From: Octopus vulgaris
Lineage: Eukaryota
Length of the DNA: 64,000 nt
Assembly (NCBI GenBank): GCA_951406725.2
Contig: OX597817.1
Span: 49,476,001-49,540,000 of the forward strand
Direction of reading: 5' to 3'
Shown: one piece after another, positions 1 to 64,000 of the stretch
How the letters are laid out: every line of letters starts with the position of its first letter
Position numbering within the stretch: position 1 is the stretch's first letter
Translations under genes and position numbers: made by a program
The notes under the pieces: model-generated
Databases searched by the model: none
Told to the model about the DNA's origin: nothing
What the model saw: only the letters and a program-made list of their open reading frames with translations

Positions 1-156
1 ATTGATCCCTGTGCGTAACTGGTATCTAATTTATCGACCCCGAAAGAAGGAAAGGCAAAGTCGACTTAGGCGGAATTTGAACTCAGAACGTAACGGCAGA
101 CGAAATACGACTACGCATTTTGTCCGGCGTACTAACGTTTCAGCCAGCTCGCCGCC
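1..156 (-). mobile_element. tRNA-derived SINE, family A (cut by window edge)
   Basis: Minus strand starts GGCGGCGAGCTGGC (A-box-like), has B box GAGTTCAAATCC, then body TTTGCCTTTC..TTTCGGGGTCGATAAATT. About 20 related copies or fragments in the window. Confidence 0.85.
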
Positions 157-180
157 TTGGAATATTATTATTATTATTAT

Positions 181-232
<52 letters not shown>

Positions 233-626
233 GCAAGGCGGTGGGCTGGCAGAATATGTTACCGCGCCTGGAGAAATTCTTAGGGATATTTTGTTCGTCT
301 TAACGTCCTGAGTTCAAATCCCTACTAGTTTGATTTGTGTCAAAATTCGAAACCGTTATTCTCATGCTAAATAATCCATTTTACTTTGTGCCAATTCATG
401 GGACGAGTCAGGTCCAATTACATCGACTCCAGTCCCCTAAGGGCGCAAATTTTATCGACCCCGAAAAGATGAATGGGAAAGACGACCTTGGTGGAATTCG
501 GACAAAGAAAATATTATTTCCTGAAATAATATTAAATTATTGTGTCTGGGAGGGTCATTCTCTTTTAGTGCCTTATTACTTACCACACGCACCGGTTCGA
601 TTTCCACTCGGTTACTTATTTATTTT

Positions 627-668
627 CTCTAAAGTTTTCGTTGCGTCTTGCAACCTCTTCAATGGTCG
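627..668 (-). ncRNA. degenerate minimal hammerhead motif (Penelope-type)
   Basis: Minus: TTGAAGA-G-GTTGC aagac GCAAC-GAAA-ACTT. Perfect 5-bp stem II, weak stem I. Confidence 0.5.
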
Positions 669-739
669 TTCACTCTGTCCGTTATCAGAGATGCATTATT
701 TTTGTGTTTGTTTCTTTGTATCTGCAGATGTGTATAAGT

Positions 740-950
740 CAGTGTGCATGTGTATGCATGTATGTATGTATGTATGAATGTATGTATGTATGTATGTATG
801 TATGTATGTTTGTAGGTATGTATGTATGTATGTATGTATGTTTGTATGTATGTTTGTATGTATGTATGTTGGGATGTATGTATGTGTGTATGTGTGTATG
901 TATGTATGTATGTTTGTATGTATGTATGTATGTATGTATGTATGTATGTA
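740..950. repeat. (TATG)n microsatellite
   Basis: Read directly. Confidence 0.95.
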
Positions 951-1139
951 TTTATTTATTGCCCATAGGGGGCTAAACATAGAGGGGACAAGCAAGGACA
1001 GACAGAGGAATAAGTTGATTATATCGACCCCAATGCGTAACTGGTATTTATTTAATCGACTCCGAAATTATCAAAGGCAAAGTCGACCTCGGCGGAATTT
1101 GAACTCAGAACGTAGCGGCAGACGAAATACCGCTAAGCA
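951..1139 (-). mobile_element. family A SINE with long tail
   Basis: Family A body plus tail ...CCCCCTATGGGCAATAAATAAATA abutting the microsatellite. Confidence 0.8.
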
Positions 1140-1178
1140 GTATTGTATATTGTTTATGAGCTCCACGCGGTGCCAGCA

Positions 1179-2333
1179 GATACATACATACATACATACA
1201 TACATACATACATACATACATACATACATACATACATACATACAAAGACACATACACACATACATACGTACATACAAACACAAGTACATACATATATACA
1301 CACACATACATACACACATACATACACGCATACATACTTACACACACATACACGCATACATACATACACACACATACATACATACATACATACATACATA
1401 CACGCATACATACATACATACATAAATACATACATACACACATACATACACACATGCACACATACATACACACATACATAAACACATACAAACATACATA
1501 CATACACACAGGCACACATGCATACATACATACATACATACATACATACATACATGCACACATACTTACATGCATACATACATAAACACATACATACATA
1601 CGTACATACACACAAATACGTACATATATACACACACATACATACATACACACATACATACACACATACATACTTACACACACATACACACATACATACA
1701 TACATACATACATACATACATACATACATACATACATACATACATACACACAAAGACATACATACACACAATACATACACACATACATACACGCATACAT
1801 ACTTACACATACACATATACATACATACACACACACATACATACATATATACATACATACACACATACATACATACATGCACACATGCATACATACATAC
1901 ATACATGCACACATACACACACACATACATACATACACGCACACATACATACATACACACACATACACACACATACATACATACATATATATAAATACAT
2001 ACATACATACAAAGACACATACATACACACAATACATATATACATACATACACGCATACATACACACGTACATACATACATAAATACATACATACACACA
2101 TACATACATACATACACACATACATATATATACACACATACATACACACATACACATATACATACATACACACATACATACATACATACACACATACAAA
2201 CATACATAAACACATACATACATACATACGTACATACACACACATACACAGATATATACACACACATACATACACACATACATACACGCATACATACTTA
2301 CACACACATACACACATACATACATACACACAC

Positions 2334-2364
<31 letters not shown>

Positions 2365-2522
2365 CACACACATACATACATACATACATATATACATACA
2401 CACAAACATACATACACACATACATACATATATACATGCATGCATACATACATACATACATGCACACATACACACATACATACATACATACATACATACA
2501 TACATACATACATACACGCACT

Positions 2523-2556
<34 letters not shown>

Positions 2557-2772
2557 CATACATACATACATGCATACATGCATACATACATACATACACA
2601 CACATACACAAACTCACATACATACATACATACATACACACATACATACATACATACATACACACATACACATATATACATACATACACACATACATACA
2701 TACATACATACATACATACATACATACATACATACATACATACATACATACCCACATATATACATACATACA
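1179..2772. repeat. ~1.6 kb degenerate (TACA)n/(CA)n array
   Basis: Read directly; source of the HTYI/MYVC pseudo-ORFs. Confidence 0.95.
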
Positions 2773-3077
2773 TGAAATCCTTTCTCCTATGGGTACAAAG
2801 CCTGAAATTTTTTAAAGAGGCGGCAAATCGAAGTGATCGGCCCCGTGAGCGCAACTGATGCTTACTTCATCGACCCTGTAAGATTGAAAGGCAAAGCCAA
2901 CTTTTGGAGTCGAGAAAATGAGCACCAGTTCAACACTGGGGTTGCTATAATCCATTTACCCCATCTCCCGAAATTGCTGGCTTTGTGCCAAAATTTCAAA
3001 TCAAAATTTCAAAATATTACGGCGGTGAGCTTGTAGAACCATTTGAAGACCGGACAAAATACTCGCCTTGGAATATT

Positions 3078-3290
3078 GGTTTCAAATTTTGGCACAAGAC
3101 CAGCAATTACGGATGAGGAGTTAAGTGGATTACATGGACCCAGAGCTCAGCTGGCACTTATTTTATCGACCCCGAAAGAACGAAAGGCAAAGCCAACTTC
3201 CTTGGAATTTGAACTCAGAATATGAAAACGGACAAAACGCTGCTAAGCATTTTGTCCGGCGTTCTAGCGATTCTTCCAGCTCGCCACCTT
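3078..3290 (-). mobile_element. family A SINE (short-tail variant)
   Basis: Head GGTGGCGAGCTGGAAGAATCGCTAG, B box GAGTTCAAATTCC, tail TTGTGCCAAAATTTGAAACC. Confidence 0.8.
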
Positions 3291-4063
3291 AATATCTTGA
3301 AATATTAAAGATAAGTTTAAATTGAATCGACCATTTTTCAGACAAGCCTCGACATCGTAATTTTATTAAGATATTTTTTTTTTAAAACTGTTTAAGGGAC
3401 ATAATTTAAGAGCATTATAAAAATTAAGAGCTCCTTTCGAATGACAAACAGAATTTAAAATCACTTCTTTAACTTCCTAAGATATCTGAACGCTTCTAAA
3501 GCAAACTTCGTTTGTTTGTTTACGTTCATCGTAATTTGAATATAATTTTTTTATAACAAATTTGTATTACAATATATCGCTTAAATCCATCTTATACTTG
3601 GAAACTCCAGAAACTTTTCCACAAAACATCGAGTTTCTTTGGAGTTTTCTTAAAGAAGCTGTTTGTTAACGTGTTTCTCCGTCGGTATAAATTGGATCAA
3701 AGAAAAAGGAATTTATACGTCTTATTTTCCCCACAAAATGGAAGACAAAGCATGTTAAGGGAGGCTACTCTATACGTAATATGAAGTAATTATCTTAGAG
3801 TTGTTTCCCTTTGACTACATTTTAAAACGCATTTCTTTTTCTGGTTACGCACAATTTTTTCTTATTTTAAACGTAGTAAACAATTAATTTCTATCAACTT
3901 AATATTTGAGTTGTGCTATATTTTATCGGGTTCAAAAGGATCTAAGTTAAAGTTAATCTCAACGGGAGTCCAACACAATGCAAAGAATCGTAGGAAAGGA
4001 TACAAAACTGATAATACATTTGCTACACACGCATTTACGATTTTGTCCCGGTCGTAGTCATAT

Positions 4064-4435
4064 TGTGGCTCAGTGGTTAGAGCAACAGACTCGCGGTCAT
4101 AGGATCGCGGTTTCGATCCCCAAACTGGTCGATGTGAGTGTATATTGAACGAAAACACCTAAAGCTACACGAAGCTCCGGCAGGGAGTGGTGGCGAACCC
4201 TGCTGTATTCTTTCACCACAACTTTCTCTCACACTTTCTTCCATTTTCTGTTGTACCTGTATTTCAAAGGGGCCAGCCTTAACACGCTCTGTCTCACGCT
4301 GTATCTCCCCGAGAACTACGTTAAGGATACACGTGTCTGTGGAGTGCTCAGCCACTTGCACGTTCATTTCACGAGCAAGCTGTTCCGTTGATCGGGTCAA
4401 ATGGAACCCTCGTCGTCGTAACTGACGAGTGCCAC
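4064..4435 (+). mobile_element. tRNA-derived SINE, head C + tail 1
   Basis: A box TGGCTCAGTGG, B box GGTTTCGATCCC, ends CCCTCGTCGTCGTAACTGACGAGTGCCAC. Homologous to the copies at 18679, 24047 and 47145. Confidence 0.85.
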
Positions 4436-4649
4436 GAAAGTCATATTACTATAAAACGAGAAATAGATGAAGCCAAACAAAAAGCATCCATATGGTCGAT
4501 CAACTCGCTAAAAATAACAGTCAAGTTTCTCTCAGACAATTTATTATTGCCTTCAAAGAAGAGCACATCGCACAATGTAATCATCGATTCACAAACAATC
4601 GTTCATTGATTGAATGGCTTCGATCTATAAATAAATAGATAAAAAAATA

Positions 4650-5012
4650 GGCGCAGGAGTGGCTGTGTGGTAAGTAGCTTGCTAACCAGCCACATGGTTC
4701 CGGGTTCAATCCCACTGCGTGGCATCTTGGGCAAGTGTCTTCTGAAAGAAGCCTGTCGTATATATGTATATATATATATGTATGTGTGTGTGTTGTGTGT
4801 CTGTGTTTGTTCCCCTAGCATTGCTTGACAACCGATGCTGGTGTGTTTACGTCCCCGTCACTTAGCGGTTCGGCAAAAAGAGGCCGATAGAATAAGTACT
4901 GGGCTTATAAAAAGAATAAGTCCCGGGGTCGAGTTGCTCGACTAAAGGCGGTGCTCCAGCATGGCCGCAGTCAAATGACTGAAACAAGAAAAAGAGTAAA
5001 GAGTAAAAGAGT
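4650..5012 (+). mobile_element. tRNA-derived SINE, family B (CORE-like domain)
   Basis: GGCGCAGGAGTGGCTGTGTGGTAAG head, B box GGTTCAATCCC, CORE-like TTGGGCAAGTG, internal microsatellite, (AAAAGAGT)n tail. Confidence 0.85.
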
Positions 5013-6095
5013 AAATAAATAACTAACGAACTGGAATAGAACCGGTGCGTGTGTTCATTTTTGGCATAGTGACCCACCCGAAATACAACGAAACTTTGCT
5101 CATACGTCTCATCAACCAGAGATTTAGAGATGTGAATATAAGTGATGAACCATATTTTGATGCATTACGGGAGGTTCATTGTGCCACAATAATCACATGC
5201 ACTGATTCTCTTTCATTTCTTTTACTTTCAGTAATTAGGCTGCAGCCCTGCTGGAGCACCAGCTTGAAGAATTTTTTGTTGAATCTACCCCAGTATTTCT
5301 TTTTTAAAGCCTAGAACTTCTTCTATCGATCTCTTTTTGCCGAACTGTTAAGTTACGAGAATGCAGACATACCAACGCCAGGGACAAAAAAACACACAAA
5401 CATATACCATTATATATATATATATATATATATACGACAGGCTTCTTTCAGTATGAAATTCACTCAAAAGGCTTTGCTCGGCCCAAAGCAAAGTAGAAGA
5501 CATTTGACAAAGGTCCCTCGCACTGGGATTGAACCCCGAACCATGTGATTGAGAAGCAACGGTCAATTTGGTTAACCTTTTAACCAGTTAACTAATTGTT
5601 TGCTTGATTAATTGTTTGGTCAATCAATCAATCAGCTTCAACATTGGTGGTGATGTTGCAACAAGCGACGAAGTCTTTGACAAACACGTTCGTGTCCTTT
5701 CGTAAGTTCTCGGACACCGGCTGAACTGATGACGCTAAAGTTCAGTTTAAAGGCTATAAGTCAAACACCTGCAGGAAACACATGAAAGAATGAGAGTCCC
5801 AAACGGGGACGATGTGGGGAAGAAAGGGTTGAGTGCAGTGGTTTGTATGGGGTGGGGGTTCGGGATGAAGATGGACAGAACATGAGTGGTTAAAGGAAGA
5901 GAGATGAGTGTGTCAGGAGCGCTTGAGTACAGATCGCCCGAGAACAGCCGGCTCCGAGGAACAGAGGTAGGGTGAAAAGGCAAAGGAAAGAAAGAGAGAT
6001 AGATAGATAGAGAGAGAGAGAGGGGGGGAGAGAGTGTCATTGACCGAAATTCTCGGACTTTGAGTCACCCTATAACTTCTGCCGGAAAGCAATAC

Positions 6096-7192
6096 TATAC
6101 ATACATACATACAAACATACGTACATACATGCATAATACATACATACATACATACGTACATACATACATACATACACACATACATACATACATACATACA
6201 TACATACATTACATTCATACATACATACATACATACATACATACATACATACATACATACATACATACATCATACATTCATATATACATACATACATACA
6301 TACATACATACATACATACGTACATACATATATACATACATACATACATTCATACATACATACATACATACATACATACATACATACATACATACATACA
6401 TACATACATACATACATACATACATACATACATACACACACACATACATACATACATACATACACATACATACATACATACACACATACATACATACATA
6501 CATACATACATACATACATACATACATACATACATACATACATACATACATACATACATACATACATACACACATACATACATACATACATACATACATA
6601 CATACATACATACATACATACGTACATACATACGTACATACATACATACATACATACATAATACATACATACATACGTACATACATACATAATACATAAG
6701 TACATACATACATACATAATACATACATACATAATACATACATACATACACACACACATACATACATACATACATAAATACATACATACATACATACACA
6801 CATACATACATACATAATACATACATACACACATACATACATACATTCATACATACATACATACATATATACATACATACATACATATATACATACATAA
6901 ATACATACATACATACATACATATATACACACATGCACATACAAATATACATACATACATACATGCACACACACACATACATACATACATACATACATGC
7001 ACACACACACATACATACATACATACATACATACATTCATACATCCATCCATCCATACATACATACATACATACATACATACATACATACATACATACAC
7101 ACACATACATATATACATACATACATACATACATACATACATACATACACACATACATAATACATACATACACACATACATACATATACAGG

Positions 7193-7233
<41 letters not shown>

Positions 7234-7236
7234 TTC

Positions 7237-7267
<31 letters not shown>

Positions 7268-7292
7268 GTGTTTGTGTGTGTGTTTGTGTGTG

Positions 7293-7350
<58 letters not shown>
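6096..7350. repeat. (TACA)n followed by (TG)n microsatellite
   Basis: Read directly. Confidence 0.95.
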
Positions 7351-7353
<3 letters not shown>

Positions 7354-7441
7354 TCACGTCCTTATATTCTGAGTTCTATTTTTCCGGAAAATTAGTATTT
7401 TTAAATGTCACAGCATGAGATATTCAGCAACAGTACTTCGT

Positions 7442-7716
7442 AGTAAAGACTGTTTGCCAACATAACATGGCAGTCCTGGTTTAGGATTAATGTTGCTGTA
7501 ATTTTGCCCCAGGAGACATCCTCCCCAGCTGGCTATACGACACGATTTGTGTCCTTATATTTTCGAACAAGGGAATCTAGCAACCCCATTCAGCTCAAAA
7601 CAATATCTGCGTTTCACGATTTCTGGGTTTGTTTCCTCTCATCTCCTGGGGCTAAATCACAGCAACATTCGTCCTAAGCCAGGACTGCCATGTTATATTG
7701 GTAAACAATCTTTACT
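7442..7716. mobile_element. MITE-like element with ~75-bp imperfect terminal inverted repeats
   Basis: AGTAAAGACTGTTTGCCAACATAACATGGCAGTCCTGG...GCCCCAGGAGA is mirrored by TCTCCTGGGGC...CCAGGACTGCCATGTTATATTGGTAAACAATCTTTACT. Confidence 0.75.
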
Positions 7717-7824
7717 TCTGTTTTTCTGTTCGGTTGCATGAGAACGATGGAGAGAGAGAGAGAGGGGGGGTGTTTCTCTGTGTGTGTGTGTGTGTGTGTG
7801 TGTTTGCGCCTGTGTGTGTGTGTT

Positions 7825-7855
<31 letters not shown>

Positions 7856-9121
7856 TTTGTGTGTGTGTGTGGTTGTGTGTGTGTGTGTTTGTGTATGTGT
7901 GTGTTTGTGTGTGTATGTGTTTGTGTGTGTATGTGTGTGTGTGTGTGTGTGTTCATATTGTCGCGTGCACTTTATATAGTGTCCTACATTCTCAAAAGAT
8001 TTTTTTTTTCATTTTCCAATCCTTCTTTCCTTTTTCCTTTTGCTCTTTTATTGTTATTTGTTTGTTTAATGTCTTAAAAAACGTCCTTTAGTCCTCATAA
8101 CTCTCTCCTTTTATTAACACACTTTTGTTCTTCCTCCTTAAACCCAAATTTCCTGACTAGAAGTAACACTATACGTTGTCAGTATTAGTTATTTCGAGCT
8201 ACTGTCCAATGAAACATTTGAAAGCTATCATAAGTGCCTGTGTATAAGTGCCAGTGGCGTGATTGTTTTTTTGTCCAGGTAAACTTATATAGACATGACT
8301 AAACACTCCTTAACTTCACACAGTCAACCAGACCTCATAGAATCTCTTCTTTGTTTAAAAAATCCCACCACCAGCACCACTACTATCTCTCTCTCTCTCT
8401 CTCTCTCCCTCTCTCTCTCTCTCTCTCCTTCCTTCTGGTGAGACTATTTCCTTCTCACAAATATCTTCTGATAAGTGGTCACTTCCGATATCTAAAACAA
8501 TCAACGAACTGTGTGAATTAAAACCAAATAATTTCGCTGATGAGTAATTTGAAGCAATAATGTCTTCGGTAGCAAAGTGTTGAGATTGGCAGAAACGTTA
8601 GCACGCCGGGCGAAATGCTTAGCAGTATTTCGTCTGCCGTTACGTTCTGAGTTCAAATTCCGCCGAGGTCGACTTTGCCTTTCATCTTTTCGGGGTCGAT
8701 AAATTAATTAGTAGTTACGCACTGGGGTCGATATAATCGACTTAATCCGTTTGTCTTTTCAGTTTTAAAAAATCTAAAGCTGAGGAGCAAATTTGAACAT
8801 TCATATTTGTTTTTAGAGGGTGAAAACAAATTTTTTATATCTAGTTATATGTGGGTAAATGAAAATAGAGGAGGATCAGTTAATTATGATTTTATTGAAT
8901 ATATTCCCCTCTCAGATTCACACACTTATATGCAGCGGTCCTTCAGTTTTTCTAAGCCCTGTACAAGAACTCGGAAGGTTGGGTCTCTAAACAGGGCCTT
9001 CGCGATACTCATAAAGCCATGAACTTTTCAGCAACCGTTCGTGCAAGTTTCAACGCATTCTTGTTGTTGTTGATGTTGATGATAGTGATGACGACGACGA
9101 CGACGATGATGATGATGATAG

Positions 9122-9169
<48 letters not shown>

Positions 9170-9247
9170 CGACGACGAGAAGGAGGAGGAGGGGGATGAT
9201 TACAGGGTTTAGAAAAAACTTAAGGACTGCCGCAATAAGTGTGTGAA

Positions 9248-9469
9248 GACGGCGAGCTGGCAGAAACGTTAGCACGCCGGGCGAAATGCTTTGTGGTGTT
9301 TCGTCCACCGCTGCGTTCTGAGTTCAAATTCCGCCGAGGTTGACTTTGCCTTTCATCCTTTCGGGGTCGATTAAATAAATACCAGTTACGCACTGGGGTC
9401 GATATAATCGACTTAGGCACCCCTCCGCCCCCGCCCAAAATTTCTGGCCTTGTGCCTAGTGTAGAAAAG
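9248..9469 (+). mobile_element. family A SINE with 13-bp TSD
   Basis: Full head and body; ATAAGTGTGTGAA at 9235-9247 and 9470-9482. Confidence 0.9.
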
Positions 9470-10413
9470 ATAAGTGTGTGAATCTGAGAAGAGAATATGT
9501 TGAATAAAATCTTAAATTATCTGAACCTCTTCTATTTTCTTTTACATAAATCCAGAAACTCTTCTGCTACTTCTCGTATTATCTTTGCTGTTGTGTTGCT
9601 GTAATAGGTAGTGGGTAGCGATTTTCTTCACTACTTTAGGGAGTGACGACCCTGCCTGACACGAGTCCCGGGTTCAGCTGGCTCCGGCTGACAGTACCAG
9701 GTATGGGTCCCTATTCAGGGTTACGGAAAGGAGACAACCTTCAAAGAAATCCGGAGTGGAGCCCCGTAGGCGGTTTAGTGTTCGACTCGACACTCTTCCA
9801 GCAGCTCTTGCAACCAAACTGGTGCCAAACATAATGCTCTGCACTCCTTTGGACTACGTCAGCAAGGTCGAGAGAGGAATCCTGACGATTGGGCTACCCA
9901 GGATTTTCTTACATCTAGCCCAGGCCTGCGCAAGACTGGAGAGGAAACTTGAGAGGACATGAAATGTAAAAACCAGACTGAATTAGTTTATGTGCAACTC
10001 CATTGTCTCCTGAGACAAAAGGATGCCAACAACTGTGCTGCTGCTGATGAAGAAGTTGTTGTTGCTCAACCATTGGTTAGTCTTGATTGACCAACACACA
10101 TGATCAAAAGTGCTGTTCCAGCTTCGATCATCCGTATCTATATTAGGGATTACGCCAGCCAATGTGTCCCTCCTGATTTTTGTCGTTTTTTTTTTGTTGT
10201 TATGATGATGTAAGTTGAGGCAGGTTTTTGTTGCCATTTCAAGCATATCAAACGATAAGGCTGTAGGTACAAGTGTTAGCAAGTCACTGAATATAATAAA
10301 TCTCTTTAAAATGTTTGGCATTAATCATGCAAAATGAATGTTGTGCATACTAATAAGTGCTCATGGACTTGCGTTTGAGATAAATACAGGATTGACTGTT
10401 TCAAAAGAATACC

Positions 10414-10461
<48 letters not shown>

Positions 10462-10940
10462 CTTTAGCTCAGTTCAAATGAGTTGACAAACCGCCGTGAA
10501 AATGGCCTTTCTAACAGGTCAAATAGGTCCCAGACAAATTTGAACTGACCTAAAAGTTTGTTTATTTTACACTACTGCGCTCGTACGTGTGTGTATGCAT
10601 GTGTGTGTACATATATGCACATATATATGTATACATATATACATACACACGCATGCATACATACATTCTCACACACACACATACACACACACGCAAGCGC
10701 ACACACACACACACACATACATTTGTATACCACGATGACAAAGCAATTTGATAAAGAGAGCGTTTGGGTTTTTCCATGAACTTCAATCAGCTTTGAAAAT
10801 TATCATAGAGCTGCACTTAAGTGGAGTTAAGATGGTTCACTCAAAGCATTAAGCAGAGTTGATCTCCATTGAGTTAAAGGCGGAAACAAACAACGTAATT
10901 TCAAAAGCTTTTTGTTTTCCTATTACGTTCTACATAGAAA

Positions 10941-11487
10941 GTGAAAGCGCGTGGCTTAGTGGTTAAAGCATTCGGATCACAATCGTAAGGTGATGAGTTC
11001 AATTCCCGGCAACGCGTTGTGTCCTTGAGCAAGACACTTTATTTCACGTTGCTCCAGTCCATTCAGCTGATAAAAATGAGGCGTAGGAGTGGCTGTGTGG
11101 TAAATAGCTTGCCTACCAGCCGCATGGTTCCGGGTTCAGTCACACTGCGTAGCACCTTGGGCAAATGTCTTCCACAATAGCCTCGGGCCAACCAAAGCCT
11201 TGTGAGTGGATTTGGTAGACGGAAACTGAAAGAAGCTCGTCGTATATATGTATATATATGTATATGTACGTGTGTGTATATGTGTCTGTGTTTGTCCCCC
11301 CACCTCCAACATCGCTTTACAACCGATGCTGGTGTGTTTATGTCCCCGTAACCTAGCGGTTCAGCAAAAGAGACCGATAGAATAAGTACTAGGCTTACAA
11401 AGAATAAGTCCTAGGGTCGATTTGCTCGACTAAAGGCGGTGCTCCAGCATGGCCGCAGTCAAATGACTGAAACAAGTAAAAGAGTAA
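10941..11487 (+). mobile_element. head-D SINE followed directly by a full family B SINE
   Basis: GTGAAAGCGCGTGGCTTAGTGG...GAGTTCAATTCCC (10941-11079), then family B from ~11080. Confidence 0.8.
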
Positions 11488-11748
11488 GACACTGGTGCTT
11501 TTCGTGTATATGTATAGTAATGGTCCTTTATAATGTGATGGGGGATAAACACAAACACATAGACACGACCCGTTGATATCACTGGTACGGATTTCTCTCT
11601 CTCTCTCTCTTTCTCTAGCTGTCACTCGTTAAACAAACATCTATGTGGCCGAGTATTCCACATACATATGTACACTTAACAAACTTCTGCGGCTGAATCA
11701 GTACGACCAAATATTGAATTACAGAAAAAAAAGAAAAGTTAAACTGGA

Positions 11749-11821
11749 AGTTGCCCGTAATGTTCGAACCGACACCTCCTCGTAAACATGAAAGGCGTGC
11801 TACCATTGGACCACGGAAATC
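11749..11821 (-). pseudogene. tRNA-like pseudogene
   Basis: Minus: A box TGGTCCAATGG, B box GGTTCGAAC, T-runs just downstream; stems imperfect. Confidence 0.45.
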
Positions 11822-12049
11822 GTTCGAGGTTCTTTTCTCGTTTTAGAAACTTTATTTTTACCAGCGAGAATCGTATGTTGTTTGACGTCATTAGAGTTTA
11901 TAATCTTCTGTATCTGCCTCGAGATCCACCATTCCGATAAAGGATAATAAATAGTAAAGACAATTTACGATTGCGGGACCTCGTGATTATTGTGAAACGA
12001 GTTTTTTAACCATTTAACCACCGCCACCGCCACCGCCGCCGCCGCCGCC

Positions 12050-12089
<40 letters not shown>

Positions 12090-12239
12090 CAGCAGCAGCA
12101 GCAGTAACAGTAGCAAGCGTTGCTTAAGTATTTAATGTTTCGCGAATAATGATGTCATACAGCGATAGACTTACATGCAAATAAATATATTTTTAGATGG
12201 GAATTTCCAGGTACAACAACAGAAACAAAATAACAGCAA

Positions 12240-12278
12240 CAATTACTGCTACAACAACAACAACAACAACTACTACTG

Positions 12279-12372
<94 letters not shown>

Positions 12373-12415
12373 TAATAATAATAATGATAACGATGATGAT
12401 AATGATAATGATAAG
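12240..12415. repeat. compound trinucleotide repeat (ACA/ACT/AAT/GAT)
   Basis: Read directly. Confidence 0.95.
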
Positions 12416-12899
12416 ATTGTTATTGTCGCTGCAGTTGTGGTTGTTGCTGACATTCTTTTCACATTTACAATTATAGATAAAACTATGGTAATTAAACCTG
12501 CTTTTAAAGAGAGAGAGAGGACGAGAGAAAGAAAGCGAGACGGTATGAGTGGGTGGGTGGATTTAACTTTGAGAGAAAGCTAAAAGTCTGTATGAAACAG
12601 AAAATAAAAAGAAAGAGCGAGAGTGTGTGTGTGTGTGTGTGTGTATGTGAGTGAGTGAGTATGTGTGAACGACTGAGCGTGTGTGTGTGTGTGTGTGTGT
12701 TAACAGCAATAAGAAAAACTTGCTTTTTTTTTTTTTTATTTAAATTCTGTTTCCAGTTCATGTTGTTCTGTACTTCGGTCTCCGTCTTTTTGGACGGGTC
12801 CAGTAACTGTCATACAGGTCCAGTAACTGCTGTTTTAATTGGGCTTTTTTTTTTGGAGGGGGGGGGGTTCTGAGTAGCCCCTCTCCCTCGTTCAGCCCT

Positions 12900-13355
12900 T
12901 TACTCTCTTACTCTTTTACTTGTTTCGGTCATTTGACTGCGGCCGGCCACGCTGGAGCACCGTCTTTAGTCGAACACATCGACACCAGGACTTTTATTTT
13001 TGTAAGCCTCGTACTTATTCTATCGGTCTCTTTTGCTAAACAGCTAAGTTACTGGGATGTAAACACACCAACATCGGTTGTCAAGCGATGTTGGGGGACA
13101 AACATAGACACACAAACATATACACACATACATACATACATGCATGCATGCATGCATGCATACATACATACATACATACATACATACATACATACGACGG
13201 GCTTCTTTCAGTTTCCGTCTACCAAATCCACTCACAAGGCTTTAGTCAGCTCAAGACTATAGAAGACACTTGCTCAAGGGGCCACGTAGTGGGACTGAAA
13301 CCGGAACCATGTGGTTGGTAAGCAAGCTACTTACCACACAGCCACTCCTGCGCCT
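12900..13355 (-). mobile_element. family B SINE, full length
   Basis: Reverse complement of the 4650/11080 element. Confidence 0.88.
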
Positions 13356-13373
13356 ACAAAAAAATAGGCTTTC

Positions 13374-13446
13374 TGTACGCGTGGCATTCGAACCCACACC
13401 CCTCTATTTACGCGACCGAGTGTGCTACTAATTACACTAGCGAACC
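13374..13446 (-). pseudogene. tRNA-like pseudogene with cloverleaf spacing and T7 terminator
   Basis: GGTTCGC-TA-GTGT..GCAC-A-...-GTGGG TTCGAAT GCCAC-GCGTACA. D and T arms pair, anticodon stem broken, oligo-T at 13358-13364. Confidence 0.55.
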
Positions 13447-13585
13447 TGCCTACCCTTCTGTATTTCTGGAGGATAGTATGCTATGGAGAAGTCTTCCATG
13501 ACCTTTCTCACAACATGACATAAACGATTCAGAGAAAGAGACAGGCAGACAGACAGACAAACAGACAGATTGTCCCAAGACTAAA

Positions 13586-13639
<54 letters not shown>

Positions 13640-14039
13640 AGTCGGGCTTCCACACAGTTTCCATTTACCAAATTCACTCATAAGTCTTTGGTTGTTTCTG
13701 GGGTTTAGAAGACAAAGAAGGTGCCGCGAAGTGAGGCTGAACCTCAAACCATGTGGTTGCAAAGCGAGCTTTATACAGCCTCGCCTGGGCACACACACAC
13801 ACATACACATATACACATATAATGTGTGTGTGTGTGTGTGTGTGTGTTTGTGTATGTGTGTGTTGGGTTGGTACATAATTATTGCGGCTTTTTTTCAGCA
13901 AATTTTATTCAACAAAAACAATAACAATATTTAACAAAAACATCTTTAAATGATGGTCTGACTGTCTGTCAAGCAAATAGGAAGCAGTAATTGAAGTAGA
14001 TAGTGAATATGTTCCGGAATAATCATTTAAAAATGGTTT

Positions 14040-14425
14040 TGTCACTACCTCAGCCACCACCTCTACCACAACTACTGCCGCTATTACAACCATCACCAGC
14101 ATCATGACCACTATCACCACCACCAACAACAACAACCAACACCAACACCATCCCCCCACCACCACCACCACAACAACAACAACAACAGCAACAACTACCA
14201 ACACAGCCACTATTAGCGTCATCATCATTATCACAGCACTACCAGGACTGCAACAATAAAAAAACGCCACAACCACCACTACCACTAACAACCGTCTCTT
14301 CCACCACCACCAACATCACCACCAACACCATCACCACCACCACCAACATCACCATCACTACCACCACCACCACCACCACAACAACAACCACAACAGCCAA
14401 CACCCACTACCTCCGCTACCACCTT
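14040..14425. repeat. degenerate (CCA/CAA)n low-complexity tract
   Basis: Read directly. Confidence 0.9.
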
Positions 14426-14952
14426 CACAAATATCTTAGTACTTAACAATATTATAATTAACCAGAAAAAAAAACGAAACCGTACCCTCCTCCTCACATA
14501 TCTAATTCCCAAATCCATCGTTATTATATTGTATTAATAGTTTAGAGACGGATTAACGCTGAGAATCAAGGAAAAGAATTTCAAAGATGGTGTCATTGTC
14601 TTTGGTCTAATGACCGAGTGTCATTTCACTCTCCGATTTGTAGTCCAGTCCTGCCCAACTAATGACAGTATGAAACAAAAGGCGTTAAGCCGAAGCGAAA
14701 CGCATGCGCACGCCCACGCCCACGCACACACTGACAGTCATAGTACACACACACACACACACATACACACACACACAGCGAATATAGATAGGTACAGGCG
14801 TGGCTGTGTGGTTGGTAGTTTGCTTACCAACCACATGGTTCCGGGTTCAGTCCCATTGCGTGACACCTTGTGCAAGTGTCTTTTGCCAAAGCCTCGGGCC
14901 AGTCAAAGCCTTCTGAGTAATTTCTGGAGACAGAAACTGAAAACAACCCGTC

Positions 14953-15028
<76 letters not shown>

Positions 15029-15747
15029 ATATTTCGGAATGGTCATATTGCCAGTTTAGCCAATATATATATATATATTTGTATATATACAGGGTGATTG
15101 AAAAGTAACTCACTATTTTAAAATACTTATAATTTATTAACTATAATTTTTTTTTCTCAAATTTGTTGTGTATGTTCTTTAATGAATGGGAATTGATTCT
15201 ATGTTTTTGTTTTTTTTTATTTCAGATAGATTATTCATATAATTCGGTAACAGGTAACATCGCCCACAATTGGGGCCACTACCATATTTTCAATGAACCT
15301 TAGAACTTTTCAAATCTAATGTGTTTGTGGACCATTGTGCATTTGATGGCTTATAGACAATCTTTTGTGTCATGATTTAATTTTCGCTTACATAAGCACT
15401 GGCGTAGCTGTGTGGTAAGAAGTCTGCTTCCTAATTACATGGTTACGGGTTCAATCCCACTGCGTGGTGCTTTGGGCCAGTGTCTTCTACTATAACCTCA
15501 GATCGACCAAGCCTCCTTGTAAGCTCTGCAATTTCGTGAGAAACAAGGTTACTCGATTACATCGACCCGAGTACTCAACTGTTACTTATTTTATGCACCT
15601 CGAATGGATGAAAGACGAAGTCGACCTCAGCGGAATTTGAACTCAGAACGTGAAATCGGAAGAAATGTCTCCAAGCATTTTGTCCGGCGCGGCGGTAATG
15701 ATTCTGCCAACTCGTTGCCTTAAAAGAAATAATAAATTAAAAATTCA

Positions 15748-16010
15748 AGATGACGAGCTGGTAGAAATGTTAGCACGCCAGACGAAATGCTAAACGGTAT
15801 TTCATGTCCTTGTTTGTCCCCTCTATGTTTAGCCCCTTGTGGGTAATAAAGAAATAGGTATTTCATGTCTTTACGCTGTGAGTTCAAATTCCGCCGAGGT
15901 CGACTTTGCCTTCCATCCTTTTGGGGTCGATAAATTAAGTGCCAGTTACGTACTGGGTCGACCGGACCCATCCCCCCAAAGTTTCGGACCTTGTGCGTAG
16001 AGCAGAAAAG
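15748..16010 (+). mobile_element. family A SINE containing a nested 48-bp long-tail insertion with 13-bp TSD
   Basis: GGTATTTCATGTC at 15796-15808 and 15857-15869 flanks CTTGTTTG...AATAAAGAAATA. Confidence 0.8.
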
Positions 16011-16674
16011 AATAAATTAAATATTGGTTTCAAATCATGGCACAAGGCCAGCAATTTTGAGGAGGGGGTAAGTCGTTTACAGTGATCCCCCTCCCCTTCC
16101 TCCAGTGCTCAACTAGTACTAATTTTATCAACTCCGAAAGTCGACTGCAGCGGAATTTGTACCCAGAACGTAAAGACGGATGAAATGCCGATAAGCATTT
16201 TTTCTGGAGTACTAACGATTTTGCCAGCTTTCCTAGTTAAGGAAAAACAATATATTAAAAGAAAAAAAGCCAAAATATTAATAATTTGAAAACATGCAGT
16301 GAAGTTTTGACTCGACGACAATGAGGGAAGTCTTAAACAAAACAAAGCATTAGAAGTCGATGGTACTATGGCCGCAGAATATGGCCTTTGTGCAAATAAA
16401 CAATTATTTACGTTGTCTTGTCTCTTTTTCCATTTCCATTGAATCTTCAATTTTGCGATCTTACTTTAGGGCGAAGGACTAGCAGTCCTCCACCGAAGCC
16501 AAACTCACCGAAGCACAGTTTTTAAGCAAGTATACATTTATATGAAGAGAGAATGATATGAGCATACATACATACACACATTCAAACATACGTAAATGTA
16601 TACATATAGACATACATTATCTCCCCTTCTTCCTAGCTCTCCTGTGTGACCCCTCTGTCCGGCATTCGGCATCA

Positions 16675-16855
16675 TAGATCGCTAGCCACTAAACTCTCTT
16701 CTGTTTTCTCTCCGTTTATTTCTGTATTCCATTCTGTCGAAGAGCGTAGGCTCGAAACGTAAAAGACTTTCTCACTTCCCGAGCGTTAAAATGATACATC
16801 TGTTTGTTGTTTACACACCCATCTTCGTCTTCTGTTTTTTTTTTGCAAATTCTCA
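16675..16855 (+). mobile_element. Penelope-like terminal fragment with minimal hammerhead motif (16729-16766)
   Basis: CTGTCGA-A-GAGC gtag GCTC-GAAA-CG-TA. Homologous copies near 30115, 36143 and 58598, all next to microsatellites. Confidence 0.65.
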
Positions 16856-16868
16856 CAACACACACACA

Positions 16869-16944
<76 letters not shown>

Positions 16945-16946
<2 letters not shown>

Positions 16947-17666
16947 AGGTTGTTCCGAAAATAATGACCGATTCCAGAAACATATTTCTATTCTTGAAAA
17001 ATTAACAATAGAAATGTTTTGATTATGTTTTGGTTATCATAAAGGATCCACTTTTCGTCCCATTGGTGCTTCGCAGAAAGAGCATCGAGCCCACTTCAAA
17101 ACGCCGAACTTTGATTTTCATTGAGCTTATGCAATATCCATTTATCGAGCTTTTTCACCTTACCAATCTTCTGTAGATTGTGTGAGACCGTTGCAATACC
17201 GACACCAAGTACCTGAGACATTTCTCTGAGACTTTGATGATGGTTTTGTTCAACAATTGCTTTCAATTGTTCACTGTCAAAACTGCATTACTGTTCTCTA
17301 CCTTCTTCATCTTCAAGGCCCTCATCACCACTACATAATTTCTGAAACCATCTTTGTACTGTGCGATCACCTGTCTTTTCATATTGGCCGGAGTTTGGGG
17401 AGGCACTGTGCCCAAGCTTGAACTCATGCAAGAAAAGGAAGCGAAGGTTCACTTTTTTTTTTGTCATGTTCATAATTAATGGCGCCTATGCTTCAAGAAT
17501 GTTTTCTGTCTGAAATAAATAGGAAATTATTAAAGAGCATTATTAAAGAGCATAAATCAATCATTAAGTATGTCGAAATTCACCTAAAATATATATAAAA
17601 TACTATGATAAAGTCGCGTTTCAAAACACAACACTTAGAGCGGCCATTGTTTTCGGACCAATCTAA
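16945..17666 (-). mobile_element. internally deleted mariner transposon with both TIRs
   Basis: TIRs TAAGGTTGTTCCGAAAATAATGACCG / CGGCCATTGTTTTCGGACCAATCTAA. Minus translation 17473-17035 gives LFLHEFKLGH, RTVQRWFQK, IGKVKKLDKWILHKL (WVPHEL-like) and DEKWILYDN, with stops and frameshifts. Confidence 0.85.
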
Positions 17667-17769
17667 CATGCATACAAGAATACAAAATCTTTATAATAAA
17701 TTATCAGTAGTTAGCGTGAAAAACCTCATAAGAGAAAAAATCCGTAAATTTTTCCACTTTAAAAATATT

Positions 17770-18208
17770 TATTTATATTATATAGAGGGTACCTATATTC
17801 ATAGATACCGCACGCTATTAGAGGGACCATTGCGGTCAAGACTACTAAAATAAACAAGTTGTACCGAATGCAAAACTTCAAAGTAAGTCATTTAAAAAAA
17901 GAATTTAGTTACATATCACCTGTGATTTCGCAATTAATGCAGAATATGCATTCTATGCTCATCAGTGAAACGAACTCGAGACATATAAGAAAAAACATAA
18001 CATTACAAACCCGACAACCATCCGTAGAACTCGCCGTAGCATGTACGAATGTTTATCTTTATATATCTATGAAAATGGCGAATTCTTTTTTTAAATGACT
18101 TGCTTTGAAGTTTTGCATTCGGTAGAACTTTTTTTATTTTAGTAGTCTTGACCGCAATGGTCCCTCTAATAGCGTGCGGTATCTATGAATATAGGTACCC
18201 TCTATATA

Positions 18209-18217
<9 letters not shown>
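17770..18217. mobile_element. foldback element with ~136-bp arms next to (TA)n
   Basis: 17770-17905 is the near-exact reverse complement of 18081-18217. Confidence 0.8.
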
Positions 18218-18295
<78 letters not shown>

Positions 18296-18345
18296 TTATT
18301 TATTTATTTATATATATTCATATACACTTATTGGCTCACGCACAC

Positions 18346-18395
<50 letters not shown>

Positions 18396-18678
18396 ATACA
18401 TACATATAAACACATGCACATATGTATGTAGGTAAGTAAATACGTCAGTAGTTAAGTAAAATAGAAAACCATAGGAAATTTCCTATAATCCACTAAATTA
18501 CATTTCGGCGTAAAAAAAAACTTTGTCAGAATTCATACGAAAAATAATCCACTCGAAACACTCGGAAGCTTATCTTGATGTCTGGGTTACACATAACTAT
18601 TTGTACAGTCACCTTTCTATTTTAATCTAAATAATTTTTTTAATAATATGATGTTTCAACATGGCTATATGGTTAAGC

Positions 18679-19057
18679 GTGGAAGCGCAATAGCCCAGTG
18701 CTTAGCGAAGCGGACTCGCGGTCATAGGATCGCGGTTTCGATTCCCAACCGGGCGTTGCGAGTGTTTATTGAGCAAAAACACCTAAAGCTCCACGAGACT
18801 CCGCCAGGGGGTGGTAGCGAACCCCGCTGTATTCTTTCACTGCAACTTTCTTTCATTCTTTCTTCCTGTTTCTGTTGTACATGTATTTCAAAGATCCGGC
18901 CTTGGCATACTCTGTGTCACGCAGAGTCTTCCAGAGAACTACGTTAAAGGGTACACGTGTCGGTGTAGTGCTCAGGCACTTGCACGTTAATTTCACGAGC
19001 AGGCTGTTCTATTGATCGGATCAACTGGAAGCCTCGTCGTCGTAACCGACGGAGTGC
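18679..19057 (+). mobile_element. SINE head C + tail 1
   Basis: Homologous to 4064 and 24047. Confidence 0.85.
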
Positions 19058-19197
19058 TAAGCAGTTCGGTTCGAAAGCATATGATTTCGACTTAACTTCC
19101 ACCCTATTGAACCTTCCTCTTGCACCATTGTCCTGAATAGAATAACAGCTTAAGAGTGAATTTGTTAGATTAAGACTATGTAGACTCCTGTCGCGCG

Positions 19198-19269
<72 letters not shown>

Positions 19270-19379
19270 CTTTTCTAGTCTTGGCACAAGGCTGGAAATT
19301 TTGGGGAGGGGCCAATCGATTAGATCGACCCCAGTACGGAACTGGTACTTCATTTTTTGACCCTAAAACCTCATCTACG

Positions 19380-19925
19380 TTCTCACATGCGCCGGTTGCC
19401 AACACAATTATGTTGGACAAACGAGCCTTCCTTTACGCAGAAGAATAGCAGTCCATAAAGAACAGATAAATTTCCCACAATACCGTCGAATTCCACTCAG
19501 TAGCCACATAGACTCTTGCGCTAGAGATAAAAATTCCAAATTTCACATATTCCCTTTCTACCAATGTGAAGACAGAATCACTACACAAGAAAGAATCAAC
19601 AAGGAGAATTCTTTTATTGAAAAATTCCAAGCGCGTCTTAACATGCAAACACCACGGTGACCATACTCCTTTTTCTAGCATCCTATCTGACAAAAAATTG
19701 ATATAAGCATCCTGTTTGACAAAAAATCCACCATTTCAATTAAAGAGCATAAAATCCACATAATTGTCTCCCCTTACTCACAGGAACTGGATACCTCCTA
19801 CCCCATTTGCTGTTTTGACACACAATCACCCACTCTTTCAAAATATACTCTACACTTGAACACATGCATCCAAATCCTCCAAAGAAGTTTTTCCAAGGAT
19901 TATTATTGAACTCTAAAAGCATAAA
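19380..19925 (-). pseudogene. possible highly decayed L1/Tx1-like ORF2 (RT) fragment
   Basis: Broken minus-strand peptides FCQIGC and SPWCLHVKTRLEFFNKRI weakly resemble RQGCPLSPLLY..LEPLLRKL (recalled motif). Confidence 0.3.
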
Positions 19926-20232
19926 GACTCTAAAATGTATTGGTATACTTATTTATTAATTTTTGTATATATGTATTATTATTTTTTTGAAAAAACATTG
20001 TAAACTTCTTTTTCCCCTTCCTCAATTAAAAAAAAAAATTTCCCTTCCAAATCTTGAAAATTTGCCTTGTGCCGAAAGCTGGTTTGATTTATTATTTTTT
20101 CTTCTTTTTTAATTTTCCAAACACCCATTTTTATTAAAATTTACTTTCAATTTAGCATTCTGCCTTATTATAATTTTTCCTCGCCTATCATTTCTCCATG
20201 TGCGGTTAACACAACCCCACTATTTATTGACT

Positions 20233-20317
<85 letters not shown>

Positions 20318-21011
20318 GTATGTATGTATGTATGTATGTATGTATGTATGTATGTATGTATGTGTGTATGTATGTATAAGTATATCTTTTCCTTGACTCA
20401 CAGATTAGACTGCGATAATTCTGGGGCACCGCCTTGAAGAATTTTAGTCTAATGAATCGAGCCCCCTCCCCAGCGCATATTATTTTTCTCTTTAAGGGTG
20501 ACACTTATTCTGTCAGGCTCTAAGCCCAGACTTGCTCACGTACGCACGCACGCACACACACACACATACACATATATATATATATACGATGGGCTTCTTT
20601 CAGTTTCCGTCAGCCAAATCCACTGACAAGGCTTTGGTCGGCCCGAGGCTAGAGTAGAAGACCTTTGCCGAAGGTACCACGCAGAAGGACTGAACCTGGA
20701 ACCACATTGATAAGGAGCGAGCATTTTACCACACAACCACGTCTGCACCTATATATGTGTTTGTGTGTGCGTGTGTGCGAGTATGTGAGTGTGTGCGCGC
20801 GAGTGTGGGTGTGTGTATGCATGTGTGTATGCATGTGTGTGTGTGTATGTGTGTGTGTATGTATGTGCGCGCGCGTGTGTTTGTGTGTGTGTGTGTGTGA
20901 GTGAGTGTGTACACGTCACTTAGCTTCTTGATGGATAAAGTTTTTCAGGCGACAACATTCTGAAACCTATCAAAACTGGAAAACCGGCAACAGGGATCAT
21001 ATTTACAAACG

Positions 21012-21066
<55 letters not shown>

Positions 21067-21341
21067 GCACACGCACGCACATATCCACACATGCACACAC
21101 ATGCATGCATACATACATTCATACATGCATTTATACATATCTTCATCTATATATATATATATATATATATAAATTTATATATATATATATGCATGTATAT
21201 TATTCATGTGGGTATATATTTACGTACGTACGTACTTATGTATGCATATGCATACATATATATCCATGTATGAATGTGTATACTTATTTATACGCATAAT
21301 ATGCATACGTGCATATACAAACACACACACACACATACATG

Positions 21342-21375
<34 letters not shown>

Positions 21376-21845
21376 AATATGTGTGTGTGTGTGAGTGTGT
21401 GGGTGTGGGTGTATGTGTGTGTTTACGCACATGCAACTGGATACGTATAATTGTAAATAAACACATGATAAAAATAAAGAAACAGATAAACAATGAACAA
21501 GTTATTATATGAAGGAGAAGGAAATATTTTCATAGAACTGAAACTCAAACCGAATGTGGCTTAAGGACCTCTTTTCCGTGCTTGAAGCGATCAACCGTTA
21601 TAACAGTTATAAGCGGTCAATAACCGATAGGAGAATTTTTTTTTTGCCAAGTTTCATATATACATATCAAATATATATACGAATATCTGTAAGTTTTAAA
21701 ATGTATTTGTATATACAAAAAAACCCACATATATACATAGATATATGTTCACACGCGTATCTATATATATAGATAGATGCATGCTTTTATATGTATGAGT
21801 ATGAACATATATACATAGATATACATGTATTATACATACATGCGT

Positions 21846-21881
<36 letters not shown>

Positions 21882-21921
21882 TTATACACACACATTTACT
21901 TACATATACTTATTTATATAC

Positions 21922-21954
<33 letters not shown>

Positions 21955-21960
21955 TATATA

Positions 21961-22000
<40 letters not shown>

Positions 22001-22056
22001 CATACATATATATACACACACACACAAACATACGTAAACTTATAAATATATATATA

Positions 22057-22096
<40 letters not shown>

Positions 22097-22185
22097 CATA
22101 CATATATATACACACACACACAAACATACATAAACTTATAAATATATATATATATATATATATATACATACATATATATATATAT

Positions 22186-22460
22186 GTGAAGGCGCATGGC
22201 TCAGTGGTTAGAGCGTCGAGCTTACGATCGTGAGGTTGTGAGCTCGAATCCCGGACCGAGTTGCGACGTCACTGGTGCCAAGCTGTATCGACCTTTGTCT
22301 TTCCCTTGGATAACACTGGTGGCGTGGAGAGGGGAGGCTGGTATGCATGGGCGACTGCTGGTCTTCCATAAACAACCTTGCCCGGACTTATGTCTAGGAG
22401 GGTAACTTTCTAGGTGCAATCCCATGGTCATTCATGACCGAAGGGGGTCTTTACCCTTTT
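22186..22460 (+). mobile_element. SINE head D + tail 4
   Basis: A box TGGCTCAGTGG, B box GAGCTCGAATCCC, tail ...CATGACCGAAGGGGGTCTTTACCCTTT; second copy at 32088-32385. Confidence 0.85.
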
Positions 22461-22706
22461 TATATACATATATACATATACAAATATGTATATAAATATG
22501 TACATACACAGGAAACACAGATGCGGGCAGCGGCCTTGAACTCCCTTGTTGACCAAGTTACACGTATCAGAGGTGGTTTCACATACTAGTGTAGCACAGT
22601 CAACGGTGGTGCCCCAGCATGGCCACAGCTTTCGGGCTGAAACATTTTAAAGGAGTTAGGAATTATACATATATATACATATTTATATGCATATATATGT
22701 ATTCAT

Positions 22707-22840
<134 letters not shown>

Positions 22841-22842
22841 TG

Positions 22843-22966
<124 letters not shown>

Positions 22967-24046
22967 AATTGGTTTCATACAAAGCACTTTTGAAGGAAAC
23001 CAATGTCAACGTTCGTTAGAAGAATTGTAAGGAAGTGTATGGCGACAGCTCTTTGCCACTGGAGACTGGGAAGAATCACCTCCAGTTTATGGGTTTTGTA
23101 AATAATCGGAATGGGTATATAACGTGCGGGAGGAGCCTAGAAGCGAGATTTTTTTTTTCTCGTTAGATTTATGTCCCTTAGATAAGGATCAGGCAATACC
23201 GTCATGATATAAGGAATTAGGTCTCATGCAAGCAGGATGATGTGGGTGGATAAGCAAGTAGGGGCGACGAATGCCTTGTAAGTAAATTTGGAACACAGCG
23301 TGGATGCCTGACGTGTTTGTGCGTGTTTGTGTGTGTGTGTGAGTGAGTGTGTGTGAGTGTGTGTGTGTGAGTGTGTGAGTGTGTGTGTGTGTGAGTGTGT
23401 GTGTGTGTGTTTATCTTTTACCACTTGCAAACCGGTGTTTGTTTGTTTACGCCTTTGTAACATAGCGGCTCGGGTAAGGAATCGACAAAATACTACCAGG
23501 CTTTAAAAAATAAGTCCTGGAGTCTATTTGTCCGATTAAACCCCTTCAAGGCGGTACTCCAGCATGACCACAGTCTATTCCATGAAATCAGTAAAAGATA
23601 AAATCCTCCTTTATCGCTTGTAAAACTTAAGACTCTAATTTGGGTGGTTGTAAATCGGAGTGTCGCTTTGATGTCATGATATTTCGACCGCCCGGGATAC
23701 GGTAGATACGTTGTTCGAATTCCGATGATGGCTGTCTAACTTTTTCTTCCTTGCTAGAAACAGCAATCAAATCTTCCTAAATTTATACCTTTTTTATGTT
23801 AAATCCCAAACAAAAACAGTCTGGATAATGTGTGGGGGGAAAAATGACATGATGGCCACGACTGGTATGTTTTTGATTATAGGATTGCTTGATTAGGGAT
23901 GTCTTTGGATTAAACAGAAATAGCTGCTGCTGCTGCTGCTACTACTACTACTATTACTATTACTACTACTACTAATACTACTACTACTACTACCATCGCC
24001 ACCACCACCACCACCACCATCACTACTAATATTCCTACTACCTGTA

Positions 24047-24431
24047 GGGAAGCACTCCGTCGGTTACGACGACGAGGGTTCCGGTTGATCCGAATCAACG
24101 GAACAGCCTGCTCGTGAAATTAACGTGTAAGTGGCTGAGCGCTCCACAGATACGTGTACCCTTCATGTAGTTCTCGGGGATATTCAGCGTGACACAGAGA
24201 GTGACAAGACCGGCCCTTTGAAATACAGGTACAACAGAAACAGGAAGTAAGAGTGAGAGAAAGTTGTGGTGAAAGAGTACAGCAGGGATCACCACCATCC
24301 CCTGCCGGAACCTCGTGGAGCTTTAGGTGTTTTCGTTCAATAAACACTCACAACGCCCGGTCTGGGAATCGAAACCGCGATCCTATGACCGCGAATCCGC
24401 TGCCCTAACCACTGGGCCATTGCGCCTCCAC
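24047..24431 (-). mobile_element. SINE head C + tail 1 with 14-bp TSD
   Basis: TCCTACTACCTGTA at 24033-24046 and 24432-24445. Confidence 0.92.
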
Positions 24432-24608
24432 TCCTACTACCTGTACCACTACTACGACAGATAATACTGTTACTGCTCCTAAAACATCCATCGTGGACCT
24501 CGTCGTGAACGAAGTTGAGGATTGAGCAATTCTTTTGTTGAGCAACCTCACAGATGATTTGTCTCCAGTGGTAAAACAGCTGAGCTGTATATTCTTAGCT
24601 TGTTCCCT

Positions 24609-24743
24609 CCGGCTCTTTCTCTATTGGCAAGAAATCTTTAAATAAACTGAATAATGACATACATACACCCTGTTGTTGATGTTGAATTTCCAATGAAGGA
24701 GCCTTGGATCTAGGTTAGAAACCGACTCTTTCTGAACAATGAC
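24609..24743 (+). repeat. (TACA)n-associated ~112-bp unit (rearranged copy)
   Basis: Reverse complement of the unit repeated at 39513, 39973 and 40214. Confidence 0.75.
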
Positions 24744-25364
24744 ATACATACATACATACGTACATACATGCATACATACATACATACATACATATATACA
24801 TACATACGTAGGTACATACATACATACATACATACATACATACATACATACGTAGGTACATACATACATACATACATACATACATACATACATACATACA
24901 TACATACATACGTAGGTACATACATACATACATACATACATACATACATACATACATACATACATACGTACGTACGTACATACATATATAAACGCTGATG
25001 TATAAAAATAGATTTAATTAAACTAAAATTCAACGATGGAACACACCCAGCAACAGAACTACTGCGGTTTCCAACAATTATTGAAGTCATTATCAGTTTT
25101 AGAACCGCTTGGACGCATTTTCTCTCCAGTTGTAAAGAATTATGTGAATACTTCATAGAAATACTATTTAGGTTTAGAAATCTTTAACAATAGCTTTTGG
25201 TTATACGGTGATGTGTTTTAGTGAATAAATTGTATGAGTTCTACAAAGGATATCTCTATATGGAGTTCGTAGATTATGTGTGTGTGTGTGTGCTTAGCGT
25301 ATCAATGCACATGTGAGAATAAGCATGCGTATCTTTATTTTATTTTTTTTATTTTATTATTTTT

Positions 25365-25765
25365 TATTTTACTTGTTTCAGTCATTTGACTGTGGCCTCG
25401 CTGGAGCACCGCCTTTAGTCGAGCAAATCTACACCAGGACTTATTCTTTCTAAGCCTAGTACTTATTCTATCGGTCTCTTTTGCCGAACCGCTAAGTTAC
25501 GGGGACATAAGCACACCAGCATCGGTTGTCAAGCGATGTTGGGAGGGGGGGACAATAACAGACACACAAACACACACACAAATATATATATATACATATA
25601 TACGACGGGCTTCTTTCAGTTTCCGTCTACCAAATCCACTCACAAGGCTTTGGTCGGCCGGAGGCTATAGTAGAAGACTCTTGCCCAAGGTGCCACGCAG
25701 TGCGACTGAACCCGGAACCATGTGGTTCGTAAGCAAGCTACTTACCACACAACCACTCCTACGCC
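25365..25765 (-). mobile_element. family B SINE, full length
   Basis: Homologous to 12900 and 40683. Confidence 0.88.
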
Positions 25766-26918
25766 AATATGTTTGAGAATTATATATGTGTGCGTGTGTG
25801 CGTGTCTTTGTGTGTATGTGAATACCCGTACTAATATTTTATTCCCTATAGACTTATAGGATATTTTTGCAGCAGAAGGTCAGCTGATATATTTTTATCT
25901 ATATCTGTGATTAAAAGGGTGGGGAAATCAAGTTTTCTCGCGAACACTGTATTTCCAGTTGTACGCTAATTGTTGTATTGTTGACAAGGAGTCACCACGT
26001 ATTTACTTAGTATTTGTGAAAGCTGGCTGACACAGACAATACGCAACACTTCACTGCACTCTAGCGAAGACAACAATACAAATAGAATCATGGCGGATAT
26101 ACAGCATACATGTAAACATAGTTTCTACTATAGGCACAAGGCCTGAAATTTTGGGGAAAGGGTCTAGTTGTTTACATCGATCCTAGTGCTCAAATGGTAC
26201 TATAATAAAGAAAGCTGCTTATTAATTAGTTATGAATATATAACTTCTGATGAAAGAAAACACATTAAAATCGGCACTGTCTATAAAAATCTTAAAAATT
26301 CTAATTTTGATGTTTTGTTTTTTATCGGAATAAGGTTTGTAAGTTTCTTTTATTACTGAAGATTTTTCAAGTACACGGTCCAATCAGAAAACTAATTTCA
26401 ATTTTCTGTGAGATAGTTAACAGTTTTTTAACATCTTACACTGTTTCCGTCTACCAAATCCACTCACAAGGTTTTGGTCGGCCCGAGGGCTATAGTAGAA
26501 GACTCATGCTTAAGGTGCAATGCAGTGGGACTGAACCCGGAACCATGTAGTTCGTAAGCAAGCTACTTACCACACAGCCAATCCTACGCCAATATGGGAT
26601 AAAGTGATGTCATCTATTCCAGTGCGGTACCGGTACTTTATTTTATCAACCCCCAACAAGATGGCCAAGTGGTTAGAGTGTTGCACGTACGACCGGAAGA
26701 TCACGGTTTCGATTCCCTGCCTGCGAGGTGTGTAGAATTCTTGAGCAAAACTCAATTTCGCGTTGGTCTAGTCCACTCAATTGCAAATGAGTAAGCAAAC
26801 GACAGGCTGACATCCCCGTTCAGGGGAGGATAGCGTGATCTCGGTCACTTAGAAGTCAAGCAAACCGAGTAACAACCCCTATGAGCTCTAGGACTCGGAC
26901 AGTAATGTATAGGGTTTT

Positions 26919-26974
<56 letters not shown>

Positions 26975-27188
26975 GATGGTGGTGGTGATGGTGGTGGTGA
27001 TGATGGTGATGGTGGTGGTGGTGGTGATGATGATGATGATGATGATGATGATGGTGATGATGATGGTGATGATGATGATGATGATGATGATGGTGGTGGT
27101 GATGGTGGTAGTGATAGTGATGGTGATGATGATGATGATGATGGTGATGGTGATGATGGTGATGGTGGTGATGGTGATGGTGATGGTG

Positions 27189-27220
<32 letters not shown>

Positions 27221-27375
27221 GATGATGATGATGGTGATGGTGGTGGTGGTGGTGATGATGATGATGATGGTGGTGGTGATAGTGATGGTGATGATGATGA
27301 TGATGGTGATGGTGATGGTGATGGTGATGGTGGTGATGGGGATGGTGGTGATGGTGATGATGATGATGATGATGG
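26919..27375. repeat. (ATG/GTG)n trinucleotide array
   Basis: Read directly; gives the poly-M/V pseudo-ORF. Confidence 0.95.
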
Positions 27376-27512
27376 AACGATGAAAGGTAAAGTTGACCTC
27401 AGCAGGATCTAAACTCAGTATATAATGAGTAGGAACAAATACCACAAAAGTATTATAGCGACATCCCAAAGATTCTACCAACATGCCTCCATTCATGAGG
27501 ATATACAATAAC

Positions 27513-27931
27513 TATTTCTTTACTACCCACAAGGTGCTAAACACAGAGGGGACAAACAAGGACAGACAAACTGATTAAGTCGATTATATCGACCCCAGTG
27601 CGTAACTGTTATTTATTTAATCGACCTCGAAAGGATGAAAGGCAAAGTCGACCTCGGCGGAATTTGAACTCAGAATGTAGCGGCAGACGAAATACCTTAT
27701 TTCTTTATTACCCACAAGGGGCTAAACACAGAGGGGACGAACAAGGACAGACAAACGGATTAAGTCGATTATATCGACTTCCAATTTGTTAGTGGTTCTT
27801 ATTTAATCGACCCCGAAAGGATGAAAGGCAAAGTCGACTTCGGCGGAATTTGAACTCAGAACGTAACGGCAAACGAAATACCGCTAAGCATTTCGCCTGG
27901 CGTGCTAACGATTCTGCTAGCTCGCCGCCTT
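27513..27931 (-). mobile_element. dimeric family A SINE with ~18-bp TSD
   Basis: Two tandem bodies; ATGAGGATAT(A/G)CAATAAC on both sides. Confidence 0.85.
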
Positions 27932-28684
27932 ATGAGGATATGCAATAACAACAACGACTAATGAGAGATTCATTCACGATTAATCATTAACTGAAACAGC
28001 ATATATATATCCAAATAGGAAGATATCAATGCAGAATGGACGAGAAAAAAAATAATAATAATAAATAATGAAGTCGGCACAGTTGAGAATCGAACTAAAA
28101 ACCTAGAAAGATCAAAATTGAATTATTACGGTAAAACGCCATATCGGTTTTGTTTTCGTTTTTCTCCATGTAAATTTTTTTTCTTTGTGTGTTTCACATC
28201 TTTTATTCTTGTCATTCGTTGCTCAGCATCTCACCACTTTCCCCTCAGCTCTTTTCACTTTATGAACAACCACACAATTAGCATGGCATCTGATTTCTAT
28301 TCGCTTTGCTTGTCCATTTTGCTCGTTCGTTGACACGCGAGAATTTGACACAGTTCCATTGTTTTTTTACACACCCTCACAACAATATCATCTCTTTCCC
28401 TCCCTCCCACTCTTCTTCTTCCTCTTCTTCTTCTCTCTCTATCTTTCTCTCCACCCCCAATCAAACTTTAGACAACAGATTCAATAATCTGATTAATTCT
28501 CTCTGTTAACTCAATGGAACAATAGTTTTAAATGAGATTTTATACACAATCCACCATTTTGCGAATATTTCATCTCTAATTGTATTTTTTTTTTTACCGT
28601 AAAAAGAGGAAATTGAACAGACATCTGTTAACCTGTTCACACAAAAAAACCTACATCTATATCCACATTGGGGTGTGCGTATAC

Positions 28685-28719
<35 letters not shown>

Positions 28720-28720
28720 C

Positions 28721-28774
<54 letters not shown>

Positions 28775-29095
28775 GTGACTAATGTATGTATGTATATATA
28801 TATGCTCAATATGTATATGTATAATATGTATAACTAATGCATAAATATACATGTATATACACACAGTAGATGCATACATATGAGAAACATATATGTATGT
28901 ATATGTATAGGTACATGTGTTTGTGTGTGTATGTGTGTGCATATGTGTGTGCATGCCAGTGTGAGTGTGTGTGTATGTGTGAATGTGTGCGTGCGTGTGT
29001 ATGTGTGTGTGTGTATGTGTGTGTGTGCAGTCGTGGCCGTGTGGTAACATGCTTGCTTCCCATCCACAGGGTTCCGAGTTCATTTACATATATAC

Positions 29096-29181
<86 letters not shown>

Positions 29182-29242
29182 ATGTATATATATATATATA
29201 TGTATGTATATATATATATGTGTGTGTGTGTGTTTGTGTGCG

Positions 29243-29311
<69 letters not shown>

Positions 29312-29402
29312 GTGTAATTAAATAATGAGGGTAGAAATTACTATTAATCAATTAAAACCAGTAGCTTAGCATATTTAAAAATCCGAAGATTAAAAATTAT
29401 AT

Positions 29403-30100
<698 letters not shown>

Positions 30101-30114
30101 TATACATATAGTTG

Positions 30115-30237
30115 AAATTTCTATAAAAACAAAAGACGAAGACAGATGTATGAAGAACAAACAAGTGTATTAGTCTAACGTTCGGGGAAAATGAAAAAGT
30201 CTTTTAAGTTTCGAGCCTACGCTATTCATCGGCTGCA
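30115..30237 (-). mobile_element. Penelope-like terminal fragment with degenerate hammerhead (30199-30237)
   Basis: Minus CCGATGA-A-TAGC gtag GCTC-GAAACTTA; same family as 16675. Confidence 0.55.
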
Positions 30238-30496
30238 AATCCGTGTAACATCGCCTGTAACGCGGAAGAAAGGAAGATAAACAAGTAGAGGAGCCTGTGT
30301 GTGTCAGTCGCCGTCGATACCTCAGATATCACGGGCTTTCGCGTAGTGAGACGCAAACCAAAACCACGTATTCGGGAAATGAAAATAAGCACACAGCTAT
30401 GCTTCATACAATTCTATGTTTATGAGATGGGGAATTATGTATATTATTTACATTATTTACATTTGACGGATATTTGTCCTCATCTTGTTTGTTGTT

Positions 30497-30542
30497 AACA
30501 CAACGTTTCGGCTGATATACCCTCCAGTTTTCATCAGGTGTT
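30497..30542 (-). ncRNA. minimal type I hammerhead ribozyme motif
   Basis: AACAC-CTGATGA-AAACTG..CAGCC-GAAA-CG-TT-GTGTT. Perfect 5-bp stem I, palindromic AACGTT stem III, two mismatches in stem II. Confidence 0.75.
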
Positions 30543-30608
30543 TTGGGGAAATTTCGAACCTGGGTCCTCATTCCTAAGGTATTTTTCGATGCTGCTGTTG
30601 TTATTATA

Positions 30609-30674
<66 letters not shown>

Positions 30675-30678
<4 letters not shown>

Positions 30679-30753
30679 TCACTGCCTGGGATCGAACTCG
30701 GAATCTTGGGGTTAGTAGCACGCGCTCTTAGCCACTACGCCATATGCCCGTGA
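30675..30753 (-). promoter_or_regulatory. tRNA-derived head with internal Pol III A and B boxes
   Basis: A box TGGCGTAGTGG (30733-30743), B box GAGTTCGATCC (30689-30699). Confidence 0.75.
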
Positions 30754-30755
30754 CT

Positions 30756-30842
<87 letters not shown>

Positions 30843-30901
30843 GCAACAATAACGTTGAAAAATACCTTAGGAATGAGAAACCAGGTTCGAAATTTCCGCA
30901 A

Positions 30902-30947
30902 GCCACCTGATGAAGGCTGGAGGGTATATCAGCCGAAACGTTGTGTT
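30902..30947 (+). ncRNA. minimal type I hammerhead ribozyme motif
   Basis: GCCAC-CTGATGA-A-GGCTG gagggtatat CAGCC-GAAA-CG-TT-GTGTT. Perfect 5-bp stem II, stem I CAC/GTG. Confidence 0.8.
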
Positions 30948-31478
30948 AACAACAATCAAGATGAGAGCAAATATCCGTCAAATGTAAATAATGTAAACAA
31001 TGTACAACTATGCTCAGTAATTTTGGCGGAAAATAGATTTTATCTTTCTCAGGTTGACAATATTTATATTGCTATTGCATCATAATCTTAACAAGAACAT
31101 AATGGCATCATGTGATGCCAAGTAAGTTGTTTGTGTCAATATCTAATTTAGAGGAATGCGACCCGGACTTAACTAATAGAATAACTTTGTCTGCATATTC
31201 GGAAACGATAAGTTTTACACGATGTAAAAATCCTGTTTAGACAATGGAAGGTTAAAGTTTGGAAATTTATCTGTTTATTATTTTTATTTATTTGTCATTA
31301 GATTGCGGCCATGCTGGATCATCGCTTTGAATGATTTAGTCGAACAAATCAACACCAGGACTTATTTTGTCTTTAAGTCTGGTACTTACTGTATTAGTCG
31401 CTTTTAGTTAAGTTACGGGGATGTGAACAAACCAGCACCGGTTGTCAGTCACAAAGACCACATACACACATACATACA

Positions 31479-31785
31479 TTATGGCTGCCCCCTCGTTACC
31501 GAGTATGACCATTGCACGAAGCTTAACTGTTACTGGTGCCGTGATCGAATGTGACTTTTTAGCCCAGCTAAAGATCTACAATGTCTTGTACAAAATTGGC
31601 AACTAAAACCTTTACCGGTAATAGCCGGCTGTAGTTGTAACTGGGCTTCATGTACCTTTGCATGTCGTTTAAGTCTTCCTGCCGAATTACACTCTCTTCC
31701 ACATGCCCGACAGATATGATTAGTATGGTGTGTTACACCACCACCAGTGGCCAGGTTGTCACTCATCTGTCTCGTTTTATGACAT
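31479..31785 (-). mobile_element. 3' end of an RTE-like LINE encoding two C2H2 zinc fingers
   Basis: CRACGRECNSAGRLKRHAKVH and CQFCTRHCRSLAGLKSHIRSRH, then stop and a short 3'UTR with hairpin CTCG gtaa CGAG; embedded in a (TACA)n tract. Confidence 0.6.
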
Positions 31786-31945
31786 ACGTACATACATACA
31801 TACATATATACATACATACATACATACATACACACACACATACATACATACATACATACATACATACATACATACATACACACACACACATACATACATA
31901 CAAGCACATACATACATACACACACACATACATGCATACACACAC

Positions 31946-31978
<33 letters not shown>

Positions 31979-32419
31979 CATACACAAATACATACTACAT
32001 ACATACATACATACATACATACATACATACATACATACATACATACATACATACATACATACATACATACATGCATACATGCATACTGTGAGGGCGCGTG
32101 GCTCACTTATTTGAGTGTCGGGATCACAATCATGACGTGTGAGTTTGATTCCTGAACCGGGCTGTGTTTTGCTCTTGAGCAAGACACTTCATTTCACGTT
32201 GCCAAGCTGCATCGGCCTTTGCCTTTCCTTTGGATAACATTGGTGACGTGGACAGGGGAGGTTGGTATGCATTGGCGACTGCTGGTCTTCCGTAAACAAT
32301 CTTGCCCGGACTTGTGCCTCGGAGGGGAACTTTCTAGGTGCAATCCCATGGTCATTCACGACCGAAGGGATCTTTACCCTTTTTTACATACACACACACA
32401 CACACACACACATTCATTT

Positions 32420-32900
32420 CAAAGAATGTTCGCAATCTAGCCCTCCGATATCATCAGCTTACACACTAAGATCTAGTTCTACAATATCAACAGCGATATG
32501 GCAGTGAGACACGGGAGAGGCCGTGGAAATCCACAGAAAGCTCTCGATGCTAGAGAAAGATTCTGAGACCGTACTGACAAGATCACTTGACCAGTGTAAA
32601 CCTTCAAAAGAGGACCAACACAAGACCAGTTAGTGAAAGCATCACAGATCAAAAGTTAAAACTAGAAGGCCACATACTCTGGTAACCAGAATAACACCAT
32701 TCTAAAACAACTTTCTAAAGCACACCATCAGAGGAGAAAAGAAACAGAAGACAGAAAACCACAGCGTTCAAACATTCATAGCCGACATAAAGTGAACCAT
32801 ATTACATGAACGGATTCAAAGAAAACCACAGCCAATAGAAACCAGCGACGTCAACTTGCTGGACAATGTACTCGACAGCACACGAGGAACGGATACTGAC
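32420..32900 (+). pseudogene. decayed RTE-clade LINE 3' end
   Basis: Peptides YGSET, RTNTRPVSESITDQKLKLEGHIL and ANRNQRRQLAGQC. Confidence 0.7.
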
Positions 32901-32911
32901 ACACGCACACA

Positions 32912-32981
<70 letters not shown>

Positions 32982-33109
32982 GATATACAATATGGAACAA
33001 GAACGCAAAACACCCAGATAGACGATACATGTATATATATATATATCATGTATACATGTATATATTTTATATGCATATATATATATGTATCATATATATT
33101 GCCCAAACG

Positions 33110-33395
33110 TCCTGAACATTAGTCTGAAGGTTCAGCCAAGGCTGGGACCACGGAACATATGTCCCCTGTCAAATTCAGGATCACAACATATAGGTACACT
33201 GTGATACAACTTATTTTCCTCAACAGGCCCTGCCCTGTTTAGCATTGTCCCAAAAATGATCAAAGAGGAAAAGGATCCCATCACCTTTAAACGGAGTCTG
33301 GACAGATTTCTTCAAGGAATACCAGACAAGCCACCCATACCTGGTTACCACTCACTCAACAAAAACTCACTACTTGAATGGACCATAATACCACA
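33110..33395 (+). pseudogene. CR1-like LINE ORF2 extreme C-terminus
   Basis: GPALFSIVPKMIKEEKDPITFKRSLDRFLQGIPDKP. Confidence 0.75.
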
Positions 33396-33725
33396 AATTG
33401 GCAGCAGTATTCGAGGTGGGGCCTAGCGAATGTGAAGAAGAGAAGAAGTATGATGGTTTCATGATCCCTAGATTGGGAAGTTCTGAGGATCTATGAGCTC
33501 ATTCTTCAGGCAACATCGACTTTGTTGATGTGCACACTCCAGCTAAGGCTGCTTTCGACAGTTACGCCTAAGTCTCTGATATTATCGATGGTCCAAGTAG
33601 GTCTCCCGACGGCAGTGTATATGGTTGTTTGAGTGAGCTCTCTCTTTCAAAGTGGATGAGCTCAAATTTTTCTTCGTTCAACTCCATATTATTTTTTTGT
33701 GCCCACTGGGTCACTGCGCATAATA
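33390..33725 (-). pseudogene. CR1-like LINE RT C-terminal fragment
   Basis: QWAQKNNMELNEEKFELIHF, IRDLGVTVESSLSWSVHIN and RPHLEYCC. Confidence 0.85.
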
Positions 33726-33775
33726 TATCTACATGTATCATATATATATCACATATATATATCATATATATATGT

Positions 33776-33850
<75 letters not shown>

Positions 33851-34158
33851 ATCGACTGAACATCGAATGATGTCACCTCACTGGCTAGGCGGTAGCATTC
33901 CCTTTGATAGGGGCGGGGGGTTAGTCCGTCGCAGGGTGACCCGTTTACAGGTGAGGAGACTGGAGCAACGAGAAGTGAAGTGTTTTGCTCAAGAACAAAA
34001 CTGGCCGCCCTGTACGGGAATCGAATCTGCGATCTAGCGATCGCGAGTTGAACAGATTACCCATGAGGCCACGGATTATATCGACCCCAGTGCGTAACTG
34101 GTACTTATCTAATCGACCCCGAAAGGATGAAAGGCAAAGTCGACCTCAGCGGAATATA

Positions 34159-34234
<76 letters not shown>

Positions 34235-35012
34235 GCGGGCTTCTACAAAGGTTCCGTCGACTAAATTCACTTGCAACACATTAGTTAGCCGAAGATATAG
34301 TATAAGGAACTTGCCTGAGATACCGTGCTGTGAGATTGAACCCTAAACCATGTATAGTCGCAAAGCGATCTTCTTAACCATACAGCTGTAGCTTCACCTC
34401 CGAAGCTAAAGGTTTTGCTTGCATCACGTATAATACAAAAACTTCGAATTTTGCTTTAAATTATCATATTTTTCTTTATTTCTCTCTACTGTAGAAATCG
34501 ATGCTTTCTCAGACCAAATACATCAGTTTCATGGCTTTCAATAGTAGATCTGCGTTAAGTATGATATACTAAATGCAATTTTAAATTAATACTTCTTCCA
34601 TCGCTTATAACGAATTTTTATCCAGCCTAAAATGTAATGTTTGTTTGAAGAAAAATCCTTTTCAAATCTATTTTATTTTCTAAATACTAGAAAATATGTT
34701 TGCTTGTTTGTTTGGGGAAGAGAGAGAGAGAGAGGAAGAAAGAGATGGAGAGAGAGAGAGAATAATTTGTCTTATGGTAATGAAAAGAAAAAAACAGAAC
34801 GGCAAGAGAAATGAGGACAGTTCTTTGTGGAGGCAAAACGTGATATTCTATAGTTTTATGCTAGTCGTACAAAGTTGATGTACTTTATCGAATTACGTAT
34901 AGCGAGTGAACTATTTCGCAGTGACTCATCGCTCGTACGCGACACCACCATGTCATCTTTCAATGTTGACTGATTGTAACTGTTATTGGATGAAACAGTA
35001 GTGACAGTAGCT

Positions 35013-35330
<318 letters not shown>

Positions 35331-35672
35331 TTGTCTCTCTATCTGTATACACGTACGTCTGTTTGTCCCTATCTATCAGTGTACCTGTTTGTCTGTCAAT
35401 CTATATATCTCTGGTTTTCAAACATTTCTTTTGTTTGGCCTATGGACTCCCTCCGATTCTTATTTTACTTTACTAGACCCCATGTTTGAAAAATCCTATT
35501 AAATTCCTATAAGTATTATTAGGAACTGTACTTAAAAAATTGTTTAAGCATTTTGTGCATTGTGGAAGTAAAACCGATTTATTGTTCATAAACTTTTACA
35601 ACAAATTTTTATTTGGACTCCCTACGATCATATGGAAACTAAAAAAGAACCATTTATCTATCTATCTATCTT

Positions 35673-35733
<61 letters not shown>

Positions 35734-35753
35734 TTGTCTGCCTGTCTGTCTAT

Positions 35754-35870
35754 ATTTACAGCCATATCACGTTGAAAGCACCGATTCTCGTCCCATCACC
35801 GAAGTAATCAACGTCGAGCCTAGTTAGTACTTAGATGGGTGACCGCTTGGGAAACCCAAGTGCTGTAAAC
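35754..35870 (+). pseudogene. dispersed 5S rRNA copy, probably a pseudogene
   Basis: GCCATATCACGTTGAAAGCACCG...AGTACTTAGATGGGTGACCGCTTGGGAA. Helix I TTTACAGC/GCTGTAAA; T5 at 35872-35876; altered A-box region. Confidence 0.85.
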
Positions 35871-36142
35871 GTTTTTAAATAGGTGCAGGAGTGGCTCTGT
35901 GGTAAGTAGCTTGTCTGTGTTTGTCTCCCCAACATCGCTTGACAACCGCTGCTTGGTGTGTTTACGTCCCCGTAACATAGTGGTTCGGCAAAAGAGAAAA
36001 AATAAAATAAGTACTAGGCTTACAGAGAATAAGACCTGGGATCGATTTGCTCGACTAAAGGCGGTGCTCCAGCGTGGCCGCAGTCAAATTATTGAAACAA
36101 ATAAAAGAATAAAAGAAATATATATATATATATATATATATA

Positions 36143-36333
36143 TAGATCGCTAGCCACTACACATTCTTTATTTTCTCTCCGTGTTTCTTTCTGTCTTCCT
36201 TTCTGTGGAAGAGCGTAGGCTCGAAACGTTAAAAACTCGTTCACTTCCCGAGCGCTAAACCAATATATCTGTTTCTTGTCTACACCACCTGTTTTCGACT
36301 TTTGTTTTCTTTTTTTTTTTTTTTGTAAATTCT
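36143..36333 (+). mobile_element. Penelope-like terminal fragment with degenerate hammerhead (36198-36235)
   Basis: CTGTGGA-A-GAGC gtag GCTC-GAAA-CG-TT; same family as 16675. Confidence 0.6.
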
Positions 36334-36386
36334 ATGTGCCTGGAAAAAACATGGGTTACATGGAAAAATGCGAGCAAAAACATGGG

Positions 36387-37449
36387 TTACATGGAAAAAT
36401 GCGAGCAAGAGAAATAATAATATTTTTAAAATTATTAATCTGGAAAAGTACAGGACAAGTTATTACACTTCGGAAAGTTCAGGACAAGTTATTACATCTG
36501 GTAGAGTACAGAACAATAAAATCTTTACTTAAAATATTGCAGCTAAGGATAAAATTTGAATATTAAAAATTATTTGATTTTAATTTACAAAGTAACATTA
36601 TAATTAAAAAAGGTACCATTATTTTGCTAACATATTGACACACTAGAATACTTAAAAAATGAGAACCAAAAGTACCAATATAGCTAAAGTTTTATGCAAC
36701 GTAGAATAGTATATATGATAGGCAAATCCATTATGTAAAAAATAGGTATTGGGTCAAGATTAAAAACGTGAAGACTTGGCAATAACTTACGCAATAACTC
36801 AAGCAAATTTTACTGTGAATTTGTTGTTATAGGTAGATTTTACTGCAATATATAACTAATTTTTGTATAATTCTATTTATTGTACTAACTAATTATGTAC
36901 TACTATTATTTTTAATAATCTATTTTCAAATTTCTAATTATTAATTATGGAGATGTACTTGCATAGCAAGTGACCTCATCTGAGTAAGGTGTCTATAATC
37001 CATTTAAGAAGCACACAAAAACCGTTAGATTCACTTCAACATTTAACTTTAATTTACCAAAATATTTTCGTCGCTTTGAGACCGCGACCCGTTCACTGAC
37101 AAAATTCGTGCTGCATTAATAATTATTAATTAATGATTTTAAAAATGCATTATTTTTTTGAAGTGCAAAATATCTTTTGTCATTTTTAATTTTTCATAGA
37201 CGCAACAAGTAATAACAAATAGAAGTAATAAATCGTAATAAAATTTTTTGTTTTAATAAAAGTTAATATTTTCTAAATCTAAATATTTTATTTGAAATTT
37301 TATCCTTTGCGGTAATATTTTAAGTAAAAATTTTCTTGTTCTGTACTTTACTTGTCCTGAACTTTTCCAAGTGTAATAACTTGTCCTATAATTTCCCAGG
37401 TTTATAATCTTAAGAATATTATTTCTCTCGCTCGCATTTTCCCATGTAA
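36387..37449. mobile_element. ~1.06 kb AT-rich foldback/MITE with ~190-bp imperfect TIRs
   Basis: TTACATGGAAAAATGCGAGC... mirrored by ...GCTCGCATTTTCCCATGTAA; 31-bp tandem duplication at 36345-36406. Confidence 0.75.
37053..37103 (-). ncRNA. minimal hammerhead variant with G3-C8 core
   Basis: TTTGTCA-GTGAACG-G-GTCGC ggtctcaaa GCGAC-GAAA-ATAT-TT-TGGTAAA. Confidence 0.6.
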
Positions 37450-37622
37450 TATATATATATATATATTCAATAGTTAACACAATAAAGTTCTTATAAGATA
37501 AGAATTTAGGGATATATTCCGTTGGATAATTCTGAATATATTACTTTAACCATAGTGCGTAACTGGTACTTATTTAATTGGCCCCGGAAGGATGAAAGGC
37601 AAAATCAACCTCGGCGTAATTT

Positions 37623-37675
<53 letters not shown>

Positions 37676-37832
37676 AACAACAACAACAGCAACAACAATA
37701 ACAATAATAATGAAATAATAATGTTAATCGTTAATCCAAACATGAAAACACAAAGAGAAAACACAACAACGCGAGGATGTGGAACAAGTATAGTGTTACT
37801 GGACGGTCAGGAAAGGAAAGAAAGAAGGAGAA

Positions 37833-37865
37833 TTTAATGTTTCGAGCGGAGCTCTTCGTCAGAAA
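37833..37865 (-). ncRNA. minimal hammerhead motif with canonical core
   Basis: TTT-CTGACGA-A-GAGC tcc GCTC-GAAA-CA-TT-AAA, inside a Penelope-like fragment at ~37720-37940. Confidence 0.65.
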
Positions 37866-37968
37866 CATAGGAAAAGCAAAGATCCAAGGACGGGAAGACG
37901 GAGGAAAGAAATCGCCAACGATACACACGCGGTACATATTGAATATATATATATATCTGAGATTTATC

Positions 37969-38013
<45 letters not shown>

Positions 38014-38110
38014 AACATTTAAATAATGAAGGAGATAAATTGAATATTAATTTAATTAATATCAATTTAAAACCAGTAGCCTAGCATATAAAAATCTGAA
38101 AAATCAGAGA

Positions 38111-38148
<38 letters not shown>

Positions 38149-38700
38149 TATATATGTATATATATATGTATGTATGTATGTATATATATACATATATATA
38201 TATATGCACCAATATATATGTATATATATATATATATATCACGTGATCACGTGACCGACCAGACCATCAGATGTTTTTACACATCGCATGTCACAATGCG
38301 TTCGCATTGTTTTAGCCTTCAAATGACGCCACCCCGCGAGCAGGCCATATATATATATATATATACAGCTTTGCATTGACCTACATATGTTTCAACTGCA
38401 CCGATTAGTAACCCTGGCAATTGCAACCCTGCTATAATACCGGTGCAGTTTCTTCTGGGTCCTCACTTAATATCCTTCAATAGGCTTCCACATAGTTTAT
38501 GTCGAACAAATTTACTCACAAGTCATTAGTCGACTCGGGACAGTTGTAGAAGACTCTTACCTAAGGTGCCACACAGTGAGACTGAACCCGAAACCCCGTG
38601 GTCACAGAACAAGCCTTTTAACCTCACGACCAAGTTTGAAAGTAGAGATCAATAACTCCTTTTTGCAATAGCTCATTTTCAATTTCTTCACATTTGTCTA

Positions 38701-38985
38701 TCCTTCTCGAGCCACACCTGGCTCGTAAGGGCCGGTTTCCCGGTTTCCTTGGCGTATAGGATCCCCACCTGGACGGGACGCCGGTCCGTCGCAGGTGAGC
38801 TGCAAGATGCAGGAGGAAAGAGTGCGAGAATGTTGTGGCGAAAGAATCAGCAGAAGTTCGCCATTACCTTCAGCCGGAGCCGGTGTTTCGCTCATAAACA
38901 CTTCACATCGCTCGGTCTGAGATTCCAACCCACGATCCCTCGACCGCGAGTCCGTTCCTCTATCCGCTAGGCCATGTGCCTCCAC
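38701..38985 (-). mobile_element. SINE head C-like + tail 2 with 11-bp TSD
   Basis: ACATTTGTCTA on both sides; tail GACGGACCGGCGTCCCGTCC...GGCTCGAGAAGGA. Related copies at 46209 and 57730. Confidence 0.88.
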
Positions 38986-39097
38986 TACATTTGTCTATGG
39001 CCTACGTATGCATTATATCATATCTTACATATGAAATTATACCCTATTATTTCACCCTTATATTAGCAACATTCCAAGCTGTCACGCAGCGCATTAC

Positions 39098-39478
39098 TTA
39101 GACTGTGACTTGGGTGCCCATGCGTTGGGTAGGCGACGCATATGTTAGTCAAAGAAATTCATTTGAATCTGCCAGGAGTCACTCTCTGTGCTTCGTTCCC
39201 TGGTAGATTAACAAGCCGAAGGTCTCTGTCGTGAGTCCTCTGCCAGATCATCTTGGAACGTCCTCTGCGCCGTTGCCACTGAGGGTTCCACTTAAGGACT
39301 TAAATGGCCAGTCTGTACGTCTGGAGACTCGTAATATGCCCCAGCTAACTCAGTCGGCGCTTGAAGATAGTGATGGACCCTTGCAGATAGTGATGGACTC
39401 TTGCAGATAGTGATGGACTCTTGGCATTGGTCTACTCTTCTTCTGACTTCCTTGTTGCTGATAAAGTTGTTTCATGAA
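39098..39478 (-). pseudogene. RTE-clade LINE 3' end (same family as 54580)
   Basis: LGHITSL..VLKWNPQWQRRRGRSKMIWQRTHDRDL; includes a 20-bp x3 tandem at 39361-39423. Confidence 0.8.
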
Positions 39479-39512
39479 TTAATAAATTAGTTAGTTAATG
39501 TGCAGTACGTGT

Positions 39513-39943
39513 GTCATTGTTCAGTCTTAATTCAAGATTTCTTGCCAATAGAGAAAGAGTCGGTTTCTAACTTAGATCCATGGCTCCTTCATTGGAATTT
39601 CAACATCAACAACAGAGTATTTTTGTATGTATGTATGTATGTATGTATGTATGTATGTATATATGTATGTATGTATGTATGTGTGTATGTATGTTTGTAT
39701 GCATGCATGCATGTATGTATTATGTATGCATGCATGTATGTATGTATGTATGTATGTATGTATGTATGTATTATGTATGTATGTATGTATGTATGCATGT
39801 ATGCATGTATGTATGTATGTATGTATGTATGTATGTATGTATGCATGTATGCATGTATGTATGTATGTATGTATGTATGTATGTATGTATGTATGCATGC
39901 ATGCATGCATGTATGTATGTATGTATGTATGTATGTATGTATG

Positions 39944-39974
<31 letters not shown>

Positions 39975-40265
39975 TTGTTCAGTTTTATTTCAAGATTTCT
40001 TGCCAAAAGAGAAAGAGCCGGTTTCTTACCTAGGGTCCATGGCTACTTCATTGGAATTTCAACATCAACAACAGGGTATTTTTGTTTGTATGTATGTATG
40101 TATGTATGTATGTATGTATGTATGTATGTATGTATGCATGTATGTATGTATGCATGTATGCATGTATGTATGTATGTATGTATGTATGTATGTATGTATG
40201 TATGTATGTATGTGATTGTTCAGTTTTATTTCAAGATTTCTTGCCAATAGAGAAAAAACCGGTTA
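39513..40265. repeat. ~112-bp unit repeated ~2.5 times, spaced by (TATG)n
   Basis: Units at 39513-39624, 39973-40083 and 40214-40265 (partial). Confidence 0.85.
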
Positions 40266-40439
40266 TATGCAATATGGGTTTTAGCCAACGATTGGAAGGT
40301 ATAAGTAGAAAATAGATCTACATGGTTTGCTCAGCTGACCACTTGTATGTCATAAGACTACTCTATCAGATATGATATGGATTTACTCCATAACAATAAA
40401 TGCAAAGTACACGCGCTCACACATACATGTACTAAATGA

Positions 40440-40650
40440 AGTAGCATCATGCATACCGATCCTCTTCCTGTGCGCACTCACAAGAGTTTTCGAAAAGCTC
40501 ATCCTTGATATCGTCAACCCACGCATTCCTCTTTGAATATCCCGAAATGGAGTGCAACACGTAACTACTACACCACTCACGGACGTAATACATGATATAT
40601 TCAACAACAACAAAACATCCTGCACTTACTACTCAGACTATTATCAGCAT
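40440..40650 (+). pseudogene. decayed LINE RT N-terminal fragment
   Basis: PILFLCALTRVFEKLILDIVNPRIP resembles RPISLL..LSKVFEKLI. Confidence 0.5.
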
Positions 40651-40682
40651 AAGTAAATTTTCAACGCAATTTCAACAATCTA

Positions 40683-41095
40683 CTTATACTCTTTTACTCT
40701 TTTACTCTTTTTTCTTGTTTCAGTCATTTGACTTGCGGCCATGCTGGAGCACCGCCTTTAGTCGAGCAAATCTACCCCAGAACTTATCCTTTGTAAGCCT
40801 AGTACTTATTCTATCGGTCTCTTTTGCCGAACCGCTAAGTTACGGAGACGTAAACACACCAGCATCGGTTGTCAAGCGATGTTGTGGGGGACAAACACAG
40901 ACACACAACCACATCCATATACATATATACGACGGACTTCTTTTCAGTTTCCGTCTACCAAATCCACTCACAAGGCTTTGGTCAGCCCGAGGCTATAGTA
41001 GAAGACACTTGATCAAGGTGTCACGCAGTGGAAATGAACCCGGAACCATGTGGTTGGTAAGCGAGCTACTTACCACACAGCCACTCCTGCGCCTA
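40683..41095 (-). mobile_element. family B SINE, full length
   Basis: Homologous to the other family B copies. Confidence 0.88.
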
Positions 41096-41687
41096 TGCAA
41101 AAAAAAAAAATGCCCAAGATATCTTTAAAAAACAACGCAAAACGCTGGCTCGATAAGTGTCCAGCCACCAAGCCCATCAATATGCGAAAACAGCAATACC
41201 AAGACTCGCATTTCCTTCAGTGAAGTACGGCAAGGATCTGTTTTGTCAGCCGTTTTATAATTTGTATCTTATTCGTTCTTTCCACACCTTCTCAACACAT
41301 TGACGTTGCCTTAAGCTACGATAACGTCACACACAATCACGGACACACAAAAACACACACGCGCACACATAAACACATACACGGACACACGTAAACACAT
41401 GCGCACACATTATCACGCACGAACAAACATTAATGCACACGCACGCACACACACACAAACACATACACACACAGCCTCTCGTCATTTCTCTGAGATAGCG
41501 GCACACTTTCTCCAATCCAGCATAAATTGACTAGAACTCTGCCTCAAAATTTACAGATCTAAAGCAGGTTTATCAAACTCGTTGCTTCTCATATCAGCAA
41601 CACCGGAGCATATTAAATATAACCAATTATCACAGATAACATTCCAGCATCACTACCAACAGCAACAACAACACTAACACCACCATC

Positions 41688-42475
41688 GGATCTTTTCCTT
41701 TTGATGGACGGAATTTTCTAGTTAACTAAACAATTTGAAACTTCGTATACTGGTAGAATGTGTCAAAAGAAAACATTATTGTAAACAAAATTGAAAACAA
41801 AATTGTAATTTCTAAGTTTAACGTAGTTTAATTCTACGAATTTTAACCAATGAGATCCCAGCATTTGAGCTCAATTCATTTTCTGCGTCTAAAAACTCAC
41901 ACACACACGTCTTATTCAGCCTTATCTCTTCTGTCTTCTGTCTTCTGCATGTGCTCTGCATGTGCTAGAAATAACAGCTATATCTCTTAAATCGATGAAT
42001 TTCGTCGCCCAATAAAAATATTAACGATATTTTTTGAATATTTTCTTTATTTTTTTTTACCGAAAAGGCTTCTCCCATGGTTTTGAAGGGCCAGAAACAA
42101 CAAAAACAAAACAATAATATGCCTAAAGCGGTCTAGAGTTTGCGCGTGGAGTGTGAGTCGTATTGTAAAAATTTGCGAAATATTTTTTCATAAAAGGATG
42201 CCCCAGCTTGTCGGAAGCTGTGATATAAATTGGGAAAAAAATCCTCGACGCCAGTGCGTAGTTGGTACTTAATTTATTGACCCTGAAACGATGAAACATT
42301 GACCCCTCCCCTTCTGGTTTATTTACTTTTGTGTAAATTTGTTGCGGCAAGGGGCAAAACACGAACGTGTATGTATGCTTGTGTGCGTATGTGTGTGTAT
42401 GTATATGTCCGTTTGTATGTGTGTGTACGCTTATATATTAATTACTATGTGCTTGTGCAAATGCATATGCATGTG

Positions 42476-42509
<34 letters not shown>

Positions 42510-42863
42510 TGACAGAGAGTGTGTGTGTGTGTGTGTGTGTGCAAGTGTACGTGTGTATGTATCTGAATATATATGTGTGTGTGTGTGTGTATGCGGCATT
42601 CGTCTGCTATGTTTCTTTATCAATATCGATAACGCAGCAAATGATTTGAGTTCAAATGCTGGGATTTCATTGGTTAAAATTCGGAGATGCTGGGATTTCA
42701 ATGGTTAAAATTCCAAGAATTAAACTACGTTAAAGTTACGAATTACAATTTTGTTTTCAATTTTCTTTGCAATAATGTTTTCTTTTGACACATTCTAGCA
42801 GTATACGAAGTTTCAAATTTTTTAGTTAACTAGAAAATTCCGTCCATCAAAAGGAAAAGATCC
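41688..42863. mobile_element. non-autonomous DNA transposon, Merlin-like (GG termini, 8-bp TSD)
   Basis: ~200-bp TIRs GGATCTTTTCCTTTTGATGGACGG / CCGTCCATCAAAAGGAAAAGATCC; CCACCATC at 41680-41687 and 42864-42871. Confidence 0.8.
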
Positions 42864-42871
42864 CCACCATC

Positions 42872-43262
42872 AAAACCACCAACATCACCAACAACAGCAC
42901 CAACACCAAAACCACAACAACCACCACCACCAACACCAACAACAACAACATCAACACCAATACCACACCACAACACCACCACCACCAACAACAACACAAC
43001 CATCACCACCAACATCACCACCACCAACACCACCACCACCAACACCAACACCACCACCACCGCCAACAACAACAACAACAACAACACCCCCACCCCCACC
43101 ACCACCAACACCACCACCGCCACCAACAGCAACAACACTACCACCAACACCACCAACATGACCAACACCACCAACACCACCAACACCACCAACATCACCA
43201 CCAACAACAGCACCACTCACAACACCACCAGCAACACCACCAATAACAACACCACCAACAAC
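42872..43262. repeat. (CCA/CAA)n low-complexity tract
   Basis: Read directly. Confidence 0.95.
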
Positions 43263-43729
43263 ACTCGGCCATATGCCTCCACACACACACACACACACAC
43301 ACACACTGGGCTTTCACACAATTTCCATCTACCCAAATGGTAGATAGAATTTCTATCTACCCAAATGCATTGGTTGTTCCGGGGCTATACTAGAAGAAAG
43401 ACACTTGATCAAACTGCCACGTAGTGGGACTGAACCCGAAACTATTTGGCTGCAAAACGGATTAAGATAATCTGCTGGAGCTTTGGAGACAGTAATGGAA
43501 AACATGGGGAAGGGGTCTCTTGCAAAAACCCCATTCACTGGGAGAGTAGTAGTAGTAATAGTAGTAGTAGTAGTGGTGGTGGTGGTAGTAGTAGTAGTAT
43601 GTGAGCGTGCGCTGTAACAGCGCATCGCTGCATCCAGTATTTTCTGTTGATTCCCTAGTGTTGGAGGATGATACCTTTGCCCCACTCAGGCGTTAACCCC
43701 TCTCCAACCCATGGGTCTTTTTGGGTAGT

Positions 43730-44040
43730 CATTGTTGGTGAGCGTTTTGCGAAGTCGGAGTACAAGTCCTAATTCAACCTTTTTTCTGGATGCCTTTTAC
43801 GGGACGCAGAGAAAATGCTGGGTCTATTCTTCTGGTCAGCCTGTCCCAATCACAGCGGCACGGGGGCCGTCCAAGAATTTGGACCTGGAGATCTCCATTT
43901 CCAGCGACTTCAAGGGCCACTTTACAGTGGTGTCGGGCGTCAACGAAGAGCCCTCGACTACAACAAGACGACCAAAGTTTATTTTTTTTGTCCAAGGTCT
44001 GGGTTCTCCCGTCCCTAAGCCCTAGACTATCACCTAATCA
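43730..44040 (-). pseudogene. decayed L1/Tx1-like ORF2 fragment
   Basis: Frameshifted PLKSLE, DLQVQ and DWDRLTRRI resemble the recalled post-RT motif GPVKLLGVWFGPDLQ..NWDEVTSRV. Confidence 0.4.
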
Positions 44041-44490
44041 CCCTTACCCGTCTTGCTGCTTAACAACAACAACAGCAGCAGCACGTGGTGGGGGAGGACT
44101 AAACAACAGATGACCAAGATCCACAGCCCTAATGTGTTTACCGTTATCACAATTACCTGAGGTGCAGCAAGAAAATATTCCACCCGGGGTGACCTTTGAT
44201 TTCGCCACCTACACCCCTAACAGTACTGCTCCTTTAAAAGCGTCACCCCCACCAATCGCTCTTATCTATCGCCCCTACTCTATCTCCCCTACTCATCTTC
44301 CCCTATCCATCGCCTCTTACCCATCGCCCCTGCACCCCTTAACCACTGTACTGGCTATTGCTTTGGGTATTTCTTTCCTTATCTGAAATAATTCGGAAAA
44401 ACCCTGGTCCTGGTATCTTTCATGTTTCTATTTTGGAATTTCATTTAAATGTTAATTTTTGTATGTTTTTATATTTACTTATCTTTCTAC

Positions 44491-44588
<98 letters not shown>

Positions 44589-45235
44589 TGTGTGTGTGTG
44601 TGTATCATCCCCGTCTCCAAAGCATCGCCTAACATCCTCGAATTCTCATTGTTAGCTAACAATAATTTTCGACAAGTTGTCTAAAGTGAGCGACTCATGT
44701 TAGGAACCTATTAAATAATGGGTTGATTGTATTTAGGTACTTGAAATGATTATGGAAAGAAGAATTGTAACTTTCCGTTACTCCAAATTAAAAATAGAAC
44801 TAAAGGAAGGCATAAAAGCATTAATGACGTAGATACGAGAGAGAGAGAGAGAAAGAGTGAGAGAAAGAGAGAGAGAGAGAGAGAGGGAGAGAGATTTCCT
44901 CTGAATAAAGCCATATTAGTTATATCCGGAAAATCAACTTACAAAACTAACAAACATTAACTAGTTTTTGAATGTCGAGTTGTCCCAGATAAAATACATT
45001 TCTTAAATTGAATTTGTTTTCTTTTTACTCAACGTCCTTCTTATTCCCCATCTGCGTATAGACTATAGCGCTGAGAGAGTGTCTATATTACTTTATATAT
45101 AAATTTATTTACTTAACTCTGCTAAACCCATGAGATAGTTTTTAATGCATAAAATGCAAAATCAGGATAAAAACTTTAATTGGAAATACTGTAAAGTTGG
45201 TAGTTACACTTGTGTTTAATATTCAGACATGGGAA

Positions 45236-45513
45236 GGCGGCGAGCTGGCTGAGACGTCAAGCACGCCGGGCGAAATGCTTAGCAGTATTTTGCTGTCTTT
45301 ACGTTCTGAGTTCAAATTCCGCCGAGGTCGACTTTGCCTTTCATCCTTTCGGGGTCGATAAATTAAGTACCAGTTACGCACTGGGGTCGATGTAATCGAC
45401 TTAATCCGTTTGTCTGTCCTTGTTTGTCCCCTCCGAACTCAGAACGTAACGGCAGGCAAAATACAGCTACGCATTTCGCCCGGCGTGTTAACGGTTCTGC
45501 CAGTTCGCCGCCT
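45236..45513. mobile_element. family A SINE (+) fused to an inverted family A head (-)
   Basis: 45236-45433 is plus; 45434-45513 is the reverse complement of a head. Confidence 0.8.
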
Positions 45514-45514
45514 T

Positions 45515-46079
45515 CATTTGACTTTTTCCTTTAGAGAGTATGACAGCCATGCACCGAATTTTTGCGAAGGTCGCAAGAATCGGTATTATGGCAGCATCCC
45601 ATCTGCTGCGCCAATTTCCTAGTGGACTGGCGCGGATCTTCGTGGATGAGCTTGTTCAATCGATACTCATTGAACTAAACAGATTGACAGAAAAAAAAAA
45701 AAAAAAACGGCTCCGAGTCTGAGATTTTCCCACATTGAAGCATGAAAACCATTTTTGTGCAGATCTTTCAGCACCAGAGCCTTCTACATACACAATACGA
45801 ATATCTCGTGTCTTTGACATCTTCGTAACCTTGAATGAAAGCGAAGAAAAGCAGATGTAATGAAAAAAAGAAAAAAGCGATCCTTTTTTTTTTCTATTTG
45901 GCACTCCTTCGTTATATATCTGAAAAGAGGTGACATTTATTCAAATTTCTAAAACAATAAAAAAAAAGTTGTAAGAGGAAGAACAGAGCTACGAAGAAAA
46001 GCATAAACAATTACGACAATATATTTCTCACGTTGATTCAAATAACATTGAAAAGAAACAACTTTATTACAACTCAATA
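45515..46079 (-). mobile_element. decayed mariner, 5' half with one TIR
   Basis: TATTGAGTTGTAATAAAG end; AERSAQKWFSCF, FNEYRLNKLIHEDPRQSTRKLAQQMGCCH and KFGAWLSYSL. Confidence 0.8.
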
Positions 46080-46489
46080 CAACACGTAGACTAGTGGTCT
46101 TTTGTTACTGCCATATACTCAGCTCTTCTCACAAGGTTATGCATTTTAGAGAAAGAACGTAAACGAATGTGATACTGCATTTTTACTAACTCCTTATGTA
46201 TATATATAGTGGAGGCACATGGCCTAGTGGTTAGAGCAGCGGACTGGTGGTCGAGGGACGCGGGTTCGAATTTCAAACCGGGCGATGTGTGTGTTTATGA
46301 GCGAAACACCTAAGCTCCACACGGCTTCGGCAGAAGGTAATGGTGAACTTCTGCTGACTCTTTTGCCACAGCTTTCTCTCACTCTTTCCTCCTGCATCTT
46401 GTAGGTCACCTGTGACGGACTGGCGTCCCGTCCATGTGGAAAACCGGGAAACCGGCCCTTATGAGCCAGGCATGGCTCGAGAAGAAACA

Positions 46490-46520
<31 letters not shown>

Positions 46521-46650
46521 CTTTTTTCAGTTTCCAACTACCAAGTCCAATCACAAAGCTTTGGTCGACCCGCGGCCATATTAGAATATACTAGGCGAAG
46601 GTGCCACGCAGTGTGACTGAACCCTGAACCACAGCCACTCCTGTGCATAT

Positions 46651-46719
<69 letters not shown>

Positions 46720-47144
46720 CATACATACACACACGCGCATATACGCACACTGATCCGTAAGATTCATAGCTGGTCACCCTATTTCCATGACGTATAAGTG
46801 ATCGAGATCACAACATTCCCCCTCAAGGCCAACAATTTTGAGAGGAAGGGGACAACTAGATTACAACAACATCAGTACTTGACTGGTACTTTATATTATC
46901 AAACTCGAAGTGGATGAATGGCACAGACGACTTCGGCTAGATTTGAACTCAGAATGTAAAGAACCGGAATAAACGCCGTTAAGCATTTTGTGCGATGTTT
47001 TTACAATAGTGCCAGCTTGTCTCATACACACACATTAAACATTGGCTATTGGTAAAATATCTTGTTCATGTATTTCGTTTTAGTTGCATCTGCCAGGTCG
47101 GCAATATTCACAGTTACAACATCGTAAATGTAGTAATGAACCAA

Positions 47145-47514
47145 GGTGGAGGTGCAATGGCCCAGTGGTTGGGGCAGCGGACTACTGGTCGTGGGATCGC
47201 AGTTTCGATTCCGAAACCGGGCGTTGTGAGTGTTTATTGAGCGAAAAACACTTTAAGTTCCACGTGGCTCCGGCAGTGGGTGGTGGCAAACCCTGCTGTA
47301 CTCTTTCACCACAACTTTCTTTCACTGTTTCTGTTGTACCTGTATTTCAAAGGGGCCAGCCTTGTCACCTTCTGTGAATCTCCCCGAGATCTACGTTAAG
47401 GGGTACACGTGTCTGCGGAGTGCTCAGCCACTTGCACGTTAATTTCACGAGCAGGTTCCTTTGATCGGATCAACTGGAGCTCTCGTCGTCGTAACCGAGA
47501 AAGTGCCACGATAA
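47145..47514 (+). mobile_element. SINE head C + tail 1 with 10-bp TSD
   Basis: AATGAACCAA on both sides. Confidence 0.88.
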
Positions 47515-49504
47515 AATGAACCAATGGATAGCCTCTTGGGAACTTCCGAGCGAAGAAGCTTTTATTCACGAAAATCTAATATAGAATTATAAAGAAAACA
47601 ACACTTGTACTTTTATCTCCAGAATTTATAATTAGTGTTTGATAGATTTAACTGCACTGCCAAGTTTCATTTTACTACAATAAAAAGTTTCCGTGTACAT
47701 GTTTGAAATTTCGCACTAATTACTGGTGCCTACACAAAAACCGACTAATTTTACATGATGTAATTAGTAAGTGTAACTTAATAATTGTCATAGTACTACA
47801 AGTAGTTTACGTATGCAAATAAGCACCAAACAATTTTCTAACAAATTATACTAACATAATGACCAAAAATGCAGTATTAACAAAAGTCTATCAATTTATT
47901 TGAAGTTGGTAACCAGTTCTCCGTCGGTTTTGAGGATGTGGGTTTCTGTTGATCCCATTAACGGAATAGCCTGCTAGTGAAATTACTGGTTGAATACTCC
48001 ACAGACACGCGTACCCTTAACGTATTTCTCAGAGAGATTCAGCGTCACACAGAATGTGACAAGCCTGGCCCTTGGAAATATGGGTACTATTCATTTTTGC
48101 CATTTGAGTGGAGTGGAGCAACATGAAATAAATAAAGTATCTTGCTCAAGGAGACAATGCGTCGCCAGGAATCGAACTCACAACTTTACGATCGTGAGCA
48201 GAATATCCTAACCATTACGCTACGCGTCTTTACATTTGAATCTCAGGGATAGCATCATACTCGCCCTATCGTCTTTAAAAGAAAGGTGAGATTAGATAAT
48301 GGTGATACAGATAGTTCTAGATATACCTGAATTTTAAAAGATGGCCACAGCCAGCGTGTCTTTGATCATAGGTTATCTCAACCAAAGTTAACCCTTTGAT
48401 ATGCAAACCTGTCATCTAACTTCTACTTGTTTTACATAACTCGTTACTGCCTCCATTTTTTACCCAGCTTTTCTAAGCCCACCTCTTTGTTTTATTGACT
48501 CTTGTCTATCTCACTGTCCCACCAAACACATTCTGGCTGGAATTTTACACCTCAAGAACAATAATATACCACCCGGTTTAGGAATCGAAAACACCACCTT
48601 GCAATCGGGAGAGCAACACCCTAACCATAAGGCTACGCGCCTTCACTGTCCTTTATCTTTTAGGTTTTTGGTTTTTTGACCCTTTCTCTTGCTCGATCAA
48701 TACTTCGTCTGAATAGTCATCGTACATTTTTTTCTAAGAGCTCTATTGCATTGTTAGCATTTAGAAATGGTTTTGAACCCACTTTCATATAGTTCTGCAT
48801 TGGACTCTTCCCCACACGAGACGCGTCCACTTTCACAGGAGACGGGCTTCCACTCACCAGAGAGGTGTCTTGCTTCACAAGAGACTGCGTCCTTATCAGA
48901 GAGTGTCTCATATTCATGTGAAGTATGCTCCATCTTAAACTTTATTTATATTTTATTGCTTTTTCTTATTGCTCTCTTTATTAGTTTTCGTTTTTATCAA
49001 TCTGCCAGATCCCTGTTGTTTCTCTCTGTTCCCGACCCTCAAAAATGAACCAGTGTTCTCGACCAGAAACACCAACTTCTCTGGACACATGAAGATCGAC
49101 AGTAACACAAAACCCAGGCTTTACTGAAACAGCACCGCTACTCCATTCCCCCATCCCAAGTCGAGTAAGATGCGAAGATCTCAAAGTCACTAAAATGGTT
49201 GCTAATGTACGTGTGCCGGAAATCCTGGTTTTGCAGCCGGCTTTAACATCCAAACCTAGCGATCTAAGGTCATTGACTTATCGACAATACTTTCAGGATG
49301 ACCGTGGGCTAAGTGCATTTATACACCTCACTCTCAAAGGAGACAAGAAAACGGGTTACTTACACCTATTTAGTAGTCCCAAAGACCGAATGGCGCACTC
49401 TCCATGGAACTTTGAATTTCCTTTGGAGAGTCCCTTAAGAACCAACTGCTGGCCCTTGCAGAAATTCAACCTTAACATTTATAAATCTTAATATCTAATT
49501 TTAA

Positions 49505-49893
49505 AAGGAGTAGGAGTGGCTGTGTGGTAAGTAGCTTGCTTACGAACCACATCGCTCCGAGTTCAGTGCCACTGCGTGACGCCTTGGGCAAGTGTCTTCT
49601 ACTATAGCCTCGGACCGACTAATGCCTTGTGAGTGGATTTGGTACAAATTATCAATTGAAAATAGCTATATATATACGTTTGTGTGTCTGACTTTGTCCA
49701 CCCCCACCCCCACAACTTGACAACCGATGCTGGTGTGTTTAGGTCCCCATAACCTAGCGGTTCAGCAAAAGAGACCGATAGAATAAGTACTAGGCTTACA
49801 AAGAATAAGTCCTGGGGGCGATTTGCTCGACTAAAGGTGGTGCTCCAGCATGGTCACAGTCAAATGACTGAAACAAGTAAAAGAGTAAAAGAG
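49505..49893 (+). mobile_element. family B SINE
   Basis: Head, CORE-like domain and tail as at 4650. Confidence 0.85.
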
Positions 49894-50734
49894 GTATGGT
49901 TTTCAGAGGTGCCGTAAGTGTGTGGTTCATTCTGAGCGGTGCAACTTAAATTCATTTATTATCATTTGGTTCTACCTCATCGGAACGGTGCTGCTGTTGT
50001 TGTTACTATCACTTTGTTGTTGCTACTGTTTTTATCTTTTTTTTTTGTACTCTTGTACTCTTAAAAACGTCGTCCTTACCTTTGTTGTTCCCATTATTAT
50101 TGACGCAATTGTAGATGTTATACTCCTCTTGCGAACGTTCTCTTACGAAGCCGGTAGTGGCATGAGATATTCCTGCTACCGTACCGTTCAGGATATAATA
50201 TCTCTCCCAATCTCAACCTTAACACTTCTACCAAATGAACCACACCTAGCTATTTTGAGAAATATTTCGGATCGTGTTCAAACTTGTTTGTCGTTATTTA
50301 CGGTCCACTGCTTCCACTGCCTACGGAACTCCTTGTTAAGAAACGAGAACTCTCGTTTCCTTTATTTTCTCGGCCTTGTACTGTAATTGACACAGGGTGC
50401 AATTTACATGTTGACGTTACATTTGTCGTTGATATTGGGTTAGATTATATTTTGATGACCTCGTTAACTGTTCTTCCGCTATTGATATTGGCTTCAAATT
50501 TTGGCACAAAATCAGCAAGTTCAGGGGAGGAGGTAAGTCGATTACCTCGACGCCAGTATTCAACTGGTACTTATTTTATTGACCCCGAAAGAAAGAAAGG
50601 CAAAGTCAGCCTCGGCGGAATTTGAACTCAGAACGTAAAGGCGGAAGAAATACCGATGAACATTTTTCCCGGCGTGCTAAAGATTCTCCCATCTCGCTGT
50701 CCTCTTCCACTTTCACTGTCGATATTGATGTTGT

Positions 50735-51226
50735 CTTCTTCTTCTTCTTCTTCTTCTTCTAATCACGACTCACGCCATTAGCCACAAAGAATAATCTCTA
50801 ATTCGAGCCTGCTCTAAGCTACTAAGAGTGCCTGTGGAAACTTGAAGATCCACCCACCACACGTGATAGACTGGCTCTTGCACGGGCACGAAAGCTACGT
50901 TGTTATCCACATTCCGTAAACGGTGGCTTTTAACGGGTGGAGAGCTGAACCATCCTGGGTACAGAGGATTCGAAATCTAGATTAGGGTCTGAAAGTTTAC
51001 CACACCATAGTTGGTTACACCATGGTTCTTCTGCTTTGTGGCAGAAGTAGGAAGAAAAACTGAGGGAGAGTTGTGGTGAAAGAGTACAGCCCCCACCCCG
51101 CCGGAGCCTCGTGGAGCTTAGGTATTTTCGCTCAATAAACACTCACAATGCCCGGTCTGGGAATCGAAACCGCGTTCTTACGACCGCGAGTCAGCTGCCC
51201 TAACCACTGGGCCATTGCGCCTCCAC
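50735..51226 (-). mobile_element. SINE head C + unique body with (GAA)n tail
   Basis: Head C to ~51040, then ~280 bp seen nowhere else in the window, ending in (GAA)n. Confidence 0.65.
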
Positions 51227-52379
51227 ATGTTGTTGTCGTCGACGTTTGCTCAAAGCCACGAAGGTGCGCAGCTTAGTAGTTAGGGTATTTGGCTCACGAT
51301 CGTAAGGCCGTGGTTTCGATTCCCGGTGGCACATTGACACCTTGAGGAAGACATTTTATTTCACGTTGCTCCAAATCTTTCAGCTGGCAAAAATAAGTAG
51401 TACTGGTTGTTCAAAGAGTCAGCCTTGTTGCATTCTATGTCGCGGTAAATCTCCCTGAGAACTACGTTAACGACATGCGTGTCCGTGGAGTACTCAGCCA
51501 CTTACATGTTAATTTCACAAACAGGCTGTTCCGTTGGTGGAGCTAACTGGAACCTTCGTCGTCGTAACCGACGGAGTGCCAGTGTATAGATCCAGGTTGG
51601 CCCTGATCGAGTATTGTAGCTTTCTAATGAAAAGCATACCGGCCGTGTGGAATAGAGAGAGCATGTCATTGATGAGGTCGTGAGTAGTGAACTTTAACAA
51701 ACCTAGTTGACTGACTGATTGACAGAACAATTAATCAAACGATTGATTAGTTTATTGGTTAACCAATTGACTAATAATAATTTCAAATTTTGATATAAAG
51801 CCACCAATTCTAAAAGAGGGAGAAACTCAATTACATCGACCCAACTATTTGACTGGTACTTTATCGACCCCGAAATGATGAAAAGCAAAGTCGTTTTCGG
51901 CGGCATTTGAACTCAGAACGTAAAGCTGGAAGGAACGCCGATGAGCACTTTAGCATGCTTCTACAAACTCGCCGCCTTGATCAAATTACTAATAATATTA
52001 AAAAAGTGAACTAAAACCAGTGCATGTGTTTATTATTGACATAATGGCCCTCCCGAGATAGAACAAAGTATATAGTAATATTAGGAAGAAAATACCTTGC
52101 AACATTTAGTCAAACCATTTTACGTTTGTACGTTCTTAGTTCCCATCTTACAGAGGTTAACTTTCTCATTCGTATTCTTAGATCAGTTAAAACACATATA
52201 TGTCTTCCCTTTATTTTGACGCTAAGGTGTGATTTGAGCTTACTGTATCTATTACGATGAGTTGCATATGTATTCTTCATATGTTCTGGCAGATTCGGAT
52301 GTGAAAATGCTAATCGCAGTTATGTTTCGTCACAGGAGATCATCTCTTTTTACGACGAATATATTTCCATCACACTTTC

Positions 52380-52454
52380 GATTCGTTTTACAAGGGACTT
52401 CGGGACACCCATTGTTTCAATATTATTCCCTCTCGTCAGTCGGACTATTGAATC
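52380..52454 (-). ncRNA. type I hammerhead, copy 1
   Basis: CTGACGA (52433-52439), GAAACA-ATGGG-TGTC with GUC at 52404-52406; base of stem II is G.U. Confidence 0.75.
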
Positions 52455-52547
52455 TAACAGGATTTCGAGATTCTTGTTTATAACTTGTACCAATCAATAA
52501 TAACATATCATTAATAATAACGACGAATATATTTCCATCACACTTTC

Positions 52548-52622
52548 GAATCATTTTACAAGGGACTTTCGGGCACCCATTGTTTCGACATTATTCCCTC
52601 TCGTCAGCCGGACTATTGAATC
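52548..52622 (-). ncRNA. type I hammerhead, copy 2
   Basis: CGG-CTGACGA-GA...TC-GAAACA; the cleavage triplet has lost its U. Confidence 0.7.
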
Positions 52623-52712
52623 TAACAAGATTTCGAGGTTCTTGCTTATAACTTGTACCAATCAATAACATATTATTAATAATAACGACGAATATATTTC
52701 CATCACACTTTC

Positions 52713-52787
52713 GATTCATTTTACGAGTGACTTTCGGACACCCATTGTTTCGACATTATTCCCTCTCGTCAATCGGACTACTGAATC
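52713..52787 (-). ncRNA. type I hammerhead, copy 3
   Basis: TTGACGA (C3U), intact GUC, perfect distal stem GATTCA/TGAATC. Confidence 0.7.
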
Positions 52788-53214
52788 TAACAAGATTTCG
52801 AGGTTCTTGTTTATAACTTGTACCAATCAATAATAACATATTTAGTGGTTCAAGTGACCACATGGACATGGACTTGTTGATTCCACGTCACAGACATTTG
52901 TTCGTGTTATTGTCGTCTTCTGTATCTGTGATATGCTATTGTTGCTCATAATATTATAAATGGTTGTTGGTGTTCTCGAGGCTCTCGCCACTATTCTTGA
53001 CATTATTGTTGCATTTTATTTTTTGCCTTTTATTTGTTTCAGTCATTGGACTGCAGCCGCGTGTGCTTCCAGTACCTAAATTTCTGAAGTCGGATATTTA
53101 TTCTGTCGCGCTCTTTTGCTGAACCACCAAGTTCAGGGGACGTAAACAAAGAACACCTGTTGTCAATTGGTGGTAGTGGGTGGGGTCAATTACACATACA
53201 CACACCTATATATA

Positions 53215-53387
53215 TATATAAATTAGAGAAGAACCACCATGTAGCAATTCAACAATGATTTACTTAAATCATACCATATAGAAAGAAATTAAAGATACGA
53301 TAAAACATTTACCTAGAACTAAATATGGTATGCTTTAAGTATATCATTATTGAATTGCTACATGGTGGTTCTTCTCTAATTTATATA
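53215..53387. mobile_element. foldback with ~65-bp arms in (TA)n
   Basis: 53215-53279 mirrors 53323-53387. Confidence 0.8.
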
Positions 53388-54579
53388 CATGTATTATATA
53401 TTGTGAAATTTGATTTAGTATTACTAAATTGAATTTTTGTCTGTAAATTTGGAATCATATTCCCTAATATCATCATTATTATTATACATACATATATGTG
53501 TATGTATAATATGCTGTGCAGAAAAAGTTTCCCGCGTACAGTAAAGGTGTACACACACCTTCACCAACACAGTGACGCCCACTGTCGGACACCTGAATAT
53601 ATATCTGACTCGTTATGCCTTCTTCAGTAGAGGATACCAAAAGGAAATAACCTTGAACTGACTAGAAAGCCGTCGCTTTATATTAAATCATTCAATAGTA
53701 ATGACTGATTGCGTTCGAAGACCGCCTGGTCAGAACAAATAAATAAATATTAATGCGAAGCTAATTATGTGTTTGTTCTGGCCGGGTAGTCTGGGGGTTA
53801 GATCGTTAGCTCGACTAAATTCTTCAAGAAGGTGCCCCAACATGGCCGCGGTCTGATGACTGAAACAAGCAAATGAATAAATAAATAAATAAATAAATAA
53901 GACCTTGTGACATTTAGTAACGTCATACATCTTTGCCGGGGGGCAACATTCTCATTCGTATTCCTGAGGCAATTGAATCAACTATGATTCAACTATATTC
54001 TCGCTACCCGCGCAAATGTTATAATGCTAACAGTCATAATTATTGACAGTTGACAGAGTCAGACGTGCCTACCAGCTAATGTATGAACGACAAATAAAGT
54101 TTCAAATATCTTTCCCTAGAGGAGAAATATTCAACAAAACACGCTTCTCTCTAGTTACAATAAATTTTATAAAGTCAGTGAATTTATATCCGATAGAATA
54201 AATATTTTATTTTAATCAAAATCTTTCGAGGATTCCTCGACATGTCTGACTCATTCAACAGTGAATAATTATGATAATGGTTTCAAATTTTGGCACAAAA
54301 TCAGCAAATTTAGGGAAGGGGTAAGTCGATTACATTGACCCCCCCAATGTTCAACTGGTACTTATTGACCCGAAAAGGATGAAAAGCAAATCGACCTCAG
54401 AAGAATTTGAACTCAGAACGCAAAGAGGGATGAAATACCTATTTCTTTGCTACCCACAAGGGGCTAAACATAGAGAGGACAAACAAGGACAGACATACTG
54501 TTAACATACTGTTAAGCATTTTGGCCGGGATGCTAACGATTCTGTCAGCTCAGCGTCTTAGTAATTATAATCATGTCCC

Positions 54580-55021
54580 TAGCCTGTCAGATATTTTCAA
54601 GAGCAATGCATAATGGTTAGGCACACACCACAGAAGAGACGGATTCCTCTCAAGCTGTATCAGATACCCGCGGGAAAATTTTGTGCATCAAATGGAACGA
54701 CTTTATCAGCAACGAGGAAGTCAGAAGAACGGGCCATCGCCTAATATCCATCACTAGCTGTAAGCACCGACCGAGTTGGCTGGGACATATCGTAAGTCTC
54801 CTTACGAACAGACTCGCCGGCCACATCTTTCAGTGGAATCCTCAGCGGCAACAGTGCCAGGGACGTCTCGAGATGCAGTGTTACCAGACGATCGACAGGG
54901 ACCTTCAGCTGGTAAATCTACGATGGAACGATGCAGTGAGGCTGGCTGCTGACAAATCCTGTTGGATCATATTGACAGCATTATGCGCCGCCCGACATGG
55001 AGGCACCTAAGTCTAAATCTA
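54580..55021 (+). pseudogene. RTE-clade LINE 3' end
   Basis: IKWNDFISNEEVRRT..WLGHIV..WNPQRQQCQGR..AADKSCW..LCAARHGGT*, then a TAAGTCTAAATCTA tail. Confidence 0.88.
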
Positions 55022-55227
55022 TTAGAGCAAGACTAGCAGTCTAGAAAAATGATAAATGCAAGACTTGTGATACAGGAAATGAAGAACCCTTTGACCACTT
55101 ATTGCGAATCTCGACATATTCATCAACATATTTTTAATTTCCATGTTTCCTATGCCTCCAAATTCGTTTGCTTTTCATATTTTCAGAATTAATAAAATAA
55201 ATACTAGTTCAGCACTGGGTTGATGTA

Positions 55228-55452
55228 CAGTAAACCTTCGCCATATCGCGGTTCACCTATCGCGGTTCACCTATCGCGGTTTATTGTTTAAGCTTATGTC
55301 GATTCCTCTGTGGGGTTGTTTTGCATTTGTAATAAAATAAATATATACAAATTATAAAAAAATATACAGTACAGTACTGTTTCTCCTTCGCGGATTTTCA
55401 CCTATCACTGGGGTTTTGGACTGTAACACCTGTGATAGTCGAGGAATTACTG
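55228..55452. mobile_element. pogo/Tigger-like MITE with TA TSD, nested in a family A remnant
   Basis: TA|CAGTAAACCTTCG...CGAGGAATTACTG|TA with internal TCACCTATCGCGG repeats. Confidence 0.8.
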
Positions 55453-55929
55453 TAATCAACTTTTCTTTCCTCATAAAATTGCTAGCCTTGTACCGTCTGT
55501 CTTTATGGTCTGAGTTCAAATTCCGCCGAGGCCGACTTTGCATTTCGTCCTTTCGAGGTCGATAAATTAAGTACCTGTTGCGTACTGGGGTCGATCTAAT
55601 CGACTGGCCTCCTTCCCCAAAAAAGTCATGTTTCTTTCAGCATAGAAAGAAGAACTGTTTGCTTTGTATCTTTCGACCTTTTTCTCTCAAACATAGAGTA
55701 AGCTCGACCATGCATTCCTAAGCAATTCATTCTGTTGATTCCAGCTACTTAGATATTCAGAGGTTGTCCACTTTCAGACAATTTTTCAATCGGGAAAGAC
55801 ATCAACAAACCAGAGCACTATATAGATTTCGGCTTTCGGCCCCATATCGACAATGGCCTTAAATGCCATTGACGCTATAATATAATATCAACGACAATAG
55901 CAGCTACAAACAACCTTCAAAGAACAACC

Positions 55930-56170
55930 AACCTTTTGGTTCTTGCTGACACCCAGTCTCACCGAGAACGTCGTCGCTCTTGTCCACCACTAAACTTCTG
56001 TAGAACTCCACAGCGAAACTTTCCCCTATCACAGTGTTCGACTGAGAGTTGAGCACCTGACGGTACTCTATGCACCAGACGTCCTGCCTCGTTCACACTT
56101 GATCAGGTTTGCAGCTCAGTTTGATATTTCCCCTGACCAAGACGCCTATCTTGTCAGGTGCATACGCACT
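55930..56170 (-). pseudogene. possible decayed L1/Tx1-like ORF2 C-terminal fragment
   Basis: GVWCIEYRQVL..VEFYRSLVVDKSDDVLGET; resemblance from memory only. Confidence 0.3.
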
Positions 56171-56371
56171 AAATGAGTGTGCTTGTACCAAATATGCTCA
56201 TGTACACATAAAGTTTTATGTGTACATGAAATATATTTAACTCTTGCCTCTTTCTGCAATTGTAGAGGTTCAGAAAATTTATAGCGAAAGATTGAAACTT
56301 TTCTCCCAGGCTAAAACAAAAATGACATATGAATACACTAACCCAAACAACGTAGCAGAGACCATTTGATA

Positions 56372-56720
56372 ATGCTTTGTGGTATTTCGTCTACCGCTAC
56401 GTTCTGAGTTCAAATTCCGCCGAGGTCGACTTTGCCTTTCATCCTTTCGGGGGTCGATAAATTAAGTACCAGTTACGCACCGAGTCGATATAATCGACTT
56501 AATCTGTTTGTCTGTCCTTGTTTGTCCTCTCTGTGTTTAGCCCCTTGTGGGTAGTAAAGAAATAGGTATTTCGTCTGCCGCTACGTTCTGAGTTCAAACT
56601 CAGCCGAGGTCGACTTTGCATTTCATCTTTTCGGGGTCGATAAATTAAGTAACAGTTGCGTACTAGGGTCGATCTAATCGACTGGCCCCCTCACACAAAA
56701 TTTCAGGCCTATAGTAGAAG
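56372..56720 (+). mobile_element. nested/dimeric family A SINE
   Basis: Long tail ...AAAGAAATA joined to GGTATTTCGTCTGCC of a second body. Confidence 0.85.
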
Positions 56721-57729
56721 AAAAAAAAAATAGACGAGTCACAGAAGAAATAATAATTGTATCAGAACTTCATGTGGAGTTTTAAAAAATATATCGGACA
56801 TATATCTGAAAGGAACTCATGAACCTATTCTATAGTACCAAGAACAGATGCTATTTTGTAGGAATGATTGAAGCAGTTTACGCAAAACCAAGAAAACTCG
56901 TTTTTATTTAAGTGGCATAGATTTGACATCGCCTTCTTTCGAGTCCGTTTTGGAGTTAGAAGAAAACTTAACTCCTGCTACTTTTCCCTGCCCTTCTCTC
57001 CTGCTTTTAACTTCAATCATGGGTTTAAGGTTAATAGTGTAAATGTTCATATTCTCAGAGATGAAGCATTTGGAATCAGCGTCGCCTGTTACATGATCAC
57101 AGATGTTATTACCACCAGGAAAAGTTAGAGTTTCTAGAAACCCTACCCCCACCTATCATCTTGTTGAATACGATGTTTTCATCTTTTACAAGTAGACTGG
57201 ATTACAAATATGTGATTAAATTGTTAGATATCCGCTTTTTTTCTGGATCCGAAACTAGGTTTATAGCGTTGGGCGTGACTTCCAGTACTGGCGATCTATT
57301 ACAAGTGTGTGTAGGCTTAAAACATTAGACACGCTTAGTTTTACTAAAGAAGCAGCCATGGCGAGAGAAATAAGTTAGTAGACAGAGAAATTAGTAAAAG
57401 GTGGCGAGCTGGTATAATCGTTAGCATGCCAGACAAACATGCTTTATAGCATTTCTTCCGGTTTTTTTACGTTTCGAGTTCAAATTCCACCGTGGTCGAC
57501 TTTACCTTTCTGTCTTTTGGGGTCAATAAAAATAAGTAACTGTTGAGCACCGGGGTTAATGTGATCGACTTGCACCCACCATCTCCATTCCACAAAAATT
57601 TCAGGCCCTACGCCTGTAGTAGAAATCAACAAAAAGACAGGCATGTAAAAACTTGTGAGAAAAACACCGCAGTCTATTTAATAGCAAAAAAAACTTTCGG
57701 CTATTTCTTTGACACTAAACACGAAGGTT

Positions 57730-58031
57730 GTGGAGGCGCAATGGCTCAGTGGTTAGGGCAGCGGGTTCGCGGTCGGAGCATCGCGGTTTCGATTCCCAGA
57801 CCGGGCATTGTGTGTGTTTGTTGAGCGAAAACACCTGAGGCTCTGGCAGGGGGTGGCGGCGACCCCTGTTGTACTCTTTCGCCCCAACTTTCTCTCACTC
57901 TTTCTTCCTGTATCTTGAGTAACGCTGCGATGGACTGGCGTCCCGTCCAGCTGGGGAGAATACATACGCCATAGAAGCCGGGCCCATGAACCTGGCTAGG
58001 TTTGAAAAGGGCGCATAAATAAAAAACAAAA
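57730..58031 (+). mobile_element. SINE head C + tail 2 with TSD
   Basis: TAAACACG(A/T)AGGTT on both sides. Confidence 0.85.
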
Positions 58032-58568
58032 TAAACACGTAGGTTGCGCTTCATTTTTTGTTTGTTTGTTTGTTTGTTTTTGCATATGCTCACGTGACAA
58101 TAAAATCACGACAAGGTTTCGGTGGAGCCGTAACGTTTTTGCGTTGAATTCGATGTTGAAGAGCAAGCAGTGTTTCCTACCTTTTCAATCGGTGCATTTG
58201 GAGTGGTTATAAAATAGTGGTCTTCGTAGCACTCAATTAACTTTTTTCTTGTAACAAAGTAACAAAACCAGATTGTAATATATTTTTGAGCCTTCGTTAA
58301 CTTTCTCGGTTTTGTTAAAATGTTGAGACTGTCCAACCGCAATTGTCTTTTATTTGAAAAAAGGCTTCTGACTTTACAGAAACTTCCATAGTTCTCTTGG
58401 CCGGATAACTGAAGAGATGGCAGCGTGGGTTTCCGCCCCGGCATCCGAACCTCGGAGTTTTATCATGACTACCGAATAATTGTCACATGTTATATTTACA
58501 GATAAATTCCTCTATTTACATAATATCGAGGTCTCTTTCATTCTTTTGTTGTCTCACCATTTTTATCA

Positions 58569-58599
<31 letters not shown>

Positions 58600-58695
58600 A
58601 CGGGAAGCTTTATGAAAATAAACAAAAGACGAAGGCAGGTGGAATACAAACAAACAATTGTATTAGTATGGCGCTCAGGAATATAAATAAAACAA

Positions 58696-58735
58696 ATCTT
58701 TTACGTTTCGAGCCTACGCTCTTCAACAGAAAGAT
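58696..58735 (-). ncRNA. minimal hammerhead variant (U6) in a Penelope-like fragment at 58598-58792
   Basis: ATCTTT-CTGTTGA-A-GAGC gtag GCTC-GAAA-CG-TA-AAAGAT; perfect 6-bp stem I and 4-bp stem II. Confidence 0.7.
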
Positions 58736-58789
58736 ACACAGAAAAGAAACACGGAGAGAAACAAGGAGAGAGAAAAATGCGTGCAGAGG

Positions 58790-58838
<49 letters not shown>

Positions 58839-59451
58839 CAGTGTCCGTCTACCACATCCACTCACAAGGCTTTGGTCGGTCCGAAGCTATAGTAGAAGAC
58901 ACTTGCCCAAGCTTCTTACCACTTCCTGCGTCTGTTTCAATCTAGAGTTAATAATTGTTTAAGCCATCAAGTCTGCTGTGGGAGGCTTCGTCGATTCAGA
59001 CAATTCCAGTACAGGACTGGTACTCGACGATACAACACTGACAATGTGTCCAAGTATTAGATCTGCTGAACTATGTTGTATCGTTTACAATACCTCTACG
59101 CATTACAAAAGTTTAAGCCAGTTTGTTATACTTGCCTATCGCTACATTTATCTCTTAGTTATTACTTTCAGTCATTCCCATAATTGACCGAAAAGGATCG
59201 TTAAATAATGGTTGTCAGTGTTAAACTGGAATACCCTGAGGAGTTAATGATGGAATTGGATCAATTTTCAGAGTTGACGGGACTTTCTTTTTCGTACGAT
59301 TTAATTCTGTTGTTTTCGTTTTTCTTTTACAATTTAAACCTAGTTTTATTGGTTACCGACATTTTAAAGAGCCGATGTAACATTATATACTTCAGCAGCA
59401 AAACAAACATTATTTGTGTATTTAAAATTGACAAATACATGCCTATACGTA

Positions 59452-59608
<157 letters not shown>

Positions 59609-60550
59609 AAACCACTAAAAGCAGTTGTGACACTTGAGAAAAATATTAGTGTTTATACTGCGTGAGAGCTGTCTGTGACGCTGCGAATTTAGGATTATAA
59701 AATAAAAACTTTTCCGGGTTAAATGGTAGCTCTTTTATTATTTCCCCAGTTTTCATTTGAAGTGATCGACTTCTATATTTTGTCTATCTGGGTAACCGAA
59801 ATAAATAACCAAATTGATTTAAAACAGAAAACTTGTACTAAGTCAAACAAAAACCAATATAATTAGGTTGGTGAAGATATCATAAACAACTTACTACATG
59901 GTACCTAATGTATATATACATTATACAAGGTGACCCAAAAGTAGATTTACAGTTATTCAATTATTTCTTTCGCATTCATATATTAACAGTTTAGATCTTA
60001 ATTATAAAAATATAAGAAACAATTATCTAAATTAGGGGAGAGAATATTTCACTTGGCTTAAGCGCATGTCATGTAGGTTTGTGTGTGTGATTATAAGTAA
60101 AGATTGAGAAACTAATTTGGGCATTTTCCTGCTTTTTTTTTTGAGTGTGTGTGTGTTTTTTTTAGCAGAAATTACTTTATTGGTTTTATAATAGCCAGAA
60201 TATCCCACTAGGGTTTGTTTCATAATACTTCTGTATTCAATAAAATAAAGAACTTATATAAATACTTCATCATCATCAACTCCTGGATATTATGGCATCG
60301 AGTCCTTGGACTCATAGGGCCAGTTACTCGATTTCCATGACATATACGTAACCGATGCTAGAACATTCCCCTTGACCGGGACACCAGTCTCTGGTAGAGC
60401 CACCCATTTTCAGCTGAGTAAGTCCTGGAGTCGATTTGTTCGACAAAAAACCGTCCAAGCGGAGTTCCAGTATGGCTGCAGTTTAATGACTGAGACAAGT
60501 AAAAGAATAAAAAATATATGGAGATCATTATTATTATAACCCGTGTGAAA

Positions 60551-60952
60551 AGGCGGCGAGCTGGCAGAAACGTTAGCACGCCGGGCGAAATGCTTAGCGG
60601 TATTTCGTCTGCCGTTACGTTCTGAGTTCAAATTCCGCCGAGGTTGACTTTGCCTTTCATCCTTTCGGGGTCGATAAATTAAGTACCAGTTACACACTGG
60701 GGTCGATATAATCGACTAAATTCGTTTGTCTGTCCTTGTTTGTGCTCTCTGGGTTTAGCCCCTTGTGGATAGTAAAGAAATAGGTATTTTGCCGTTTCGC
60801 CCGTCGCTACGTTCTGAGTTCAAATTCCGCTGAGGTCGATTTTGCCTTTCATCCTTCCGGGGTCAATAAAATAAGTACCAGTTGAACACTGAGGTCAGTG
60901 TCATCGACTCATCCCCACCTTCTCCAAGCTGCCCTTGTGGCAAAATTTGAAA
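60551..60952 (+). mobile_element. nested/dimeric family A SINE
   Basis: Near-consensus head and long tail, junction AAGAAATA|GGTATTT at ~60782, then a second body with the short tail. Confidence 0.88.
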
Positions 60953-61469
60953 TAATTATTATAACCAGTAGTAGAAGAAAAGTCAAATTCGAAGCGAACT
61001 GAATTTGTGATCGAATCCGCTTCTAATTGAGGTCATTTCAACTCAATTCTGCTATTTCAGGAAAGACATGAATGCCGTAAATTCCCACTTTTACCATATA
61101 CCATATTAAGCCTTTATTTGACATCAAATGAAACCAGAAACAGACCAGCTTTGGAGAAAATTAAGAACGTAAGTATCTAGATCTTTTGGACACTTATATA
61201 TACAGATAAATCAGAAAAAAAAATTATCTGAAGAATTCTGACCCTGGCCCTAACCTTAACTGTAATCATAACCGTAACCCCAGATAGATGTTTATATTTG
61301 ATCTATTTGTTGCGGATTAGGATACATTTGGCCAACAAAAGGGGAAAGCGAGAATTTCCCATCACTGAAAATTGCATGTACTTGGCGTCAACCTTGATGT
61401 GGCGGTGACATTTAAGTAAATTTCTCCACTTATTTCGTCGTGTGCATGCGTGTACTTATATGGCGTTAT

Positions 61470-61503
61470 AGTACATACATACATACATACATACATACAT
61501 ACA

Positions 61504-61535
<32 letters not shown>

Positions 61536-61545
61536 CATACATGTA

Positions 61546-61579
<34 letters not shown>

Positions 61580-61742
61580 CATCCATGTATAGATAGATAT
61601 GTATGTATGAATGATGTATGTGTGTATGTATGTATATATATATATATATGTATGGATGTATGTATATATATATACATATGTATGCATGTATGTATGTATA
61701 TATATATGTATGTATGTATATATATGTATATATATATATATG

Positions 61743-61783
<41 letters not shown>

Positions 61784-61930
61784 ATATATATATGTATGTA
61801 TGTATATATATATATATGTATGTATGTATGTATATATATATATATATGTGTATATATATATATATATGTATGTATATATATATATGTATATATATATATA
61901 TGTATGTATATATGTATATATATATGTATG

Positions 61931-61990
<60 letters not shown>
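61470..61990. repeat. (TACA)n/(TA)n/(TATG)n compound microsatellite
   Basis: Read directly. Confidence 0.95.
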
Positions 61991-62382
61991 TGTATTTCTT
62001 TGTACTTATACGCACAGTGAAGTGAGGTTGCCGTGTCAAGACATTTGAGACCACAATTACCGCAGCTATGTTAACTAGACGACGAGAGATTCATAGCTTT
62101 TGTCTTTTATACGAAAATGAAATTAAAAAAAAAAAACTTTCCTGTGTCCCCTAGTGCTTCTTTGTAAAAATTCTTCACATGGGACTTTTCCAACTTTGTA
62201 TTCTGGGGGGTTATAAAACAAATTAAACTAGCAATTTCTGCTAAAGAAAAACGGGAGGAAAAATAATAAAACTGAATTACTGAACAAAATGCCCAAATTA
62301 ACGTATAACTTCTCAATCTTTACTTATAATCACACACACAAACCTACATGTCATCATATTAAGGCCAGTGAAATATCCTATT

Positions 62383-62466
<84 letters not shown>

Positions 62467-62471
<5 letters not shown>

Positions 62472-62626
62472 TTTTTTGCGTAATGAGATAAAAAAACCCA
62501 CACCGTCTCCGATGAAGGGATACTATTATTAATTAATATTCTTGAAACAGCTGTAAGACCTTCTATCTATAAATGCTCTAATATCTATACAGCCTTGGTT
62601 TTTATCTCATTACGCAAAAAATTCAT
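62467..62626 (+). mobile_element. 160-bp element with perfect 28-bp inverted ends enclosing a hammerhead
   Basis: ATGAATTTTTTGCGTAATGAGATAAAAA and its exact reverse complement ending at 62626. Confidence 0.8.
62505..62559 (+). ncRNA. minimal hammerhead variant (C4)
   Basis: GTCT-CCGATGA-AGGGATA..TATTCTT-GAA-ACAGCTGT-A-AGAC; perfect stem I, palindromic stem III. Confidence 0.7.
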
Positions 62627-63243
62627 GTATACACATGCTGACAGAACCAACGTTGAACCCTTTATTCGCAATATTACCGAATCTGGAACTTAACTATGGT
62701 CTGTCTATAGCACTTATTCAGCTTTACTTGGCACCTTTGGGTCTCAATCACACCATTATCTCTTATAACCTGAACTATATATATATATATATATGTGCAT
62801 ATGTGTGTGTGTGTAGCTGTCTATCTATCACTATCATGCACACATTAGCACCTACAGCCTTACGTATTCACACATATAATCATCATCTCATGCATGTATG
62901 GATGCTCATACACCTGGCAGTCTTCTGTATCTGGAAAGAGAAAAAGGTCTTGTAAATGCTGATTTACCGAAAAGACCTTTCGCTCTCTTCTATATGTAAG
63001 AAAAGCAATCATATTTGTTTCAGATTTTGGCACAAGGCCAGCAAGTTTGGGGAGGTTTAAGGAGCTTACATCGACCCCAGTGCTCAACTGGTACTTATTT
63101 CATCGACTCCCAAAAGGATGAAAGACAAAGTCGACCTCGGCGGAATTTGAACTCAGTACATAAAGACTGCCGAAATGCCGCAAAGGATTATTGCCCGGCG
63201 TGCTAACGATTTTGCCAGCTCGCCGACTGAATAATAAATAACA

Positions 63244-63493
63244 AATGCGCCCTTTTTAAAGCCAACCAGGCTCATGGTCCCGGTTTCCTGGTTTCCATAG
63301 CGTATGTGTTCCCCAGCTGGATGGGACGCCAGTCCATCGCAGCGTTACTCATTTTTGCCAGCTGAGCGGACTGGAGCAACGTGAAATGAAGTGTTTTGCT
63401 CAAGAACACAACGCGTCGCCCGGTCCAGGAATCGAAACCACAATCTTACGACCATGATGCTGACACCCTAACCACTAAGCCACGCGCCTCCAC
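63244..63493 (-). mobile_element. SINE head D + tail 2
   Basis: GTGGAGGCGCGTGGCTTAGTGG head with a D-type body; tail shared with 57730. Confidence 0.85.
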
Positions 63494-64000
63494 AATCATA
63501 CTGAATATTGATTTCAAATTTTTGCACAAGGCCAGCAATTTTGGGAGGGAGCATAAGTCGATTAAATCGAACCCAGTGCTCAACTGGTATTTATTTTTAT
63601 TAACCTCCAAAAGGATGAAAGGCAAAACTGACCTCGTTGAAATTTGAACTCTGAACGTAAAAACGGGCGAAATGCCGCTAAGCATTTTTTCCCGACGTGC
63701 AAACGATTCTGCCAGATCACCGCCTTCTCATCATATTGAATATAATATTATTTATAATATTTATCATATCTATTATTGATTTATCTGGATCTTTTCTGTT
63801 TGGTTACACTTTTTGAAATTCTAGAATTCAGTGAAAACTTTCAAATTTGGTGTATTGATGAATTTTTTCCGCTGAATCTCAGGGCCTAATTCTTTTGTTA
63901 CAGAAAATCTTTTAAATAAGTTTTAGACGTTTAAAGTTTGATCATTTTTACCCAGTTAGAAAACAGGATTTGGAAGCTGTCATTTTATGCGTGACTGCAG

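Follow-up and report, generated by a model that had tools for sequence, protein, structure and literature searches.

How did a tRNA-like head, a trinucleotide microsatellite and a hammerhead ribozyme come to lie side by side in a Penelope-type palindrome in the genome of Octopus vulgaris? The region described here spans positions 30382 to 31016 of the window, by which we mean the whole 64,000-nucleotide stretch of contig OX597817.1 that was analyzed, and its relatives were sought in the genome (2.8 Gb in 227 contigs). The original prediction took the combination for a new class of ribozyme-bearing SINE. With a probability of roughly two in three, we instead read it as a short inverted pseudo-LTR (pLTR) insertion of an autonomous Penelope/Poseidon element that has a tRNA-derived A/B-box motif just upstream of its ORF start, the short copies likely deriving from RNA initiated by Pol III.

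On the minus strand, the locus begins with the tRNA-derived head (30676-30749; A box, 30742-30732; B box, 30699-30689) and proceeds through an (AAT)n/(AAC)n tract (30591-30675), the length of which differs between copies, into a body (30438-30590) that family comparison identifies as the pLTR 5′ leader and the start of the ORF. The body contains a minimal type I hammerhead (30497-30542; core at 30537) whose stem III is a 4-nt palindrome of the dimer type, with a predicted cut after 30502, between 30502 and 30501. The inverted arm on the plus strand (30750-31006) holds the final head bases, the microsatellite and the body (∼30854-31006) but no tail, and it includes a second minimal hammerhead (30902-30947; core at 30907) with one mismatch in stem I. 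All of these parts had been predicted, and each was found in place. The two arms are 87% complementary over 237 nt and join at 30750-30752, where three bases match both the pre-head sequence of the element and the start of the inverted arm, a microhomology that may have guided the joining.

Other details needed correction. The one-sided tail on the minus strand is real, but it ends at 30407 and not at 30411; its 31 nt (30407-30437) correspond to ORF codons ∼45 to 55 and continue into the remaining ORF in long copies. The first run of four T residues (T4) on this strand does lie at 30385, as proposed (30382-30385), but it belongs to flanking DNA, 22 nt beyond the end of the element, and the family itself lacks a terminator. 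The "complementary lesions" of the two hammerheads are likewise real when compared with 150 to 160 family arms (AA replaces GG in stem II of the left hammerhead, and C replaces A in stem I of the right one), and they reveal the ancestral state; as they are on opposite strands, they cannot complement each other within one RNA, and we rejected a functional role for them. A feature absent from the original prediction is a direct repeat of 10 and 9 nt that flanks the insertion on the plus strand (30397-30406 and 31008-31016, the right copy being one base shorter), which the sequence and the scoring of family pairs mark as a probable target-site duplication.

To place the locus in its family, we counted exact 28- to 34-mers genome-wide. 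The head was matched 1,936 times and the ribozyme 1,690 times, with no matches to reversed controls, so the anatomy of the locus is not a product of chance. In four samples that left out the window's own locus, the head was followed by the body, in order, at 24/29, 23/30, 22/29 and 20/30 loci, while 4, 4, 5 and 9 loci, respectively, had no partner within 700 nt. The predicted linkage of head and body therefore holds across the family. Although a few heads lack a nearby body (4/29 and 4/30), this linkage, together with the fixed position of the head behind an ORF (see below), refutes the idea that a SINE merely landed beside a Penelope fragment at this one locus, and we give that reading next to no probability. 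Some heads stop in the (AAT)n tract without a body (L033, L045, L055, L058, L258, L260 and L266), and in L055 and L266 one and the same other repeat adjoins the tract; such loci may represent either insertions into the tract or mobilization of the head and (AAT)n alone. The spacer upstream of the head had 596 exact matches (reversed control, 0). Given the exact-match rates in copies chosen on other grounds (head, 3/85; ribozyme, 9/90; spacer, 22/55), we roughly estimate ∼10^4 arms or more and ∼1,500 ORF-linked ends.

At three head loci, the upstream coding sequence translated as the end of a GIY-YIG domain, and we used it as a query for further loci. The head stands directly after the stop of an ORF encoding reverse transcriptase (RT) and GIY-YIG in 27 of the 30 loci selected by the endonuclease (EN), the other three retaining its first bases, and, among loci selected by protein and extending to the ORF end, it follows the ORF in 17 of 18. 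The order of the unit is ORF stop, 29-nt spacer, head, (AAT)n, ORF start with hammerhead, and tail. Two loci, L091 and L133, display the full layout (body, tail, an ORF extending ∼2.3 kb beyond the tail, spacer, head, (AAT)n, body and tail), L133 being arranged as pLTR-ORF-pLTR-tail, and L130 and L134 have a tandem junction that runs from ORF end through head and body to ORF start. All 30 loci recovered when we sought a second Penelope family in the genome as an internal control belonged to this same family.

The single ORF contains an RT domain (RVT_1 match; E = 5.8e-8), and a profile of its homologues matches telomerase RT among others (E = 1.7e-5). Translations read by motif place a CCHH-type GIY-YIG domain with two Cys between the motifs at the C terminus, its residues Y, C, C, Y, H and H being nearly invariant (alignment A1); Pfam GIY-YIG gave no match on the L091 fragment, and no extra zinc finger was seen by eye between RT and EN. 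The closest homologues of the protein are 60 to 69% identical to it, and no relative was found among viral contigs. RT and GIY-YIG mark the ORF as that of an EN-positive PLE, probably of the Penelope/Poseidon type. The ORF copies that we examined are broken or truncated. Many of the ORF-containing copies have large internal deletions (L117, L118, L120, L123 to L128, L137, L138, L140 and L144) with scattered breakpoints, which suggests frequent template jumps by the RT. In L028, both arms run into identical non-element sequence in inverted orientation.

The same ORF accounts for the body and the tail. A frame that opens with the ATG at 30571 (codons 1 to 55, 30407-30571, minus strand) crosses the ribozyme and the tail into the ORF. 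Copies L134 and L141 keep this frame with scattered stops and match the homologue P0019 from residues 15 to 18 through 194, whereas several other copies are frameshifted in the region; in P0019 itself, the peptide encoded across the ribozyme core recurs at the N terminus. Frame continuity and this shared peptide identify body and tail as the start of the ORF. The locus is thus a short inverted insertion of the pLTR of an autonomous element and not a SINE with a borrowed Penelope tail. The Penelope-type terminus is borne out by the inverted arm, the one-sided tail, the target duplication and the pLTR layout, and an autonomous PLE with the same terminus exists; unlike the partner of a tRNA-derived SINE, which would lack the head, this one carries the whole unit. 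The head belongs to the autonomous element and is no addition peculiar to a SINE, and the body is coding sequence; a separate SINE class is unlikely.

Database tools did not recognize either of the two small-RNA components. The head received no tRNA call from ARAGORN or Rfam, and ARAGORN at a low threshold yielded noise only. Compared with true tRNAs of the same genome, the head scored z ≈ 7.5 to 8 against shuffles, with tRNA-Arg the best of the 27 sequences (8 tRNA types only) that were used. Both boxes are intact although the cloverleaf has decayed. The hammerhead had no Rfam match, and the folding z-scores of the monomer were not significant (−0.1, 0.0 and −1.4), as expected for dimer-type hammerheads; core and stems are present, the stems being intact in the natural copy L228, and cleavage of the dimer type is predicted.

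We then examined where copies end. The 3′ ends of arms are bimodal, near body positions 140 to 158 and 182 to 184, which is ∼64 and ∼95 nt past the predicted ribozyme cut. An RNA ending at the GUU site, as originally predicted, is therefore rejected as the template. Ends beyond the cut imply that uncut RNA was copied, as in Poseidon of Anolis carolinensis (PAc), where cDNA is described to start internally on uncut RNA (PMC11167929). Among 59 two-arm pairs, with four loci represented twice, 47 have the tail on a single arm, 9 on neither and 3 on both, and 58% reach a target-duplication-like score of at least 7, compared with 7% of mismatched flanks. Nonmajority variants common to both arms number 0.64 per pair versus 0.23 between insertions, which fits a common template for both arms.

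The 5′ ends pile up at the head. As a sample unbiased for upstream sequence, we used contig 1 and its first 30 exact matches to the head: 28 of them begin within −18 to +16 of the first G of the head (26/28 after collapsing two duplicated pairs), and the remaining 2 run into the ORF. The first upstream bin lost 5 of the 30 copies, and further upstream only 0 to 3 copies are lost per 35 nt of the 13 to 25 at risk (∼6% per 35 nt), so the short copies are not random truncations. Loose contig ends in four public runs with three organism labels (all contigs, none recorded as RNA) pile up at −7 to +4; break-offs are commonest at −7, and two of the four runs have them at +1 as well. Fold-back at a short palindrome inflates the number of ends at −11 to −18, the overall spread being ∼35 nt, while copies without fold-back keep 2 to 4 bases upstream of the head. 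A and B boxes of this kind make up type 2 Pol III promoters. The pile-up and the loose ends thus support the predicted transcript start at the head, and the sequence pattern points to Pol III as the likely initiator.

The sharp edge might have other causes: Pol II could initiate within the pLTR, an activity of the RNase P type could cleave the tRNA-like fold, or the 5-bp palindrome could provoke snap-back, and the A and B boxes would then be relics. Many junctions do fall at the palindrome (−7), and as the upstream edge is itself a short palindrome, it could favor snap-back. The one studied Penelope promoter, that of Drosophila virilis, is internal to the pLTR, LINE-like and TATA-less as described (PMC2377424), and for autonomous partners, Kojima considers transcription by Pol II obligatory (PMC10886601). 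On the other hand, processing by RNase P sits poorly with boxes that stay intact while the cloverleaf decays; if the tRNA fold blocked RT, the block should lie at the 3′ side of the fold; the bases retained by non-fold-back copies precede the head; and the ORF is poor in T4 runs (see below). We consider such an origin of the edge unlikely and retain a start by Pol III as the better account of the short copies.

Could the short copies nevertheless be an independent, self-propagating Pol III SINE that a Penelope RT mobilizes in trans? They retain both promoter boxes and outnumber ORF-linked copies ∼10-fold or more (596 spacer matches at a rate of 22/55 versus 1,690 ribozyme matches at 9/90). We compared 29 long (ORF-linked) heads with 89 short ones, both samples being biased by selection. 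No variant is fixed in one class, each variable site has its two alleles represented among long and short copies alike, and no separate non-autonomous lineage emerged. There is a modest allele shift at head position 64 (G in 64/89 short versus 13/29 long heads; P = 0.002, partly a selection effect), and the short copies look slightly younger (5.4% versus 8.2%, in biased samples), suggesting that the source masters were not identical. The autonomous element itself carries the head, which speaks against such a SINE. So does the limit of the short copies at the tail, since PAc is described as needing ∼55 nt beyond the RT start sites (PMC11167929), a requirement that may apply here by analogy. Internally deleted copies that keep the post-tail region have scattered breakpoints, for which reason we rejected a single internally deleted source for them; a non-autonomous master shared by the copies did not appear. 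These sequences accordingly do not show an independent SINE lineage, and we regard it as quite improbable compared with by-products of the autonomous element.

Whether Pol III might read the ORF as well is a separate matter, which arose post hoc from the visual observation that 2.6 kb of L091 lack any T4. The 73,351 nt of family copies, in which some loci figure twice, contain 30 runs of T4 or longer, and such a run falls in the same 5-nt bin in at most 3 of ∼30 copies; runs that are not shared are explained by later mutation. Against synonymous resampling, 18 T4 were observed in 38,727 nt where 64.9 were expected, and the expectation per 2.5-kb ORF was 4.1 to 6.1 (Poisson P(0), 0.017 to 0.002); Markov nulls were weaker (P(0), 0.00 to 0.19). 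As controls, 55 PLE frames of at least 900 nt from 80 metagenome loci contained 451 T4 versus 409 expected, none having zero, and zero T4 occurred in 1 of 54 control matches of at least 1.5 kb. The depletion counts as a single observation, coming from one family with an A-rich strand. T4 is only a moderate terminator for Pol III. Behind the ORFs of other PLEs, tRNA boxes gave one weak match in the 80 metagenome loci, 35 of which had the full 900 nt downstream. The absence of shared T4 is a hint that Pol III may transcribe the coding RNA too. We therefore entertain, tentatively and as somewhat less probable than its negation, an autonomous coding retrotransposon transcribed end to end by Pol III from a captured tRNA promoter, whose 2.5-kb ORF would have been purged of T4 and whose one transcript would give rise to the complete element as well as to SINE-shaped by-products in their thousands.

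The likely sequence of events is as follows. A SINE-like insertion of tRNA plus (AAT)n into the 3′ UTR probably gave rise to the head. Pol III would start a few bases before the head and encounter no terminator in the pLTR. The RT/GIY-YIG protein would nick AT-rich DNA, and cDNA synthesis would begin internally on uncut RNA, by analogy with PAc, at one of two sites ∼31 nt apart. Priming in the first tail would give the short form, and priming in the last tail of a read-through RNA would give ORF-containing copies. For the second arm, cDNA synthesis could either snap back or be primed again, with the same RNA or a sister molecule as template, and the arms would be joined at microhomology.

Several parts of this architecture are shared with known PLEs, the structure of which has been described (PMC8557442 and PMC4209133). 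Like PAc (PMC11167929) and the D. virilis Penelope (PMC2377424), the octopus element has a single ORF with RT and C-terminal GIY-YIG, a pLTR from partial tandems with an inverted 5′-truncated arm, a one-sided tail of 30 to 40 nt inside the ORF start, a hammerhead motif overlapping that start and a pLTR that would hold the promoter of the downstream copy. In PAc, the ORF is reported to begin in the ribozyme and the tail to lie between two internal RT start sites (PMC11167929). Peculiar to the octopus element in this comparison are the tRNA-derived A/B-box head and (AAT)n in the pLTR, the start of most copies there and the T4-depleted ORF. The D. virilis Penelope, with its LINE-like promoter, also has an intron (PMC2377424), whereas the octopus element needs none.

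Nor is the pairing of ribozyme and Pol III promoter undescribed. The schistosome SMalpha/Sjalpha repeats combine a Pol III-type promoter and a type I hammerhead in a short dispersed SINE-like element, and SMalpha tandems are reported to be released by cleavage into monomers that lose the promoter (PMC6765202 and PMC8490949). Octopus copies, in contrast, keep the promoter, extend past the cut and lie within a coding element; they are solo or palindromic, with few of the head-to-tail ribozyme tandems that mark SMalpha and retrozymes. Animal non-LTR retrozymes, described as PLE derivatives (PMC7229834 and bioRxiv 10.64898/2026.07.22.740005), and short non-autonomous Penelope and Chlamys elements (PMC8557442 and PMC6685494) resemble them as short noncoding, pLTR-related copies dependent on the PLE protein; in the accessible descriptions of both groups (the same four sources), no tRNA promoter is mentioned. 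The TRIMp3 elements Cassandra, Helenus and Ajax have a small-RNA-derived Pol III promoter in the terminal repeat, for which SINE insertion is the proposed origin, but they are non-autonomous LTR elements, whereas the octopus terminal repeat belongs to a protein-coding PLE (PMC10886601).

Precedents thus exist for Pol III SINE-like elements with a ribozyme and for non-autonomous Penelope derivatives, and what appears to be new here is a tRNA-type promoter motif inside the pLTR of an autonomous Penelope, not a new SINE class. We found no description of such a promoter in the accessible literature; Repbase, Dfam, subscription papers and supplements were outside its scope and may already hold the family. 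The accessible part of the octopus repeat annotation gives many unclassified SINE and Penelope families without such a link (PMC13282606). How PLEs are transcribed, where their RNA starts and how tail and inversion originate are largely open questions, on which this family bears through thousands of copies that point to a single 5′ end of the RNA and to two sites of RT initiation. Should Pol III read the ORF, the element would be an exception among autonomous retrotransposons, which as a rule use Pol II (or ride on Pol I), and it would have to be explained how its RNA, being uncapped, is translated. The family also illustrates how repeats shaped like SINEs can come about without any separate SINE, so some catalogued tRNA-SINEs may be Penelope pLTRs.

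Further repeats occur in the window. At least two units of a 165-bp tandem at 52352-52841 (2.9 copies; 92% matches) contain minus-strand cores resembling a hammerhead, and the tandem is possibly an array of the non-LTR retrozyme type. A second, unrelated minimal-hammerhead-like repeat lies at 37862-37839 (minus strand) and recurs in L065 and L119; it has a T-rich body adjoining a microsatellite and is probably another PLE-related family. A dispersed 5S rRNA-like copy is located at 35754-35871 (76.9 bits).

Follow-up and report, generated by a model that had tools for sequence, protein, structure and literature searches.

The window analysed here, a stretch of 64,000 nucleotides of Octopus vulgaris DNA (assembly GCA_951406725.2, contig OX597817.1, positions 49,476,001 to 49,540,000), contains a tandem array at positions 52352-52841 with a period of 165 nt, 2.9 copies and 92% matches, whose minus strand holds three hammerhead cores (Table 1). 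A trimer of units of about 166 nt with such cores, as reported in a preliminary description of the locus, is thus indeed present. The C3 and C17 positions of each core correspond to its higher and lower coordinate, and successive C3 positions are spaced by 165 and 168 nt. Contigs from three DNA runs (three organism codes) cover the array, each piece differing at 0-2 positions. As one of these contigs also bridges the junction between copies A and B, the array is not an assembly artefact. A loop III base of copy B (52579) is different in all three DNA runs and perhaps reflects an allele or the base of a neighbouring copy. The cores have zero cover in a possible RNA run (X14), which has no bearing on expression either way. 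Just upstream of the element, positions 53208-53394 hold a 72-nt inverted repeat that is 93% complementary, with its parts 43 nt apart. No target-site duplication was seen by eye at the ends of the element.

Table 1. Features of the array and the adjoining part of the family unit. Positions are those of the window; the prefix u denotes positions in the 329-nt unit of the parent family.
Feature	Positions	Strand	Description
Copy A of the 165-nt unit	52677..52842	-	Family ~u310-329 and u1-189 with two deletions; C3U in core; UCCC changed to UCAC
Copy B	52512..52676	-	Cleavage triplet GCC; starts with short AT-rich filler like adjoining TTATTATTGAT
Copy C	52352..52511	-	Core and GUC intact; stem II mutated further; runs into rest of family unit
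Remaining 3' part of family unit, u190-u288	52254..52351	-	Single copy; stops at the commonest 3' end of the family
Hammerhead core A, C3 to C17	52737..52772	-	Adjoining upstream deletion removes the 5' strand of stem I
Hammerhead core B, C3 to C17	52572..52607	-	Adjoining upstream deletion removes the 5' strand of stem I
Hammerhead core C, C3 to C17	52404..52439	-	Adjoining upstream deletion removes the 5' strand of stem I

Hammerhead structure in the copies of the array

The copies of the array contain the 3-bp stem III and the distal GAUUCA/UGAAUC helix of stem I, both of which had been described, and each copy also bears a different private lesion, as had equally been recognized (C3U in A, GCC in place of GUC in B and altered stem II bases in C). 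In addition to these individual changes, stem I is lost in all three copies. The sequence preceding C3 reads CCGA, CCGG and CCGA and the sequence following C17 CGAAAG, CGAAAG and CCGAAG in copies A, B and C, respectively. In register, one of six stem I pairs is found in A, two of six in B and three of six in C, where the first pair is an A-C mismatch, leaving zero, one and zero pairs adjoining the core. The consensus put forward earlier has a surplus C following the cut site, where the copies show C^CGAAAG (A and B) or C^CCGAAG (C), and its proximal stem I, CGG/CCG, arises only by joining the 5' side of copy B to the 3' side of copy C. Stem II, which is GAGG compared to GACA (28/46 aligned rows) or near variants in the parent family described below, contains a G-G or G-A mismatch in every copy. 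The proposal that the consensus is intact is thus contradicted by two defects that are common to all copies.

The preliminary description had further suggested a pseudoknot between GGGA in loop II and UCCC in a bulge of stem I. Both sequences are complementary in copies B and C, with UCAC found in A. The GGGA is mutated stem II, generated by two substitutions that are private to the locus; it is absent from all 46 family rows, and the equivalent four pairs are complete in one row, with three of four found in two more, which does not conform with a conserved interaction. The UCCC that follows stem I is family sequence, which normally supplies the 3' strand of both the stem I loop and the distal helix: its UC is the 3' side of the internal loop in 28 of the 46 rows and the following bases pair with a GGG stretch that is deleted in the window. 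Three or four of these four pairs are found in 31/46 family rows, and pairing with the deleted stretch extends over 70% of cells compared to 59-67% in slid alignments, a difference that is weak alone.

The window as a whole contained no hammerhead in an Rfam scan at the gathering score, the sole match being a 5S rRNA copy, and at E<=10 the 801 nt around the array yielded four chance matches and no hammerhead. When the secondary structure of single copies is predicted, the partner of GGGA is the cleavage site in A (p 0.57-0.69) and in C (p 0.92-0.97), the GGGA-UCCC pairing of B is reached at just p 0.13, and a hybrid hammerhead of B with C is placed 19 kcal/mol above the ensemble, all in calculations whose energies leave out tertiary contacts and Mg2+ and in which the family consensus hammerhead fold itself weighs 2e-4 in the ensemble. 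Since one arm of the ribozyme is lost in all three copies, we predict that they do not cut and are thus catalytically dead.

The parent repeat family

A genome search with copy B, in which the best 10 candidates were scored, recovered the three window copies and nine other places at 70-87% identity, extending over 45-146 nt in the best-scored relatives. These relatives are part of a dispersed family whose consensus, assembled from 40 segments, matches itself with a period of 329 nt. The family unit thus comprises 329 nt instead of the 166 nt assumed previously. Second copies are located 310-340 nt away in L008, L032 and L041, as expected for natural dimers or trimers, and 13 of 45 family loci exceed one unit by 40 nt. 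A pattern of the family core, derived from these relatives, is found at 29 and an upstream 20-mer at 12 exact matches in the genome, with controls giving zero in both cases, numbers that roughly suggest hundreds to thousands of copies. With its length, a GC content of 38.6% and neither an ORF nor a match to Penelope proteins, the unit falls into the range of short non-coding tandem units (about 170-400 nt, GC under 45%). The copies are on average 75% identical to the consensus (range 66-85), which characterizes the family as old. A literature search whose reach ended before the supplement of PMC7229834 found no paper on this family and, at the level of listings, no description of a cephalopod retrozyme; among the rows listed in the supplement of Craig et al. 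(PMC8557442), Octopus appears under Naiad.

The hammerhead of the family is of the canonical type I with a 6-bp stem I and a 4-bp stem II, and the cut site is located at u136. Our alignment (A1) contains 46 rows, omitting L027 (near-identical to L026), L049 (whose core is too decayed for placing), L005, L006, L011 and L012 (the same places as L017, L046, L056 and L052) and the 5'-truncated first copy of L008. In these rows 79.5% of the cells of the named structure are paired compared to 29-41% when slid, and the covariation of 0.211 is equalled by one of 500 shuffles, with two of five structure measures being no better than shuffles. In 28 of the 46 rows, the core and stems II and III were fixed by the pattern with which the rows were picked. 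Stem I is free of any such constraint: it is 77.5% paired, and two of its pairs vary on both sides (UA 18/CG 13 and CG 20/UA 15), which may reflect one subfamily split. RNAalifold, applied to the 46 rows, recovered stem II and none of the other stems. The Rfam model Hammerhead_1 (RF00163), which has the same 6-bp helix I and 4-bp helix II, matched at least 4 of 19 scanned family loci (34.1, 32.6, 30.0 and 23.2 bits), with no match at the window locus among those listed; a further member, L093, scores 34.8 bits at a gathering score of 34. Compared to this model, helix III of the family is fuller with 3-4 bp and a non-palindromic loop. We presume a resemblance of the internal loop in stem I to the docking loop of the Schistosoma ribozyme. 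By our own criteria, the hammerhead is intact in 10 of the 46 rows, and two intact hammerheads in tandem were found in none of the sampled dimers (L008, L032 and L041), which represent a small part of the family. Position 2.1 (column 53 of A1) is an A in 16/46 rows and forms an A-C mismatch closing stem I in 8/46, possibly a subfamily variant with weakened cleavage. The family would have worked in the manner of a retrozyme and looks extinct in the sampled loci. The preliminary description was right in deriving the array from a non-LTR retrozyme-like repeat with a type I hammerhead.

Deletion and probable triplication at the locus

The window copy has lost 11 nt containing the 5' strand of stem I and about 35 nt further upstream, and its stem II has changed from GACA to GAGG, features that are shared by copies A, B and C. 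The distance from an upstream motif to C3, which is 11-26 nt in 46/46 family rows, is reduced to 2 nt in the window. Relatives elsewhere do not show the window's deletion, and in a pattern test that covers one deleted junction with up to two mismatches, as part of genome searches that score best candidates alone, all three occurrences are located in the window. The 166-nt form is confined to this single locus, which had been named beforehand as evidence against the retrozyme reading. Copies A and B stop within the unit at u189, and C reaches u288 at position 52254. With 93-94%, the copies are much more alike than any of them is to the family (70-76% by BLAST, 81% in a global alignment, 207/255), which places the shared lesions first and the triplication later. 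The three are about equally diverged, and their shared changes conflict as to the order of duplication. By eye, the junction between copies contains a short filler that resembles adjoining AT-rich sequence and that could have been left by DNA repair or slippage. A comparable local partial triplication of a family copy is found at L040:1501-2069, with a period of 195 nt, repeats that are 93% alike and each of them starting at the core.

We thus regard it as highly probable that the array belongs to a single decayed member of an old family of 329-nt type I hammerhead repeats. Its three copies likely arose in situ, through DNA-level duplication well after the insertion, and it is predicted to be catalytically dead. 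An internal segment of about 165 nt would have been duplicated twice, and each copy would then have acquired its own lesions. Such local duplication of a decayed copy also provides a better fit than the copying from a 166-nt circle envisaged before.

Quite improbable, by comparison, is a triplication during insertion, in which a Penelope-type reverse transcriptase would have repeatedly switched template on an RNA that came from a decayed locus and already carried the deletions. Although insertions of the family display Penelope-like rearrangements, and partial tandems and inverted copies are among the described products of Penelope-like elements (PMC8557442), the tandems of these elements repeat the 3' end whereas the window repeats end internally at u189; moreover, our genome searches found no source copy with the deletions elsewhere, and an RNA devoid of stem I would need another processing route. 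It is harder still to reconcile the data with a live or recently live mini-retrozyme of about 166 nt, which would have a rewired hammerhead with short stems I and II held by a GGGA/UCCC pseudoknot and would have been inserted as trimer from circular RNA, an extremely remote scenario: despite three tandem cores that mostly retain the 15 core letters, the complementarity in B and C, the surviving distal helix and the ability of the 5' half of B and the 3' half of C to form 3+2+3 pairs in a tandem transcript, the form is confined to one locus, stem I is formed in cis in no copy, the GGGA was made by breaking stem II and is found nowhere in the family alignment, the hybrid fold is as unfavourable as stated above, and a 166-nt circle could not template 2.9 units that continue for another 98 nt into the longer family unit.

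Insertion anatomy of the family and relation to Penelope-like elements

Family copies have their 3' ends within u271-330 at 32/45 loci, with insertions ending 150-190 nt past the cut site and scattered 5' ends. An inverted partial copy is located just upstream at 10/45 loci and downstream at 0/45, and the outer ends of these inverted copies fall within u274-329 in 9/10 cases (p about 2e-6 versus uniform), as defined by BLAST ends in 45 loci that were chosen for carrying a hammerhead and not selected for inverted copies. The family thus combines a fixed 3' end, 5' truncation and an inverted 5'-side copy, the anatomy of Penelope-type insertions. For Penelope-like elements, an inverted 5'-truncated copy adjoining the 5' end (PMC8557442) and, in an element of anoles, internal initiation downstream of the hammerhead (PMC11167929) are described.

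The genome holds young Neptune-like ORFs of 781 aa and young ORFs of 717 and 727 aa with RWK, DKT and CxCx5C motifs, which are marks of the Hydra clade (PMC8557442). Neptune-like elements with the 781-aa ORF were considered as partners of the family and rejected, as DNA similarity was absent in 30 + 3 loci and in 13 further GIY-YIG loci. Young Hydra-type elements equally showed no DNA similarity to the family in 35 loci. Two of 45 distinct family loci have a Hydra-type ORF, decayed and truncated on its 5' side, that begins where the unit has its 3' end and lies on the same strand, in one case (L096:3140-3970) from about residue 244 (E 1e-8) and in the other (L007/L166, at L166:622-1434) from about residue 370 (E 4e-12). 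A reversed-sequence control of this search was empty, and 55 other loci (178 kb) contained six Neptune RT cross-hits and one remnant, located on the opposite strand 1.4 kb from L093. The two junctions, which are suggestive only, might result from template jumping, targeted insertion or chance, and L096 and L166 are possible template-jump chimeras. A DNA search with the ORF remnant of L096 found itself alone, and abundant matches in another search were traced to an unrelated insertion of about 250 nt. L026/L027, examined as a pseudo-LTR pair, were likewise dismissed: the second unit is exactly the 252-nt duplicate that is 96.8% identical while the ORF separating the two shows heavy decay, as expected if the duplication came later.

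The insertion anatomy and the two junctions make Hydra-type elements a candidate for the mobilising partner. When alive, the family would have followed the non-LTR retrozyme mode, in which the hammerhead cuts tandem transcripts and a Penelope-like element provides the reverse transcriptase for their reinsertion, which would give rise to the fixed 3' end, the variable 5' truncation and the inverted 5' copies. As a tentative proposal, which we consider possible but less likely than not, the parent family might be a fossil retrozyme whose insertions retain the trace of its mobilisation. Its RNA would have been copied by target-primed reverse transcription of the Penelope type, starting at a constant position about 150-190 nt past the cut, and the enzyme would have been one of the Hydra clade, which at two loci would have switched from its own RNA to that of the retrozyme. 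It is rather unlikely that, instead of a free retrozyme, the 329-nt unit was a pseudo-LTR belonging to an autonomous Penelope-like element that is now extinct. The insertion anatomy, the adjoining same-strand Hydra-type ORF pieces and the kinship of pLTRs and retrozymes described in frogs (10.64898/2026.07.22.740005) would all be compatible with such an origin. A search for units flanking a full RT and GIY-YIG ORF showed the 5'-truncated remnants 3' of a unit at two of 45 loci and no unit after an ORF end. Against such an origin, these remnants begin mid-protein and no family unit follows within 6 kb at L166; upstream of a unit there is another unit and not the end of an ORF (13/45 loci extend more than 40 nt beyond a single unit); the unit is without DNA match to the about 80 Penelope-type loci examined; and its hammerhead is canonical (6 + 4 bp) and not of the minimal type of metazoan pLTRs (PMC4209133).

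Other hammerhead motifs and elements in the window and genome

The window contains additional elements outside of the array. Two minimal hammerhead motifs on opposite strands at 30537 (-) and 30907 (+) are arranged back-to-back at a distance of 370 nt, with the same pair found in L132, and their long stem II and palindromic AACGTT at stem III resemble those of Penelope-like repeats. Hammerhead-core motifs of other repeat families at 37862 (-) and 17965 (-) are each like a motif in L158. A GIY-YIG endonuclease remnant of a Neptune-like element (about 19367-19645, +) is 53-65% identical to genome copies, and a 5S rRNA-like copy (76.9 bits) is located at 35754-35871 (+).

Elsewhere in the genome, L160 (G000:C11:13699500-13707000) and many other places hold very young Hydra-clade elements with identical-scoring 717-aa ORFs in tandem and inverted arrays of 2.59 kb, whose spacer contains the core variant CCGAAGA in place of the expected CUGANGA. 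In a second Hydra-clade family with a 727-aa ORF (L161, L162), a hammerhead follows the ORF at a distance of about 1 kb. Among 73 candidates scored with Hammerhead_1, the highest value (45.5 bits) belongs to a single hammerhead at L090:1501-1547 with no tandem copy and no family match. L091, L092 and L095 represent another hammerhead family, in which stem II is extended by a very long insert (108-nt matches), and L091 has an inverted copy located just upstream.

Discussion

The array investigated in this study is real, and its unit, structure and history differ from what had been proposed; its interpretation as a very small retrozyme with a pseudoknot is not supported. Non-LTR retrozymes are described as tandem units of about 170-400 nt with canonical type I hammerheads that give rise to circular RNA, with Penelope-like elements as proposed helpers, and their units encompass 350-390 bp in mussels and 220-245 bp in corals (Cervera and de la Pena, 2020; PMC7229834). 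The parent family shares with these elements a non-coding unit of about 330 nt, the low GC content, a canonical type I hammerhead, genomic dimers and trimers and the co-occurrence with Penelope-like elements. Unlike the metazoan retrozymes, it is old and two intact hammerheads were seen at none of the sampled loci, and the window trimer is further set apart by its truncated 165-nt unit without stem I. In a recent preprint (10.64898/2026.07.22.740005), an active retrozyme is defined by two consecutive complete hammerheads and linked to pLTRs, with eight of nine tested dimers being inactive, a definition outside of which the window trimer falls. The canonical metazoan hammerhead has 6 bp in helix I and 4 bp in helix II (PMC4209133).

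A further counterpart of the window array is local tandem duplication or the birth of a minisatellite from a transposon fragment, as presented in the same preprint (10.64898/2026.07.22.740005), where a young array at a single locus also originates from part of an older dispersed element, although in our case with just three copies and a ribozyme core included by chance. It is because the duplicated segment happens to include this core that the array mimics a retrozyme. The window trimer is thus ordinary, a dead fragment that was duplicated locally, and it calls for caution since searches for tandem repeats with a core will label such arrays as very small retrozymes. The shortest published unit lengths of retrozymes may include arrays of this kind.

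The parent family is a modest addition to the known retrozymes. With the Hydra clade of Penelope-like elements, as described by Craig et al. (2021; PMC8557442), it has in common clustered 3' ends, a variable 5' truncation and an inverted 5'-side copy, and it differs in encoding no protein and in the lack of detectable DNA similarity to the young Hydra-type elements of the genome. Its clustered 3' ends and 5' inversions, the two junctions with Hydra-type ORFs and the intact Hydra-type elements in the genome make the proposed mobilisation of animal retrozymes by Penelope-like elements testable. The partner of animal retrozymes has so far been argued from co-occurrence and pLTR homology; if true, the jump of a Hydra-clade enzyme between RNAs would constitute evidence at the level of insertions that names the autonomous partner of an animal retrozyme.
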